A stretch of DNA of 64,000 nt, from contig CAVZQN010000003.1 of assembly GCA_963777505.1 (NCBI GenBank), positions 32,001 through 96,000 on the forward strand, written 5' to 3'. The notes beneath the pieces were generated by a model, which worked only from the letters and a program-made list of their open reading frames with translations, had not been told where the DNA came from and did no database searches. Positions 1 through 64,000 of this stretch are shown in pieces; the stretch's first letter is position 1, and each line of letters starts with the position of its first letter. Both the position numbers and the translations under genes were made by a program. This DNA is from an uncultured bacterium (GTDB taxonomy: Bacteria > Acidobacteriota > HRBIN11 > JAKEFK01).

Positions 1-2
1 CG

Positions 3-293
3 CGAACTGCCGATGGAAGATTAGAAGTGCGAGCTCGTCCGGGTTCCAGTGTTGCAAACCCATGGAGCCTTAAAACTTCAGATGGCAATTTGACCCTGCA
101 TCTTCCAGATTCAATTCAAGCTGATTTTGATATCCGAACTGGCGATGGCAAGATCATAACGGATTTGCCTATATCCATCCTTGGAACTGTGACCCGTAGT
201 CATCTTTCAGGAAAAATTAATGGAGGAGGATCATTGGTTATGATCCAAACTGCAGATGGCTCGATCACAATTTCACGCACACTTCAGGAATGA
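3..293 (+). CDS. DUF4097/adhesin-like beta-strand repeat protein, C-terminal part (5' truncated by window edge)
   Basis: Repeated 'lkTsDGnl', 'irTgDGki', 'iqTaDGsI' beta-strand units ending in '...G.INGGG..v.i.T..GsI.I'; frame open from position 3. Confidence 0.75.
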   Translation, partial: RTADGRLEVRARPGSSVANPWSLKTSDGNLTLHLPDSIQADFDIRTGDGKIITDLPISILGTVTRSHLSGKINGGGSLVMIQTADGSITISRTLQE

Positions 294-298
294 TTTTA

Positions 299-324
299 AG
301 GGCGGCTCTTAGACGCGCCCCTAC
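299..324. repeat. Degenerate GTAG-family REP palindrome (related to 5323-5400)
   Basis: agggcggctcttagacgcgcccctac resembles gggcgggtctaagacccgcccctac at 5375-5399. Confidence 0.55.
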
Positions 325-402
325 TATTTTGATAGACTACAGTTTCCACCCCGGCGTATAGCCCACCCGATTTGAGCCGTACATATTCCAGGAGGACTAA
401 TC

Positions 403-1758
403 ATGGTTTCAAGAATCGATTCCGGAAAGACAGGTCCAGTTTCACAACCTGAGCCTAAGGAAGTAGAAGTCAGTCAAAAATCAAGTGATACTGCAGCGTT
501 AGAAAATCAGGCTACACCAGCAGAAAACAAAACTGCACTTGCCTCAAATGCAGCCGAAAGAGCAAGTGAAAGTTCATTAACAGGACGCATTCTAGCAAAT
601 CAATTGCAATCTCAAGTACAAGCACCGAGCACAGCTGTCGTACCATCTCAAGGTCCTCTTTTGTTTGAAGGCAAAAATGAGCCCGCTTCAACGAAGGATT
701 TTCAAAAACAACTCAATGAATTTAGATCGGAAAAAGGCTTACCGCCGATTAAAGAAGATGGAATTTATGGCCCCGAAACGAAAGGCGCTGTAAAACAATT
801 TCAGGAAGCAAATGGTTTAAAAAATGATGGAATCGTTGGAGACAATACAAGATCAAGATTAACACTGGAAAATAATCCTGACTTTAAGAAACTTGATCCG
901 TCGGTTCAAGATCAGCTGCGCACTCGGATGAATGATTCCCAAAAGGATCCAACCTCCAGACAGCTTCTTCTAACAATTGGCACCGATCCAACATTCGCAA
1001 AACTTCCAAAAACGGAACAAGATGCTGCATTAAAAGACATCAGCACTTCGGCAAGTTCGTTAACGCAAAAAACACTTCAAGGGATGTCGAATGATGAATT
1101 GTTGAAGATTGCGGATTCTCCTGGGGGCCAGGAGCGTTTAAACGGAATGAAGTTCGCATTGCAACAAGGCCCGATCAGTCCTGGATCCTTGAAAGAACTG
1201 GACCGGCTTAATTCGGCAACATTTACTCCGGCAGGTGGATTGAAGCTGAAAGGAAGTGAAGCTGATAAAGCTGCTTACTTAAGCATGACAAGAAGGGAAA
1301 TGTTAACTTCGCCAACCTTTGCAAAGACCATGAATGAAATTAATGCCGACAAAGCTCATCCTGTAACTGTGAATGTTGGTCGTGACATGCCCAACGTCCG
1401 CCTGGATGTGGATCGTGGCAACGGTCTTCAAGACGTTGATTTGAATGATTTCGATAAGTTACCTAAAACTCCCGGAGCCAGTAATCCACATGCGATTACT
1501 CAAGGCGAAGTCTTATCCCATGCGATGAGAGAGGCGCGGCAAAGAGCGCTCGGTCAAAATCATGATCAAGCCCACGAAGCTGCTATTAATGAAGAGAATC
1601 AATACAGAAAGGACATCGGTCAAACGAGTACCAGGAAATTGCCGCCAAATGATGAAACAAGAGTGGACAATGATCTTGGCGATACAACTCTCGTGATCCA
1701 TTTCAATGGAGCACCAGATGAAGAACTAAAGTTTGATAAAAAACAGCGGCTTCAATAA
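403..1758 (+). CDS. Peptidoglycan-binding (PG_binding_1) domain protein with C-terminal M91/NleD-like zinc-metallopeptidase-like region; putative secreted effector
   Basis: GGAGG RBS at 391-395; PG_binding_1 signature 'FQKQLN...DGIYGPETKGAVKQFQEANGLKNDGIVGDNT'; C-terminal 'EVLSHAMRE...AHEAAINEENQYRKDIG' resembles M91-type H(E)xxE/H...EN.xR..G; no Sec signal peptide. Confidence 0.7.
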   Translation: MVSRIDSGKTGPVSQPEPKEVEVSQKSSDTAALENQATPAENKTALASNAAERASESSLTGRILANQLQSQVQAPSTAVVPSQGPLLFEGKNEPASTKDFQKQLNEFRSEKGLPPIKEDGIYGPETKGAVKQFQEANGLKNDGIVGDNTRSRLTLENNPDFKKLDPSVQDQLRTRMNDSQKDPTSRQLLLTIGTDPTFAKLPKTEQDAALKDISTSASSLTQKTLQGMSNDELLKIADSPGGQERLNGMKFALQQGPISPGSLKELDRLNSATFTPAGGLKLKGSEADKAAYLSMTRREMLTSPTFAKTMNEINADKAHPVTVNVGRDMPNVRLDVDRGNGLQDVDLNDFDKLPKTPGASNPHAITQGEVLSHAMREARQRALGQNHDQAHEAAINEENQYRKDIGQTSTRKLPPNDETRVDNDLGDTTLVIHFNGAPDEELKFDKKQRLQ

Positions 1759-1767
1759 GGAGGAATT

Positions 1768-2202
1768 ATGGATCAGCAAAAAATAATAAGTGAAAAACAA
1801 AATCCACCTCTTGCTATGACTGAAGAAGAGTCATTGAAAGATCTTGTGAAGCGAAACAATCTCATCTTTATCGGTTCATTACTTGAACTGGGCAAACCAC
1901 CAAATGATTGGTCAGGATGTGGGAATGCGTTTCAAAGCGCTAAATATAAGATCGTCCGAATCATTAAAGGACAATATGGTGCTTCCGAAATTTCTGTAGA
2001 GCATGTCGTCGTTTACGGAAGTAAAACCGCTCAACCAGGCGAAACTCCTGGATTATTAAGTTCAATGTTCTCACCCAATAATGAACTGATTGTTTTTGCA
2101 AGGAAAACTGATTCCGGAAAATGGAAAGATACCAACGAGGTTCATGGCGCTCTTCCTGCAACGGACGAATGGCAGCAGAAGGTGGAAGCCGCCTTACGCT
2201 AA
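1768..2202 (+). CDS. Hypothetical protein, TIMP/NTR-like OB-fold pattern; possible inhibitor/immunity partner
   Basis: AGGAGG RBS overlapping the upstream stop; 'LKDLVKRNNLIFIGSL...YKIVRIIKG...ELIVFA' pattern. Confidence 0.6.
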   Translation: MDQQKIISEKQNPPLAMTEEESLKDLVKRNNLIFIGSLLELGKPPNDWSGCGNAFQSAKYKIVRIIKGQYGASEISVEHVVVYGSKTAQPGETPGLLSSMFSPNNELIVFARKTDSGKWKDTNEVHGALPATDEWQQKVEAALR

Positions 2203-2207
2203 TCAAG

Positions 2208-2282
2208 AGAGGATAGAGAATAGAGGATAGAGAATAGCAGGTCCTTCCATCTTCTATCCTCTATTCTCTATCCTCTATTCTA
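2208..2282. repeat. Inverted pair of heptamer tandem repeats (agaggat/agagaat); probable terminator-like hairpin
   Basis: agaggatagagaatagaggatagagaatag ... ctatcctctattctctatcctctattcta. Confidence 0.8.
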
Positions 2283-2636
2283 CTTATGCCCACATATCTC
2301 ATTTGGTAATACTATTAAAATAGTACTACAGCCTTTCCTTCCAGGCTGGTCGTGTCAGATAGTGAAACTTAATTGACACAGAACGAGGCGGACGGCTACA
2401 ATAGGTTCATCCCAGGAACTGGTCCCATTGAGGGAGAGTGTGAAGGCATTTCCTGAATCAAATATCGTTTCGTTTTCTGGTCGAGAACCAATCCATTTGC
2501 ATCTGCCTCCCTGCCTCATTTCACAGCTTTGCGGGATCATCAAGCATGCTTTCGATACTTCTGCTACTGCGCGAGAAAATCACAAGTTAGAAGTAATGCT
2601 TGAAGCTTGAAACATTAATTCACAGGGGAGTTCAAT

Positions 2637-5315
2637 ATGCTGCGTATCAAAAAATCAGTTGGTCTTTCATTAGTTCTTTTGCTTTTTGCAGTCATGCTGG
2701 CATATGGTCAGTCAAGAGAAACCGGCGCAATTCAGGGATCCATTACAGACTCAGAAGGTGCCCCAGTTCCGGGTGTAACTGTTACTGCGACAAATATGAC
2801 TCTGAAGGGACGCGATGCCACGGCGTTCACAGATGAAAAAGGAAAGTATCGATTTCCTTCACTTGCACCGGGAACCTACCAGATTCAAGCAGAGCTGGAA
2901 GGTTTTCAAACTTCAGTTCGTTCAGACGTTCGATTGTTTGTAGGCAACACCGTTGATGTAGACCTGAGCATCGGACAGTCTGTCACAGAGACAATCGAAA
3001 TTTCAGGCGAAACTCCTTTAATTGATGCAACAACAACAGCAAGCTCGAAAACAGTCCCCGTGGAAACGATTGAGAGTTTGCCGAAAATGTCCTTTGCGTT
3101 GGATCTCTTCACGCTAACCCCCGGAGTTGGAGATCTCAGCTATGTGGCTTACGGAGCGGGTGGATCGCAAGCCAATGCGTATTGGTTTGACGGTGTCGAC
3201 ATTAGCAATCCTGTTGATGGAACTTACTGGATTTATCCAAATTACAACTGGATTGAGGAAGTCCAGGTTGTCGGTATCGGAGCTCCAGCGGAATATGGTG
3301 GTTTTTCCGGAGTCATTACCAATACTGTCAGTCGTTCCGGCAGCAACGAATTTCATGGCCTCGTTGAAACATTTTTTCAGAACGATTCGCTGCAGGGTGA
3401 AAATGTCGATGAACCCGGTTTAGAAGACTTAGGATCAGATACAACGGATCTGTTCACCGATTCGACGATTCAGGTGGGCGGCAGGCTTATTCACGATAAG
3501 CTCTGGTTCTTCACAAGCGCAGAGTACTACTACGATCGATCAGCACCGTTTGGATATCCACCGGACAACTCAAATTCGTTTGTAAAAGTAACGCAGCCAC
3601 GTATTCTCAACAAACTGACGTACAAAGTAAACGACAACAATACCATGCAGGGCTTTATCCAGTGGGATGATTATGATCTGGACGGTGGCAGTGCAAGTCG
3701 GTTTACACTTCCAGAAGCAACAAGCGTAAATGGCGGACCAGAGTGGTTCTACAACGCCTCATGGATTTCGATTCTCAATCCGGAAACCGTGCTCGATGTT
3801 CGCTACAGTGGTTACAATTCGAAATACGACACCAATGGACGGAATGGCGACATCCCAGGACACGTCGATCAAATACGGACATTTCCAACACCAATTATTT
3901 TGGAATCCGTTTACGAGATCGCATAGAAATCAGATTAATGCCAACGTTTCTTATCATGCGAGCGATTTCATCAAAGGCAATCACGATTTCAAATTCGGTA
4001 TCGAATATGAGCATTCCAACGCGGATACGGTCCGAGGGTTGGAATGGCGACGCATATTACTATGATGGACTTGGACAAAATTCTTATGATCCGACGAGTC
4101 CCAATTTCTATCGCACTCTTTGGGAAGGCTATGACTCTTTGAGCCGGATCCGTCGAACGAGTTTCTTTGCGCAAGATAACTGGAATGTTACAGATCACGT
4201 GAATCTCAGTGTCGGCGTCCGCGTCGATCGCAATCATGCGTTCCTTGAAGAAGCAACTCAAATTGAATACACAACGACTCCAGTCGCACCTCGTGTAGGT
4301 ATCGTTTACGATGTGGGCGGTGATGACACCACCGTTATCAAGGCTCATTACGGACATTTCTACGACAAAGCGATCTGTTTCTATATCGACGGAATCGACA
4401 ACTTTGGAGATAGGACGTACCAATACTGGTATGGAACATATTGGGGAACCTATCGATTCTCTCCCGGGGATAGTTTCTTTGTGGTCGATCCTGATTTAAA
4501 ACAAACGTATGTTGAGCAATTCACGATAGGAGTGGATAAAGCCTTACCGGAAGGGGTTACGCTCAGCGCGCATTACATATACCGGGACTTTCATAACATT
4601 GCGGAGGATGTTGAAACAAACGGAATCTATGAAGAGGTACCATTTGTCAATCCTGTTACAGGAGAGGCGATGACTCTTTTTAACCGGCTGAACCCTGACA
4701 CTCCCGACTCCTTCTTCATAACGAACCCCGACGGCCTATTCCGGAACTACCATGGGATTGAAGTTTATGGAGGAAAACGCTTTGGAAATGATTTCAGTTT
4801 AACAGGTTCCGTTGTTTGGTCGCGAAGCAGAGGAAACACCGGCAACAGTGACACTGAAGCGGACGGCTTTACAACGCTTTTCGATGATCCGAACAATAAT
4901 ATCAACATCGATGGAAAACCGACACACGACCCAACATGGGAATTCAAAGTAACAGGTATTTTTAAGATGCCCTGGGAGATTTTAGGGTCTTTCTATTTCC
5001 GACATTTTACTGGGGATACGTTCACCACGACTTTTCAAACTGGACGCGATGATCTGAGTCAAGGGCGTGTAATCGTCCGTGCGGTTCCTCGCGGGAGCGA
5101 ACGCCTGGATTCGAGAAGTGTTTTCGACTTACGGTTTGAGAAAGGAATTTGCTGTCTCTGACGGCAATCTGAAATTTACATTCGATTTTTTCAATTTGTT
5201 TAACAGCGGATATGTGACCAATTTGGAAGAACGTTTCGATCTAGTATCGTTTCTCGAACCAGAAGAATTTACTGCGCCTCGTCAAGTTCGACTTGGCGTC
5301 CGCTATCAGTTCTAA
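2637..5315 (+). CDS. Oar-like TonB-dependent receptor with N-terminal carboxypeptidase-regulatory-like domain (split by ~3 frameshifts)
   Basis: Signal peptide, 'GAIQGSITDSEGAPVPGVTVT..FPSLAPGTYQIQAELEGF', plug 'AEYGGFSGVITN', barrel 'FAQDNWNV..LSVGVRVD', C-terminal 'PRQVRLGVRYQF'; pieces in ORFs 2637-3926, 3730-4065, 3743-5161, 5079-5315. Confidence 0.9.
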
Positions 5316-5322
5316 AATATAA

Positions 5323-5400
5323 GCAGGGGCGGGTCTAAGACCCGCCCGCGTCAGATTTTATTTTGCAATGGAACGGGCGGGTCTAAGACCCGCCCCTACA
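5323..5400. repeat. REPIN-like inverted doublet of GTAG-family REP palindromes
   Basis: gcaggggcgggtctaagacccgcccg (5323-5348) and cgggcgggtctaagacccgcccctaca (5374-5400; reverse complement begins TGTAGGGGCGGG). Confidence 0.8.
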
Positions 5401-5404
5401 AACT

Positions 5405-7682
5405 TTGAAGAAATACCTTCTTTATGCTTTAGCTATCATTCCTTTACTGTATCTCGCATATCGGACTTTTGAACGGCCAAAGAAGCATCAGAAGATGCAA
5501 CGATTCTGCATACAATTTGATTCTGATTTCAATCGACACGGTGCGTGCCGATTATTTGCAGATATATAACCCTACCGGTGTGCCAACACCAAATCTTTCG
5601 AAAATAGCGAACCATGGTTATCTGTATACGAATGTAATTGCACAGGTGCCGTTCACGCTTCCTTCTCACTCCAGCATGCTTACCGGTACGTATCCTTTAA
5701 AACACAGAGTCCAGGAAAACATTGGCGCAAAATTAGGCGATGACGCCGTAACCCTTGCGGAAGTTTTGAAAGAAAATGGTTATCAGACCGCAGGATTCAT
5801 CGGGGCACTTGTTCTGGAATCAGGAACTGGTATTGAGCAGGGGTTCGATACATTCGATGACGTCTTTGTCCGGGAAGATAAAGTGATGGACGACCGCAGC
5901 GGTATACAAAAAGATGGCGCATCCGTAAAGCGGTCCTTCCTCAACTGGCTTGATCAAAGACAAACAAGTTCTCCTTTCTTTTCATTCATTCATTTCTACG
6001 ATCCTCATACACCATATAATCCGCCGCCTCCTTTTCGTCCAACTGAAAACGAACCGCGTGCTTTGTATCGTGGGGAGCTTCAGTATGTGGATGCCGTCAT
6101 CGGTGAACTGGTTGACGATCTGTCTCGCAGACAGTTGTTGAATCGAACGATTCTTGTGATCACTGGGGATCATGGTGAAATGCTGGGTGAGCATGGCGAA
6201 AATGGACACGGATTTTTTGTCTACCAGGAGGCTGTACGTGTTCCATTGCTGATTTCGCTACCCGATGGCTCCAAAGGCACGTCGAATGAAGTTTTGGAAC
6301 TTGTTGATTTAATGCCAACCGTTTTGGAGCTGCTCAAAATTCCGGTTCCCAAAACAGTTCAAGGAAAGTCGTTTGCTCAAAATCTCACTGGAAAAAATTC
6401 ATCATCGGGTTTTGCATATGCAGAGTCTCTTACAGCGACACAGCATTTTGGCGCGGCTCCACTTCTAAGCTTGCAGGATCACCGGTTTAAGTACATCGAA
6501 AGTCCGCAGCCGGAACTTTATGATCTGAAGGAAGATGCGCATGAACTAAACAACATCGCGGTCAAACGAAAAGAAATCGCGAACAAGATGAAAACAGTTT
6601 TACAGGAATTTCTCGGCAAAAATAAAGACACAAGCGCGAAACCGGTAGAGCGGGAGATTTCACCTGAACAACAGGAACAACTGGCTGCACTCGGCTATAT
6701 TGGGGGGACTTCAGCAGCTGACTATCGGGATTCAACTCTGGATGCAAAAGAATGTATTGAGAGTTGGAAAGACCTGGGCATCTTGAGCGAGCTGGTAACG
6801 CAGCCGCCTTGTGAGGAGTGTATTGTCCTTGTAGACAGAATTCGGAAGCGCGGGGTTTTGCCGGTTCAAGCACGTATCTTTGCAGCACGCGCTTATGCCG
6901 GGTTGCAAGATTACAAAAACGCAATTTCCGTTTTGCAGGACATTGTTCAGGAGAACCCGAGAAATACTCAAGCTCAATTGGTTCTTGCTTATTCACTAAC
7001 AAGGGCCGGCGATCATCCTTCTGCACTTCGAATCTATAAACAATTGATGGAAGAAGATTCTCTGCTTGGATTGGAAAATTATGCAGAGCTGATGATCCGG
7101 TTAAATCGAAAACAGGAATTGCATCAAACAATAGAACAATTTGCTGCTACGCATAAACTAAGCGAAAAACATTATCCGGTTCTCGGTGAAATCTACTTGC
7201 TTCTACAAAAACTCGAGGAAGCTCGAAGTTATTTGATGAAGGCGATGGAAACATCACCTGAAAATCCTTACGTTTATATTCATCTTTCAGCGTTAGTCGA
7301 TGCTGAAGGAAAGACCATGGAGGCAATTAACCTTCTTGAACAGAGGCGCGGACAATTTGAGACTGCAGATTATTTAATGCAACTTGGGAGGCTGTACGCG
7401 AAAATAGGAAATACTCAGAAGGAACATGAAGCTTTCCAGGAAATGGTACGATCGTATCCGAATGATTCCAGAGGTTATTTCTTCCTTGGAAAAATCATTC
7501 TCCAACAACGTGGAGATATGAAGCAGGTAATTCAACTGGCAGAGAAAGGACTGAGCCTTAATCCCGATCCGGAATTCCAGTCTTTCGGATATTTTCTCTT
7601 AGGAGATGCATATACGGCACTCGGGGAGTCAGCGAAAGCCCAAAGTTATTTGAAAAAGGCGGAACAATTGCGGGCTCAGTGA
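5405..7682 (+). CDS. Sulfatase-like (alkaline-phosphatase superfamily) hydrolase with C-terminal TPR repeats; N-terminal anchor joined by a frameshift near 5490
   Basis: 'NLILISIDTVRAD', 'PFTLPSHSSMLTG', 'HFYDPH', 'GDHGE', 'QLAALGY', then TPRs; TTG at 5405 gives MKKYLLYALAIIPLLYLAYR in another frame. Confidence 0.85.
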
Positions 7683-7710
7683 ACTACTCGCCTTAATATT
7701 CAGTTAGCAC

Positions 7711-10004
7711 ATGAGATCAGTAAAATTAAAACTGTTGGCGCCGGTTATTGCTATTCTCCTGGCAGCAGCCTATTACATCTGGCGGGGCAGCACGCCCGGA
7801 ATTACCGGAGTTCCTCCAATCTGTCGCAAAAGAAAAGTACAACGTTTTACTCATCACGGTTGATACAATCCGCGCCGACCGGCTCGGATGTTATGGTTTT
7901 CAAGACATTGAAACACCCAACATCGATGCGCTTGCTGCCTCGGGAACTCTTTTCTTGGATGCGACCGCACACGTTCCTTTAACACTGCCATCACATACTT
8001 CAATTCATACAGGACATTTTCCTTCCTTTCATGGAATTCATGATAACGGTGGCTTTTACGTGTCTAAATCTCAAACCACACTCGCTGAAATGTTCCGGCA
8101 GAATGGATTTGTAACGGCAGGATTTGTCGGCGCTTACGTTCTGGATTCAATCTGGGGACTCGATCAGGGCTTCGACACTTACTTCGATAATTTTGAGATT
8201 TCAAAACAGAAAAGATTTAGTCTCGCGAGCGTGCAACGAAAGGCAGACGATGTTCTGGACCAGTCACTGGAATGGCTTGGCGAAAACAAGGACAAACGTT
8301 TTTTTCTTTGGACACATTTTTACGATCCGCATACACCTTATGAACCTCCCAAAGAATACGAGATGAAATATCCGGATCGGCCTTACATTGGTGAAATCGC
8401 GTATACAGATTCCGTAATCGGTAAAATGCTGAACTATCTCGATCAGAATCAGCTACGGGACAAGACAATCATTCTGCTAACCGGTGATCATGGAGAAAGT
8501 CTGGGGGAACATGATGAATCAACGCATGCGATCTTTCTCTATGATTCGACGTTGAAAGTTCCAATGATTCTTTCTGCGCCTGAAAAATTAATTCAAGGCA
8601 AGCGGATTCAGCAACAGGCGCGTTCCATCGATATCGCGCCCACTTTGTTGCAGCTTACCGGGATTCCGGTACCTGAAGATGTACAGGGAAGAAGTTTGCT
8701 CCATTTGATTTGGAACGAGCAATCGCCTTCGACGGTCTCGTACGCTGAAGCATACTATTCGCAATATCACTTCGGTTGGAGCAGGCTGCTTTCACTGCGT
8801 ACTTCCACGTTCAAATATATTGATGCACCAAAACCCGAACTGTACGACCTGAAATCGGATCCAGGTGAGTCCGTAAATTTGTATGAATCGAAAAAAGAAA
8901 TCGCCAAACAGATGAAATCTGAGCTCAGTCAAATTGAAAAGCAGAAGCAACAGGATGCAAGCATGCGTCCGGGAGCGGTAGATGCGGAAGTTCACGAAAA
9001 GCTTGCTGCACTTGGTTATGTTGGAGCTTTTGTCGAAACTCCAACAGAAGATCCAACTGATCGCGCAGATCCGAAAGACAAGATCTCCATGTTCAATCTA
9101 ATTCAAGATGCGCAGGAAGCTTCTCTGGATGAAAAAACTGAGGAGGCGATTGCGCTCTGCAAAAGAGGTTCTGGAACTGGATCCCGGGATCGTGGATGCT
9201 CAGTTCCTACTGGGAAACGAATACTTTCGAAGCAAACAATATCCGCTCGCACTCGAAGCGTTCAAAAAAACACTCGAGTTGAAACCCGACTACGATGCAG
9301 CAATAGTGAACCTTGCCAATACGTATCGCCGAATGGGACGAATAGAAGAAGCCCTTGCTGGATTCCAACACTTTTTGCAAAAGAAACCAGATAATGCACA
9401 GATTCTTCATCTGGTTGGTGAGCTCTATCTGGCCATGGAGCGTCCGGAGGATGCGCTCGCCTCGTTTCAAAAAGCGATCGCTGTGGAGCCTGATACAAGC
9501 TGGCTCTACAACGGAATTGGCGCTGTCTATTACAAGCAGAAAGAGTATGTCAGGGCTGAGCAGTTCTTCCGAAAAGCGCTGGAATTAAATCCGGAAACTG
9601 CGATGACGCATTTTAACCTCGCGCAACTTTACGAAAAGCTGGGACAAATGGATCGTGCCATCGAAGAGTATCATGCAGAGCTTAATGTGGCCGCGCAAAA
9701 TGTGAAGGCGCATTTCAATCTTGGCAGATTCTATATGAAAGAAGGACAGATAGACTCCGGTATCAAGCACATGCAAGCCGCCATTGAAGCGGAACCGGAT
9801 TTTGCTATCGGTCATCTTTTTTTAGCGCAAGCCTTTGTAGAAAAAGGAGATTTGACGAAAGCAAAAGAATTGGCGGAAAAAGGTCTTTCACTGAATCCCG
9901 ATCCTGAATATCGGCCGTTAGGGCACTTCGTGCTTGCGGACATCTACAACAGGCAGGGACGTTTTGATCTAGAACGGCAGGAACTTCGCAAAGCGAATCA
10001 CTAA
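7711..10004 (+). CDS. Second sulfatase-like/TPR protein (tandem paralog; frameshifts near 7790 and 9160)
   Basis: ATG 7711 MRSVKLKLLAPVIAILLAAAYYIW; 'NVLLITVDTIRAD','PLTLPSHTSIHTG','HFYDPH','GDHGE','KLAALGY'; TPR array in 9108-10004. Confidence 0.85.
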
Positions 10005-10067
10005 TCGAATGGAATGGCGCCTGGTTATGTCTTGAATTTCTTTTGTGCGGAACTAATGTTCTAGTAG

Positions 10068-10217
10068 ATGATTCGTAAACTAAGAAACGGACAATACAGG
10101 CTTTACTCGCGCAAGAAAGATCCGAAGACCGGGAAGCGCCGCAATTTAGGAACTTTTCCCACCAAAGAAGCAGCCCAAAAACACGAACGGGCAGTTCAGT
10201 TTTTTAAACACAAATAG
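10068..10217 (+). CDS. Small basic conserved hypothetical protein (49 aa), below the ORF-track cutoff
   Basis: MIRKLRNGQYRLYSRKKDPKTGKRRNLGTFPTKEAAQKHERAVQFFKHK; I recall similar small proteins in other bacteria (not database-checked); 'LGTF.T.E.A' resembles AP2/Arm-type nucleic-acid-binding motifs. Confidence 0.8.
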   Translation: MIRKLRNGQYRLYSRKKDPKTGKRRNLGTFPTKEAAQKHERAVQFFKHK

Positions 10218-10287
10218 TCTTATTGCGACCCCCTGAAGGAAACTTCTTTCTTGTTGTTAACAGCTCTGCGCATTTTTGCGAGAGTTT

Positions 10288-10482
10288 TTACATCAATGCT
10301 ATTAAAAGAAGTTGTCCGGTGACTAAATCCTTTACCTCAGCGACTGGTGAATTTGAATATAGTTCGCGCATTTGTTCGGCCAGGGTCTCCACAGTCAACT
10401 CTAGCGTATCCGAAAGGTCAAGGTTCTGTTCAACCTCTCCTCCTTCATTATCAGATTGTCCTGCACCTATTTCCAAGTTCAT
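10288..10482 (-). CDS. Small acidic hypothetical protein; N-terminus paralogous to 13524-14522 (may extend to 10220 if a T-run base is missing)
   Basis: GGAGG RBS before ATG 10482; MNLEIGAGQ vs MNLKVGAGQ; shares the upstream element. Confidence 0.6.
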   Translation of the reverse strand: MNLEIGAGQSDNEGGEVEQNLDLSDTLELTVETLAEQMRELYSNSPVAEVKDLVTGQLLLIALM

Positions 10483-10552
10483 ACTTCCTCCGAATAACGA
10501 ATCATCAAACGCAGTTAGAGTAAATCGAATAATGTCCACCTGCATCGGCCTA

Positions 10553-10609
10553 GAGTGCGACTAGTATCTATGAAAATAGGTGAGCGTGTAACTCCAACTT
10601 AAGTTATAG
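10553..10609 (-). promoter_or_regulatory. Conserved 57-bp upstream element, copy A (palindromic operator plus promoter candidate)
   Basis: Minus strand CTATAACTTAAGTTG-N11-TCACCTATTTTCATAGA-N6-TCGCACTC; identical blocks and spacing at 14596-14652. Confidence 0.75.
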
Positions 10610-10685
10610 TTGCGAAAGCACGGCTAGAACAGCAGAAACAACGCAGAGCAAATCTTTAGTAAGCTCCCTACCTACCGAATCAATA

Positions 10686-11855
10686 TTAGGGGGTCAGTAC
10701 GATTTTGATGCAACCTTCTACACGATCATTAAAAATCTGATAACCTTCGGCTGCATCTTCAAGCTTCATTGGATGCGTGATAATGAAGCTTGGATTGATA
10801 TCGCCTCGGATCACAAGTTCTAAAAGCCTTGCCATATATTTTTGAACATTCGTTTGTCCCATTTTGAAGGTTAGTCCTTTTGCGAACGCAGCTCCAATCG
10901 GAAATTTATCAATCAACCCGCCATACACACCAGGGATTGATACGGTTCCACCTTTTCGGCAAGCCAAAATTGCTTCGCGTAGCGCGTGGGGCCGATCGGT
11001 TTCAAGCCTTACAGCTTGTTTTGCATAATCATAAATGGCGCCAATCGTACGGCCATGAGCTTCCATTCCTACTGCATCAATACACGAATCCGGACCCCTG
11101 CCGCCGGTTCTTACTTTCAGTTCATCAATCACATCGTAATCATCGTAATTGATTACATCAGCACCTACATCCAGAGAAGCCATTTCAAGCCGCTCTGGAA
11201 TTCTATCAATCGCAATGACTTTTTCTGCTCCAAGCAAATACGCACTTTTTATAGCTAGCAGTCCAACAGGACCGCATCCCCATACAGCGATGGTATCTCC
11301 AGGTTGAATATTGCAATTTTCTGCAGCTGCATAACCCGTGGGAAAAATGTCTGACAAAAATAACACTTGCTCATCCGTTAATTCCGGGGGCACCTTGATC
11401 GGACCTACATCGGCCATTGGAACACGCACAAATTCGGCCTGTCCGCCAGAATAGCCGCCATACATGTGTGAATAGCCGAACAACCCTGCACCTGTGTATT
11501 TATAGAGCAACTCCGCCATATATGCGTTTGGATTTGTGTTATCACAAAGAGACCAAAACTCATTCTGGCAGAAGAAACAACTTCCACATCCAATATTAAA
11601 TGGCACTACTACACGGTCGCCGACATTCAGGAAATGATCCTTCGATCCAACTTCTACAACTTCTCCCATGAACTCATGGCCAAGTACATCGCCTTTTTTC
11701 ATGGTCGGAATATATCCGTTGTAAATATGTAAATCTGAACCGCAAATCGCGGTGGATGTAATTCGAATGATTGCATCTCGTGGATTAATAATGTGCGGCT
11801 CCGGCACATTCTCCACACGTACATCATTCTTTCCATACCAGCAAACAGCTTTCAT
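10686..11855 (-). CDS. Zinc-dependent alcohol/formaldehyde dehydrogenase (MDR, YbdR/FDH-like)
   Basis: 'ICGSDLH','GHEFMG', structural-Zn cysteines 'CGSCFFC...C', 'GCGPVG'. Confidence 0.92.
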
Positions 11856-11875
11856 AAATCCTCCTTGAACAATTC

Positions 11876-12613
11876 TTACGCTGCCGATCTTTTTCTTTTT
11901 CCTCCTTCAGGTTGACCTTCAGTTGTTGGAATTTCACCAGTCTCAATTAATTGTTTGAACCGGCGGAGATCTTCCTGGAGTTGAAATTCAGGTACTTCAC
12001 TTAACATCTTGGACAGAGCTCCTCCAAGTTTTCCTGTTCCAATGGCATAGTTCACTTCAACTTTTACTTCTGTGCCAAATCGGTTTTTGATCGGCTTAAA
12101 AGTGACTGATCCTGCATGATTGATTTCTGATTCCGGTAAAGTTCTCCACGCGATGAGTTCATTAGGGATTTCGTTGTAAATTTCAGCCTTCCATTCAACG
12201 ATTTTTCCTGGGGGAACTTTTGCTTTCCAAAGAGAAACACGATCATCGATCAATTCAACCGAGTCTAAATATTTCATGATTTTTGGCAGATTTCTGAAGT
12301 CACGCCAAAATGCAAATAGTTCCTCCGGCGATTTGTTGATTGTTACCGCTTTCGCAATCTTCTTGCCTTGATTGTGTCCAACAACAGCATTGGGAGGAAG
12401 TTGACGGGTTGTGTTGATTCCTAAGACGTTGTAGAACGCAGAATTTCCACGCAATCCGCGATAAATGAGACCGGCTCCGCTCGCGGCAGCTAGAACTTTC
12501 AGCGCTGTCGGTCGGATCCGGAACGCCCCAAGGAGTAAGAGGGTTCCTCCAAGTACTCCTGAAACACACCGTTCTGCATTTCCTATGTTTTTAGATGGAT
12601 GGTTTGTGTTCAT
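11876..12613 (-). CDS. SRPBCC (cyclase/dehydrase) protein with N-terminal DUF2892-like membrane segment
   Basis: 'KNIGNAER', '[22 protein letters not shown]', '[17 protein letters not shown]'. Confidence 0.88.
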
Positions 12614-12735
12614 AAATACCTCTTTGTCTAAAATCTAAACCGATGTTCGGAAGGTTCAAGAAAGATCTTGAGGAAAAACTTGTAGTCTTATTCGCGACAG
12701 AACTTCTTTGATTGCAGGAACGTAAACATTTAGCG

Positions 12736-13518
12736 ATGAAAACACCATGGCGTAAACTGATCTTCTTTTTTGCGCTTGCTTTTTTACTTTCGTGGTATCC
12801 ATGGATTATTGCGTTATTCAGAGGAACAATAACCGGGCCGAATCCGCTTGGACCATTCGTCGCTGCTTTGATCGTGCTTGGAATAACAGAAGGCAGAGGA
12901 GGAATTAAGCAATTACTTGCAAGAATTGTTCGGTGGCGAGTTGGAATTCAATGGTACGCCGTCATTTTTTTATTGCCCGTTGTTATAAGTGGGGTAGCAC
13001 TTTTGACCAATTTAGCTGCCGGAGCTCAGATCAAGTTGGTAAACGAAAATCTGTTTCAGTGGAAAGAAATTCTAAGCAGCTTCATTTTCATTTTTTTGTT
13101 TATCGGGTTAGGTGAGGAGCCTGGTTGGAGAGGATTTGCGCTAGAAAAACTTCAAAAATTATTTTCGCCGCTTCGTTCCACGTTGATCCTGAGTGCCATC
13201 TGGGCAATATGGCATTTGCCTCTGATGGGTTCCGAATTCCCATTGCCTGTAATCCCTGCCTTCCTTATTTCTTTAATGGGTGGGGCACTCGTACAGACTT
13301 GGGTGTATAACCGCACAAATGGAAGTGTCTTGCTTATGATGCTGTTTCATAGCACTCTGAATACAGTTGCAAGTGGAATGGTATTCCAATTATTCCAGGG
13401 GAATGATGTGACTCGCCTTTGGTATCTGTACGCCTTGGCCTGGCTAACAGTTGGTGTTGTCGTTGCCAGAAAAATCACCACAAAGACACAAAGTTTTGTG
13501 CCTTTGTGGTGGAAATAA
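12736..13518 (+). CDS. CPBP (CAAX/Abi) intramembrane glutamic endopeptidase
   Basis: 'EEPGWRG','WAIWHLP','FHSTLN' motifs, multiple TM helices. Confidence 0.9.
   Translation: MKTPWRKLIFFFALAFLLSWYPWIIALFRGTITGPNPLGPFVAALIVLGITEGRGGIKQLLARIVRWRVGIQWYAVIFLLPVVISGVALLTNLAAGAQIKLVNENLFQWKEILSSFIFIFLFIGLGEEPGWRGFALEKLQKLFSPLRSTLILSAIWAIWHLPLMGSEFPLPVIPAFLISLMGGALVQTWVYNRTNGSVLLMMLFHSTLNTVASGMVFQLFQGNDVTRLWYLYALAWLTVGVVVARKITTKTQSFVPLWWK
13476..13511. repeat. CCACAAAG-family inverted repeat overlapping the CPBP 3' end; probable bidirectional terminator
   Basis: caccacaaagacacaaagttttgtgcctttgtggtg. Confidence 0.7.
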
Positions 13519-13523
13519 AAACA

Positions 13524-14522
13524 TTAGTCGTCAACTAACTTTTTGGCTTTAAACAGCCTTTCCTCAAGGTCGATGAAAGACTCTTGTTCTCTGTATTTGT
13601 CCGCTTGAAATATAGCTTCACGATATTCATTCGGCTTGTCATTTCCGTTTTTGTATTGCACCGACATTTGTACCGGTTCGGACCAGGGATTTAACCAGAT
13701 TTCATTCTGCCATGTCCCATTATTCCTGGATAACTCAGGAGGCGGACCACCCTGAATCATTGATTTGTTATTTGGACCCTGGCTATTTGCATGAGTCCCA
13801 TCAACCGTTGTGGTCCAATGGTCGAAACCATTTGGCAGCCTGTTGCAATGCATCGTGACGGAAGAATCTTTGAATGCACCATGTGATTTCAGCGCTGCAA
13901 TTGTTGTTGCAACTTGAGAAGTGCTAACGCCCATTAAGTTGGGATTAGATTGTCCGCCGATCGGCATGCGTTGTGCCATTCGATACATTACTTGCTGCAT
14001 CTGTTGTGCATCTTGCGGACTCAACACGCCTTTCTCAAACCTTTTTAATGCGGCTTGTTCATCGCCTGACATCTTTAATGGAGGTTTTAAAGATCCTGCA
14101 AGATCCTGAACAGCTTGCGCATTTGCCTTTGCTTTTTCAGGCGTCTTGCTTGAAAGGATCAATGCATTTGCAACTGCCGCACCGCCACATAAACTTGGAC
14201 CATTGCCCTGTGCCGTTGAAATTGGGTTGATCTGTGGCGCACTTCGTAAAAGCCCATTCCGCGCTTCCTGACTCGATGTTATGTCTACTGGCTGGTTTTG
14301 GCCGACTTTGGGCGCATCTTTTTCAGCTACTGCAGCGTTCAGACTCACTGCACGCATTTGCCCGGTCAAAGCGGTCTCGGCCTTCATCTTATGTGGATCA
14401 GAAGCATCTTTTTTCGGAAAGACATCTGCCGTTTTCGTTTCAGCCGCCGGAGGCCTTTCCTCCATTGCCGTCGCACTTTGAACGGAACCAGTTGCTTGTC
14501 CTGCACCTACTTTCAGATTCAT
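13524..14522 (-). CDS. Hypothetical protein, putative papain-like cysteine protease effector
   Basis: GGAGG RBS; low-complexity N-terminus without signal peptide; Q97...C112 in 'SLCGGAAVANAL', H235 'DHW', N246 'ANS'. Confidence 0.6.
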   Translation of the reverse strand: MNLKVGAGQATGSVQSATAMEERPPAAETKTADVFPKKDASDPHKMKAETALTGQMRAVSLNAAVAEKDAPKVGQNQPVDITSSQEARNGLLRSAPQINPISTAQGNGPSLCGGAAVANALILSSKTPEKAKANAQAVQDLAGSLKPPLKMSGDEQAALKRFEKGVLSPQDAQQMQQVMYRMAQRMPIGGQSNPNLMGVSTSQVATTIAALKSHGAFKDSSVTMHCNRLPNGFDHWTTTVDGTHANSQGPNNKSMIQGGPPPELSRNNGTWQNEIWLNPWSEPVQMSVQYKNGNDKPNEYREAIFQADKYREQESFIDLEERLFKAKKLVDD

Positions 14523-14595
14523 ATCTCCTCCAAATATTTGCGAACTATGAACAGCAATAAGAGTAAGGTAGGCAGACTCCGGCTGCCTCTACTTG

Positions 14596-14652
14596 GAGTG
14601 CGAATTCTGTCTATGAAAATAGGTGAATGAGTCTCTACAACTTAAGTTATAG
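14596..14652 (-). promoter_or_regulatory. Conserved 57-bp upstream element, copy B
   Basis: Same three blocks and spacing as 10553-10609; palindrome TCTATAACTT|AAGTTGTAGA overlaps the aminotransferase stop codon. Confidence 0.75.
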
Positions 14653-15739
14653 AACTCAAAGCTTGTGAAATTCTCTTCAGCCCTTCAGTAAGGACTTCGT
14701 TTTTGCAGCCGATCCCAATACGGAAGTGATCAGGCTTGTCAAAAAAGGAGCCAGGGACGACCAGAGTATCAAAGTCTTTCAAAAGTGTTTTGCAGAAATT
14801 TTCAGCATTTCCATTTTTCAATTTTGGAAATGCAGTTGTTCCAAACTCTGGCTGAATTACATCAAGAAAACGGGAATTTTCTTCGAAGAATTTATTAAGG
14901 TAGCTCCGATTCGTATCCAACAAAGTTTTAGCGCGATCGGCAACTTGCGAAAGCTTTTGCAGTGCAATAACGCTAAGCCTTTCTGCAGAATGAGCCGGAA
15001 TTACACCAAAAAGATCATTCAACCGCCAGACCTTGCGGATGAATTCAGGTTCCGCAAGAATCCAGCCGCAGCGTAATCCATTCAATCCATATGCTTTGGT
15101 CAAACTGTTTGTGGTGATGAACTCTTCGCCAAGATGAAAAGCAGAAACAGGCAAGCCTGGTTCAGTAAACAAACATTCTTTGTAAACTTCATCTACCAGG
15201 ACTTTTGCGCCAACTTCCTTCGCCAGCAATCCTATTTTCTTTAATGTCTCAGCATCAGAGAGCATGCTGCTTGGGTTATGAAGATCTGTAATAACAATTA
15301 GTCTTGTTTGCCGTGACATGCGTGTCCGAATTTGTTCAGGATCAATTGCAAAACGATTTTCATGCCTTCGTTGAAACCGCTTGATTTTTGCATTCAAGTA
15401 CCGAGCAACTGCTAGGATAGGATCATATGTGGGTTGCTCGATTAAGACTTCATCTCCTGGATTGAGCCATGCGGCCATTGCGAGATGGTTGGCCATTGAT
15501 GTTCCAGTAGCTGCTGCAACGCAAGACGGATCCACAGCACATTTTTCAGCTAATGCCTTGTGCAAGGGCTCATATCCGCCGTAGTTGGATGGACCATTGA
15601 TCTCAATATCTCCTATCGATACATCGAGATCCTTGAGCGGATAAAATTCAACACCACTGCTTGCAAGATTAAATTGGGCGGTTTGTGTTTTCGCCCAGTG
15701 CATATATTTAGAACTTTTATACGTCGCGTTTTCGGCCAT
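14642..15739 (-). CDS. PLP-dependent aminotransferase, class I/II
   Basis: 'HNPSS','VDEVY','NSLTKAYGLNGLRCGW' PLP-lysine motif. Confidence 0.9.
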   Translation of the reverse strand: MAENATYKSSKYMHWAKTQTAQFNLASSGVEFYPLKDLDVSIGDIEINGPSNYGGYEPLHKALAEKCAVDPSCVAAATGTSMANHLAMAAWLNPGDEVLIEQPTYDPILAVARYLNAKIKRFQRRHENRFAIDPEQIRTRMSRQTRLIVITDLHNPSSMLSDAETLKKIGLLAKEVGAKVLVDEVYKECLFTEPGLPVSAFHLGEEFITTNSLTKAYGLNGLRCGWILAEPEFIRKVWRLNDLFGVIPAHSAERLSVIALQKLSQVADRAKTLLDTNRSYLNKFFEENSRFLDVIQPEFGTTAFPKLKNGNAENFCKTLLKDFDTLVVPGSFFDKPDHFRIGIGCKNEVLTEGLKRISQALSSIT

Positions 15740-17063
15740 ATTTTTTCCAGATGAAATAAGCAGGAATACCCGCTGCGAGCAGCCCGATGCCGATCAAACT
15801 GTCTGCCGGGAATTTAATGACTGTAACGACTACAATAATCCATGAGACCGCGATAAAGAAAAGAGTCGTAATCGGATGGAATGGAACTTTGAAAAACATT
15901 TCTGAATTATTCTTTCCGCGTTTCCGAAGTAAGAATATGCAAAGGCCTGTTAGACCAAAGAAAATAAAATCAGTTGAAACAACATAGTTAAGAATCTGCT
16001 CATATTTTCCTGACAGTGCAATCACAATCGCCATGATCCCTTGTAATGCGATCGCGATCATTGGAACGCGCGTTTTTGGATGAACACTGGCGACTTTATC
16101 AAAGAAAACTCCATCTCTCGCCATTGAAAAATAAACACGAGGAGCAGTGAGCATCGATTGGCTTAGAAATCCGAGTGTAGAAATTGCGATTGCTGTTGCG
16201 ATAAATCTTGCGCCGCTACGGCCAAACGCAACTCCCATAACGTCGGAAGCAGGAGTCGTGGTCGATGCTAATCCGAGTGGACCCAGCACACGGACGCAAA
16301 CGAAATTTACTCCAACATAGAGAATAACAACTCCCATCACACCGACGATGAGCGCCATCGGGAGATGTCTGCGTGGATCTTTCATTTCGGCAGCGATGAA
16401 TGTGGATGTCTGCCACCCTCCATATGCGAAGAGTACAGGAATCATTGCTGCACCCATTGCCATTAAAGATGATGAGGCTAAAATTTCTTGTTTGGCTGAA
16501 GATTTGGCATCTGGCAGAAACAATCCACAAAGAATCAAAGCTGCAATGGATCCGACTTTTAGCACCATTAATATGGACTGCAAAGTACTTCCTGCGCGAA
16601 CTCCGAGACAGTTGATTACTGTTAGCGAAAACAAGATGATGACAGCGACAATCCCATCCGAAATACCAAGCGGCACAAATTCAAGAAAATAACGCGAGAA
16701 TGTCAGGCTGACTGCAGCCATTCCGCCGGATTGAATCACAAGAAGCAAAGCCCAGCCATAAAGAAATGCAGGTAAAGGATGAATCGCTTCCCGAATGTAT
16801 GCGTATTGTCCACCAACATTCGGCATCCGCGAAGCAAGTTCTCCATATATAAAGCTTCCGGCAAGTGCGACCAATCCACCCAAACCCCAGACGGCAAGAA
16901 TTAGAAACGGTGTTTGAACATATTTTGCAACAACAGAGGGATTCATGAAAATGCCGGATCCGATGATCCCTCCCATTACAATCATCGTGACGTCAAAAAG
17001 GCCAAGCCGTCGCGCTAATCCGGTATCTTCTGCAGTAGCACTCATCGTTAATGAAGCTTTCAT
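15717..17063 (-). CDS. APC-family amino acid permease
   Basis: 'IIGSGIF','FAYGGW', about 12 TM helices. Confidence 0.92.
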   Translation of the reverse strand: MKASLTMSATAEDTGLARRLGLFDVTMIVMGGIIGSGIFMNPSVVAKYVQTPFLILAVWGLGGLVALAGSFIYGELASRMPNVGGQYAYIREAIHPLPAFLYGWALLLVIQSGGMAAVSLTFSRYFLEFVPLGISDGIVAVIILFSLTVINCLGVRAGSTLQSILMVLKVGSIAALILCGLFLPDAKSSAKQEILASSSLMAMGAAMIPVLFAYGGWQTSTFIAAEMKDPRRHLPMALIVGVMGVVILYVGVNFVCVRVLGPLGLASTTTPASDVMGVAFGRSGARFIATAIAISTLGFLSQSMLTAPRVYFSMARDGVFFDKVASVHPKTRVPMIAIALQGIMAIVIALSGKYEQILNYVVSTDFIFFGLTGLCIFLLRKRGKNNSEMFFKVPFHPITTLFFIAVSWIIVVVTVIKFPADSLIGIGLLAAGIPAYFIWKKYGRKRDV

Positions 17064-17075
17064 AATATCGTAATT

Positions 17076-17152
17076 ACCACGGAGTCACGGAGGGCACGGA
17101 GGTTATTTGTTATTTTGCTAGTCTAACTCCGTGTTCTCCGTGACTCCGTGGT
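17076..17152. repeat. Long inverted repeat of CACGGAG units between divergent permeases
   Basis: accacggagtcacggagggcacggag ... ctccgtgttctccgtgactccgtggt. Confidence 0.85.
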
Positions 17153-17201
17153 TAATCTTAGCCACTAATGTACTTTGATTCTCTGCGGTAGAATCTTTGT
17201 A

Positions 17202-18551
17202 GTGTCGATCGGAACAAATCCTCCAGAAACACTCAAGCGAAAGCTTGGGCTAGCTGCCGTTTCAGCTATTGTGATCGGCGATATGCTGGGATCCGGTATT
17301 TTTTTCTCACCCGGTCAACTTGCCCTGGTGGCACATTCAAATTGGCAAATTTATTTCTTCTGGGCACTCGCAGGAATTATTACATTATGCGGTACATTGA
17401 CGTTGGCAGAAATGACGGCTTTACTGCCGAAAGCAGGATCGAGTTATTACATCATTCGAGAAGGTTTCGGGCCATTTTGGGCATTCTTGAAAATTTGGGT
17501 AGAGATGTTTGTCAGTGGGCCAGGGTCTATTGCAGGAATCGCAGTCCTGTTCGGCGAATTCTTGAAACACTTTGTTGATCTTCCGCCAACCGTTCTTGGT
17601 ATAGCTGCAATCCTTTTTTTTACAATAATCAATTTGTTGGGCGTTCGCTGGGGCGGTCGGACTCAAATAACAATTACGGTTATAAAAGTAATCGCCTTGT
17701 TCGTCTTGATCATCGGAAGCATTTTTATTGCAAAACCTGCGGCGGTTGCTGTTACAAATACCGGAATTGAAGCATCTTTGGAGTCCTTACTTCGATTCAT
17801 CGGGCTTGGGATCGCTGCAGTGTTGTTTACCTATGATGGTTGGACTGATGTCACTCATGTTGCAGGAGAAGTAACCCATCCGGAACGGAATCTCCCGCGC
17901 AGTTTGATTTTTGGAGTTGGTGGAATTATTGGATTGTATATTCTGGTCAATTTTGCATTTCTTCGAGTTGTTCCACTTGAAGCAATGAAAAAAGCTCCGG
18001 ATCAAGTTGCTACGAATGCTGCGACGGCTGCATTTGGTTCAACGGGTGCCGACTTTCTGCAAGCATTGATCACAATTTCTATTCTTGGTGCGATGGGTGG
18101 CCTGATCATGACCATCCCACGTTTGTATTATGGAGCCGCACTTGAATACCGGAACCGCAGCAAATTCTTTGCATCGATGTCACGCGTTTCAATAACGGAA
18201 GTTCCGTATGTTTCAATTATTTTCACAGCGCTGATTTCGATTCTTGCGATATCATTTTTTACTTCGTTTTCAAGGATCGTGAATTTCTTTGTTGTTGCAT
18301 TTCACTCGATTAATATTCTTATGGTCGCATCGATTTTTAAACTTCGAAAAAGAACTAAAGGTGAAGCATATCGAACACCGTTGTTTCCAATTACGCCATT
18401 GATTTATATCGTTGTTATGGCTGGCTTTCTGATTTCAGCAGTTATATACAATCCGATAGACACCCTGATTGGTGTGGCTTTGACAGCCACAGGTGTTCCC
18501 TTTTATTTCTTAATCAACCGCAGAGAGGCAAAGATTAATCGACAAGAATAG
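17202..18551 (+). CDS. APC-family amino acid permease (probable GTG start 7 nt after TAGAAT)
   Basis: 'MLGSGIF','FTYDGW', about 12 TM helices. Confidence 0.9.
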   Translation: MSIGTNPPETLKRKLGLAAVSAIVIGDMLGSGIFFSPGQLALVAHSNWQIYFFWALAGIITLCGTLTLAEMTALLPKAGSSYYIIREGFGPFWAFLKIWVEMFVSGPGSIAGIAVLFGEFLKHFVDLPPTVLGIAAILFFTIINLLGVRWGGRTQITITVIKVIALFVLIIGSIFIAKPAAVAVTNTGIEASLESLLRFIGLGIAAVLFTYDGWTDVTHVAGEVTHPERNLPRSLIFGVGGIIGLYILVNFAFLRVVPLEAMKKAPDQVATNAATAAFGSTGADFLQALITISILGAMGGLIMTIPRLYYGAALEYRNRSKFFASMSRVSITEVPYVSIIFTALISILAISFFTSFSRIVNFFVVAFHSINILMVASIFKLRKRTKGEAYRTPLFPITPLIYIVVMAGFLISAVIYNPIDTLIGVALTATGVPFYFLINRREAKINRQE

Positions 18552-19473
18552 GGCAGGTCATACAGTGAGGACCGCCGTTGCCAGCGAACATTTCATCAGC
18601 AGGGAAGCCGTCGAGTTGCCATCCAAATTCTTTCATCGCTTCTTTTACACGTTTGCCTTTATCAAAACCGACGGCAGTTTTTGAACGCTGTGTTACAACC
18701 ACATTCAAATGCCCTCCCAGGCGTTCTTCATCTGTAATTGGAATGAGTTGAAACCCTCGTTTATCCAAAAATTCTTCAAACATTACGTGTTTGTAGTCCG
18801 TTTTACCTGCTTCATAAAGCCGGCAGGGAAAAACACGAAATGATTCGGAATGAATTAATGCGAGTCGCTCATCGAGCACCATAAAAATTCCATCAATATG
18901 GATGTGGCCAAATGGCAATGGGACTTCGAGGAAATAGCGTACATCCTTTCCAAGAATTAATTCACGCAATGTCCGTGTTCCGCATTCATTTGCGCGATCG
19001 CAAAGTGAAACAACGGCAGTATCTTCGCCGATGATTGTTACTCCACCGCCTTCAAGATAGCCGGGTGATTCAATTGCGCCGATAACAGGAACCCCAATGT
19101 TTCGAAATGCACGGCCAAGCATTTCCTGATCTCCTTTTCTTCCTTTCAGGTGAGGTCCCATTAAGATTGCGCCATTTGAAAATACCGATGCAAGATCGCG
19201 AGTGTAAGTCATATTGGGACGATGCGCGATGTAGTTAAGCGCATCCCGGTCATTCTTCAAGATTTCATGAAGCAGCAAAACTTCTGTCCCATGCTCTTCA
19301 AATAATTTGAGCATGCCTTTGTATTCTGAAATGAATTTTTCGGAATGAACCGGCTTTGTAAAATGAAACTCAAGCAAGTTTTCAGGGGTGACTACTTTTA
19401 ATTCCTGTCCGGGTAAATGCATAATGACTTTTCGCAAAGTTCCATATGCATTCCCAACGCCAAATGTCTTCAT
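18535..19473 (-). CDS. Amidinotransferase/DDAH/arginine-deiminase superfamily (pentein) enzyme
   Basis: 'YTRD','LEGG','HID', C-terminal 'GGPHCMT' catalytic Cys. Confidence 0.88.
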   Translation of the reverse strand: MKTFGVGNAYGTLRKVIMHLPGQELKVVTPENLLEFHFTKPVHSEKFISEYKGMLKLFEEHGTEVLLLHEILKNDRDALNYIAHRPNMTYTRDLASVFSNGAILMGPHLKGRKGDQEMLGRAFRNIGVPVIGAIESPGYLEGGGVTIIGEDTAVVSLCDRANECGTRTLRELILGKDVRYFLEVPLPFGHIHIDGIFMVLDERLALIHSESFRVFPCRLYEAGKTDYKHVMFEEFLDKRGFQLIPITDEERLGGHLNVVVTQRSKTAVGFDKGKRVKEAMKEFGWQLDGFPADEMFAGNGGPHCMTCPILVD

Positions 19474-19516
19474 ATAGGATTACTTTCCTGTACTGATTAT
19501 CTCCAATATCGTAATG

Positions 19517-20935
19517 TTACTTGTGAAGTTCGTCCCAAAGTTTTATGTGTTGCGTATCTTTCAAATAAATTGATCCGATGATCAATGTCATCAGTGCAAT
19601 TGCTATTGGATAAGCGAGACCCGCAAAGATATTTCCAGAAATAGTAACGATGTAGGTAGCAATAAATGGAGTGAGTCCGCCGAACCAGCCATTTCCAAAG
19701 TGATAAGGAATTGACATGGATGTGTAACGGATCCTTGTCGGAAATAGTTCTACAAGATATGCAGCAATCGGACCATACACCATTGTTACGTAAATTACTT
19801 GAATGAAAATAAGCAGCACTAACATGAATCCATTTGGGTTCAAGGCCTCCAGTACTGCTGGAATCGCTTTGCCTGCAGCATCGACAGAAGCTGCTTTGAC
19901 GATTGTCGTATCTCCGGCAAAGTGATGCATGGTTTTGTAAATCGGATAATACGTAAGAGCCGCGATCGCGCAGCCAAACATCATGATTTTTTTTCTGCCA
20001 ATCTTGTCTGATAGTGCCCCGAAAACAATGAAGAATGGCGAGCCAAGAGCAAGCGCAATTGCCACGATGATGTTGGCCGTTACAAAATTAACTTTTAATG
20101 CAGTCTGTAAAAAGAAGAGAGCGTAGAATTGGCCGGTATACCAGACGACAGCCTGTCCCGCAGTTGCGCCAAGTAAAGCCAGGATCATGATTCTCCGATT
20201 TTCAGGATTGCGAAAAGTTTCACCTAGCGGATTCCGCGAAGTTTTGCCTGCGGCTTTCATGCTTGCAAACAACGGCGATTCTTTTAACTTCGTCCGGATG
20301 TAATACGACATTGCAACCAGCAGCACAGAAAGCAAAAATGGAACGCGCCATCCCCATGCTTTGAATTCCGCATCTCCTAGCCACAAACGAGTCACAAGGA
20401 TGACTCCGAGCGATAAAAATAATCCGAGTGTTGCAGTTGTTTGAATATAGCTCGTGTAATATCCGCGTCGATCATCAGGAGAATGTTCGGCAACGTATGT
20501 TGCAGCGCCGCCATATTCACCGCCAAGAGCGAGTCCCTGCAATAATCGAAGCGATACTAATATGATCGGAGCAAAAATGCCGATCTGTCCGTATGTCGGT
20601 AACAATCCGATGGCTGTGGTTGCTCCACCCATGATGAGTAGAGTTAAAAGGAAGGCATACTTGCGTCCGACCATATCACCGATGCGGCCAAAAACAACTG
20701 CACCAAAGGGTCGAACCAGAAATCCTGTTGCAAAAGTTGCCAATAGCACAAGGAATTGAATTGCCGGATCTCCAGGTGGATAAAAAAGCGGCGCAATGAT
20801 CGTTCCAAGACTTCCGAAAATGTAGAAGTCATACCATTCGATCATCGTACCCGCAGAAGATGCAGCTATAACCTGCCAAATCTTGAACTGCTTCACTTCT
20901 TTTGCGGGAGTCTCGGCGTCTTTGTGGTTAATCAA
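19517..20935 (-). CDS. MFS transporter, MHS (metabolite:H+ symporter) family
   Basis: '[10 protein letters not shown]','GDMVGRK','GGEYGGA','ELFPTRIRY'. Confidence 0.92.
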
Positions 20936-22644
20936 GCTTTTTGTTTTTTCTCAATCTTGGCCCATGTATCTTTCAGGGTCACAGTCCGATTGAAGACTAA
21001 ATTTGTGTCAGTGCTGTCACGATCCATACAATAGTATCCTAATCGCTCAAACTGGAATGTATCGCCAGGTTTAGCTTGCGTGATATGAGGTTCAGCTTTC
21101 ACATTCTTGATCACTTCTAACGAATTCGGATTCAGGTTCGATTTGAAATCCTGACCTTTTTCGAAGTTGTTGGGATCTGGTTTCATAAAAAGGTGATCAT
21201 AGAGTCTTGTTTCAATCGACACCGCATGATCGGCAGATACCCAATGCATTGTGGCTTTTACTTTTCTTCCATCAGGTGAATCTCCGCCTTTAGTGGCAGG
21301 ATCATATGTGCATCGAAGTTCTGTGATTTCACCTGTTTGTGGATCTTTAATGACTTCTTTGCACGTAATGAAGTAGGCGTATCTTAATCGAACTTCGCGG
21401 CCTGGTGCGAGCCGGAAAAATTGTTTAGGAGGATCTTCTCGAAAATCATCTTGCTCAATGTACAGCGTTTTCGAAAATGGAACCAAACGCGTTCCGGCGG
21501 ATGGATCTTCCGGATTGTTGATACACTCAAGCATTTCCGACTTGCCATCGGGATAATTCTCGATTACAACTTTCAACGGCTTCAGCACTGCCATTAGACG
21601 TGGGGCGCGTTTATTCAAGTCTTCACGCAAAAAATGTTCAAGCAGCGAAAATTCAACAACACTTTCTGCTTTTCCTACTCCGATCCGATCGCAAAATGTT
21701 CGCATTGCTTCAGGCGTATATCCACGTCTGCGTATTCCAGAGAGCGTCGGCATTCGCGGATCATCCCAACCATTCACGACACCGCTATTTACAAGATCGA
21801 GAAGTCTCCGTTTGCTCATCACTGTATACGTGAGATTCAATCTTGCAAATTCAATCTGACGAGGATGATGAATTCCGAGCTGATCGATACACCAGTCGTA
21901 CAACGGACGATGATCCTCAAATTCAAGTGTGCAAATCGAATGTGTAATGCCTTCAATGGAATCGCTTTGTCCGTGCGCCCAGTCGTACATAGGATAAATG
22001 CACCATTTATCTCCACTGCGTGGATGATGAGCGTGAAGTATGCGATACATGACCGGATCTCGCAGATTTAGATTTGGAGAAGCCATATCAATTTTTGCTC
22101 GCAACACGCGTGTACCGTCCGGAAATTCACCTGCCTTCATTCGTTCAAACAGGTCCAGATTTTCTTCCACACTTCTGTTTCGGTATGGGCTTTCTTTTCC
22201 AGGCTCAGTAAGCGTGCCGCGATATTCGCGAATTTGATCCGCACTTAAATCATCGACAAATGCTTTTTTATCTTTGATCAGTTTGATAGCCCATTGATAC
22301 AATTGGTCGAAATAATCCGAGGCGTAATACTCGCGATCTTCCCAATCAAATCCGAGCCAGCGCACATCACTTTTAATGGCATCGATATATTCCTGTTCCT
22401 CTTTTGTGGGGTTTGTGTCGTCAAATCGCAAATTGCATTTGCCGGAATAATCGCGCGAGATGCCGAAATTTAAACAGATCGATTTAGCATGCCCAATATG
22501 CAAATAACCATTTGGTTCGGGCGGAAAGCGTGTATGAACGTAAGTAAACTTCTTATCACCAAGATCCTGATCGATGATTTCACGAATGAAATCAGTCCTA
22601 CGTTCTTCTGCATTATCGATAGAAGGAGTTTCTGGTTCAGCCAT
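20932..22644 (-). CDS. glnS: Glutamine--tRNA ligase
   Basis: '[18 protein letters not shown]', 'MSKRRL', 'WDDPRMPT', 'FQFERLGY'. Confidence 0.97.
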
Positions 22645-22675
22645 TTATTAGAAGCACCTCTTTGCGGGATTTGTT

Positions 22676-22684
22676 ATTTTACCA
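22676..22684 (-). promoter_or_regulatory. Extended -10 promoter candidate for glnS
   Basis: Minus strand TGGTAAAAT (TGn + TAAAAT) about 30 nt upstream of the start. Confidence 0.45.
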
Positions 22685-22857
22685 TGGCATAGAAGACGGC
22701 ACTGCCTCGCATTCGTTCGGCTGCGTGCCTTACTAAACATCCCCCGAATATACCCGTAAAAACAACCTTTGTAACTTGTCTGAGCCCGAACGTGTCTCTG
22801 TTGTTGTCCCAATTTTCAGCTCTAGGAAATACTGTCGCTCTAAACGGAGGTGCGAAC

Positions 22858-24331
22858 ATGTTTCGAACGATTAGTCTTTCCATCGCAATTTTTGTGGCAG
22901 TGGTTTTTTTCGCAATCTGCAGCAACTGAAATCAAAGATATTCCGGTTACAACATCCTCTAAGGAAGCATTAGGATTGAACGAAAAAGGTCAGTACCTGC
23001 TTGACGTTGGAAGAGCGCAGGAGGCAAAGGATCTTTTTGATCGTGCAGTGAAATTGGATCCAAAATTTTCAACCGGTCATCTCAACGTGGGATTGTCCGC
23101 CGCAACACCACCTGAATTCAAGAAAGGTCTCGATTTGGCTATGCAGACTATTCAAGGAAAGAGCGAAGGCGAAAAATTGCTTGTAGAAATCAATCAGACT
23201 TTCATAAGCAATGATGCGGATAAAAGAATTGAACTTTCCGAAAAACTTGTAAAGCTCTATCCTTCCAGTCCAAGAGCATGGGCAAACTTAGGAGCGATGC
23301 AGGGAACACTCAATCAAAATGAAGCCGCAAGACAATCGACCTCGAAAGCTCTGGAGCTGAATCCTAACTTCCTGCTCGGTCATCTTGTTCTTGGCTTTAA
23401 CTATATGTTTGGGGTCCCAAGAGATTTAAAAAAAGCTGAAGTTCACATGAAGAAGTGCGCAGAACTGGCTCCTAAAGAAGCCAAATGTTATGAGAATTTA
23501 GGCGATGTTTATCGCGGGATGAATAAGCTTGAAGATGCTAAAGTCCAATACTCAAAAGCGCTCGGGCTGGATCCAACACTGAGTGTTGTCAGCTTAAAGA
23601 AAGGTCATATCAATTCTTTTTTGGGACATTATGATGAAGCATTTGCTGATTATGACAAAGGAATTGCTGGTGCAAAAAGCTCGAATAAGATTAATTACGC
23701 AAACTACAGAGCCTTCACTCATGTTCACGCGGGTGAACCCACAGCAGCAATTCAGGAGCTATCGAAACTTGCTTCCTCAGCGGATTCTATCGGATTAACG
23801 CCTGCAGAAGTTAGCGCCGTTAAGATCTTTACACTTACAAACGAAGCGCAAATCGCGTTGCATCATAATTTGTTCGATCAATCAAAGAGCATTTTGAGCC
23901 AGCTCGAAGCAACGATGCTGGATGCCGGTAAGCAAATGCAAGATCCAAATTTCACAAGACTTCAGAAAGCAGCACTCGTTCTTCTTCAAGGACAACTCGC
24001 CGCGCAGCAAGCTGATTACGCAACTGCAAAATCAAAAGCTGAAGAAAATCGCAAATTAATGGAAAAAGATGCAAATTCCCGCAAGCTCGAAGGTTACTAT
24101 GCGCTGCTTGGATTGACTTCATTTTTGCAGAAGGACTATGCAAGCGCTGTCGAAAACTTCAAAAAGTCCGACCTTACCATTATCTATAACAAATACTATT
24201 ATGCTCGATCCCTGGATCAAGCTGGAAAAAGAGATGAAGCAAAGCGGCTCTTCAAGGAAATTGCTGAATGGAATTTCAACTCTGCCGACTTTGCATGCGT
24301 TCGCAAGGATGCCATAAAAAGAACGACCTAA
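22858..24331 (+). CDS. Secreted TPR-repeat protein (frameshift in T-run near 22905)
   Basis: GGAGG RBS, ATG 22858 gives signal-like MFRTISLSIAIFVAVVF; TPR helices throughout. Confidence 0.8.
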
Positions 24332-24333
24332 AT

Positions 24334-24377
24334 TGAGGCCCGGCCTCGCGGAAGTGGGAAGCGGAGGCCGGGCCTCA
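24334..24377. terminator. GC-rich 14-bp stem hairpin after the TPR gene
   Basis: tgaggcccggcctc ... gaggccgggcctca. Confidence 0.6.
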
Positions 24378-24448
24378 GACATCCACGGAGAGATTTCTGT
24401 GACTCTGCGGTAAGTAAACCTTTCTTAATACGCCAGGTCTAACCTCGT

Positions 24449-26008
24449 ATGAGACGAAGTATCTGGAGTTGTCTTCTTCCAATTCTTTGTCTAATTCCAA
24501 TCATTGCCTGTTCACAAGATGAGGCTGACAAGCCAAATCCTGCGGAGCGATGGCACTTTCATTTTGAAGAACTGCAAATCCAAACTTTGCAGAATTCGCT
24601 TTCCAAAAAATACAAGCCCGAAAGAGTAGCTTTTGTGAATGCGAATCTCATTACGATGCGAGATGACAAAATTCAGCCCGAGCAAACAGTAATCGTTGAA
24701 AACGGAAAGATCATTTCGATTGGGCCATCCAAAGAAATTTTAGCCCCTGAAGGCTTTTTGAAAGTTGATTGTACCGGCAAATACTTAATGCCTGGCCTTG
24801 TAGATATGCATGTTCACAATCTAGTCTCCAGCAGCCAGCATCTGTTAAATCTTGCAAATGGCGTGACAAGCGTGCGTGACATGGATGGTTTTCCATGGAT
24901 GTTAGAAATGCGAGATCAGATCAGCGCAAACAAACTGCTGGCGCCAAACATGTATGTTGCAGGCCACATTTTGAATCAACGTCCTTTGGGAATGTATGCA
25001 ACTGTTGTAACTTCGGCCGATCAAGCACGAAAAGTTGTCCGTGAGCAAAAAACGGCAGGTTACGATTTCATAAAGATCCATAACAGTATGGATCTCGAAA
25101 TCTACTCAGCGATATTAGATGAATCAAAGAAACAAAATATTGATGCAGTCGGTCACATTCCGCATTTCATCACAGTCAAACAAGCCGTTGATCACGGACA
25201 GAAAACATTCGAACACTTCAAGGGCTACATCTTGGATCGAGGTCTTGAGCTGACGAAGGAAGATTACGTTCAAGCCTCTCGCAACATTGCGTCATGGAAT
25301 TGTCCGACGTTCTATACGTATCGTGAACATTTACGCGGTGATGATGCGCGCAAACTGATTCATGAATCTGACGAAATGAAGTATGTTTCCTGGAGAGATA
25401 AAAAAGACTGGCTTGAACTCGCAAAGGAAAATCCCGATAGCCTTCAACAAAATATTCTTCCTCTGTCGATAAAAATCTTTAAGGATTTAATTCCAAGTTA
25501 CGATAAGTTTTTAGCCGGCACAGATTCGGGTGGTGGATATCCTTTTATGACCCCGGGCTTTTCTTTGCAGGAAGAGCTCAGAATCATGAACACGAATGGT
25601 CTTGGTCCATATCAAACTCTCAAGACTGCAACGGTCAATGCAGCTCAAGCCATGAGTCGGGAAAAAGAATTTGGGACGATTGAAACTGGAAAACGAGCTG
25701 ATTTATTGCTTCTGCGAGAGAATCCATTTAAAGGAATTTCAAACCTTCAGGCGATTGATGGAGTTGCAGTGCGAGGTATCTGGCTTTCCCGGAAAGATCT
25801 CGATGAAATTCTTAGTGAAATTGAACGGATTTATAATCCAGCAAAAGAAAAGCAAATCATTCAAAATCCAACACCTCAGCAGGTTGAATCATTCTTGAAA
25901 TCAATCGATCAGTTAAAGACGGAAGGATTTATATTCCGCTCCCATGATGTTGAAGAAATTGCGGATATTCGGAACACTTTTCAAGCCGTTTCCGTAAATA
26001 CTGAGTAA
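24449..26008 (+). CDS. Amidohydrolase-family metal-dependent hydrolase, probable lipoprotein
   Basis: 'IIAC' lipobox-like; 'MPGLVDMHVH','GYDFIK','AGTDSG','GKRADLLLL'. Confidence 0.88.
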   Translation: MRRSIWSCLLPILCLIPIIACSQDEADKPNPAERWHFHFEELQIQTLQNSLSKKYKPERVAFVNANLITMRDDKIQPEQTVIVENGKIISIGPSKEILAPEGFLKVDCTGKYLMPGLVDMHVHNLVSSSQHLLNLANGVTSVRDMDGFPWMLEMRDQISANKLLAPNMYVAGHILNQRPLGMYATVVTSADQARKVVREQKTAGYDFIKIHNSMDLEIYSAILDESKKQNIDAVGHIPHFITVKQAVDHGQKTFEHFKGYILDRGLELTKEDYVQASRNIASWNCPTFYTYREHLRGDDARKLIHESDEMKYVSWRDKKDWLELAKENPDSLQQNILPLSIKIFKDLIPSYDKFLAGTDSGGGYPFMTPGFSLQEELRIMNTNGLGPYQTLKTATVNAAQAMSREKEFGTIETGKRADLLLLRENPFKGISNLQAIDGVAVRGIWLSRKDLDEILSEIERIYNPAKEKQIIQNPTPQQVESFLKSIDQLKTEGFIFRSHDVEEIADIRNTFQAVSVNTE

Positions 26009-26015
26009 CTAAACG

Positions 26016-26091
26016 TAAGGACCGCGGACCTCTGGTCGCAATGCAGGGAAGACGCCTGCGGTCCCTTATGCAGACGGGACGTCTGGTCCCC
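26016..26091. repeat. REP-like GGACCGC/GCGGTCC inverted repeat cluster
   Basis: taaggaccgc...gcctgcggtccctta; related copies at 61592-61644 and 55322-55347. Confidence 0.55.
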
Positions 26092-26109
26092 TGAAGTAGG
26101 AGCATCGTA

Positions 26110-28540
26110 ATGAGCGCATTCAGTCAGGATCTTCACTACGGATTTCGGATCTTCACACGTAATCCTGGATTTACCATTATCGTCTTAATTTCTCTGGCGT
26201 TAGGAATTGGAGCCAATAGTGCCATTTTCAGTCTTGTAAATGCAGTTTTAATGCGACCTCTCCCATTCCATGACCCTGAAAAAATTGTAATGGTCTGGGA
26301 AGATGCTTCCTGGGTCGGTTTTCCGGAAAATACGCCTGCACCGGCAAACTATGCGGATTGGAAAAATCAAAATCATGTTTTTTCGCAAATGGCGGCTTTA
26401 AGACCTGACAGTTTCAATCTAACTGGCAGCGGAGAACCACAAAAGCTGATGGCTTATGAAGCGACTGCTAGCTTTTTTCCGCTCCTTGGCATCAAGCCAG
26501 TACACGGACGCGTCTTTACAGAAAAGCGAAGATACTCCCGAAGCAAATAAAGTTGTTGTTTTAAGTCATGGATTTTGGAAATCACGTTTTGCCGGAAACA
26601 AGAGCATCCTCGGACAAGACATCATTCTAAATAACGTTAAACATACGGTAATTGGTATTCTGCCTTCTAATTTTCAATTCTTCGATCCTGAAGTAAGTGT
26701 CTGGACACCAGTTGCATTTACTCCCCAACAGCTGCAGGAGCGGAATAGTCACAATCTTGAAGTAGTTGCACGTATCAAAGATGGAGTTTCATTTGAGAAG
26801 GCCCAGGCTGAAATCAAGACGATTCAGAAAAATATCGGTATTGAATATCCTGATGAAACCGGTGAAGGAAAACTCGGAGCTTATATTATACCGTTGCGAG
26901 ACCAGCTAGTCGGCGATGTAAAACGTCCCTTGGTTCTGCTTCTTGTTGCGGTGGCTCTTGTACTTCTCATTGCGTGTGCAAATATTGCGAATCTTCTGTT
27001 GTCCGTGGCCGCATCTAGAAAAAAAGAAATTGCATTGCGTGCAGCCCTGGGTGCTAATCGATTCCGATTACTACGGCAGATGATCACCGAGAGTCTTGTG
27101 TTAGCCGCAATAGGCGGGATTTTAGGATTATTATTCGCCTTCTTATCATTCTCATTTTTGAAGCAGTTAATTCCCTCAGCGTTATCGATATCTACAAGTT
27201 TGTCCATCGATTTCAAAGTTCTTTTATATACGCTTGGCATTTCTTTGATAACAGGTTTGATTTTTGGAATGGCCCCATCGCTTCAAGCCACTAAACCTGA
27301 TCTGAATGAGACTTTAAAATCAGGAGGCGTTCGTGCGGGTTCAACATTCGCAGCGACTCGATTGCGAAGCATTATGGTCGTTGCTGAAACTTCACTTGCA
27401 TTGATACTACTTGTTGGAGCAGGTCTTTTAATTCAGACGATTCAAAGACTGCAAACTGTCGATGTGGGGTTTCAGCCTCAAAATGTGATCCGTTTCCGTA
27501 CGGTTCTTCCTGTTTCCAAATACGATGCGCATGAAAAACGTGTTGCTTTTTACAATGAGGTTTTAAGCCGCGTGAAGTCTGTTCCGAGAGTTCAATCAGC
27601 GGGATATACAACTTCAGTTCCGCTCGATTGGAAGGGAGGCACCAGTGGTTATGAGTGGGAAGGAAAACCTCTGAAACGAGGTGAAATTCTGGATGCAGCT
27701 CATAGGCAGGTAACTTCACAATATTTACAAACATTAGGGATTCAGGTTTCGGAAGGCCGTTACTTCGATGGAAGTGAAACGACGGATTCAATGGATGTTG
27801 CAATCATCAATGAAGCAATGGCACGATCCTATTCATCGACAGAAAGTCCTCTTGGAAAAAGATTCCGTCTCGGCCCGCGTTCACCCTGGTTTACTGTCAT
27901 CGGTATAGCGCGCAACATCCGCAATATGGGATTGGAAAAGGAAACAAAAGCTGAAATGTACTTTCCTGAGGCGCAATCCGACTTTGGTTTTGTATACTAC
28001 GCACCGCAGGATCTGGCCATTCGTACAACATCCAATCCAATCAATATTGTGAATGATGTCAGACAAATTATCCGATCCATCGATCCGGATCTGCCCGTTT
28101 CAAATGTGATGACTATGAATGAGCTGCTGAGAACCGAATTTGCGCATAAACGCTTCACAATGTTTTTATTGGCGGCCTTTGCAGGTCTGGCACTGTTGCT
28201 GGCATGTCTGGGTATCTATGGGGTTCTTTCGTACTTTGTGAATCAACAAATTCCTGAAATTGCAGTTCGCCTTGCCCTAGGAGCGAATCCGTCATCAATT
28301 TTGTATCTGGTTCTAAAGAGGGGAATGGGCCTTGCATTAATCGGGATTGGAATTGGTGCATTGGTTGCTGTCGGCTCGGCAAAAGTGATTCAAGGCATAT
28401 TATTTGGAGTAAGCGCAAGGGATCCACAAACATTCCTTGGTGTAACGATCATACTGTTTTTTACAGCTCTTCTCGCCAGTTTATTGCCTGCTCTGCGCGC
28501 GATGAAAATCAATCCAGTTACCGCACTTCGTTACGAATAA
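26110..28540 (+). CDS. ADOP-type (acidobacterial duplicated orphan) MacB/FtsX-like ABC permease (frameshift near 26525)
   Basis: 'QDLHYGFRIF.RNPGFT..LALGIGANSAIFS','LLIACANIANLLL','EIALRAALGA','P.TALRYE'. Confidence 0.92.
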
Positions 28541-28612
28541 ATATTTGCAGCAGAGATACAAAGGATTGCCCTGACCTAAAATCTTCCTAGATTTCATTGG
28601 GAGATTCTTTTA

Positions 28613-30403
28613 TTGAAACAAAATGACAGAAGAGTATCGAAAGCCGCAGTCTTTTTGACGAGCCGTCATCTTCGTAGCAGCACTTTATTTTGCAAAAGAA
28701 GTATTCATTCCACTTGCTCTTTCTATTTTGTTGACCTTTCTCTTGACGCCGGTTGTGCTACGGTTGCAAGGTTGGGGCGTTCAAAAAGTTCTTGCTGTAG
28801 TATTCACAATTTTTATTGCTCTTTCGACAACCATCTGCCTGACCGTGATCACAGCTTCGCAGTTGTATAGTTTTGCGAGGGATACTTTCACAATATAAAG
28901 GCAATTTGCGACAGAAAATTCAATCGATTCGAGGTCCCGGCAGGTCTAGGACTGGAAAAGACAACTGAAACTGTCAAAGAACTCGGTGAGGAACTTTCAG
29001 GTGATCAATCGAGCACCGCACCGACGGCTACTAAGGTTGAAATAGTTGAACCATCCACCCAATGCAATTCAGCTTCTTCGCGGCGCAGTTGGCCCACTAG
29101 CCAGACCGTTTGGAACAGCTGCAGTCGTTATCGTTTTTGTAATTTTTATGCTTTTACACCGTGAAGATATGCGCGATCGCGTGATCCGATTGATTGGTGT
29201 ACGAAGGTTAAATGTCACCGTTCAAGCTTTTGATGATGCAGCTTACAGGGTCAGCCGTTACTTATTTATGCAGTTCTTAATAAATGCCATTCAAGGAACG
29301 GTCGTTGCAATCGGACTTACCTTAATAGGAGTTCCAAATGGAATCCTCTGGGGTATTTTGACAATCGCTTTGCGATTCATTCCATACCTCGGGCCTCTTG
29401 TAGCAGCAGGAATGCCAATCCTAGTTTCGCTGGCAGCATTTAACAATTGGACAGGCCCGCTGATGACTATCGTTCTTGTGTCTTCTCTGGAAATTATTAG
29501 CAACAATGTTTTGGAACCATGGCTTTATGGAAGCCGAACAGGTCTTTCACCGGTTGCCCTGATTGTTGCCGCTGTATTCTGGACCTGGCTTTGGGGTGGA
29601 GTTGGTTTGTTGTTATCGACACCTTTGACCGTTTGTCTGGTTGTAATGGGAAAATATATTCCGCAATTGGCATTTCTAGGTATTTTGCTGAGCGATGAAG
29701 CTGTTCTGAGTCCAAAAATGAGACTTTATCAGCGATTACTTGCTTCGGATTTGCAGGAAGCAGAAACAGTCATCAAAGAAGTTGCAAAGAACTTATTCAT
29801 CCGTTGAACTGCTGGATCGTATGCTTATGCCAGTAATCGTGATGACAGAACAGGATTTTAATCGAGGTTTCTTTGACGAAAACCGCAGGGATGAAATCCT
29901 AAAAGACATTGATGAGCTTGCGCAAAAAGCTGCTGAGATTTTTAAAGAGGATTTTCCTCAGACCGACGATGCCCTGGTTCTATGTATTCCAGCGCGTGGC
30001 AAAGGGGATGAACTTGCAGCCACGTTATTCATTCGACTTTTGCGGACCTATGGCATCTACTGCTAATTTTGTTCCTGTTGCAAGACTCGCTGGCGAAAGT
30101 CTACAGATCTTGAAAGAAAAACAACCAGAAGCCGTATGTTTATCTATAATTCCTCCTTATTCGGTACTGCATGCAAAATATTTTTGCAAGAGAATTCGAA
30201 ACCAATTTCCAAAGCTTCCTGTCCTTGCAGTGGTTTGGAAAGGGGGCAAAAATTATTCTCAACTACGTGCACGCTTGGAAACAAGTGGTGCAAATAGAAT
30301 TGCTAGAAGCGCTGCAGAAGCCATTGAACAAATTCGATACTTCTTCCCGAATATCCCGTTAAGTCCTCCACTTTCTTCACGGCACAGCATGCAGCATTCC
30401 TGA
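28613..30403 (+). CDS. AI-2E family transporter with C-terminal cytoplasmic extension (several frameshifts)
   Basis: 'AALYFAKEVFIPLALSILLTFLL' in shifted frame, 'RFIPYLG','EPWLYGSRTGLSP','WTWLWG..GLLLSTPLT'. Confidence 0.82.
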
Positions 30404-30560
30404 TGAAAATTTCAGATAGTGATGCGAATCATTTACATGCCTGAATCTCGGCTTCCGAATCGACATCCTCCGCAAAGGTTAGCAACTCCGTGACTCCGTG
30501 GTGAATCAATAGTGGCAGAAACCTTCACTCGAGCATAGTTTGCATTACGGTGGAGGCTAA

Positions 30561-31454
30561 ATGAAGTTTTGGGACCAGTTCTACTATTACGTCAATTATC
30601 CCCTCCTGAAGGTTGGTGAGACCCAGATCACTCTCTGGATCATCGTTTATTTGGTTCTGTTTCTCTTCTTGCTTTTTACAATAACGTCGCGCTTGAAACG
30701 ATGGGTCGTTGATCGGTTATTTGTAAAAAGTCCTGTCGATTATGGAGTCCGGCAAGCGATTGGAACTATTGCATCGTACATTGTGATAGCAATAGGGACT
30801 CTTATCATTCTGGATACAGCCGGAATCAACCTGAGTGCTTTAAACTTTCTTGCCGGTGCTCTCGGAATTGGAATAGGCTTTGGACTTCAAAACATTACTA
30901 CCAATTTCATCAGTGGGCTGATTCTTTTGCTTGAGAGGCCAATCAAGATTGGCGATCGCGTCGAAGTCGAAGGAACCCAGGGTGATGTAGTGAATATTTC
31001 GCTGAGAGCTACAACCGTTGTTACAAATGACAATGTTGCCGTTATTGTTCCAAATTCGGAATTCATTTCGAAGAAGGTTGTGAACTGGAGTTATCGAACA
31101 CCGGATGTCCGAATCAATATTCCTGTAAGCGCGGCGTATGGCGTTGATCCATCTATTGTGCGCGAAATTCTTCTAGAAATTGCAAAAAATAATTCAGGTG
31201 TTTTGCAAGAACTCACTTCTGACGTGCTGTTGGATCAATTTGGAGAAAGCTCTCTAAATTTCATTTTGCGAGTTTGGACGCGTACTTATACCCACAAACC
31301 GGGCGTACTCAGAAGTGAGATTAACTACGAAATCGTACGAAAGTTCGAAGAACGTGGAATCGCGATCCCTTTTCCTCAACGCGATGTTTTCGTTCGCGGT
31401 GGGAAAATTCAAGTTGAAAAAATGGATGATGATACAAAACAAAATTCGAATTAG
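30561..31454 (+). CDS. Small-conductance mechanosensitive channel (MscS family)
   Basis: 'GALGIGIGFGLQ..NFISG','IGDRVEV','VPNS','IPFPQRDV'. Confidence 0.93.
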   Translation: MKFWDQFYYYVNYPLLKVGETQITLWIIVYLVLFLFLLFTITSRLKRWVVDRLFVKSPVDYGVRQAIGTIASYIVIAIGTLIILDTAGINLSALNFLAGALGIGIGFGLQNITTNFISGLILLLERPIKIGDRVEVEGTQGDVVNISLRATTVVTNDNVAVIVPNSEFISKKVVNWSYRTPDVRINIPVSAAYGVDPSIVREILLEIAKNNSGVLQELTSDVLLDQFGESSLNFILRVWTRTYTHKPGVLRSEINYEIVRKFEERGIAIPFPQRDVFVRGGKIQVEKMDDDTKQNSN

Positions 31455-31476
31455 ATCTTTGCGGTAAATCGGGTGC

Positions 31477-33669
31477 CTATTTATTGATGCTGATGTTGAT
31501 TTTTCCTGTTTTACGAAGGATCGTAACTCCAACATCATCCTTGTAATTTTCCAAAAGTAAATCGATTTTTGCTTGTCCTACCTGAATATCACAGAGTTTT
31601 ATTTCATGAAGAAACTCAGGCAACTGAGGGCGATTGAAAGTGATTTTTGAAGGTTCAGCTTGAATGGACATGCCAAGACAAGCCTGAAACATCATAAATA
31701 TGGAAGCAGCTGACCAGGATTGGGGGGCGCACGCAACCGGATACTCGACTGGGGCTTCGCCTGTTCTGCGCACAAAACCACAGAACAATTCAGGAATGCG
31801 ATAGAGATCCAAAAACAAGCTCGTATCATAAAGTCCATTCAATAAACGTACCGCTTCTTCTTTAAAACCGTACCCACTCAAACCAAATGCAATCAGAGCA
31901 TTATCATGCGGCCAAACCGAACCATTGTGATAAGACATTGGATTGAAGCGAGGTTCTTTCATTCCCAGAGTTCGAATTCCGAATCCAGAAAACATTTCTT
32001 CACTCATTAATTGATCTGCTAATTTTGTTGCGTGTTTTCTGGAAGCAATTCCTGCAAATAGTGCATGACCTGCATTCGATGTTCGGACACGGCAAGGCTT
32101 TTTTTCACCATCAAGAGCAATCGCATAGGTTCCTAAGTCCTCCAACCAAAAAGCCTCTTGAAATTTGTCCCGTAATACTTCGGCATCCGAAAACCACTCA
32201 GCCGCTCTTTTTTCATATCCGAGTTTTTCGGCCAGCTGTGCTGCGGCGCGTTTTGCTGCATAAACGTAAGCTTGTACTTCGCATAATGCGATTGGACCTT
32301 GTGCAAGCGTTCCATCATCATGAAAGATTGAATCATGAGAATCCTTCCAGCCCTGGTTCACAAGACCTGTAGGAGAGAGGCGATAATATTCAACAAAGCC
32401 GTCGTCATCTGGATCACCATACTGATCAATCCAGTTCATGGCTAGCAAAACATTAGGCCAAATACTTTGAAGAAATGTCAGATCTGAAGTCCGCTCTAAA
32501 TAATTTCCAGCAAGCATAATAAACAAAGGTGTTGCATCTACACTTCCGTAATACGATCCGAATGGAATTTCCTTGAGTGCTGCCATTTCACCGTTTCGTC
32601 GTTCATGCAAAATTTTCCCCGGTTGTGCATCTTGAAATTCATTGAATTCACGGGCTTGCGTTTTTGCAAGGTACGTAAGTACTCCTTTTGCTAACGCAGG
32701 ATAGATCCATAAACACTCCATTGCCGTAATAATCCCATCTCTGCCGAAAGGCGCACTGTACCAGGGTACTCCCGCAAATGGATAGGAGCCTTCCGGACTC
32801 TCAGTGATCATCATTCCAATATCAGAAATGCAACGGCGGATCAGGATATTACTTTGTGGATTAGAGGTGCTGACGTCACAAATCCTTGTCTTCCAGTGAT
32901 CTGACGTTTTTTGCAACTCATTCCAGCCGCTATTCCAATCTAACGGTTCAATTTCAGCATCACCATTTGAGCAAGCGATCGAGATGTAATAATCAGCTTG
33001 TTCCATAGGTTTCAAAACCTTCTCGAACACTGCACCGGATTCATTCATTTCGTTTGGAGATGGTGAAAAATGAAAGTGAGTTCGACGGACGATTTTATCT
33101 AAACCCTTATACGATAAAGTAATCCGTTCCTTTTCTATTCTTGGCTCGAGATATTTGCCCCGCTTTTGCCGCTTGACTCCACGAACTTCAAAAATATCTG
33201 CGAAATCAGCTTCCCATTGAAATGCAAAACTTAACGCAATTGGGATAAGGCCATAATTCCGAAGCCGTAAATGCTGATACCAGCAGCCATTGAGCAGAAA
33301 ATGGGATCGAAAAAAATGAAGTGATCCGCGCGCAATTTCGATTCGGTTGTTGATAGAAGTATCATTGTTCGTTAAATCTACGGTAAGGAGAGCATTGTCA
33401 TCCTTGGTGGCCGAACTAAGAAGCAAAGGCCTTTCACCGTTGATTGTTAATACAAAACGCGATACATATCTTGTTCCTTCATAATAAAGGCCTTGTTCTC
33501 CAGAACCCACAGCATTGATATCGCCATATCGATCTAATACTGTAAAAGCTTCATTGTGTTTCAGGACACGCGTGCGTTGATCAACTAATGAAGAAGTCGC
33601 AAGTATGTAAAACTGATCTTCGACTTGAATAATTAAGTTTGAGGAAAGCTTCTTATCTTGAACTGGCAT
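31477..33669 (-). CDS. Amylo-alpha-1,6-glucosidase / glycogen-debranching-like glycoside hydrolase
   Basis: 'AGVPWY..FGRD','PGKILHE','YYGSVDAT','NQGWKDS','YHNGSVWPHDN'. Confidence 0.92.
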   Translation of the reverse strand: MPVQDKKLSSNLIIQVEDQFYILATSSLVDQRTRVLKHNEAFTVLDRYGDINAVGSGEQGLYYEGTRYVSRFVLTINGERPLLLSSATKDDNALLTVDLTNNDTSINNRIEIARGSLHFFRSHFLLNGCWYQHLRLRNYGLIPIALSFAFQWEADFADIFEVRGVKRQKRGKYLEPRIEKERITLSYKGLDKIVRRTHFHFSPSPNEMNESGAVFEKVLKPMEQADYYISIACSNGDAEIEPLDWNSGWNELQKTSDHWKTRICDVSTSNPQSNILIRRCISDIGMMITESPEGSYPFAGVPWYSAPFGRDGIITAMECLWIYPALAKGVLTYLAKTQAREFNEFQDAQPGKILHERRNGEMAALKEIPFGSYYGSVDATPLFIMLAGNYLERTSDLTFLQSIWPNVLLAMNWIDQYGDPDDDGFVEYYRLSPTGLVNQGWKDSHDSIFHDDGTLAQGPIALCEVQAYVYAAKRAAAQLAEKLGYEKRAAEWFSDAEVLRDKFQEAFWLEDLGTYAIALDGEKKPCRVRTSNAGHALFAGIASRKHATKLADQLMSEEMFSGFGIRTLGMKEPRFNPMSYHNGSVWPHDNALIAFGLSGYGFKEEAVRLLNGLYDTSLFLDLYRIPELFCGFVRRTGEAPVEYPVACAPQSWSAASIFMMFQACLGMSIQAEPSKITFNRPQLPEFLHEIKLCDIQVGQAKIDLLLENYKDDVGVTILRKTGKINISINK

Positions 33670-34702
33670 ATCTGTTGTTTTTCTCCAGAATATGCTGATA
33701 GAGGTCCACGTAGTCGTGCGTCATCCGTGTGACAGAGAAACGCTTGATGAACTCTTCACGGCAACGCCGGCGATCCAAATCTTTTATTTTTGGAACACAT
33801 TGAAGAGCTTCTTCAAGATTGTCTACGATATATCCATTCACTCCATCAGTAATAATTTCCGGAACGGAACCATTTCGATATGCAATAACAGGCGTACCAC
33901 ACGACATCGCTTCAATCATTACAAGACCAAATGGTTCCGGCCAATCGATGGGGAAGAGCAAAGCAGTTGCATTTCCCAGAAATTCTCCTTTATCCTTTTC
34001 ACCAATTTCGCCGATAAATTCAAACATAGGATCATTCATAAGTGGTGACACGCATTTGTCAAAATAATCCCGATCGACATCGTCCACCTTGGCTGCGATG
34101 CGGAGAGCAACATGACTGCTTTTTGCAATCTCAATAGCGTCAGCAAAGCCCTTCTCAGGAGAGATTCGTCCCAGAAAAGCAAAATAAGGATGAGGGTTTT
34201 CATGAAATGGATAGGCATCTTCAGGAAGTCCATGATAGACAGTACTGATCCAATTCGCATGCGGTATTGGAATGCGCTGTGAATCCGAAATTGAAACAAC
34301 GGGTTCATCGGAGAATCGGTGATATAAAGCATTCAGTTCCGGCAAATCAAGCCTGCCATGCAATGTCGTAAGTCTTTTTATATTTAAACGCTGCGAAATC
34401 GGGTAGTGCAAATAATCTATATGAAAATGGATAATATCGAATTGGCTCCTTTCAGAAAAAACCTTATCCAACTCAATCATGTGATACGCAAGTTGATCTA
34501 CACATTGTGGATCTAAACGGAGAGATCTGTCGCTGCAGGCTATTAATTTTGCAGATGTTATGGAATCACCGCTTGCAAACAGCGTAACATCGTGTCCCTG
34601 GCGCACAAGTTCTTCTGTCAGATAAGAAACAACTCGTTCGGTCCCGCCATAATATTTTGGAGGAACACTTTCATACAGTGGGGAAACTTGAGCAATTTTC
34701 AT
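33653..34702 (-). CDS. Glycosyltransferase family 4
   Basis: 'VPPKYYGGTER','GRISPEKG','EPFGLVMIEAMSCGTPV'. Confidence 0.93.
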   Translation of the reverse strand: MKIAQVSPLYESVPPKYYGGTERVVSYLTEELVRQGHDVTLFASGDSITSAKLIACSDRSLRLDPQCVDQLAYHMIELDKVFSERSQFDIIHFHIDYLHYPISQRLNIKRLTTLHGRLDLPELNALYHRFSDEPVVSISDSQRIPIPHANWISTVYHGLPEDAYPFHENPHPYFAFLGRISPEKGFADAIEIAKSSHVALRIAAKVDDVDRDYFDKCVSPLMNDPMFEFIGEIGEKDKGEFLGNATALLFPIDWPEPFGLVMIEAMSCGTPVIAYRNGSVPEIITDGVNGYIVDNLEEALQCVPKIKDLDRRRCREEFIKRFSVTRMTHDYVDLYQHILEKNNRYASSR

Positions 34703-34790
34703 TTCAATCTCAAAAATACTTATTAAAGTTAGGTGTTCTTTCTCGAAATGACAATTGTTTGAGGAAAACTATATGGCGGGCTTCTTTTCG

Positions 34791-36890
34791 TTAATATTTT
34801 TCACGGGAACTACATGCATCTAGTTGTCCAATGGAAAAATAGTCGAGATTAATAACCTGTCCCTCTTTGGAAGGCTTAATTGTGAGCAGATGATTTCCAG
34901 CGCGAATGGATCCAATTCCCGTCTCAGCTATTTTCCATTCTTCAGGTGAATGCCCAAAACCTCCTGAACTCTGAAAAATGATTACATCAACAAGCTTATT
35001 ATCCAGGTAGAGATAATACGTTTGAGAAATTGGCTCTTCGTAGGAATATCGTATGGAAATTCGTGCATTGGAAATATTATGTGGTGCAGAAAATTCATAA
35101 CTGGCGTAATCGGAAAGGTTATATCCCCAATAATCGGCAAGTGCATTTCCGTTCGACGTGAAGTCCATACTAAAAACATTGCCGCCGGATTTGTTTGAAA
35201 AGGATTCCGCTTCGAGCCGCAAACAAGATGGATCTATGGGTGAATTAATATTTGAAGCACCCAATTCATAAATCAAATAGACTGGATTTCCATCGCTTTC
35301 GTTAATCGATGTTGAGAGTGAATACTCATGTCTCACGTTGTCCAACGCCTTCTTGAAATAATGAAGTGATGGTTGAGATTCATATTTCGGAACATAAAAG
35401 ATGAATAGTGCATTGGGGATTTCAAATAAAGAATTCATTTCTAATAACTTTTCCTCTTCAGTAGAAAAGTTTCTAAAATCGATAGCAACTTCTTGTTTAT
35501 TGATCCGTTTTCTATTCAGCACAAGTAAGGGATTGCCAAGTCCCCAATCCATTAACAGGAAAGTTTTATCCTTCCGGGTCTCAGCATATTCCGCTAACTT
35601 ATAAATTGAATCCGACCATGCGCCTGCGCCCCCTTTTAATGCAAAGGAAGTAAGGTATCTGGCATCTACTACTAAATTTGAAAACAGAAGAAGGATGAAA
35701 CAGAAAGCTTGAAGATATTTCAAAAAGGGGATGCCTTTTTTAGAATTGTCAGGATGAACAGGATCAGTTTTTCTCGCAAATAATAATCCCGCGAGCAATA
35801 TCTGATGAAAAGGGTAGAGCATCATTATATGGTGCGGGCCGGTTGCCATTTCCGTAATATAGATGAATGATGCAGTAAGAATTAGCAGCAAAAAGTAAAA
35901 TAGAAAATATCTCCGGTTCTCAATCCAGTCTAATAAAGTAACTATCGGCACCAGGAGCACTATCAATATTGCGCCATAAGCCATCAAAGTTTTCTGAAGT
36001 GGAAAGCGTCGCAGCAGTTCATCAAACCTCGTCATTGCGTCCGTTGAAGTTCTTGTTGGTTTAGAAAAGAAGAATTCCGAATTTACCCATTCATAAATGG
36101 CAATGCCATTCAAAGTGTCATTAAAAAGAACACGCCGATGCTCAAATGTTTTTATGATTTCAGTATTAAGGACTTTTCGCTCATTAAAGATGTTCCAGGA
36201 AGATCTGACATTTGAAATGATTGAGGGAATCATGAAAGGAACAATGATGAGCGCACAAAGAGCCAATTTCTTCCAGGTCAGAATCGTTTTTAGATGCGGC
36301 CAAAAGAGCACTGTAAATGAAATCGTTACCGCTGCTACATACCAGAGAAAAACGGCTTTATCAAAGATCCCCAGGCCGATCACGAAGGCTGCCAGATACA
36401 AATAAACAGGTTGTCCGTGCTTCAGCCATCGAAATAGTAAAAAAAGCGAAAGCATTTTAAACAGCATCATCAAGCCGATCGGGCCTAAATCAAGTTTGTT
36501 TATGAAAATAAAAGCAGGATCGGTCGCAAATAATACGATTGTTGCGAGGGCCGTTCTTAGCCCAAGAGTGTTTCGCACAGTTAGAAATGTGAGTGCGAAA
36601 GTGATAAGGGCAAGAAGAATGGGTGGTATTCGAACCGTTGCAGGACTGGTTCCAAATATTTTAAAAATTGGAAAGTAAAAATATGATTTCAGCGCGCCAA
36701 TATATGGCATTAGCATTACTGGAATTCTGTATGGCCCGATTGGAGCTTCTAAATCGATGAAACTTCCATCTTCATTTCCTAACGCAACATTTACAAAAAG
36801 AGTTTCATCGTAGTACAGGCCAGGCTTATCAATATAAGAGAGTGAGCAAATCAGATAAATCGCTATCGCCAGGAAAGCGAGAAATTTCAT
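34791..36890 (-). CDS. GT-C (ArnT/PMT-like) membrane glycosyltransferase with C-terminal CBM6/35-like domain
   Basis: 'PGLYYDE','PYIGALK', many TMs; C-terminal 'LEAES...IRYS...W...GNHLLTI...NLDY'. Confidence 0.75.
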   Translation of the reverse strand: MKFLAFLAIAIYLICSLSYIDKPGLYYDETLFVNVALGNEDGSFIDLEAPIGPYRIPVMLMPYIGALKSYFYFPIFKIFGTSPATVRIPPILLALITFALTFLTVRNTLGLRTALATIVLFATDPAFIFINKLDLGPIGLMMLFKMLSLFLLFRWLKHGQPVYLYLAAFVIGLGIFDKAVFLWYVAAVTISFTVLFWPHLKTILTWKKLALCALIIVPFMIPSIISNVRSSWNIFNERKVLNTEIIKTFEHRRVLFNDTLNGIAIYEWVNSEFFFSKPTRTSTDAMTRFDELLRRFPLQKTLMAYGAILIVLLVPIVTLLDWIENRRYFLFYFLLLILTASFIYITEMATGPHHIMMLYPFHQILLAGLLFARKTDPVHPDNSKKGIPFLKYLQAFCFILLLFSNLVVDARYLTSFALKGGAGAWSDSIYKLAEYAETRKDKTFLLMDWGLGNPLLVLNRKRINKQEVAIDFRNFSTEEEKLLEMNSLFEIPNALFIFYVPKYESQPSLHYFKKALDNVRHEYSLSTSINESDGNPVYLIYELGASNINSPIDPSCLRLEAESFSNKSGGNVFSMDFTSNGNALADYWGYNLSDYASYEFSAPHNISNARISIRYSYEEPISQTYYLYLDNKLVDVIIFQSSGGFGHSPEEWKIAETGIGSIRAGNHLLTIKPSKEGQVINLDYFSIGQLDACSSREKY

Positions 36891-36998
36891 TTTAGAATTG
36901 ACCGCTCAAGAGTTTCGAAATCGCTCCTGGCGGCTACAAATGTGCTCATTTTAGATCAAATTCAACGTGCATTTACGGGATATCTCCAGAATTCACTC

Positions 36999-37014
36999 TG
37001 GCAAACATATTGCA
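36999..37014 (+). promoter_or_regulatory. Sigma-54 (-24/-12) promoter candidate
   Basis: TGGCAAACATATTGCA, GG-N10-GC spacing, 38 nt before ATG 37053. Confidence 0.6.
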
Positions 37015-37052
37015 CAAGAATAACCTAAAATTTGTTTATTTGGAGATTTGTT

Positions 37053-37388
37053 ATGCAAAAAATAATCAAGTTCCTGTTCGTAGGGCTGATTGGTATCCTT
37101 ATGGCAGGTTCAATTGTAGCTTGCGGTCCCAGCTATGGCCATCGTTATGAAAGGTATAACGACAGCTATCGTGGAAATTATTATCAAGAAGAACGTAGAG
37201 CGTATGAGTACGGATATCGTGAAGGATCTGACAATGGCCAATCTGATCGACGAAAAGGTTATGGTTTTGATTACCGGCATGATAGAAGGTACCAGTATGG
37301 AATCAGCAGAGATGAACGTGTGAATGATGTTTTTCGTGAAGGCTATAGACGTGGATATGAAGCAGGTTACCATGGTAGAAGATATTAA
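37053..37388 (+). CDS. Small Tyr/Arg/Gly-rich lipoprotein
   Basis: Signal peptide with 'IVAC' lipobox; repeats YEYGYREG / FREGYRRGYEAGY. Confidence 0.75.
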   Translation: MQKIIKFLFVGLIGILMAGSIVACGPSYGHRYERYNDSYRGNYYQEERRAYEYGYREGSDNGQSDRRKGYGFDYRHDRRYQYGISRDERVNDVFREGYRRGYEAGYHGRRY

Positions 37389-37399
37389 AGTGGATACGA

Positions 37400-37810
37400 A
37401 TGCAGAAAACGATAAAAGTGAGTACCGATAAACGAAATGGACTTTACGACATCACGAATGAAGTTCGCAAAATCATAAAAGCGAGCAAGATCAGTGATGG
37501 ATTGGTGAACATATATGTGCGGCATGCTACAGCTGCAATTATGATTCAGGAAAATTGGGATGAATCGGTTCAAAATGATGTTGTAAATCTTTTGAGCCGG
37601 TTGATTCCCAAAGGTGTATGGGAGCACGATGCACAGGATGGAAATGGAGATGCACATCTTAAATCGGGTGTAATTGGTCCATCTGAAACGATTCCTCTTA
37701 TTGATGGAGATTTAGCACTCGGCCGCTGGCAAAATATTTTTCTGTGCGAATTCGATGGACCCCGCTCAGACCGGCAAATTGTTATAACAGTCATTCCAGA
37801 TCTGCAGTAG
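37400..37810 (+). CDS. yjbQ: YjbQ (UPF0047) family protein
   Basis: 'HATAAIMIQEN','NGDAHLKS','LGRWQNIFLCEFDGPR'. Confidence 0.9.
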   Translation: MQKTIKVSTDKRNGLYDITNEVRKIIKASKISDGLVNIYVRHATAAIMIQENWDESVQNDVVNLLSRLIPKGVWEHDAQDGNGDAHLKSGVIGPSETIPLIDGDLALGRWQNIFLCEFDGPRSDRQIVITVIPDLQ

Positions 37811-37860
37811 TCTCTTTGACTCTGTGGTAAATTCTTCTGAGCTTATGCCCAGGAGGATCA

Positions 37861-39018
37861 GTGACTACAAAACTAAACCGTCGTGAATTTATTGTCGGCA
37901 CCGCTGTTGCAGCAATTGCGACGAATGCATTGGGACAAAGCCCAACAATTATCTCGAAAAAGAATATTTCACCTGTTGTAATTTCTTCATCCAACGGCAA
38001 CTTTTTCAAAAATGGTGGTTCGGAAACGTGCGTGGAAAAAGCGTTCAAGATGATGACTGAAGGCACGGATGTGCTCGATTCAGTAATTGCAGGCGTCAAT
38101 ATCGTAGAACTTGATCCAGAAGATTACTCTGTAGGTTACGGAGGGGTTCCAAATGCAGATGGAGTTGTACAACTCGATTCTTCATGCATGCACGGTCCAA
38201 AGAAGCAGGCTGGTGCAGTTGCTGCGCTTGAAGGTGTGAGAACGCCCTCTCAGGTTGCAAGGGCGGTCTCTCAGTTTACGGATCATCATTTGCTTGTCGG
38301 TGAGGGAGCACAACGATTCGCTCGCAATTTGGGCTTCAAAATTGAAGATGATCTGAATACAGATCTCTCACGCAAGTTATGGTTGGAATGGAAACGACGT
38401 ATCGATCCAGGTCATTACCTCGATCCTGCGAAACGTTCTGAGGCAATTCGCAAAGCTACCCAACAAATGGTAAGTGAAGGATTGATTAAAGCTCGTCATA
38501 TGTATGGAACTATAAACTGCGATGGAATTAACTCGAAAGGTGAAATCTGCGGAGTTACAACAACAAGTGGTCTTTTCTTCAAAATCCCTGGACGTGTAGG
38601 AGATTCGCCAATTCTTGGAGCCGGTCTTTATGTTGATGGCTCTGTCGGAGCTGCAGGTTCAACAGGAAGAGGTGAAGCAAATATATTTGGATGCTCTTCA
38701 TTCTTAATCGTAGAAAATATGCGACGGGGTATGCATCCTAAAGATGCCGGCATGGAGGCATTGAAAAGGATCAGGGCAAATACAGTTGAAAAGCGTCTTC
38801 TGAATAGCAGAGGAAATCCAAATTTCAACATCAATTTCTATGCCCTGAATGCGAAAGGGGAATTTGCAGGTGTCGCAATGTACGGCGAAGATCCTGAAGA
38901 AAAGGGCTGGGCAGGCCAAAAAGACTCACAGTTTGTGCAATACGCGGTCTGCACGGAAAAGGGACCACAGACTTTGAACTGTGACGCCCTCCTCGAAGGC
39001 ATTCCTATAGAAAATTGA
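37861..39018 (+). CDS. N(4)-(beta-N-acetylglucosaminyl)-L-asparaginase-family Ntn hydrolase, Tat-exported
   Basis: 'NRREF' Tat motif; 'SVGYGG','GTI' autocleavage site,'GRVGDSPILGAG','TGRGE'. Confidence 0.9.
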   Translation: MTTKLNRREFIVGTAVAAIATNALGQSPTIISKKNISPVVISSSNGNFFKNGGSETCVEKAFKMMTEGTDVLDSVIAGVNIVELDPEDYSVGYGGVPNADGVVQLDSSCMHGPKKQAGAVAALEGVRTPSQVARAVSQFTDHHLLVGEGAQRFARNLGFKIEDDLNTDLSRKLWLEWKRRIDPGHYLDPAKRSEAIRKATQQMVSEGLIKARHMYGTINCDGINSKGEICGVTTTSGLFFKIPGRVGDSPILGAGLYVDGSVGAAGSTGRGEANIFGCSSFLIVENMRRGMHPKDAGMEALKRIRANTVEKRLLNSRGNPNFNINFYALNAKGEFAGVAMYGEDPEEKGWAGQKDSQFVQYAVCTEKGPQTLNCDALLEGIPIEN

Positions 39019-39097
39019 GCGACTATTTTATTTTGTAATAAACAGATATATCCTAATTATCAAGCCATTCAGAGTGGTACTTTCACTCGAGGTCTCG

Positions 39098-40246
39098 ATG
39101 ATTATCGGAGTACCTGTTGAACGCTATCCTAATGAACAGCGCGTCGCGCTTGTTCCAGCAACTTTACCTGCCTTAACAAAAGCAGGGCTAAAAATATTGG
39201 TTGAAAGCGGCGCAGGAACCAAAGCAGGTTTTCCCGATTCAGCCTTTCAAGAGCAAGGCGCGACAATCGCTTCCGATCAAGCGCAGCTTTTCTCCGAAGC
39301 CGATGTCATTGTTCAACTTCATGGATTCGACCAATCCTCAAATATTTCCGTCTACCGGAAAAAACAAATTGTTGTTGGACTGCTTGACCCTCTTGGTACT
39401 TCGGCACCATTTGCGAAACTTGCTCAAAACGGTGTAATTACTTTCGCGCTGGAACTTTTGCCTCGCATAAGCAGAGCGCAAACAATGGATGCTTTGAGTT
39501 CAATGGCAACCATTGCCGGTTACAAAGCTGTTCTTCTTGCCGCCGATACTTCAAAGAAAATGTTTCCAATGATGATTACTGCTGCAGGAACAATTACTCC
39601 TGCTCGTGTATTCATCATTGGCGCCGGCGTTGCTGGACTTCAAGCGATTGCTACAGCTCGCCGCCTGGGCGCAATAGTACAGGCTTATGATGTTCGACCT
39701 GCTGTCAAAGAACAGGTTGAAAGTCTCGGCGCAAAATTTGTTGAACTTCCTCTTGAAACTCAACAAGCGGAAGGCTCTGGCGGATATGCAAAAGAAATGG
39801 GTGAAGACTTTTTAAAGAAGCAGAGAGAAATGATGACAAAAGTCCTTGCAGAAAGTGATGTAACAATCACTACTGCTGCCGTACCCGGAAAAAAAGCACC
39901 TATTTTAATTTCGAAAGACATGATTGCTGCAATGCGAAGTGGTTCTGTCATTGTTGATATTGCCGCAGAAACCGGTGGAAATTGTGAGCTTACTAAACCA
40001 GGTGAGACTATAAATGTTGATGGAATTTCAATTCTAGGCCCAATTAACCTTCCTTCTACAATTCCTTTTCATGCAAGCCAAATGTATGCAAAAAATGTCT
40101 CTACATTTCTTCTAATGCTTTTCAAAAATGGTGAGTTGAATCTCGATCTTGAAGATCCTGTCATTCGAGAGACTTTAGTTACTTATGAAGAAAAAGTGTT
40201 CAACCAAAGAGTGAATGAGGCGCTGGGTACGGCTCGAACGCAATGA
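39098..40246 (+). CDS. pntA: NAD(P) transhydrogenase subunit alpha1 (domain I)
   Basis: 'RISRAQTMDALSSM','GAGVAGLQAI','GGYAKEM','GGNCELT'. Confidence 0.95.
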   Translation: MIIGVPVERYPNEQRVALVPATLPALTKAGLKILVESGAGTKAGFPDSAFQEQGATIASDQAQLFSEADVIVQLHGFDQSSNISVYRKKQIVVGLLDPLGTSAPFAKLAQNGVITFALELLPRISRAQTMDALSSMATIAGYKAVLLAADTSKKMFPMMITAAGTITPARVFIIGAGVAGLQAIATARRLGAIVQAYDVRPAVKEQVESLGAKFVELPLETQQAEGSGGYAKEMGEDFLKKQREMMTKVLAESDVTITTAAVPGKKAPILISKDMIAAMRSGSVIVDIAAETGGNCELTKPGETINVDGISILGPINLPSTIPFHASQMYAKNVSTFLLMLFKNGELNLDLEDPVIRETLVTYEEKVFNQRVNEALGTARTQ

Positions 40247-42042
40247 CATCTGAATTAGAAATTGGATTTTACATCTTCATGTTAGCCGGATTTCTCGGCT
40301 ATCACTTAATAACTCGAGTTCCTCCGCTTCTGCATACGCCATTGATGTCGGCTACAAATGCAATTGCAGGCATCTCTCTTGTTGGATCGCTCGTTGTTGC
40401 AGGCGGCGATTACGGTCCGATAAGCACACTCCTGGGATTTATTGCTGTGACCTGTTCTTCCACAAACGTCGTTGGCGGTTTTCTAATTACCGATCGAATG
40501 TTGAGAATGTTTCGGAGAAGCGATGATGATGTTTCACCTGAACGCCGTGCCAGAGTTCGCAAAATTGTAATTTCCATTGCAATCCTTGTAGCCATCGCGA
40601 TTGCAATCCTTATATGGAACCTTTCGCAGCAATCTGATCCAGGGATATTTCTACATGAAAAATTTTCATCAGAAGCTCTAAAGTATTCTTACATTTTTTC
40701 AGCTGCATTATTCATTCTAGGTTTGAAGGGTCTCAGCTCTCCTAAACATGCAAGAAAAGGAATGTTTGCCGCTGAATTTGGGATGTTCCTTGCTGTTGTT
40801 GGCACATTGTTTCATCACGAAATAGTGGAATATCAGTGGATTCTCATTGGATTCGTAATCGGAGCCCTAATAGGCGGCTGGATGGGATTAAAAATTCCTA
40901 TGACTGCTGTGCCGCAGCGGACTGCGCTTTCACACTCTCTTGGTGCATTGGCTGCTTGCCTCGTCGGAATTTCTGAATATTTTCGCCATCATGGCGAGCT
41001 GGGTAAGGTCGTAATGACAGCACTCGGTTTCGAAGTAGTTATTGGAGGCTTAACTTTTACCGGAAGTTTAATGGCCGCTGCAAAATTGCAAGAATTACTG
41101 CCTGGTCATCCCATCACATATAAGGGACAAAACATTTTCAATCTCACTTTACTTGCTGTAATTGTCTCAAGCATGATCTATCTCGTTTTTGTCCCAAATA
41201 ATCAAACTGTTTTTTATGTGATGGTTGCTCTTGCTTTTACGTTCGGGCTTTTACTCGTAATTCCGATCGGTGCTGCGGATATGCCTGTTGTGATCGCACT
41301 ACTGAACTCGTACGGCGGTCTCGCTGATGCAGCAATGGGTTTTGTTTTGATGAACAAAATTCAAATCATTACAGGATCACTTGATGGAACATCAGGATTC
41401 CTGCTTTCATTGCTTATGTGCAGAGCAATGAATCGTTCCGCATTTAATGTTTTATTTGGGGCATTTGGCAAAATTGAAGCTGGAGAAGAAGCAAAAGCTA
41501 TAGATTCCAAAGGCAGCGTTCGGAGTATCTCCCCTGATGAAGTGGTCTCGCTGCTGGATAGTTTCAGATCTGTGATCATTGTTCCAGGTTATGGAATGGC
41601 TGTTGCGCAAGCTCAATATGGAGTTGCAGAGTTGGCAAAAGAAATGATGAAGAAAGGTATCAATATTAAGTATGCGATCCATCCGGTGGCAGGGCGAATG
41701 CCTGGCCATATGAATGTTTTGCTTGCTGAAGCCAATGTTCCATACGATCAGTTGTATACAATGGAACAGATTAATCCTTACTTCCCGGAGGCAGACCTTG
41801 CACTTGTCGTTGGCGCGAATGATGTTACAAATCCTGCCGCCAGGAGCGACAAAAATAGTCCACTGTATGGAATGCCTATTTTAGAAGTAGATCGTGCCAA
41901 ATCGATTATTGTATTGAAACGCAGCATGCGTCCCGGTTTCGCAGGCGTTGATAATGAGCTATATTTCGATTCAAAATGTATGATGCTTTTTGGTGACGCA
42001 AAGGAAAGTTTGAACCAACTTTTTAGTGCATTAAAGTCTTAG
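40243..42042 (+). CDS. pntB: NAD(P) transhydrogenase alpha2-beta fusion (domains II + III)
   Basis: N-terminal alpha2 'VPPLLHTPLMSATNAI','NVVGGF..TDRML' in frame with beta 'GAADMPVVI','HPVAGRMPGHMNVLLAEA','GANDVTNPAA'. Confidence 0.92.
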   Translation: MTSELEIGFYIFMLAGFLGYHLITRVPPLLHTPLMSATNAIAGISLVGSLVVAGGDYGPISTLLGFIAVTCSSTNVVGGFLITDRMLRMFRRSDDDVSPERRARVRKIVISIAILVAIAIAILIWNLSQQSDPGIFLHEKFSSEALKYSYIFSAALFILGLKGLSSPKHARKGMFAAEFGMFLAVVGTLFHHEIVEYQWILIGFVIGALIGGWMGLKIPMTAVPQRTALSHSLGALAACLVGISEYFRHHGELGKVVMTALGFEVVIGGLTFTGSLMAAAKLQELLPGHPITYKGQNIFNLTLLAVIVSSMIYLVFVPNNQTVFYVMVALAFTFGLLLVIPIGAADMPVVIALLNSYGGLADAAMGFVLMNKIQIITGSLDGTSGFLLSLLMCRAMNRSAFNVLFGAFGKIEAGEEAKAIDSKGSVRSISPDEVVSLLDSFRSVIIVPGYGMAVAQAQYGVAELAKEMMKKGINIKYAIHPVAGRMPGHMNVLLAEANVPYDQLYTMEQINPYFPEADLALVVGANDVTNPAARSDKNSPLYGMPILEVDRAKSIIVLKRSMRPGFAGVDNELYFDSKCMMLFGDAKESLNQLFSALKS

Positions 42043-42071
42043 GGAACTGTACAAAAGAATGTTTAGCGATT

Positions 42072-42176
42072 CTCACCCCTTGGATAAGGGGGGAGTTAGA
42101 GGGGGGTTGATAGAGCTTTCTTTTATGGGAATTTTTTCAACCCCCTCCTAACCTCCCCCTTATCTAAGGGGGAGGA
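42072..42176. repeat. Inverted pair of CCCCTCCTAACCTCCCC..GGGGAGG-type palindromic repeats
   Basis: ccccttggataaggggggagttagaggggggttga ... tcaaccccctcctaacctcccccttatctaaggggg. Confidence 0.8.
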
Positions 42177-42253
42177 ACACGATAGAATCAGGTATTGTTC
42201 AAGCGATATGTTTTAAAGGATCGGCGAATTAGCAACGAAACGAGGGTAAAAGT

Positions 42254-42694
42254 ATGATTAATGTTAGGGACATTCTTCAAGACAAAGGTAAAGAAATCTG
42301 GCGTGTTTCCCCTGAAACAAGTGTCTTTGATGCTTTGATGCTTATGGCTGAAAAAAACATCGGAGCTTTACTTGTATTGGAAGGAGAAAAGTTAGCCGGA
42401 ATTTTTTCAGAACGTGATTACGCGCGCAAAGTCATCCTCAAGGGAAAAGCTTCAAAAGAGACACTCGTAAAAGAGATCATGACATCTGTAGTCGTTACTG
42501 TTCGTTATGGTCAGACTGTTGAGGAATGCATGTCATTGATGACTCAGTACCGTATACGGCACCTTCCTGTAGTGGATGGCGACACATTGACTGGCGTAAT
42601 TTCGATCGGTGATGTTGTGAAAGCAATTATTTCCGATCAGGAGTTTACGATTAAGCAATTGGAAAATTACATCACTGGCGGTCCATCCGCGTAA
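42254..42694 (+). CDS. CBS-domain protein
   Basis: 'GIFSERDYARK','IRHLPV','ISIGDVVK'. Confidence 0.92.
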   Translation: MINVRDILQDKGKEIWRVSPETSVFDALMLMAEKNIGALLVLEGEKLAGIFSERDYARKVILKGKASKETLVKEIMTSVVVTVRYGQTVEECMSLMTQYRIRHLPVVDGDTLTGVISIGDVVKAIISDQEFTIKQLENYITGGPSA

Positions 42695-42747
42695 AACGTA
42701 AAAATGGAATAATGGATTTTTGGATTGATGGATGTTGGAGATGATTT

Positions 42748-43203
42748 ATGGGTGAATATAAGTCAGTGGTTGTTTGGAATCGTAATGGTGCTGTTTTCAC
42801 TGACAATCGTTATAGCCGAGGCCACGTTTGGCAATTTGATGGCGGGATAGAAGTTCCTGCTTCATCTTCACCTCATGCAGTCCCGAAACCTTTGTCTGTT
42901 GCTGAAGCCGTCGATCCTGAAGAAGCATTTGTTGCATCCTTATCGAGTTGTCACATGCTAACATTTTTGTACATTGCCGCAAAAAGAGGATTTCTCGTGG
43001 AGAAATATCGCGATGAAGCAATTGGCGTCATGGCTAAAAATGCAGAAGGTAGACTCGCAATGACTAAGGTAACATTTCGTCCTCAGATTGAATTTGGTGG
43101 AAATAAATTGCCGAATAAAGAAGATATTGATGCGATGCACCATCAAGCACACGAAGAATGTTTCATAGCCAATTCTGTTAAAACGGAAGTTGTAGTGGCA
43201 TAG
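42748..43203 (+). CDS. OsmC/Ohr family protein
   Basis: 'DPEEAFVASLSSCHML','AHEECFIANSV'. Confidence 0.92.
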   Translation: MGEYKSVVVWNRNGAVFTDNRYSRGHVWQFDGGIEVPASSSPHAVPKPLSVAEAVDPEEAFVASLSSCHMLTFLYIAAKRGFLVEKYRDEAIGVMAKNAEGRLAMTKVTFRPQIEFGGNKLPNKEDIDAMHHQAHEECFIANSVKTEVVVA

Positions 43204-43240
43204 TACTTGTAATTCATAAATTCTTGAGCAGGAGATCAAT

Positions 43241-43828
43241 ATGGCGGATTCCCGGTGGATGATAACAATCGATGGAAAGCAGCAGGATGGAGATTACAGC
43301 GCAGAAGAGGCGAAAGAAATACTTAAGAAGAATGCAGGTAAACATCTTCTAGTCTGGACGGTTGGGATGGCGCAATGGTCGGATCCTGCAACTGTTCCGG
43401 AATTCCGCAAAATGCCAGCCAAAGTGAGTGAAGCGGAAAAAGAGCCTCGTCCAAAAATCAGTTCAGATGAAATCAAAGAAAAAGCTGGATTGTTTAAAGG
43501 ATTGTTGGATTTCCGTTTTCAAAATCTCGTTGCAACGAAAATCATTCCTATTTTGTATATATTAACTTTCCTTTTGATACTTTTAGGCGGTCTGTTCTAT
43601 TTCTTTGTTTTTGGTGGAGCAGTAATCTTTGCAGGAATTAGAGCGCGGTCAATGTTGTCAATTTTTACAGGTTTTGCAGTTATGATTGCCACTCCACTTG
43701 TTATGATCCTCTATATTGCACTGGCGCGTGTTTGGTGTGAGTCAGTAATTGTCTTTTTCCGCCTTAAGGATGATGTTGCACAGCTTGCTGCGCGACCTTC
43801 ATCAACATCATCAAGTGAGAAGAAATAA
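43241..43828 (+). CDS. GYF_2 (DUF4339) + DUF4282 membrane protein
   Basis: 'W.I..DGKQ..','LVWTVGMAQW'; 'LLDFRF...ATKII..LY','RVWCE.VIVFF'. Confidence 0.7.
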   Translation: MADSRWMITIDGKQQDGDYSAEEAKEILKKNAGKHLLVWTVGMAQWSDPATVPEFRKMPAKVSEAEKEPRPKISSDEIKEKAGLFKGLLDFRFQNLVATKIIPILYILTFLLILLGGLFYFFVFGGAVIFAGIRARSMLSIFTGFAVMIATPLVMILYIALARVWCESVIVFFRLKDDVAQLAARPSSTSSSEKK

Positions 43829-43834
43829 AATAAT

Positions 43835-44288
43835 ATGAAAGCGCGTACCGAAGATGTGAGTCAGTATTGATGGAATCATAAAAGCTTTCTACGAAATTGT
43901 TTCGGGGCCTGCAGGCGCCGCTCGAGATTGGGATCGTGAAAGAACCTTAAGCATAGAAGGCGTCCGTTTTGTACGTTTATCAGCAGGCGAAAAGAGAGAA
44001 GCTCCCAAGGTTACGATCATGAGTCTTGATGATTGGATTCAAGGGGCTGAACCAATTTTGCTGAAAGGCTTTTATGAATGGGAAATTCATCGAATTACGT
44101 ATGCATATGGAAATATTGCGCATGTATTGAGTACTTATGTATCGCGTGAGACAGAAAATGGGCCGATTATTGACCGCGGTGTGAATAGTATTCAGCTTTT
44201 TTTTGATGGGACTCGTTGGTGGATTGCAGGCGCAATTTGGCAACGGGAAACAAAAGATCTTCCTATTCCCTCAACTTTTCTACCATAG
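43835..44288 (+). CDS. NTF2-like conserved hypothetical protein (frameshift near 43860)
   Basis: MKARTEDV / SIDGIIKAFYEIVSGPAG..RDW...YGNIAHVLSTY...GVNSIQL..DG.RWWI. Confidence 0.7.
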
Positions 44289-44389
44289 CGTCTTTGCAGT
44301 TAAAAGAAAAAGGAATAGCGCCAGAAATTCGCATTCGCGAATTCACTGGCGCTATATTTGCCTCGAACGAAGGAGGCGTACAATGCCGA

Positions 44390-44776
44390 TTATTCTTTTT
44401 CGTTCGGATCTTTTGTTTTGTCGCCCGATTTGATTTTGATCTTAGTCGCAAGGTTCGCGGCGTCAGCTTCTATTCCAACTCTGTCGCCGGCTTTCAGGGT
44501 TTCAAATTGAATTGACTTGTCGTCCATTGACCTGAAAGATGTTTTGTCATCATATGTGAAAACCCTGACTTCACCCGATTTATCCAATTTCACAGAAATT
44601 GTTTTTGCAAGGGGATCAACTTTATCAATCGTTCCGACCATCTTACTGTTTTTGCTCATATCCGCTGTATCTGAGCTTGTGCTAGGTGGCTCAGTCGGCG
44701 TGGAAGTTTGTGCGCTAACTGCCAGAATGGCCACAAAAAGCCCTAAAAACGCGAACAAAGCAATTTTCTTATTCAT
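44390..44776 (-). CDS. Secreted small OB-fold-like (DUF5666/CusF-like) protein
   Basis: GGAGG RBS, signal peptide, 'GTIDKVD..KTISV...LKAGDRVGI'. Confidence 0.65.
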   Translation of the reverse strand: MNKKIALFAFLGLFVAILAVSAQTSTPTEPPSTSSDTADMSKNSKMVGTIDKVDPLAKTISVKLDKSGEVRVFTYDDKTSFRSMDDKSIQFETLKAGDRVGIEADAANLATKIKIKSGDKTKDPNEKE

Positions 44777-44979
44777 TCATTCACCTCCGGAACTTGGGAG
44801 TACCCACGAGAAACTGGTACTCTGTTTTTTGTGAAATTTTTTGATCTAACTTCTAAAACTAAGCCTCAATGCAGTAGTTGCAAGTTTTTCAACCTTGAAA
44901 AAAATAAAAAAAAATTATTGGCGATTTGTGGCATCGCCATAAACTTTCGACTAGAATTTGAAGCACTGAGGAAAACGAA

Positions 44980-45378
44980 ATGAGAAAAATTCAGCTATTT
45001 GCAGTGATTCTGCTTTGTGTGGCCGTATTTGTGACTTTTGCCTGCAAAAATCGTAACGAAGAAGTCATTAATGGCGTAATTTATGCCAAAAATGCTTTAA
45101 CTTCAGTTGGCGCCAATCCGCTTGTTCAGGCTGGATATCAGGGTGTTATTGCACGTGGAGGCACACCTGTTGATTACATTAAATCGACATTACCGAAAGA
45201 AAATCCAGTTTTTGATAGCTGGGAATTTGGAAAAGAGCCTTCAAAACCCTGGACGATTGTTATTCGGCCAGGAAGCACTCCAAATGAGTTTTACATTGAA
45301 GGGTATGGCGCTGATAAAAAGAAGCCGCTCAGAGTGGAACACGTAGTCGTTAATGTTCCGCTACCAGAAGAAGAATAA
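44980..45378 (+). CDS. Hypothetical lipoprotein
   Basis: Signal peptide ending 'TFAC'. Confidence 0.65.
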   Translation: MRKIQLFAVILLCVAVFVTFACKNRNEEVINGVIYAKNALTSVGANPLVQAGYQGVIARGGTPVDYIKSTLPKENPVFDSWEFGKEPSKPWTIVIRPGSTPNEFYIEGYGADKKKPLRVEHVVVNVPLPEEE

Positions 45379-45406
45379 AAAATTACCACAAAGACGCAGA
45401 GAAGGT

Positions 45407-46729
45407 TTACGCTAGCTCTCTAATTGCGCGAAGCGTAGTTTCAATTTCCGCTTCATTGTTGACAAGGCTTGGCGCCAACCTCGCATAGGCTGCACCATAA
45501 GGTGTAACGCTTGCGATAATTTTTTTGCCCAACAATTTTTCAACGACCTGTTCTGGTTCCATCCCGTTTACATCAAAACAAACAAGTCCCGATGACAACT
45601 TTGCGCTGCGAGGCGTGTGAAGGTCAACATGTTTCATTTGTGCTAACCCATCTTTGCAGACTGTATTTAATTCATGAATGCGATCCATCACACGTTTTTT
45701 CCCAATTTGCATATGGAAACGGAATGCATCAGCAATGGCCCACTGATGTTCATATGCCTGAAATCCTCCAGGGGTTATCCACGAAGCTTGCGTACTTCCT
45801 TTTGGTACTTCGTTATCCATCCATGCGCCATACAGGTCATTGTTATCGAAAGTTGGAATCGTTGGCGTGATTTCATTCCATGCGCTTTTTTTACCCCAAA
45901 TGATTCCAGTCCCTCTTGGACCGAATACCCATTTATGAGTGCCTGCAACAAGAAAATCACAACCTAATTGTTGAACTGTGGTGTCTTCAACACCTAATCC
46001 ATGAACGCCATCGACTACAAACAAAATCCGGTCAGCTGTTTCACGATTTTGATTCAATTCTTGAATGACCTCGCTGATTTTGCTGATCGGAAGCTTTAAT
46101 CCACTGGATGAATGTACCCATGTGACACCAACGGCGCGAGTCTCAGGCGTAATCGATTTGCGGATTCGCTGAATGATATCTTCCTCTGAAATTGTGTCAA
46201 ACCTTTCAAAGAGTGGAATCTTGCGAAATGTTGCGCCATTTTTTTCAACAGCCCATCGGATCGATTCATGATGTGAATAGTGATCATGATTGGTTGTAAG
46301 GATCTCCTGACCCTTTCGAATTTTCATTCCGTTGTATACAAGTGCTAACCCTACTGTCGTGCTCGTTGTCAATGCAATTTCATCGGGCGAAGCTCCTAAG
46401 TATTCTGCCGCTGCTTTTTTTACCTGCAGCGGACGATTATCTCCATCTGGCCCAAACAATCCATGTTCAACAACAAGAAAAGGATTGTCATCAATTTCGC
46501 GGCGGTATCTTTCAATTGCGTCACGAACCGGTTTTGGATGCGAAGCAATAAAAAATGATGCAAGGTGAATATAGCTGCGATTTAAAGTAAATGAATCGCG
46601 TATCTCCTCATAACTGCCCTGTACGGCTGCTGTGTTTTGAGCTGATTCTTCTTTTGCATTTAGATGAATCGCTGCCGCAGCTATGGACAGTCCTGTTGAT
46701 GTAATAAAACCTCGTCTGGAGATTTTCAT
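45407..46729 (-). CDS. Tat-exported class V PLP enzyme, PvdN-like
   Basis: 'SRRGF' Tat motif; 'ASHPKPVR','VDGVHG','GTHKWVFGPRGTG','TPGGF.AYEH.WA'. Confidence 0.82.
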   Translation of the reverse strand: MKISRRGFITSTGLSIAAAAIHLNAKEESAQNTAAVQGSYEEIRDSFTLNRSYIHLASFFIASHPKPVRDAIERYRREIDDNPFLVVEHGLFGPDGDNRPLQVKKAAAEYLGASPDEIALTTSTTVGLALVYNGMKIRKGQEILTTNHDHYSHHESIRWAVEKNGATFRKIPLFERFDTISEEDIIQRIRKSITPETRAVGVTWVHSSSGLKLPISKISEVIQELNQNRETADRILFVVDGVHGLGVEDTTVQQLGCDFLVAGTHKWVFGPRGTGIIWGKKSAWNEITPTIPTFDNNDLYGAWMDNEVPKGSTQASWITPGGFQAYEHQWAIADAFRFHMQIGKKRVMDRIHELNTVCKDGLAQMKHVDLHTPRSAKLSSGLVCFDVNGMEPEQVVEKLLGKKIIASVTPYGAAYARLAPSLVNNEAEIETTLRAIRELA

Positions 46730-46788
46730 AAGCTCCTCCTGGAAATAATGAAATTATACGTCAACCTTTCGATCTTCCATCTCGTCTA

Positions 46789-47097
46789 ATGTACAGTGAG
46801 CAGATCATGAAAGACTATCCGAAAAACAAAAAGCAAATGATGCTCTTCTCTATCCTGATGCTTATGTTTGTCACCACGGTCATGATAAAAGTTGCCGCCG
46901 CCCAACAGGAACAAATCGATTTCACGAAGGCGATTTTTGCGAAAAGGAATGTTTTGATCGTGAAAATTCAGCAAAATCTGGTTCAAATTTTGTTACAGAA
47001 TGCAGCCTCCAGATTTCAAGATTCGGATTCAAAACAGACTCTGATCGGACATGGGCGTCCTGCCGTCAGGTTGACACGACAAGCAACGGTTCAATAG
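46789..47097 (+). CDS. Hypothetical membrane/secreted protein (start uncertain)
   Basis: Fills an intergenic gap; one hydrophobic helix. Confidence 0.4.
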   Translation: MYSEQIMKDYPKNKKQMMLFSILMLMFVTTVMIKVAAAQQEQIDFTKAIFAKRNVLIVKIQQNLVQILLQNAASRFQDSDSKQTLIGHGRPAVRLTRQATVQ

Positions 47098-47210
47098 AAT
47101 CCTACAAAGATCGGAAACGAGCTTCCAAAAACACACCCGATTTCTAAATAAGATAGATGGAATTTTCATTCCTAAGAAGTATATTGAACCTCAGCACAAG
47201 GAGGCTGAAT

Positions 47211-47735
47211 ATGAAAAAAAGTATCTTCTTTGTTTTTGCCTGTACTCTGTTGTTCTCGTACGCACTTTTTGCGGAAGATGTTGTGATCTCGATGAATTTA
47301 ATCAGTCCAGAGGGGACTGGTAAAGCGATTGGTAAAATCACAGCAACCGATAGCAAAGACGGACTCGTTTTGAAGCCGGAGTTAAATAGTCTGCCTCCAG
47401 GAGTGCACGGATTTCATGTACACGAAAATGCAACTTGTGATCCTGCTGATAAAGATGGAAAAATGACCGCTGGACAAGCCGCAGGTGGACATTTTGATCC
47501 AAAGAAAACGGGGAAGCATCTGGGCCCAAATGGCGATGGACATTTAGGCGATCTTCCGCCAATTGAAATTGCTGCTGATGGGACAGCGACCAAGGCAGTA
47601 GTTGCTCCACGTTTGAAAGCCGCTGATTTGAAAGGGCATGCAATTATGATTCACGTACACGGTGATAATTTTATGGACACTCCTGAACCGCTCGGCGGTG
47701 GTGGTGGTAGATTGGCCTGCGGTGTAGCAAAATAA
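47211..47735 (+). CDS. sodC: Cu/Zn superoxide dismutase, periplasmic
   Basis: 'HGFHVHE','AGGHFDP','HLGDLP','GGGGRLACG'; AGGAGG RBS; signal peptide. Confidence 0.95.
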   Translation: MKKSIFFVFACTLLFSYALFAEDVVISMNLISPEGTGKAIGKITATDSKDGLVLKPELNSLPPGVHGFHVHENATCDPADKDGKMTAGQAAGGHFDPKKTGKHLGPNGDGHLGDLPPIEIAADGTATKAVVAPRLKAADLKGHAIMIHVHGDNFMDTPEPLGGGGGRLACGVAK

Positions 47736-47763
47736 GTTTTTTCACCGCAAAGGCGCTAAGTTT

Positions 47764-48765
47764 TTACGCCTTGCCAAGGACCATGGCAAGAAGTGCCATT
47801 CTTACGTATAAGCCGTATTCCATCTGGCGGAAATAGGCAGCACGCGGATCACGATCAAGGTCCATCGAAATTTCCGTCACGCGTGGAAGCGGATGCATAA
47901 TCACCATTTCCTGTTTGGCTCGCTTCATTATTTCCGGATTAATGACATATGCATCTTTTACAGATTCATATTCTTCAGGATTTTCAAAACGTTCACGTTG
48001 TACGCGCGTAACATACAAGACATCCGTTTGAGGCAAGACTTCATTTAAGTCCGAATATTCTTTTTGCTCTATACCGGTGGCTTTCAATTCTTCAATTAAA
48101 GGTTTTGGCATTCGTAAAATTTCTGGTGAAACATAATTGAGTTTTGCGCCATATAAACGTAAAAGTTTGGATAGAGAATGAACAGTGCGTCCGTATTTCA
48201 AATCACCCAGCATCGTTACAGTGAGCCCTTCGAGGCGTCCCAGTTCCTCCTGAATCGTAAATAAGTCCAGTAAGGCTTGAGTCGGATGTTCTCCGGTGCC
48301 ATCTCCCGCATTGATTAATGGCTTACGAAGATAACTTGCCGCTGTTTTGGCCGCTCCGGTTTCCGGATGGCGTAAAACAATTACATCGCAGTAGCATTCA
48401 AGTGTTCGAACTGTATCCGCAAGTGATTCACCTTTTGCTACTGAAGAATATCGAACTTCGCTGATAGGGATAACGCTTCCACCGAGACGTTCCATTGCAG
48501 CAGTAAATGATGATGAGGTTCGTGTTGATGGTTCATAAAAAACATTAGCAAGAATTTTCCCTTTCAATAAATCAAATGTCCCGACACGTTCAACCATCGA
48601 GCGCATTTCATGTGCGACCGCAAAAATATATTCAAGGTCTAAGCGCGTAAACTGTGCAGTAGCTAAAATGTGTTGTCCATAAAAACGTTCATCCCCGCGT
48701 TCACCAAGCGGCAATTTGACGCCCGCCGGTGTTCTATTTCCTGTTGTCTGTGATCGTGTACTCAC
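47764..48765 (-). CDS. pyrB: Aspartate carbamoyltransferase catalytic subunit
   Basis: 'FYEPSTRT','HPTQALLD','[12 protein letters not shown]','HPLPR'. Confidence 0.95.
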
Positions 48766-48837
48766 TGTTAATTCTCCTGTTCTTTATTGAACCACAAAGG
48801 CGCAGAGATTTACATTCGAGGCACAGAGTTTTTTGTA

Positions 48838-50301
48838 TCACAAAGGCGCCGAGTTTTTAACAGGCAAAATGCTGGCCTGACGCAAACGCCATCGATCTAC
48901 ATAATGATTTTGCGACGGAAGCGGATCCAGAATAATTGTGATTTTCCAAACTTCTTTCCTTGGATAGGCCTTTAGAATCTCTTGCCGTTTTTCAGGTAGA
49001 TCCCGAATAAAAACACGATCTCCGTTCGATGGATTCAAATTGTTAAAAAACATAAATGTCCTGAGAGTGTATGGATCACCAGCAAGTAGAATCAATGCGC
49101 TCTTTCCTACAGGCGCCTCATCCAACATCTGAACAAAACGGCTGCTTTGCCCGTGATAAGTCATAAAGTGGTCGCTTAATTGCTGCGGCAAAGCGCGAAA
49201 AGGGAGTCCAAGGATAGGCAAAATGATCAGCAATCGAATTGCGCGATTTCGAATTAGATCCAACAAGAATTTCAATGACCCCGCAGCAAGAACACACAAA
49301 AATCCAATCATTTCAAAAGCATATCGAGGGCCCGAATAAACGATGTCTCTATAAGAGAAGAATGAATATTCAAATATCAGAGTGAAGGAACATGCAATTA
49401 AGATCCAATGGAATTGAGTTTTCGGTTTAAAAAAAATGAAAGGAATCAAAATCAATAGATCGGGCCATGGCCATCGCCACACTGATCCACTTAACGTTCG
49501 AATGTACCAGGAAAAATTATCAAAAAAGAATCTGCCGGAGAATGTAATCGGCTGCCATGAAGAGTCTTTCGGATATCCTGCAAGAAGTGGATCGCCAAAA
49601 GCATAGGAGTTGTATGCGAGAAATAGAATAACAAATGGTATACCTCCTAAAACAGACCACAGAGTTTGCTTTGGAGTTCGTATCGCACTCCATAAGAACG
49701 CAGGGAATAAAAAAATACTGCTGAAAGGGCGAATTAAGAATAAGATTCCCGCCAGTATACCTGCGAGGAAATAATTTTTGATTTTTCCGGATTGAAATGC
49801 TGCAAACAATTCTGCAACACACCAGATTGCGGCACACATTGCTGACGTATGCGCCATCTGCCCGCTACCCATCAGCAGGACAAAAGGCGATACACAGAAG
49901 AGCGCACTTGCAAGCCATGCAACTTCCTTGTCAAAAACGGTTTTGGCAATTCGCCACACTCCAATTGTTGCAATAAAAGTAATGATCGGATTGATGATCC
50001 AGGGGTTTCCAAATAACCAACCGATTGAAAGTAAGATCGGCCATCCAGGTGGATACATCGAATGCCATCGGGACTCCGTCATCAAAATGTGATCCACCTT
50101 AAAGCCTGAATGAACCGGAGGTGGAAGTACCCACAAATTACCGGACGCCAAGATTCGTCCTTGAAATACATAAGACGTTTCATCGGGAATATGAGTGATA
50201 AAGCCGAGTACATGCCGGCAAATCAAAAATGAAAGTACACCCGCTGATACAGCAAAGGCGAGAGCAACTAAATCAAAACGGCGATTTATTTTTTCTGGCA
50301 A
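48838..50301 (-). CDS. GT-C (ArnT/family 39-like) membrane glycosyltransferase
   Basis: 'PDETSY','YPPGWP','IRPF','GPRY', multiple TMs. Confidence 0.75.
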   Translation of the reverse strand: MPEKINRRFDLVALAFAVSAGVLSFLICRHVLGFITHIPDETSYVFQGRILASGNLWVLPPPVHSGFKVDHILMTESRWHSMYPPGWPILLSIGWLFGNPWIINPIITFIATIGVWRIAKTVFDKEVAWLASALFCVSPFVLLMGSGQMAHTSAMCAAIWCVAELFAAFQSGKIKNYFLAGILAGILFLIRPFSSIFLFPAFLWSAIRTPKQTLWSVLGGIPFVILFLAYNSYAFGDPLLAGYPKDSSWQPITFSGRFFFDNFSWYIRTLSGSVWRWPWPDLLILIPFIFFKPKTQFHWILIACSFTLIFEYSFFSYRDIVYSGPRYAFEMIGFLCVLAAGSLKFLLDLIRNRAIRLLIILPILGLPFRALPQQLSDHFMTYHGQSSRFVQMLDEAPVGKSALILLAGDPYTLRTFMFFNNLNPSNGDRVFIRDLPEKRQEILKAYPRKEVWKITIILDPLPSQNHYVDRWRLRQASILPVKNSAPL

Positions 50302-50304
50302 GAA

Positions 50305-50850
50305 TTAGATGGCCTGAGATTTCGAAACAAGTTTATCGCGGAATACTTCTTCAAGTTTTTTCATCTTTGGACGAATAATGTAAGTACAATAAGGCTGATT
50401 CGGATTGTTGTTGTAAAAATTTTGATGATATGGCTCGGCCGGATAGAAATTCGTGAAAGGAGTTATCTCTGTCACGATCGGACGATCCCAAATTTTTGCA
50501 GCATCCAGTTTCTTTTTGTACGCTTCTGCAAGCTTGCCTTGCTCCTCTGTATGATAAAAAACAGCGGAGCGGTATTGCGTTCCATGATCATTCCCTTGCT
50601 GGTTCAGGGTTGTAGGATCATGAGTCTTCCAAAATACTTCCAACAGCTCATCGTATGAAACCAGCGAAGGATCATAGGTGACCTGAATGGCCTCCGCATG
50701 ACCGGTTTCGCCACCACAGACTTCCTGATACGTAGGATTTTCTACAAAACCTCCTGCATATCCGGATACAACACTTTCTACCCCTTTCAACCTTTGAAAG
50801 ACGGCTTCAGTGCACCAAAAACATCCTGAACCGAAAGTCGCTTTTTCCAT
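50305..50850 (-). CDS. msrA: Peptide-methionine (S)-S-oxide reductase
   Basis: 'GCFWC','TGHAE','QYRS','AE.YHQ'. Confidence 0.96.
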   Translation of the reverse strand: MEKATFGSGCFWCTEAVFQRLKGVESVVSGYAGGFVENPTYQEVCGGETGHAEAIQVTYDPSLVSYDELLEVFWKTHDPTTLNQQGNDHGTQYRSAVFYHTEEQGKLAEAYKKKLDAAKIWDRPIVTEITPFTNFYPAEPYHQNFYNNNPNQPYCTYIIRPKMKKLEEVFRDKLVSKSQAI

Positions 50851-50861
50851 AGTTCACTCAT

Positions 50862-50893
50862 CACTCGTTGCTCAGCACTCGTTGCTCAGCACT
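50862..50893. repeat. Short tandem repeat (cactcgttgctcag x2)
   Basis: Directly visible. Confidence 0.6.
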
Positions 50894-50894
50894 A

Positions 50895-51506
50895 TTATTG
50901 TTGTGCTGTTGCTCCTGCTCCAGCTGCTTTTACTTCTTTAAACGATTTTACAACGTTGTCCAATGCATACTTGTTTTGTTTGAACTTTGCCTGTGGACTC
51001 CACGCTAAAATTTCATGGAAGTAATATGGTGATTCCACGGTTGTATGCAGATAGCTGATTTTGCTATTGCCCGAAGTCGTTCCACGAATCTCATGTTGGA
51101 TTGCGTTGTTCCCATCTAATGTTAATTGAACTGATGGCTGAGCTTTCGAAACAGCCAGCGTTTTCAGGAGATTGTTGCCAGTTGTTTTCGCATACTCATC
51201 AAGTGTGAGACCTGGATACATATCTTTCTTTTCTGTGAAAACAACTATATACATTTCTTTAAAAGGATTCGATGCTTGAAGCTGAGCCTTTTTGTGCAAC
51301 CCTTTCGTGCTTTCCCAACCACCTACAGCTGTAATTTGCGAAATTCCATCGGTACTGGTAATAACTTTTCCACCAGGATCGGGATTTTCTGCAGCTGTTT
51401 GCGCTTCCTCAGCAGGCGCTACTTCCGCTTGCTCTTCTTTTTTTGAACACCCCGCAGCAATTACGAAGATCAGTAGAACTAAAAAAGGTAGAAATTGCTT
51501 TCTCAT
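50895..51506 (-). CDS. Hypothetical lipoprotein (PsbP/DcrB-like fold possible)
   Basis: MRKQFLPFLVLLIFVIAAGC lipobox; C-terminal 'LDNVVKSFKE'. Confidence 0.65.
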   Translation of the reverse strand: MRKQFLPFLVLLIFVIAAGCSKKEEQAEVAPAEEAQTAAENPDPGGKVITSTDGISQITAVGGWESTKGLHKKAQLQASNPFKEMYIVVFTEKKDMYPGLTLDEYAKTTGNNLLKTLAVSKAQPSVQLTLDGNNAIQHEIRGTTSGNSKISYLHTTVESPYYFHEILAWSPQAKFKQNKYALDNVVKSFKEVKAAGAGATAQQ

Positions 51507-51560
51507 ACACACTCCATTTGCTTCTCTTATTTTATTCCAACTGGAGTGTTCAAAAAAGAT

Positions 51561-52445
51561 CTATACGCTCTTGTATGCGGGCGCAAAGACCTCGGTAGCG
51601 AACTCTTCCAATGTGGTTGGACTTGTATTTTCAGGAGTCCGTTTCTCAGCCTGAATGGTACCATCATTAAAAGCACGATACATTTCGATATAAAGGTCAG
51701 CCATTTCCGTTGAAAGTCCGGATTGGATCATGCCATTTCTTCCATCTTCATAGCTAAATTGAATGTACTGTAGATCAGGTTTGCCTATCGCATTGCCTAA
51801 AACCTTAGCAACTTCTGCGTGCGTATAATCTCTTGGGCCAAGAAGATCAGCCCATGACTTTCCGCTAAAATCCAGACGATCGAGACGGTCCGCTGCATAT
51901 GTTCCTATGTCCTTTGTAGCAATCATTGGCATAGCCAAATCCGGATGGGCTGGCGAACCCAGAATATTCATTTCGCGAATCATTGGAATGTTTGACAAAA
52001 AGTTTTCCATAAAAAATGTAGGCCTTAGATGCAAAACGTTTGCATCTAACTGATTCAAGCGTTGTTCTTGATTGTGCAGGCCAACAATCGGCCCTGTACC
52101 GGATGACAAATGTGCGCCTATACTACTCAAGAACACAACATTACGAACATTTGCTTGTTTTAGGGCCTCTGTAATCGTTTCGCCAGCTTTGTTCATAAAT
52201 GCTATGACGGATTTTGCCTGAACATCCGGTGGAATCAAGGTATAGACTGCTGAAGCACCCTGAAATGCTTCCGACAAGAATTTCTGATCTTCCACTGAGC
52301 CGGGAGCAATTTCAGCTCCCAGATGTGTAAGAGCGTTTAATTTATTCTTGTTTCTTGCGACGGCGCGTACTTTTTTGCTGCGGTGTAACAAAATCGTCGC
52401 GATTCTGCTTCCAGTATTTCCAGTTGCACCTGTTATTACGTACAT
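51561..52445 (-). CDS. NmrA-like NAD(P)H-binding protein
   Basis: 'ITGATGNTG','LRPTFFMEN','IATKDIG'. Confidence 0.9.
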   Translation of the reverse strand: MYVITGATGNTGSRIATILLHRSKKVRAVARNKNKLNALTHLGAEIAPGSVEDQKFLSEAFQGASAVYTLIPPDVQAKSVIAFMNKAGETITEALKQANVRNVVFLSSIGAHLSSGTGPIVGLHNQEQRLNQLDANVLHLRPTFFMENFLSNIPMIREMNILGSPAHPDLAMPMIATKDIGTYAADRLDRLDFSGKSWADLLGPRDYTHAEVAKVLGNAIGKPDLQYIQFSYEDGRNGMIQSGLSTEMADLYIEMYRAFNDGTIQAEKRTPENTSPTTLEEFATEVFAPAYKSV

Positions 52446-52535
52446 GATGAACCTCCGTTGTAAGTTTAAATACTAGAGATAATGCTAAGCAATTTCATAC
52501 AATAGTTTTAGTTTGCAAACAGCAGAATAGACACT

Positions 52536-53468
52536 ATGAAGATAATTTCACTCCTTTTCCTCTTGATCGTCTTTTGCGGATGCTTATCGGCTGAACATGA
52601 ACACAAACAATTTTCTGCCCGCACGAACTACTGTCCTCAGTGGTCGCCCGATGGAGGGAAGATCTTATTTTATTCACAAATTGGCGAACGTTGGCAAATC
52701 ATGTCAGTAAATATTGATGGAAGTCATATGTCGCGGTTAAGCAAAAGTGATCATGATGATTTTTACCCGTCGTATTCGCCACGAGGCGACCGAATCCTTT
52801 TTTACTCAAGACGGGATGGAAACGAGGAAATTTATGTTGCAAATTCTGACGGAACTGAGCCGGTACGTTTAACGAACGATCTGAAGAGGGATCGAAATCC
52901 TCGATGGTCACGCAATGGAAAGTACATCGCTTTTGTCTCAACGGATCAAAAAGGTGCGGCGGCGATTGAAATCATGGCGCCAGATGGAAGCGGGCGGACC
53001 CGATTAACAGATGTTTCAAAACATCAAGTTGTATCGAGATTGAGTTGGTCTCCTGATAGCTCGCGCGTGATCACTTATTTTTCCAATGATGGAAAAGAAA
53101 TGAGCGGCGAAAATTTATGGTCACTTTTTTCTATCTCACTGGATGGAAAAAAGGTTGATCAGATTGATGATGCATGGCGAAGAGATTCCAATCCAGATTG
53201 GGGAGATTCCGGTTTGATTCTGTTTGATGCCCACAAGCAAGGTTCGTGGGAATCCGACGATGGAGGCTGGGAGATTTTTTCGACAAAGTCTGGCGGAAAG
53301 AATCGAATGAATCTCACACGGAATGATAAACAAAATGATTGGAGTCCTGCGTGGTCACCGAATGGAAAACAGATTGCGTATTGTTCGGGAATGGATGATC
53401 GTTACGAAATCTTCGTTATGAATGCCGATGGCTCCAATCCCCGCCGCCTTACATTCAACGTCCGATAA
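52536..53468 (+). CDS. TolB-like PD40 beta-propeller protein
   Basis: Repeated 'P.WSPDG..I.F.S....IYV.N.DG' units; signal peptide. Confidence 0.88.
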   Translation: MKIISLLFLLIVFCGCLSAEHEHKQFSARTNYCPQWSPDGGKILFYSQIGERWQIMSVNIDGSHMSRLSKSDHDDFYPSYSPRGDRILFYSRRDGNEEIYVANSDGTEPVRLTNDLKRDRNPRWSRNGKYIAFVSTDQKGAAAIEIMAPDGSGRTRLTDVSKHQVVSRLSWSPDSSRVITYFSNDGKEMSGENLWSLFSISLDGKKVDQIDDAWRRDSNPDWGDSGLILFDAHKQGSWESDDGGWEIFSTKSGGKNRMNLTRNDKQNDWSPAWSPNGKQIAYCSGMDDRYEIFVMNADGSNPRRLTFNVR

Positions 53469-53492
53469 ACTCTGAGCCTTTGCGGTTTAAAT

Positions 53493-55250
53493 TTATTGTC
53501 GCGGGATAACAGGTAAGATCAAACGGGAAGGATGATTCTTGCCGAAATGGATTGTCTGTGTCGCAGGTTGAAGTTTTGATTCCGTCGCAATTTCAGTTCC
53601 TGTATTTGGATTCGGATCATAGTGTGGAGCTTTGCTGCTTGTAATCAGAAAGCGAATGCGGTGTCCTTTCTGGAACAAATTTGATGTATACATCTGGCCG
53701 ATCCGTATCTTATAAACTTCACCCGGTTTCATAAGCTCCTGTTTTTCGAATCCATTGCGATAACGCATTCGAAGAAAGCCAGAATCAAATCCATGAACAT
53801 TAATTGATTTGCCGTCCGGATGGACGTCGGTGACGTTGATCGCAAAATCAGTATCAGGCGCTGAACTGCTGACAAAAAGTTCGGCAGCAACTTCACCGGT
53901 GATTTCAACATCTTCAGTTAATGGCTCAGTTGTATATACAAGCACATCGCTTCTACTTTCAATAGATTTTTGATCGTAGGGCACCGTGTTTTCAAAGTGA
54001 ACATCCCAAACGGGATTTTGTGGATCAAAAGTGTATTGCGATGAACTGTCGTTTTCAGGCGTTTTGGCTATCAACGTTCCTGCTTTTCTATCGCCGCCAA
54101 TGTAGTAAGAAGTTTGAACTGCGCGAGAAAGCGGCCACTCCGACTCTGATCTCCATCGGTTCTCGCCCATAATGAAGATGCTGACAGGTTTCGAATCGCT
54201 GACACACATTTCTCTTAATTCGCAGTCAAAGAATCGGAGATGTTCGTCTTCAAAATCTACACCGGCAGATGGACCGAAGTCTACTTCACCAAACTCTCTT
54301 TTCGAAAGTGTTGGTATCGTATGATTCCATGGACCTAAGATCAATCGCGAATGGGTTCGCGCAATTTCGCTGCCTGCATCTTTGCGCATCCGATTGAAGC
54401 CTTCCGTTGCGCCAATTAATCCATATACAGAATCGTACCAGCCACTGCTTAAAAAGACGGGAGCTTTCATCTTTGAAATTTCATGATCTACGGAAACAAA
54501 ATCCCACCATTCGCTTTTGTCAGGATGAGTCAGCCAGCCATAATACTCAGGTGCATATTTTTTTAACAATGGCATATCAGCAAGCGGACGATACTTATAC
54601 CAGCTTCGTTTTTCTTTATTCCACGACTCTTCCGCTTCCCCTGAATCCCATGTTCCCGTTTTGTCGTTTGCCCGTTTTCTTTTATCCGGAAAAATGTTTG
54701 TTATAAACCAGTCATACCAGGGAAGCGAAAACCCTCCGCCTACATAAAAAAAATGATGACTGCTGATCGGAGTATTGTGCGGTGCTGCCGCTTTTAAATG
54801 CGGTGGATCTTGCGAAAGTGCAAGCCACTGGACAATTCCCCGGTACGATATTCCAAATGTGCCGACTTTGCCGTTGCAATATGGAGACGTGCCGATCCAT
54901 TCAATGACATCGTAGCCATCTTTTTTCTCATTGTGGTACGCACGAAACTCGCCTTCACTCGTGAATCGACCTCTAACATCAACAAGAAATACGATGTAGC
55001 CATTTTTTGCTGCTCTTAAAGGAAACGTAAGTCTCGAATCATACGCATCTTTACCGTACGGTGTTCGTATAACAAGTGCAGGATATTTCCCCTCTTTCAC
55101 AGGACGATAGAGCGTGGCTCCAAGATTGACTCCATCACGCAGCGGGATTCTAATTTCTTCCCGAACGATATTTTGATTTTCGTATTCGTATGCGCTTAAG
55201 AATGGAGTTACTAAAACGATCAGGAAAACGGCTACGCGGAGTTTTTTCAT
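53493..55250 (-). CDS. CocE/NonD family serine hydrolase (start reassigned to MKKLRVAV)
   Basis: 'RTPY','DVRGR..SEG','GISY.G','GWYD','GPWNH'. Confidence 0.92.
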   Translation of the reverse strand: MKKLRVAVFLIVLVTPFLSAYEYENQNIVREEIRIPLRDGVNLGATLYRPVKEGKYPALVIRTPYGKDAYDSRLTFPLRAAKNGYIVFLVDVRGRFTSEGEFRAYHNEKKDGYDVIEWIGTSPYCNGKVGTFGISYRGIVQWLALSQDPPHLKAAAPHNTPISSHHFFYVGGGFSLPWYDWFITNIFPDKRKRANDKTGTWDSGEAEESWNKEKRSWYKYRPLADMPLLKKYAPEYYGWLTHPDKSEWWDFVSVDHEISKMKAPVFLSSGWYDSVYGLIGATEGFNRMRKDAGSEIARTHSRLILGPWNHTIPTLSKREFGEVDFGPSAGVDFEDEHLRFFDCELREMCVSDSKPVSIFIMGENRWRSESEWPLSRAVQTSYYIGGDRKAGTLIAKTPENDSSSQYTFDPQNPVWDVHFENTVPYDQKSIESRSDVLVYTTEPLTEDVEITGEVAAELFVSSSAPDTDFAINVTDVHPDGKSINVHGFDSGFLRMRYRNGFEKQELMKPGEVYKIRIGQMYTSNLFQKGHRIRFLITSSKAPHYDPNPNTGTEIATESKLQPATQTIHFGKNHPSRLILPVIPRQ

Positions 55251-55321
55251 ATAGAAAGGGGTTGCTGGCAAATGCATTGTATTCAAAGATGTATTGCTCT
55301 TCAAGAGACACCGGGAATTTT

Positions 55322-55400
55322 GTAGTGCGGCTGGCATCCTGCCGGCTCGTAATAGAAGAGGAAAAGTACGAATAACGAATAGCGAACTCCGAATTACGAA
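55322..55400. repeat. REP-like palindrome plus acgaat(a) heptamer run
   Basis: gtagtgcggctggcatcctgccggct; acgaataacgaatagcgaactccgaattacgaa. Confidence 0.6.
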
Positions 55401-55495
55401 GAGATTCCAGTCAACAGAATCAGAACTAAGTTCCATTTGCGCCGGTTTCATAACAGTGCTGTATGGGATAGAATCCAAGGACGGAGTTTTTCATC

Positions 55496-56044
55496 ATGGC
55501 TGATCAAGATCATTTGATTTTAATTGCAGTCGGACCGGATAAAGTTGGATTGGTTCAAAAGATTTCGGAATTTATTGTGAATCACGGCGGCAATATTGAA
55601 GACAGCAGAATGGCAGTTCTAGCAGGAGAGTTCGCTCAGATTTTGCTCATTACAGGTGAGGAAGAAAACCTGCAGAAAATCTCAAAAGCTACATCCCATC
55701 TCGGTAAGGAAACAGGACTTACAGTCTGGCTAAAAGAGCCTTCAGGTAAAAAGGCTTTGAGACCATCACTTCCGTATCGGCTTGTTGCTTCGTGTATGGA
55801 TCATCCCGGAGTTGTTTACAGGATTACTTCCACATTAAGTCAGTTTGAAGCCAACATCGAATCGATGGAAACACAGACATATCCAGCACCGGTCACAGGT
55901 GTGCCGATGTTCCGTCTGGAAGCGATTGTAACAATTCCTGCGGGTCAGCAAAGAAAGGGTGTACGCGAAGCGCTTTCAGCAATTGAACACGAAGAAAATA
56001 TCGATCTTGAATTTGATCCTGTCACCGACTCCTCAATCTCCTGA
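55496..56044 (+). CDS. GcvR-like double-ACT-domain protein
   Basis: 'GPDKVGLV...NIEDSRM..LAGEF','DHPGVV...NIESM'. Confidence 0.85.
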   Translation: MADQDHLILIAVGPDKVGLVQKISEFIVNHGGNIEDSRMAVLAGEFAQILLITGEEENLQKISKATSHLGKETGLTVWLKEPSGKKALRPSLPYRLVASCMDHPGVVYRITSTLSQFEANIESMETQTYPAPVTGVPMFRLEAIVTIPAGQQRKGVREALSAIEHEENIDLEFDPVTDSSIS

Positions 56045-56599
56045 ATTAACTTTGCGACTTTGTGGTGAAATCTTTTCCGGGAATCGCTTCGCAAGATAAT
56101 AATTCAGTAGAAAAAGTCCTAATGCAGATTCGGCCATTATAAATAACCAGAATTGCCAGTAGTTTGAAAACAATTGTTCCCATTGCATGTAAGGTGCAAA
56201 TGCAACGTTGATGTTGAGTTCTGCAGGCGTAATCCACCGGCTAATTTGCTGAATTATAATTCCGTAAATCAGTGCAGGAATCCATACCATTTTGTTCATT
56301 CCGACTCGTGGCAAACAGATTAAGCCGACTATGAGTGCTCCGATGTGCGAAAGGATACTAGTCAACGGCCAATCTCCATACATCCACGATTCAATCGCCC
56401 ACAATGGCAGCGCAGGGATTAGCCACAAAATTCCTATTTGAGTTAACAACTTCCACCCGCTCAGAATTCCCACTGCAAGCAGCAAGTTATTCAGATTACA
56501 AAGCCATAAAATGTAAGCTGGATAACCTTCATTAGCATGATGAATAAGATGAGCGAGGAAGAAACAAAGCGGAATTATGCCGATCAACCGGTACAGCAT
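56033..56599 (-). CDS. Integral membrane hypothetical protein
   Basis: Five or six TM helices, 'LWLCN','SH','NINVA'; TACAAT 7 nt before ATG. Confidence 0.7.
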   Translation of the reverse strand: MLYRLIGIIPLCFFLAHLIHHANEGYPAYILWLCNLNNLLLAVGILSGWKLLTQIGILWLIPALPLWAIESWMYGDWPLTSILSHIGALIVGLICLPRVGMNKMVWIPALIYGIIIQQISRWITPAELNINVAFAPYMQWEQLFSNYWQFWLFIMAESALGLFLLNYYLAKRFPEKISPQSRKVNSGD

Positions 56600-56652
56600 T
56601 GATGCAATTGTAGAGGTACAACCTGAACTCGCAAAGTGGTTATAATGAGTCT

Positions 56653-57975
56653 ATGCGAACCAATATTGCCCGGCCAGATGTCTATTTAATGCGTTATGCA
56701 ATCCGAGAAATTGTCGATGTAATGCAAAAGCTTTCCGAAATTGATCCTGAGTATCGTTTTGTCCGTGAAAACATTGGTGATCCGATCGTGAAAGGCTGGC
56801 CTGTACCTGATTTTGTCAAAGATGCCCTGATAGAGGAAATTCAACGAAAAGATAATGCCGTATTCGGTTACAGTCATTCCAGGGGAAATCCAGCGGTGCG
56901 AAAATGGATAGTCGAATATGCGAAACGATTCTCCCCCAATTGTGTGCTCGATTACGAAAATGTTCTATTTACAAATGGACTCGGTTCTGCAATTACGGCT
57001 CTGTATCACATGCTTCCGCGTGGCGCACGCATTCTTCAACCTGCGCCTTGTTATCCTTCACATGCTTCAATGGAATCGTTTGCAGCTGGCGATGAACCCC
57101 TTTTATATAACTTAAGTTCTGCAAATGGATGGCAGCCTGATCTGGATCATATGGAAAAGCAGATCAAGACACATCCTGAGATCGCCGGAATTCTTGTCAT
57201 CAATCCTAATAATCCGACTGGCGCTGTTTATAGCCGCGAAGTCCTTGAAAAAATCGTCCACATTGCTGAAGCAAATCAGCTTGTTGTGATTTCAGATGAA
57301 ATCTATTTCCGTATGATTTACAACGGGAAAAAACATGAGCATTTAAGTGAACTGGCTGCAGGACGCATTCCATTGGTTATTCTAAAAGGGCTTTCAAAGG
57401 ATGTTCCCTGGCCTGGAAGCCGTTGCGGATGGATTGAATTTCATAATACCGATATTGATCCGACATATCGTGCGTATACTGAGGCCGTTAAAAAGCGGAT
57501 CCTTCTGGAAGTTTGTTCCACAACAATGCCGCAAATGGTGATTCCGAAGATTTATGATCATCCGAAGTATGAAGGATGGTTGCAACAAAACAATGCAGCG
57601 CTTCAAGCAAATGGAAATCGGATTGCAGAACTTCTTTCAAATGCACCAGGCCTGAATGTTCATCACCCAGATGGCGCTTTTTATATGATGCCGCTTTTTA
57701 AGAATGGAGTTCTAAATCAACGCCAAACTTTGCCGATCAGGAATCCAAAAGCTCGCGCATTTATTGAATCAGAACTTTCAAAAGGTGAAATTCCTGTGGA
57801 TAAGCGCTTCACTTATTATTTGTTAGCATCAACAGGAATTTGTATGGTGCCTGCTTCAGGCTTTAACTGCTCTGAATCAGGATTCCGTTTAACCACTTTG
57901 GAACGGAATCCTGAACTTCGAGATGATACCTATAGCCGTGTTTCCAAGGCCATTGCTGAATACATCAATTCCTGA
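56653..57975 (+). CDS. PLP-dependent aminotransferase class I/II (AlaA-like)
   Basis: 'ENIGDP','INPNNPTGAVY','SDEIY','GLSK...PG.R.GW'. Confidence 0.9.
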   Translation: MRTNIARPDVYLMRYAIREIVDVMQKLSEIDPEYRFVRENIGDPIVKGWPVPDFVKDALIEEIQRKDNAVFGYSHSRGNPAVRKWIVEYAKRFSPNCVLDYENVLFTNGLGSAITALYHMLPRGARILQPAPCYPSHASMESFAAGDEPLLYNLSSANGWQPDLDHMEKQIKTHPEIAGILVINPNNPTGAVYSREVLEKIVHIAEANQLVVISDEIYFRMIYNGKKHEHLSELAAGRIPLVILKGLSKDVPWPGSRCGWIEFHNTDIDPTYRAYTEAVKKRILLEVCSTTMPQMVIPKIYDHPKYEGWLQQNNAALQANGNRIAELLSNAPGLNVHHPDGAFYMMPLFKNGVLNQRQTLPIRNPKARAFIESELSKGEIPVDKRFTYYLLASTGICMVPASGFNCSESGFRLTTLERNPELRDDTYSRVSKAIAEYINS

Positions 57976-57992
57976 ACTTCAAAGCGCAAAGA

Positions 57993-60380
57993 TTAATTCG
58001 CACCTTCTGTGAATGTGACTTTGCGATTTCCTGCGACATCGTTGTGAGCTTCCTGTCTACCGCTAGGCCAGATGATAATAATGTTCGCTGTAGTTGAAGC
58101 CCCAAGTCCAAATTCCAGAGGCAATGTATCCTGGCTATTTCCATTTCCAGCAGTAACAACAGCAGCTTGCAGGATAATACCTGTCCGCACAATCACTTTG
58201 GCTCCAATTGCTGAACGATTACTTGTGGTGCCTTGAAGTGTGATTGTGATCCAATTGTTGCCGCCGCCTCCTAAATTCTGAAACACTGAATCGCCGCTAT
58301 CCGCTCCACCATCGCTATCGCCGATAGCAACATCCGAATCTCCGTCGTTGTCAGTGTCTCCGGAACCTGATGAAGTAGGATCATCGGCATTACTAAGATC
58401 AACGTTTGTAATCCGATTAAATCTGCCTCCACCAACGTTGCTAAATAGCAGATTACCGCCTGCAGATTGAGTGATAATTACGTCGAGATCGCCGTCATGA
58501 TCATAATCGGAGAAGGTTGCAGCACGCCCCTTCTTGGGTCCGGTCAGTCCTGCTGCACCTGCAACATTTTGAAATTTACCATTTCCCTGATTCCTGAACA
58601 TGAGTGATGGACCATTGTTATTTACAACAAACAAATCAACGTCTTCATCTCCATCATAATCAATTGCAGCAGCGTGCTGAGAAGCTCCGGAAAATCCAAC
58701 CCCTGCAGAGGCTGTTGCATCGCGAAATGTTTCATTTCCATTGTTGAGATACAGTTTGTTCGGCTTTTGGAAATTCACAACATACAAATCCTGGAATCCA
58801 TCATTGTTAAAGTCGGCCGATACGGCTCCTCTGCCGGGCCCGGTAAAATTGACGTGCGCTGCGTTTGCAACGTTAACGAATTGGAATGCTCCAACATTTT
58901 TGAAGAGCTGATTTGGCGCACCTTCTTTTACAACGAAGATATCGAGCCGGCTATCATTATTAAAATCAAACCAGATTCCGCCGCGAGATTTGGGAGTGTT
59001 ATCGGTTGCAAAAATACCAAGCGATCCGCCTTGATTTGCAAATACACCATTATTGTTTTTCAAAACAGCCGATGGGGCGTTGAAATTCGCAATAAATGCA
59101 TCGAGATCTCCGTCATTATCAACATCAGCCCATGAGACTCCACGTGCATCTGCGCCATTATTTCCAAGCTTGTTTTGATTTGTGGAATTCGCAAACACAG
59201 CACCGCCTGTGTTTTTGCACATTAAATTTCCGTCAAAGCCTGTTAAATAGAGATCTTCTTTGCCATCTTTATCAAAATCGATCAATTGAATTGCGCTTGT
59301 TTTGTTGGGATTGCCAATGATTTTGGAGCGCAAAGTACGGTCCGCAAAACCAAACGCGCCTTTTTGTGCAGAAGCTAAAATCGTAATTTGAAGTCTAGCT
59401 TCGTCCGGATCATTGCTGTTGATGATGTACTTCTTATTTATGTTGCCCACAATGTCTGCGATGAACTTAAGAGCAACCGTCGCATTTTTACCAGGTTGAA
59501 TTCTTAGATTTGAAGGCGTCGATGTTAAGAATGCGTCGGAAGGCATCGTAACTTGAAGTTCTGTTCGACCGGTGTTTGAAACTGTAATGTTTTGAGTTTT
59601 GAAAGTTCCGGCATCCATCGTCCCATAAGGAATTGTCGCGGGTGAAACTGAAATATCAGGATTTCCTGCTGATCCCGATCCGGACACAGAAACCGAACCT
59701 ACAGTTTGAGAACCTACTTTAACTGATAAAGTACCGTTGAATGATCCTGATCTATTTGGTCTGAATGCAACAGCCACACTTACTTCGGAACCCGCGCCCA
59801 GGTTTCTAGGAAATGAAGGTGAAGTTACATCAAATGCACTGTTGTTGCTGCTGACATCACTAATTGAGACCGCAGATGAACCGTTATTTTCAATCGTAAA
59901 ATTTTCTGTAGAAGATGATCCGACACTCACCTCACCGAAATTGATTGAGCCAGGACGTACATCGATGTCTTCACCGCCCCCGCCTCCTTCAATGCCTCTG
60001 CCGGCAACATCGATATCGACATTTCCACCGGATGTTTTTACACGGATTCTGGAAGAGAACGGAATTGCTTGATTCGGAGTGAATCGAACCTGAATTATTC
60101 TACTTTCGCCACTATCAAGACAGAAAGGCGAATCGTTATTTAGAATTTCAAATCGACCATTGAGCGAAACGAGTTCAACATTCATTTCAACTTCTGGATC
60201 GACATTTTTTACCTCGAAGGTCTGTATATCACTTGAGGTGCCGACTTCAACTTCACCAAAGTTCAAAGATAGAGGCTTAACCGATGGTGAGCCTGATACA
60301 TCGATACAGGGCTGGGATGAAACTATTGGGCTATATAAAATGGCGAGAAATAGAATAACAAGAGCAAGACTTCGTCTCAT
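57993..60380 (-). CDS. Secreted protein: three choice-of-anchor-D/ASH Ig-like domains + FG-GAP/VCBS propeller + ASPIC/UnbV (CRTAC1-like)
   Basis: GGAGG RBS at MRRSLALV; 'LNFGEV..','INFGEV..','NDPDE'; D.D.DG..D repeats; 'NRSAIGAKV...FGLG...WPSG'. Confidence 0.88.
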   Translation of the reverse strand: MRRSLALVILFLAILYSPIVSSQPCIDVSGSPSVKPLSLNFGEVEVGTSSDIQTFEVKNVDPEVEMNVELVSLNGRFEILNNDSPFCLDSGESRIIQVRFTPNQAIPFSSRIRVKTSGGNVDIDVAGRGIEGGGGGEDIDVRPGSINFGEVSVGSSSTENFTIENNGSSAVSISDVSSNNSAFDVTSPSFPRNLGAGSEVSVAVAFRPNRSGSFNGTLSVKVGSQTVGSVSVSGSGSAGNPDISVSPATIPYGTMDAGTFKTQNITVSNTGRTELQVTMPSDAFLTSTPSNLRIQPGKNATVALKFIADIVGNINKKYIINSNDPDEARLQITILASAQKGAFGFADRTLRSKIIGNPNKTSAIQLIDFDKDGKEDLYLTGFDGNLMCKNTGGAVFANSTNQNKLGNNGADARGVSWADVDNDGDLDAFIANFNAPSAVLKNNNGVFANQGGSLGIFATDNTPKSRGGIWFDFNNDSRLDIFVVKEGAPNQLFKNVGAFQFVNVANAAHVNFTGPGRGAVSADFNNDGFQDLYVVNFQKPNKLYLNNGNETFRDATASAGVGFSGASQHAAAIDYDGDEDVDLFVVNNNGPSLMFRNQGNGKFQNVAGAAGLTGPKKGRAATFSDYDHDGDLDVIITQSAGGNLLFSNVGGGRFNRITNVDLSNADDPTSSGSGDTDNDGDSDVAIGDSDGGADSGDSVFQNLGGGGNNWITITLQGTTSNRSAIGAKVIVRTGIILQAAVVTAGNGNSQDTLPLEFGLGASTTANIIIIWPSGRQEAHNDVAGNRKVTFTEGAN

Positions 60381-60453
60381 AGTGATCCTCCACGCGGTAA
60401 TTCCTATTCTATCAGCTATTATTCCAATCAGATTATCGTAAAATGCGGTAGTA

Positions 60454-61586
60454 ATGTTGCGTAAAAACTTCTTAGTAACTGTATTTCTTCTTGTAACCTG
60501 CTCTGTAGCCATCGCTTCCTCCTCGCTAGACGACTTTATAACAGCCAAAATGACTGAGGGCAGAATGCCCGGTATCTCCATCGCAATTATCAAAGACGGA
60601 CGAATAGCACTGGTGAACGGATATGGATGGGCTGACATATCACAACAGATTCGTGTTACTCCGGATACGATTTTCATAATGGCGTCAGTTTCGAAAACAA
60701 TTACAGGAACCGCTTTGATGCAGCTTTATGAACAAGGACGCTTACGTCTGGATGAAGACATTAATCGCTATCTTCCGTATCAGGTTCGGAATCCTAGGTT
60801 CAAAACTGTACCAATTACGACACGGCAATTGTTGAGTCATGTTTCTGGAATTCGTGATCGATATGCGGTTTACGATCGTGTGTATTCGATCGGAGATTCG
60901 CCGATTCCACTTGGCGATTTTTTACGAGACTATTTTGTGCCCGGAAGGAAATTTTTTCGGCCATCTAACTTTTATAATTTTGCGCCGGCTAAAAGTTATC
61001 AATACTCCAATATTGGTTCAGCATTGTCAGGTTATGTGGCAGAACGTATCAGCGGAATTGATTTCGGGGAATATTGCAAACAAAACATTTTTAAACCTTT
61101 GAAAATGAATCATTCGGGATGGTATCTGCGCGATGTTCCTGCATCACGTTTAGCTTCGCTTTACGATATTGATTCAAATGGCAGTTTTTTAAACTGCAAC
61201 AGTATGGATATCCTGATTATCCAAACTATCAACTTAGAACAAGCGCGCGTGAACTCTCACGATTTTTGATCGCTCATATGCAGTTTGGTAAGTACGGCAA
61301 TGCAAGAATTCTGAAGCCTGCCACAGTGCGCGAGATGAGAAGAATTCAGTTTCCGGAAGTGGATTCTGCGCAGGGACTCGCGTTTTATTATTACTACGAC
61401 TCCGATGGTTCTGTTTATTTGGGACACAGCGGAATCACCGATGGAACAACAACAGAAATGTGGTTCCGGCCTTCGGATCGTGTTGGCATCATTATGATGA
61501 CCAATCGATGGCTTTATACAACGCAGGAAAATCGTGCGTGGAATGACATCTTCTTCCGTTTAGCTGACGAAGCCAGCTTACTTTAA
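60454..61586 (+). CDS. Serine hydrolase, beta-lactamase class C/PBP-like family (frameshift near 61190)
   Basis: SxxK 'SVSK', 'LLSHVSG', YxN 'YSN', 'GHSG'. Confidence 0.88.
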
Positions 61587-61591
61587 CCACA

Positions 61592-61644
61592 AGGGACCGC
61601 AGGCTTCCATGCGATCCTAATGCCGACAAGATGTCCGCGCTCCT
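61592..61644. repeat. REP-like inverted repeat between convergent genes
   Basis: agggaccgcaggc...gatgtccgcgctcct. Confidence 0.5.
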
Positions 61645-62102
61645 TATTCTTTTAATTTCTCCAGAACTTTTTCGGTATGCCCATCGACTTTTACTTTTGG
61701 AAAGATGTGTGCAATTTTTCCTTCTTCATCGATTATGAATGTCGTGCGTTCAACACCCATCATCTTTTTGCCATACATATTCTTTTCTTTCCAAACATCA
61801 TACTTTTGAATCGTCTCGCGATCGGGATCACTCAACAGTGGAAAGTTTAATTTGTATTTGGTTTTGAATTTTTGATGTGATGGAACGGAGTCCGCACTGA
61901 CTCCCAGTACCACTGCACCTGCTTTGCGCAAGGCACTCGAATTTTCTGTAAAACTGCACGCTTCTTTTGTACAGCCGGGAGTATCATCCTTGGGGTAGAA
62001 ATACAGTACGACTTTTTTCCCAGCAAAATCTTTTAAAGTGATATTTTTCCCTTCATCCGACTGAAGTGAAAATGATGGAGCTTTTGATCCAACTTTTAAC
62101 AT
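61644..62102 (-). CDS. bcp: Thioredoxin-dependent peroxiredoxin BCP
   Basis: '[16 protein letters not shown]','ERTTFIID'. Confidence 0.95.
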
Positions 62103-62141
62103 ATTTTTGTTCCTTTGTTTTTGATTTTTGATCTTTCATTT

Positions 62142-62705
62142 TTAATTTTTGATTGTGTCTGACTTGTATACATAAATCTTTGTTTTGTTTAAATCATTAA
62201 CAGGTACAACTTTTGTTGGTTTCCAATCTGGAAATGTAAACGTGTTGCTTAAAATCCACACACCTGGTTTTAATTCCGTTTCGAGTTTTGACTTCAAGTT
62301 TCGCATTCCATTCCTATACAAATACACAACCACTGAAGATGCATCAACAACTGATGTTTTCAAAATGTCTTCCCGGCGAAAACTAAGATTCGGAATTCTA
62401 TACAGCATCCTCAAGAAACGCGAAATCCAAAATGGCACGGGTGAAGATTCAACACCGATTACGGCAGAATTTGGGAAACGTTTTGCGATCGCAATAGCCA
62501 GGGTTCCCAAGCCTGAGCCAAGGTCAAATATAAGACGTCCAGGGTCATCTGGTAGATTCTGCAGAATGCATCTGGATTGAAGTCTGCTTGTTGGCATGGG
62601 CACGATTCCATTTTTAATCGACCAGATCATGACAGAGAGGAGGATTCCCACTGGTACAAGAATGCCCAGCAGCCGAAAAAGAACCATGCCATCCAACAAC
62701 ATCAT
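62142..62705 (-). CDS. Class I SAM-dependent methyltransferase with N-terminal TM helix
   Basis: 'GIVPMPT','DLGSGLG','VYL','SNTF'. Confidence 0.82.
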   Translation of the reverse strand: MMLLDGMVLFRLLGILVPVGILLSVMIWSIKNGIVPMPTSRLQSRCILQNLPDDPGRLIFDLGSGLGTLAIAIAKRFPNSAVIGVESSPVPFWISRFLRMLYRIPNLSFRREDILKTSVVDASSVVVYLYRNGMRNLKSKLETELKPGVWILSNTFTFPDWKPTKVVPVNDLNKTKIYVYKSDTIKN

Positions 62706-62855
62706 ATTTTCCTTCGAGATTCCTTTGACTCGGCGAATTCGGCTTAAAAAATCACTAGTTTGCCTGCAAGAATCGGACTTTTTTTGTCCTTGTGTGAGTT
62801 TACTATCAGACGTGTTGCAGAGAAATAATCTCACGCGATAATTAGGAGGTAGGAA

Positions 62856-63944
62856 ATGCAATTGGCAAAAATTCACGATACTGAAATTGAAACATTCTGG
62901 CAAGCCGTTGTTGATCGAGATGCGTCTATGGATGGCCGATTCTTTTTTGCCGTAGAGAGTACAGGCGTGTTTTGCAGACCTTCCTGTCCTGCGAGACGTC
63001 CAAAGAGGCAAAAGGTGAGCTTTTACGAAACAATTTCCGATGCTCTATCGGCAGGGTATCGGGCATGTTTACGTTGCAAACCGGATCAATCGATTGTGAA
63101 TGAGGATCGTAAACGGCTCGCTGAGCGAGCCTGCGAACTTTTGAAAGAGTATGCAAATGAACCTTTGGATCAGTCATTGAGCTTGACAGAATTAGCTGAA
63201 CGTCTCGATGTAAGCCCTTTCCAACTTCATCGCGCGTTCAAAGAAAACTATGGACTTACGCCAAAACAATATGCGTCATCGCAGCGGCTTTCGCGATTTA
63301 AGGAAAGTGTCAGGAATTCAAAAACAGTAACAGATGCTTTATATGAAGCGGGATATGGTTCGAGCAGCCGGTTGTATGAAAAGAGTTCAGCAAGACTTGG
63401 GATGACTCCGGCATCGTATCGCAAAGGCGGAAAAGGAGCGAAGATCCGTTATTCAATCCGTTCCTGCGAACTTGGATTGTTATTGACTGCTGCAACAGAT
63501 CGCGGTTTATGTTCGGTTCGTTTTGGTGAAAATGAACGGAAGCTTAGACAGGAATTGAAAAATGAATTTCCTCATGCGGAACTTGTGAGAGATGAGTCAT
63601 CACTCGCTGATTGGTCAGAGCTGGTGAATGATTTTATTAACGCAAAAAGTTCCAGCAAGAGTTTGCCTTTGGATATTCAGGCCTCAGCATTTGAATGGAA
63701 AGTTTGGAATCATCTGCGAAGCCTTCATACCGGTGAAACCAGAACATATGGAGAAATTGCACGAGCGATCGGACAACCAACAGCGAGTCGTGCTGTTGCT
63801 CGCGCCTGTGCAGCAAATCCAATCGCTGTTGTTATACCCTGCCATCGTGTCGTTCCGGCTTCGGGTGGTCCTGGTGGATACCGGTGGGGAAGTGATCGGA
63901 AAAAGAGGCTCCTTGAATTCGAGAGCCGTTCGAAGAAATCGTAG
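62856..63944 (+). CDS. ada: Bifunctional Ada regulator / O6-methylguanine-DNA methyltransferase
   Basis: 'FCRPSC...RACLRC' Zn site, AraC HTH, 'PCHRV' active site. Confidence 0.95.
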   Translation: MQLAKIHDTEIETFWQAVVDRDASMDGRFFFAVESTGVFCRPSCPARRPKRQKVSFYETISDALSAGYRACLRCKPDQSIVNEDRKRLAERACELLKEYANEPLDQSLSLTELAERLDVSPFQLHRAFKENYGLTPKQYASSQRLSRFKESVRNSKTVTDALYEAGYGSSSRLYEKSSARLGMTPASYRKGGKGAKIRYSIRSCELGLLLTAATDRGLCSVRFGENERKLRQELKNEFPHAELVRDESSLADWSELVNDFINAKSSSKSLPLDIQASAFEWKVWNHLRSLHTGETRTYGEIARAIGQPTASRAVARACAANPIAVVIPCHRVVPASGGPGGYRWGSDRKKRLLEFESRSKKS

Positions 63945-64000
63945 ACTCTTCGGACTCAATTTTTTCATCCTCAGTTGAGCGGCACAATTGTGGACTCGTG

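Follow-up and report, generated by a model that had tools for sequence, protein, structure and literature searches.

A dispersed family of tagged proteins in an uncultured acidobacterium, candidate effectors of an unusual type III secretion system

The closest described systems

Type III signals are, to our knowledge, marked by the lack of a sequence consensus, and we know of no HMM-detectable motif common to the effectors of classical injectisomes, which as far as we know target eukaryotes. These effectors use class I (CesT-like) chaperones. T6SS markers of the MIX/FIX type are shared N-terminal trafficking regions. Among type III secretion systems (T3SSs), only one known to us is tied to bacterial killing, the T3SS* of Myxococcus.

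According to the accessible text of five papers (PMC12075869, PMC10433427, PMC12428579, PMC3459982, PMC12248157), the "needleless" T3SS* of Myxococcus xanthus (MXAN_2434-2464) is required for the lysis of bacterial prey and has no secretin in its cluster; the accessible sections of one of them state that its effectors are unknown (PMC10433427). The T3SS found in relatives of our source genome resembles it in its non-flagellar core, FliO, several LcrH/SycD-like chaperones and the lack of a cluster secretin, but is acidobacterial and has SctF-like needle and translocator-like genes. T3SS* is paired with Tad/Kil, whereas RcpC is found in 0/7 genomes here, and for the Acidobacteriota system a candidate effector repertoire can be recognised by its tag, in contrast to that statement for T3SS*. 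We provisionally call this system Myxococcus-like. The canonical injectisome, unlike the relatives' locus, includes the SctC secretin.

Early flagellar subunits carry a two-part signal, an N-terminal hydrophobic signal and a gate-recognition motif (PMC8983047, accessible part). The tag described below is similar in having a hydrophobic extreme N-terminus, a spacer and a motif at constrained distance, but there is no flagellin here, and the class I motif lies further out (53-75) and is helical. In polymorphic toxin systems, the N-terminal trafficking region is common, the C-terminal toxic domains vary, and partner genes are adjacent (PMC3482391, accessible part). The tag family shares this arrangement of N-terminal region, variable C-termini and partner genes with these toxins and with MIX/FIX proteins, except that its marker is no folded domain but a short motif within disordered sequence. 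With classical injectisome effectors it shares signal-less disordered N-termini, dispersed genes and protease cargo; it differs in its HMM-detectable motif and in having no class I chaperone that tracks it.

Two window genes and a genome-wide family

The window is a stretch of 64,000 nucleotides from genome G000, which was compared with relatives G001-G005 and with other genomes of its class. It contains two candidate effector genes, A and B, and the following associated features:

324..336, forward: 12/13 match to the CTATTTTCATAGA block, of uncertain meaning
403..1758, forward: candidate effector A, 451 aa (tag, PG-binding domain, helical linker, zincin-fold domain)
403..618, forward: export-like tag of A (MVSRI, disordered linker, motif helix; leave-one-out HMM E 1.8e-5, 0/200 shuffles)
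565..606, forward: class I motif of A, aa 55-68
694..861, forward: PG_binding_1 of A, aa 98-153 (Pfam E 4.8e-14)
1195..1755, forward: predicted zincin-fold domain of A with a non-canonical metal motif (pLDDT 95.8)
1768..2202, forward: cognate partner gene; its product lacks a signal peptide and is a candidate inhibitor/immunity protein
10288..10482, reverse: decayed, truncated duplicate of B, 64-codon ORF (51-nt and 3-nt deletions, early stop)
10456..10609, reverse: duplicated upstream region of this remnant, including a palindrome (10592-10609) and a block (10567-10579)
13524..14522, reverse: candidate effector B, 332 aa (tag and predicted papain-like cysteine-protease fold; pTM 0.78)
14340..14381, reverse: class I motif of B, aa 48-61 (leave-one-out E 8e-4, 0/200 shuffles)
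14610..14622, reverse: CTATTTTCATAGA block upstream of B
14635..14652, reverse: imperfect copy of an 18-bp palindromic operator upstream of B

The original prediction was that A and B, both signal-less, belong to a family scattered over the genome of an Acidobacteriota host, whose members have an N-terminal motif in common and exchanged C-terminal domains. The motif is present in both proteins (central glycines 61 and 54), no hydrophobic signal stretch is seen at either N-terminus, and the names of matching proteins agree with the host. An HMM built from these two N-termini has 13 non-seed matches in the G000 proteome, 10 of them family-type proteins, and a profile search of the proteome gives 37 non-redundant signal-less members, with diverse C-terminal domains. 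In these class I proteins, M-x-R/K-I/V is followed by a disordered linker of ~40 residues and an E-x-x-L-x-G-Q-x-R-x-x-x-L helix, whose glycine is clustered at aa 53-75. The maximal 11-residue hydropathy of the N-terminal region is <=1.04 in 37/37 members (no Sec/Tat signal), and the disordered N-termini are rich in S/T/P/Q/E. A second tag class comprises ~20 proteins with G-I-A-x-x-x-D-x-F-E at about residue 30-45. The raw lists (45 and 21) were reduced to 37 and 20 by removing nine names, which were near-identical copies on contigs C7, C12 and C13 and three mis-started entries.

Identity in the class I columns is only 21%, yet 23/26 members score above all 200 shuffles in leave-one-out HMMs, and reversed and shuffled composition-preserving decoys give 0 matches at E<1. 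Motif matches number 43 in G000, 27 in G001, 18 in G003 and 5 in G005, with none in G002, G004 or the six other genomes of the class (G007-G012), all of which bear a T3SS. Among 1.84 billion proteins, 17 representatives matched, and 16 of these are tag-type N-termini or query seeds. The likeness of A to B, taken as a pair, is borderline (score matched by 25/2000 shuffles; rank 22 of 4395 N-termini), so this part of the prediction does not stand on the pairwise score; it is significant because the family is genome-wide. We have very little doubt that the tagged family is real. An unpublished genome (G035) is counted only in 41-genome tallies and is the basis of no claim. A literature search, mostly outside subscription papers, found no description of the family. 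Together, the two HMM-detectable tags mark ~55 candidate T3SS substrates in the G000 lineage.

The cargo is varied. PG_binding_1 occurs in 10/37 class I members, and the family also includes papain-fold or zincin-fold proteases, a transglycosylase (SLT domain, one member), an annexin-repeat domain (one member) or an HxG/SxGC pattern that we take to be L,D-transpeptidase-like (one member). Four members are peptide-precursor-like and lie beside modifying enzymes. FGE-sulfatase-like partner genes lie behind three members; many members have no partner gene. A periplasmic target fits poorly, because the 1768 product and two of the three FGE-like partners have no signal peptide. Several class I members are frameshifted; most are intact, with conserved catalytic residues.

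In A, residues 51-69 are better conserved than the linker (0.76 versus 0.54 in 37 orthologs; means leave out fragments and tag-less rows). The metallopeptidase-like domain expected from the sequence is modelled as a zincin fold, and its fold-search scores are middling but consistent (best Z 8.3, rmsd 3.8, 147 aligned; top rows all zinc-peptidase folds, the closest including NleC/GtgA-type zincins). HExxH is absent; HxxxE and a further His and Glu are invariant in 42/42 sequences (H373, E377, H391, E398, N399 all invariant), and the [DE]N signature resembles that of Tox-HopH1 (M91-like), from which A differs by having no HExxH. The Myxococcota protein P0045 has the same zincin-fold domain behind its own disordered N-terminus. 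Both A-type genes of G000, like those of G001 (2 loci) and G003, are followed by a 1768-type gene, which is absent beside the PG-less G005 variant of A, making 1768 a candidate inhibitor or immunity protein of A. Its product has no Pfam match; in the language-model atlas it scores 0.89 against a cluster of which 13% is PF00965 (TIMP/NTR-like, a lead only), and complex prediction with A (aa 85-451) gave no answer (score 0.05).

For B, the anticipated cysteine protease is borne out by a model of papain-like (clan CA) type, with invariant Q97, C112, H235 and N246 (Cys-His-Asn and oxyanion Gln) and papain-clan folds in the top rows (best Z 7.1, rmsd 4.0, 149 aligned), the closest including AvrPphB and deubiquitinases. 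Pfam and NCBIfam searches of B gave no match. A helix at 43-63 is predicted at low confidence (aa 1-64 pLDDT <50). No conserved partner gene lies beside B; the CAAX-protease gene at 12712-13518, considered as its immunity gene, is convergent and not conserved at orthologs. The gene at 10482 had been put forward as a third member. Its ORF and upstream element are indeed shared with 14522 (protein alignment matched by 0/2000 shuffles; element 71% over 157 nt, E 2e-15), but the likeness extends into the coding region, indicating duplication, and the family HMM scores it at -1.1 bits; we regard it as a remnant copy of B and not as an independent, co-regulated member.

Export machinery and upstream signals

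An export machine had been postulated outside the window. SctV-family matches are found in 5/6 genomes of the taxonomic family and 6/6 other genomes of the class, and all three relatives with the tag family carry a T3SS. The G001 cluster has SctR, SctL and SctN above curated T3SS cut-offs, together with S, T, U, V, J, Q, FliO and SycD-like genes; its SctF-like protein scores 0.92 in the atlas, with 10/10 best family matches to PF09392, and translocator-like genes are present in the relatives' locus. The SctV proteins form a clade separate from FlhA (support 96/100), and flagellin is found in 0/5 genomes. By its gene content (SctRSTUV, SctN, SctL, SctJ, SctQ, no flagellin) the relatives' locus can be classed as a non-flagellar T3SS. 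No SctC is found among the G001/G002 cluster genes; each genome has three secretins, of which in G000 two belong to T4P/T2SS operons and the third is an orphan. The nearest named outside SctN (~69%) is labelled "Deltaproteobacteria".

The machine is not in the G000 assembly itself (95.9% complete): FHIPEP, FliP and FliI/YscN profiles detect no SctV, SctR or SctN, the last giving only F1- and Rho-type matches. Collinearity of G001 contig C3 with G000 C4 and C2 extends as far as the first gene of C2, and the ~200 kb beyond, T3SS included, has no collinear G000 counterpart. This missing block breaks exactly at a G000 contig end and also carries uvrC, purD, purE and rnhA; uvrC is present in 6/6 relatives and absent from G000, which has a uvrB-like gene. 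Checks with purM/purL motifs gave no match and are not used as evidence. The G000 T3SS genes thus appear, from synteny, to be located in an assembly gap.

As to chaperones, G000 has four SycD-like proteins, one of which shares 46% identity with a gene of the G001 cluster. CesT-like matches occur in G000 (two domains), G001 and weakly G004, with none in G003 or G005, a distribution that does not track the family and does not support these proteins as the motif chaperone. Of the T6SS or eCIS genes also suggested, sheath, VgrG and VipB are not found in G000, nor are VirB4, RcpC and YbjN, and no T6SS/PVC/T7SS-type carrier was found in the genomes examined: VipB is at 0/4, VirB4 above cut-off at 0/7, and a contractile sheath is absent from these incomplete assemblies except for one gene in G001. 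T3SS-cluster proteins match the motif models weakly (best E 0.008 among 114). No public sequencing run contains half of the query words, and no RNA run is among the matches listed; four small-share runs mapped to the G001 T3SS give short, low-depth pieces that are not attributable.

Common regulation had also been proposed. The 12/13 match is present upstream of 403, and such matches occur within 110 bp of only 5/4636 genes, three of them window genes, but the block is not kept upstream of B orthologs L099 and L100. From sequence comparison, the conserved operator is the palindrome: perfect copies precede two other family genes and two B orthologs from other metagenomes, with exact copies in 0/6 relatives. 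It is absent upstream of 403, and with 10482 a remnant and the upstream signals of family genes being of four or more kinds, a single regulon is rejected. A FliA-like gene lies within 5/5 T3SS loci of the taxonomic family, and GCAAC-N17-CGATAA, a FliA-like promoter, precedes the needle gene in G001, G003 and G005 (475 kb of G001 sequence contain nine strict matches, four of them inside the T3SS cluster). CGATAA is upstream of 9/57 G000 tag genes versus 69/2652, and in the relatives' loci of 6/19 versus 1/42, these patterns having been picked after inspection of upstream sequences. The eight proximal sites of GTGCGTTA belong to six tag genes and two SycD-like units. FliA-like, sigma-54 and GTGCGTT signals are absent upstream of the two window genes.

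Proposed mechanism and alternatives

We consider the tagged proteins probably to be effectors of an unusual T3SS needle aimed at other bacteria. Type III export is, from the genomic evidence, the likelier part; bacterial targets are favoured somewhat less strongly, and both export and killing are what we infer. The extreme N-terminus and the motif ~55-70 residues in would form a two-part export signal, resembling either the flagellar hydrophobic signal plus gate-recognition motif or a chaperone-binding helix. Unfolded substrates would pass the SctRSTUV gate and the SctF-like needle, and would cross the outer membrane by some further route (no cluster secretin, no Tad found). On reaching or entering a neighbouring bacterium, the cargo may be anchored to the wall by its PG-binding domains, and this wall would be damaged there by the protease, transglycosylase and L,D-transpeptidase-like domains; adjacent genes (1768, FGE-sulfatase-like) would restrain the cargo inside the producer. 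Expression would be split among a T3SS-linked FliA-like sigma, sigma-54, an ECF-like signal and the palindromic operator.

The same proteins could instead serve against eukaryotes (protist grazers, fungi) or in scavenging, with the PG-binding domains as tethers to the producer's own wall. The folds near AvrPphB, deubiquitinases and NleC/GtgA-type zincins keep protist or fungal targets in play, as do the annexin-repeat member, the members lacking partners, and a needle-like gene and SycD-like chaperones typical of eukaryote-directed systems. We nevertheless hold this to be unlikely, given the wall-directed cargo (PG_binding_1 in 10/37, one SLT, one L,D-transpeptidase-like pattern), the conserved partner genes, and a nearest studied system that lyses bacterial prey with local peptidoglycan degradation (PMC12428579, accessible part). 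Somewhat less probable still is that the tag serves another route or partner (vesicles, lysis, a contractile system, or an ABC/FHA exporter that works through CesT-like adaptors), the T3SS link being a lineage coincidence. That link is statistically weak, because the four tag genomes are kin from two genera; T3SS-bearing G002, G004 and G007-G012 have no motif matches, and the two CesT-like domains of G000, the lone G001 sheath gene and the four precursor-like members, in which the helix might provide docking in the manner of a leader, would suit such a route. Against it stand the absence of sheath, VgrG and VipB from G000, of sheath, VipB and CesT-like proteins from G003/G005, and the promoter signals common to tag genes and needle genes or SycD-like units.

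Genuine loss of the T3SS, leaving decaying tag genes, would explain its absence from a nearly complete assembly as well as the 10482 remnant and the frameshifted members; it is improbable, since the missing block, which also holds uvrC, purD, purE and rnhA, stops exactly at a contig end and the majority of members remain intact, their catalytic residues conserved. A chance resemblance among low-complexity N-termini, to which the borderline pairwise score and low column identity might point, is refuted by the decoy tests, and given the fixed motif position and the copies that occur independently in three further genomes and among the 1.84 billion proteins, we assign it practically no weight.

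Returning to bacterial targeting by a T3SS, a fuller picture is conceivable but doubtful: an as yet undescribed antibacterial Acidobacteriota injectisome, needle-bearing, secretin-less, Tad-independent and tag-reading, which would deliver wall-lytic enzymes and modified peptides into adjacent bacterial cells for a contact-dependent predator. The peptides would be lanthipeptide-, radical-SAM-, JmjC- and methyltransferase-tailored precursors with the tag as leader. The lineage offers substrates with two tags, a T3SS-linked promoter and a cargo biased to peptidoglycan, which opens to test how a T3SS reads effector signals, whether injectisomes act against bacteria and whether modified peptides are T3SS cargo. 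If true, an uncultured Acidobacteriota family would have to be seen in a new light, possibly as a predator or a competitor.

A tagged protein family in one Acidobacteriota lineage

The two effector candidates of the window (genes 403 and 14522), the small ORF 10482, both N-terminal motifs and the upstream blocks were all recovered at the coordinates of the original prediction, which had proposed a dispersed effector family with a shared N-terminal motif and swapped domains. The pairwise similarity between the 403 and 14522 N-termini is borderline (its score was reached by 25 of 2000 shuffles, and ranks 22 among 4395). An HMM initially built from only these two N-termini and searched against 21,066 candidate N-termini of the host genome (G000) returned 13 non-seed matches, 10 of them of the same build. 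A second model comprised 26 members chosen among these matches, and gave no match at E<1 to decoys consisting of reversed and shuffled N-termini. When left out of the model, 23 of the 26 members outscored all 200 of their own shuffles; 14522 scored E 8e-4, and 403 scored E 1.8e-5 with its paralog also kept out.

Iterated searching of G000 gave 45 class I entries, or 37 once near-identical copies and mis-starts were removed. These proteins begin with M-x(0-5)-R/K-I/V, followed by a polar linker of ~40 residues and the helix motif E-x-x-L-x-G-Q-x-R-x-x-x-L, the Gly of which lies at residue 53-75. Among 37 orthologs of 403, conservation is 0.76 in the motif region vs 0.54 in the linker; for 21 orthologs of 14522, just individual positions stand out. 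Class II comprises 20 G000 proteins, mostly small, with G-I-A-x-x-x-D-x-F-E.

Across 41 genomes, class I matches number 43 in G000, 27 in its sister species G001, and 18 and 5 in G003 and G005 of the same family; two further genomes have single matches at chance level, and the remaining 35 have none. Class II matches number 21, 8, 3 and 1 in the same four genomes, in that order, and zero in the other 37. On this distribution, the tag family is restricted, at the sensitivity used, to a single Acidobacteriota family, in which two genera carry it. We found no description of it in the published literature, mainly freely accessible main texts. One near-identical tag-gene cluster occurs in three copies in G000 (C7:178133-184426, C12:3-8889 and C13:370-8424), representing either a recent duplication or strain variants, and on contigs C5 and C7 many genes for Ser/Thr kinases and FHA-domain regulators lie among the tag genes.

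Cargo domains and partner genes

PG_binding_1 is present in 10 of the 37 class I members; other cargo includes one SLT domain, one annexin with a PG domain, and one alpha/beta hydrolase (the latter below cut-off). Patterns seen by eye in further members are presumably Cys-His protease, transglutaminase-like, HExxH and L,D-transpeptidase-like. In its predicted structure 14522 has a papain-like protease fold, with Q97, C112, H235 and N246 invariant, and the C-terminal domain of 403 is predicted to have a zincin fold, whose non-canonical HxxxE..H..EN site is invariant in 42 sequences. Gene 1768 directly follows the 403-type gene in both G000 copies, G001 and G003, and no such partner was found at the G005 variant of 403, which is without the PG-binding domain. 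Its resemblance to TIMP/NTR metalloprotease-inhibitor folds is a lead only. FGE-sulfatase-like genes lie behind three PG-protease members. Elsewhere in the window, a TonB-dependent receptor-like gene (2637-5161) and a sulfatase-TPR gene (7748-10004) are broken across frames.

Four tagged members resemble peptide precursors, each beside one or more tailoring-enzyme genes, and are possibly RiPPs exported by the type III system (T3SS).

Tagged peptide-precursor-like genes of G000
C4:961679-965680, four Cys/Thr/Ser repeats; LanC-like enzyme convergent
C7:101963-105625, B12 radical SAM and O-methyltransferase alongside
C1:258446-260158, Gly-Pro-Cys repeats; split JmjC neighbour
C8:270788-272315, His/Pro-rich; neighbour methyltransferase-like by eye

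The type III system of the relatives

Neither SctV, SctR and SctN nor sheath, VgrG, VipB, VirB4 and RcpC were found in the G000 assembly (95.9% complete). An SctV-family gene is present in five of six family genomes and in all six other genomes of the class. The G001 cluster encodes SctJ, L, N, O, P, R, S, T, U and V, SctQ-FHA, FliO-like, SctE/F/G-like and SctI-like proteins, a FliA-like sigma factor, and SycD-like chaperones with translocator-like neighbours; the labels SctE, SctI, SctO, SctP and translocator are our reading. No flagellin was found in any of five genomes examined, and in the SctV tree the SctV proteins form a clade separate from FlhA, with sister pairs G001+G003 (motif) and G002+G004 (no motif). 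No secretin was found within the T3SS cluster, and the same two or three lie outside it in each genome. An orphan TPR-secretin of ~600 aa (G000 C11:55961-57772), with counterparts in family genomes, is a candidate for a borrowed outer-membrane pore.

G001 contig C3 is collinear with G000 C4 (475-280 kb) and C2 (260-200 kb), ending at the first gene of C2. For its other ~200 kb (1-200000; T3SS, uvrC, purD, purE, rnhA) no collinear counterpart was found in G000, and uvrC, present in all six relatives, is absent only from G000. The simplest reading of the missing block is an assembly gap, and with ~200 kb missing, claims of absence for G000 call for caution. G000 keeps four SycD-like genes away from a T3SS locus (C5:6212, C7:85337, C7:117676 and C7:166030); before three of these, the preceding protein ends, in our reading, in a needle/translocator-like C-terminal helix. 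Effectors exported by a machine encoded outside the window had been predicted, and this is largely right as to tag, cargo and a T3SS in kin, but not as to a single regulon. Related SctV or needle-like genes occur in other Acidobacteriota families (G039:C53 (L155), G021:C291, G028:C2, G008:C2), and a single phage-sheath gene in G001 (C4:1030131, L168) lies in convergent orientation to the gene of a class II tagged protein.

Regulation and proposed mechanism

ORF 10482 was rejected as an independent third member, being a decayed copy of 14522 (DNA similarity to ~codon 75, two deletions, early stop), and the upstream element common to both is therefore not independent. Its 18-bp palindrome is kept before two orthologs of 14522 from other metagenomes, in which the CTATTTTCATAGA block is not conserved, and before two other family genes; it was not found upstream of 403. 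A perfect copy at G000 C6:418014 lies in the interval separating the stop codon of a Ser/Thr kinase gene from the start of a response-regulator gene, and precedes no family gene. Three patterns, picked after inspection of the upstream sequences, each occur before some of the 57 G000 tag genes, compared here with background: CGATAA (9 vs 69/2652), sigma-54-type (11 vs 52) and GTGCGTT (7 vs 8). Genes 403 and 14522 carry none of them. Family genes thus stand under differing signals, contrary to the single regulon proposed originally.

We consider CGATAA the most important signal, because a FliA-like gene is present in all five family T3SS loci, in each of G001, G003 and G005 a common promoter pattern (GCAAC-N17-CGATAA) lies upstream of the needle gene, and in the relatives' loci CGATAA is found before 6 of the 19 motif genes, against 1 of the 42 other genes. 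Four of the nine strict promoter matches in 475 kb of G001 fall inside the T3SS cluster. Sigma-54 promoters with activator-like TTTGC-N(4-7)-GCAAA sites occur upstream of 5/57 tag genes (C12:5587, C3:5856, C9:3359, C6:267238 and C1:128681) vs 3/2081.

In the mechanism we propose, the tag would be a two-part export signal, its layout resembling flagellar two-part signals as the accessible text of the source presents them (PMC8983047). Tagged proteins would leave by the type III route, through gate and needle, and cross the outer membrane by some further route; the cargo would then harm the cell wall of neighbours, and partner proteins would hold it in check. Counting against this are the G000 assembly without a T3SS, the failure to find the motif in other T3SS carriers, the kinship (hence non-independence) of the genomes with the motif, the cytoplasmic partner proteins, and fold neighbours of the cargo that include eukaryote-directed proteins.

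The non-flagellar T3SS* of Myxococcus xanthus is similar in that FliO is present and a secretin absent, according to the accessible parts of its descriptions (PMC12248157, PMC3459982). Unlike it, the Acidobacteriota locus has a needle-like gene, and Tad was not found, which places the system outside T3SS* as defined. In M. xanthus prey is lysed with local peptidoglycan degradation, and the accessible parts of the reports state that the effectors are unknown (PMC12428579, PMC10433427, PMC12075869). The Acidobacteriota system probably functions like T3SS*.
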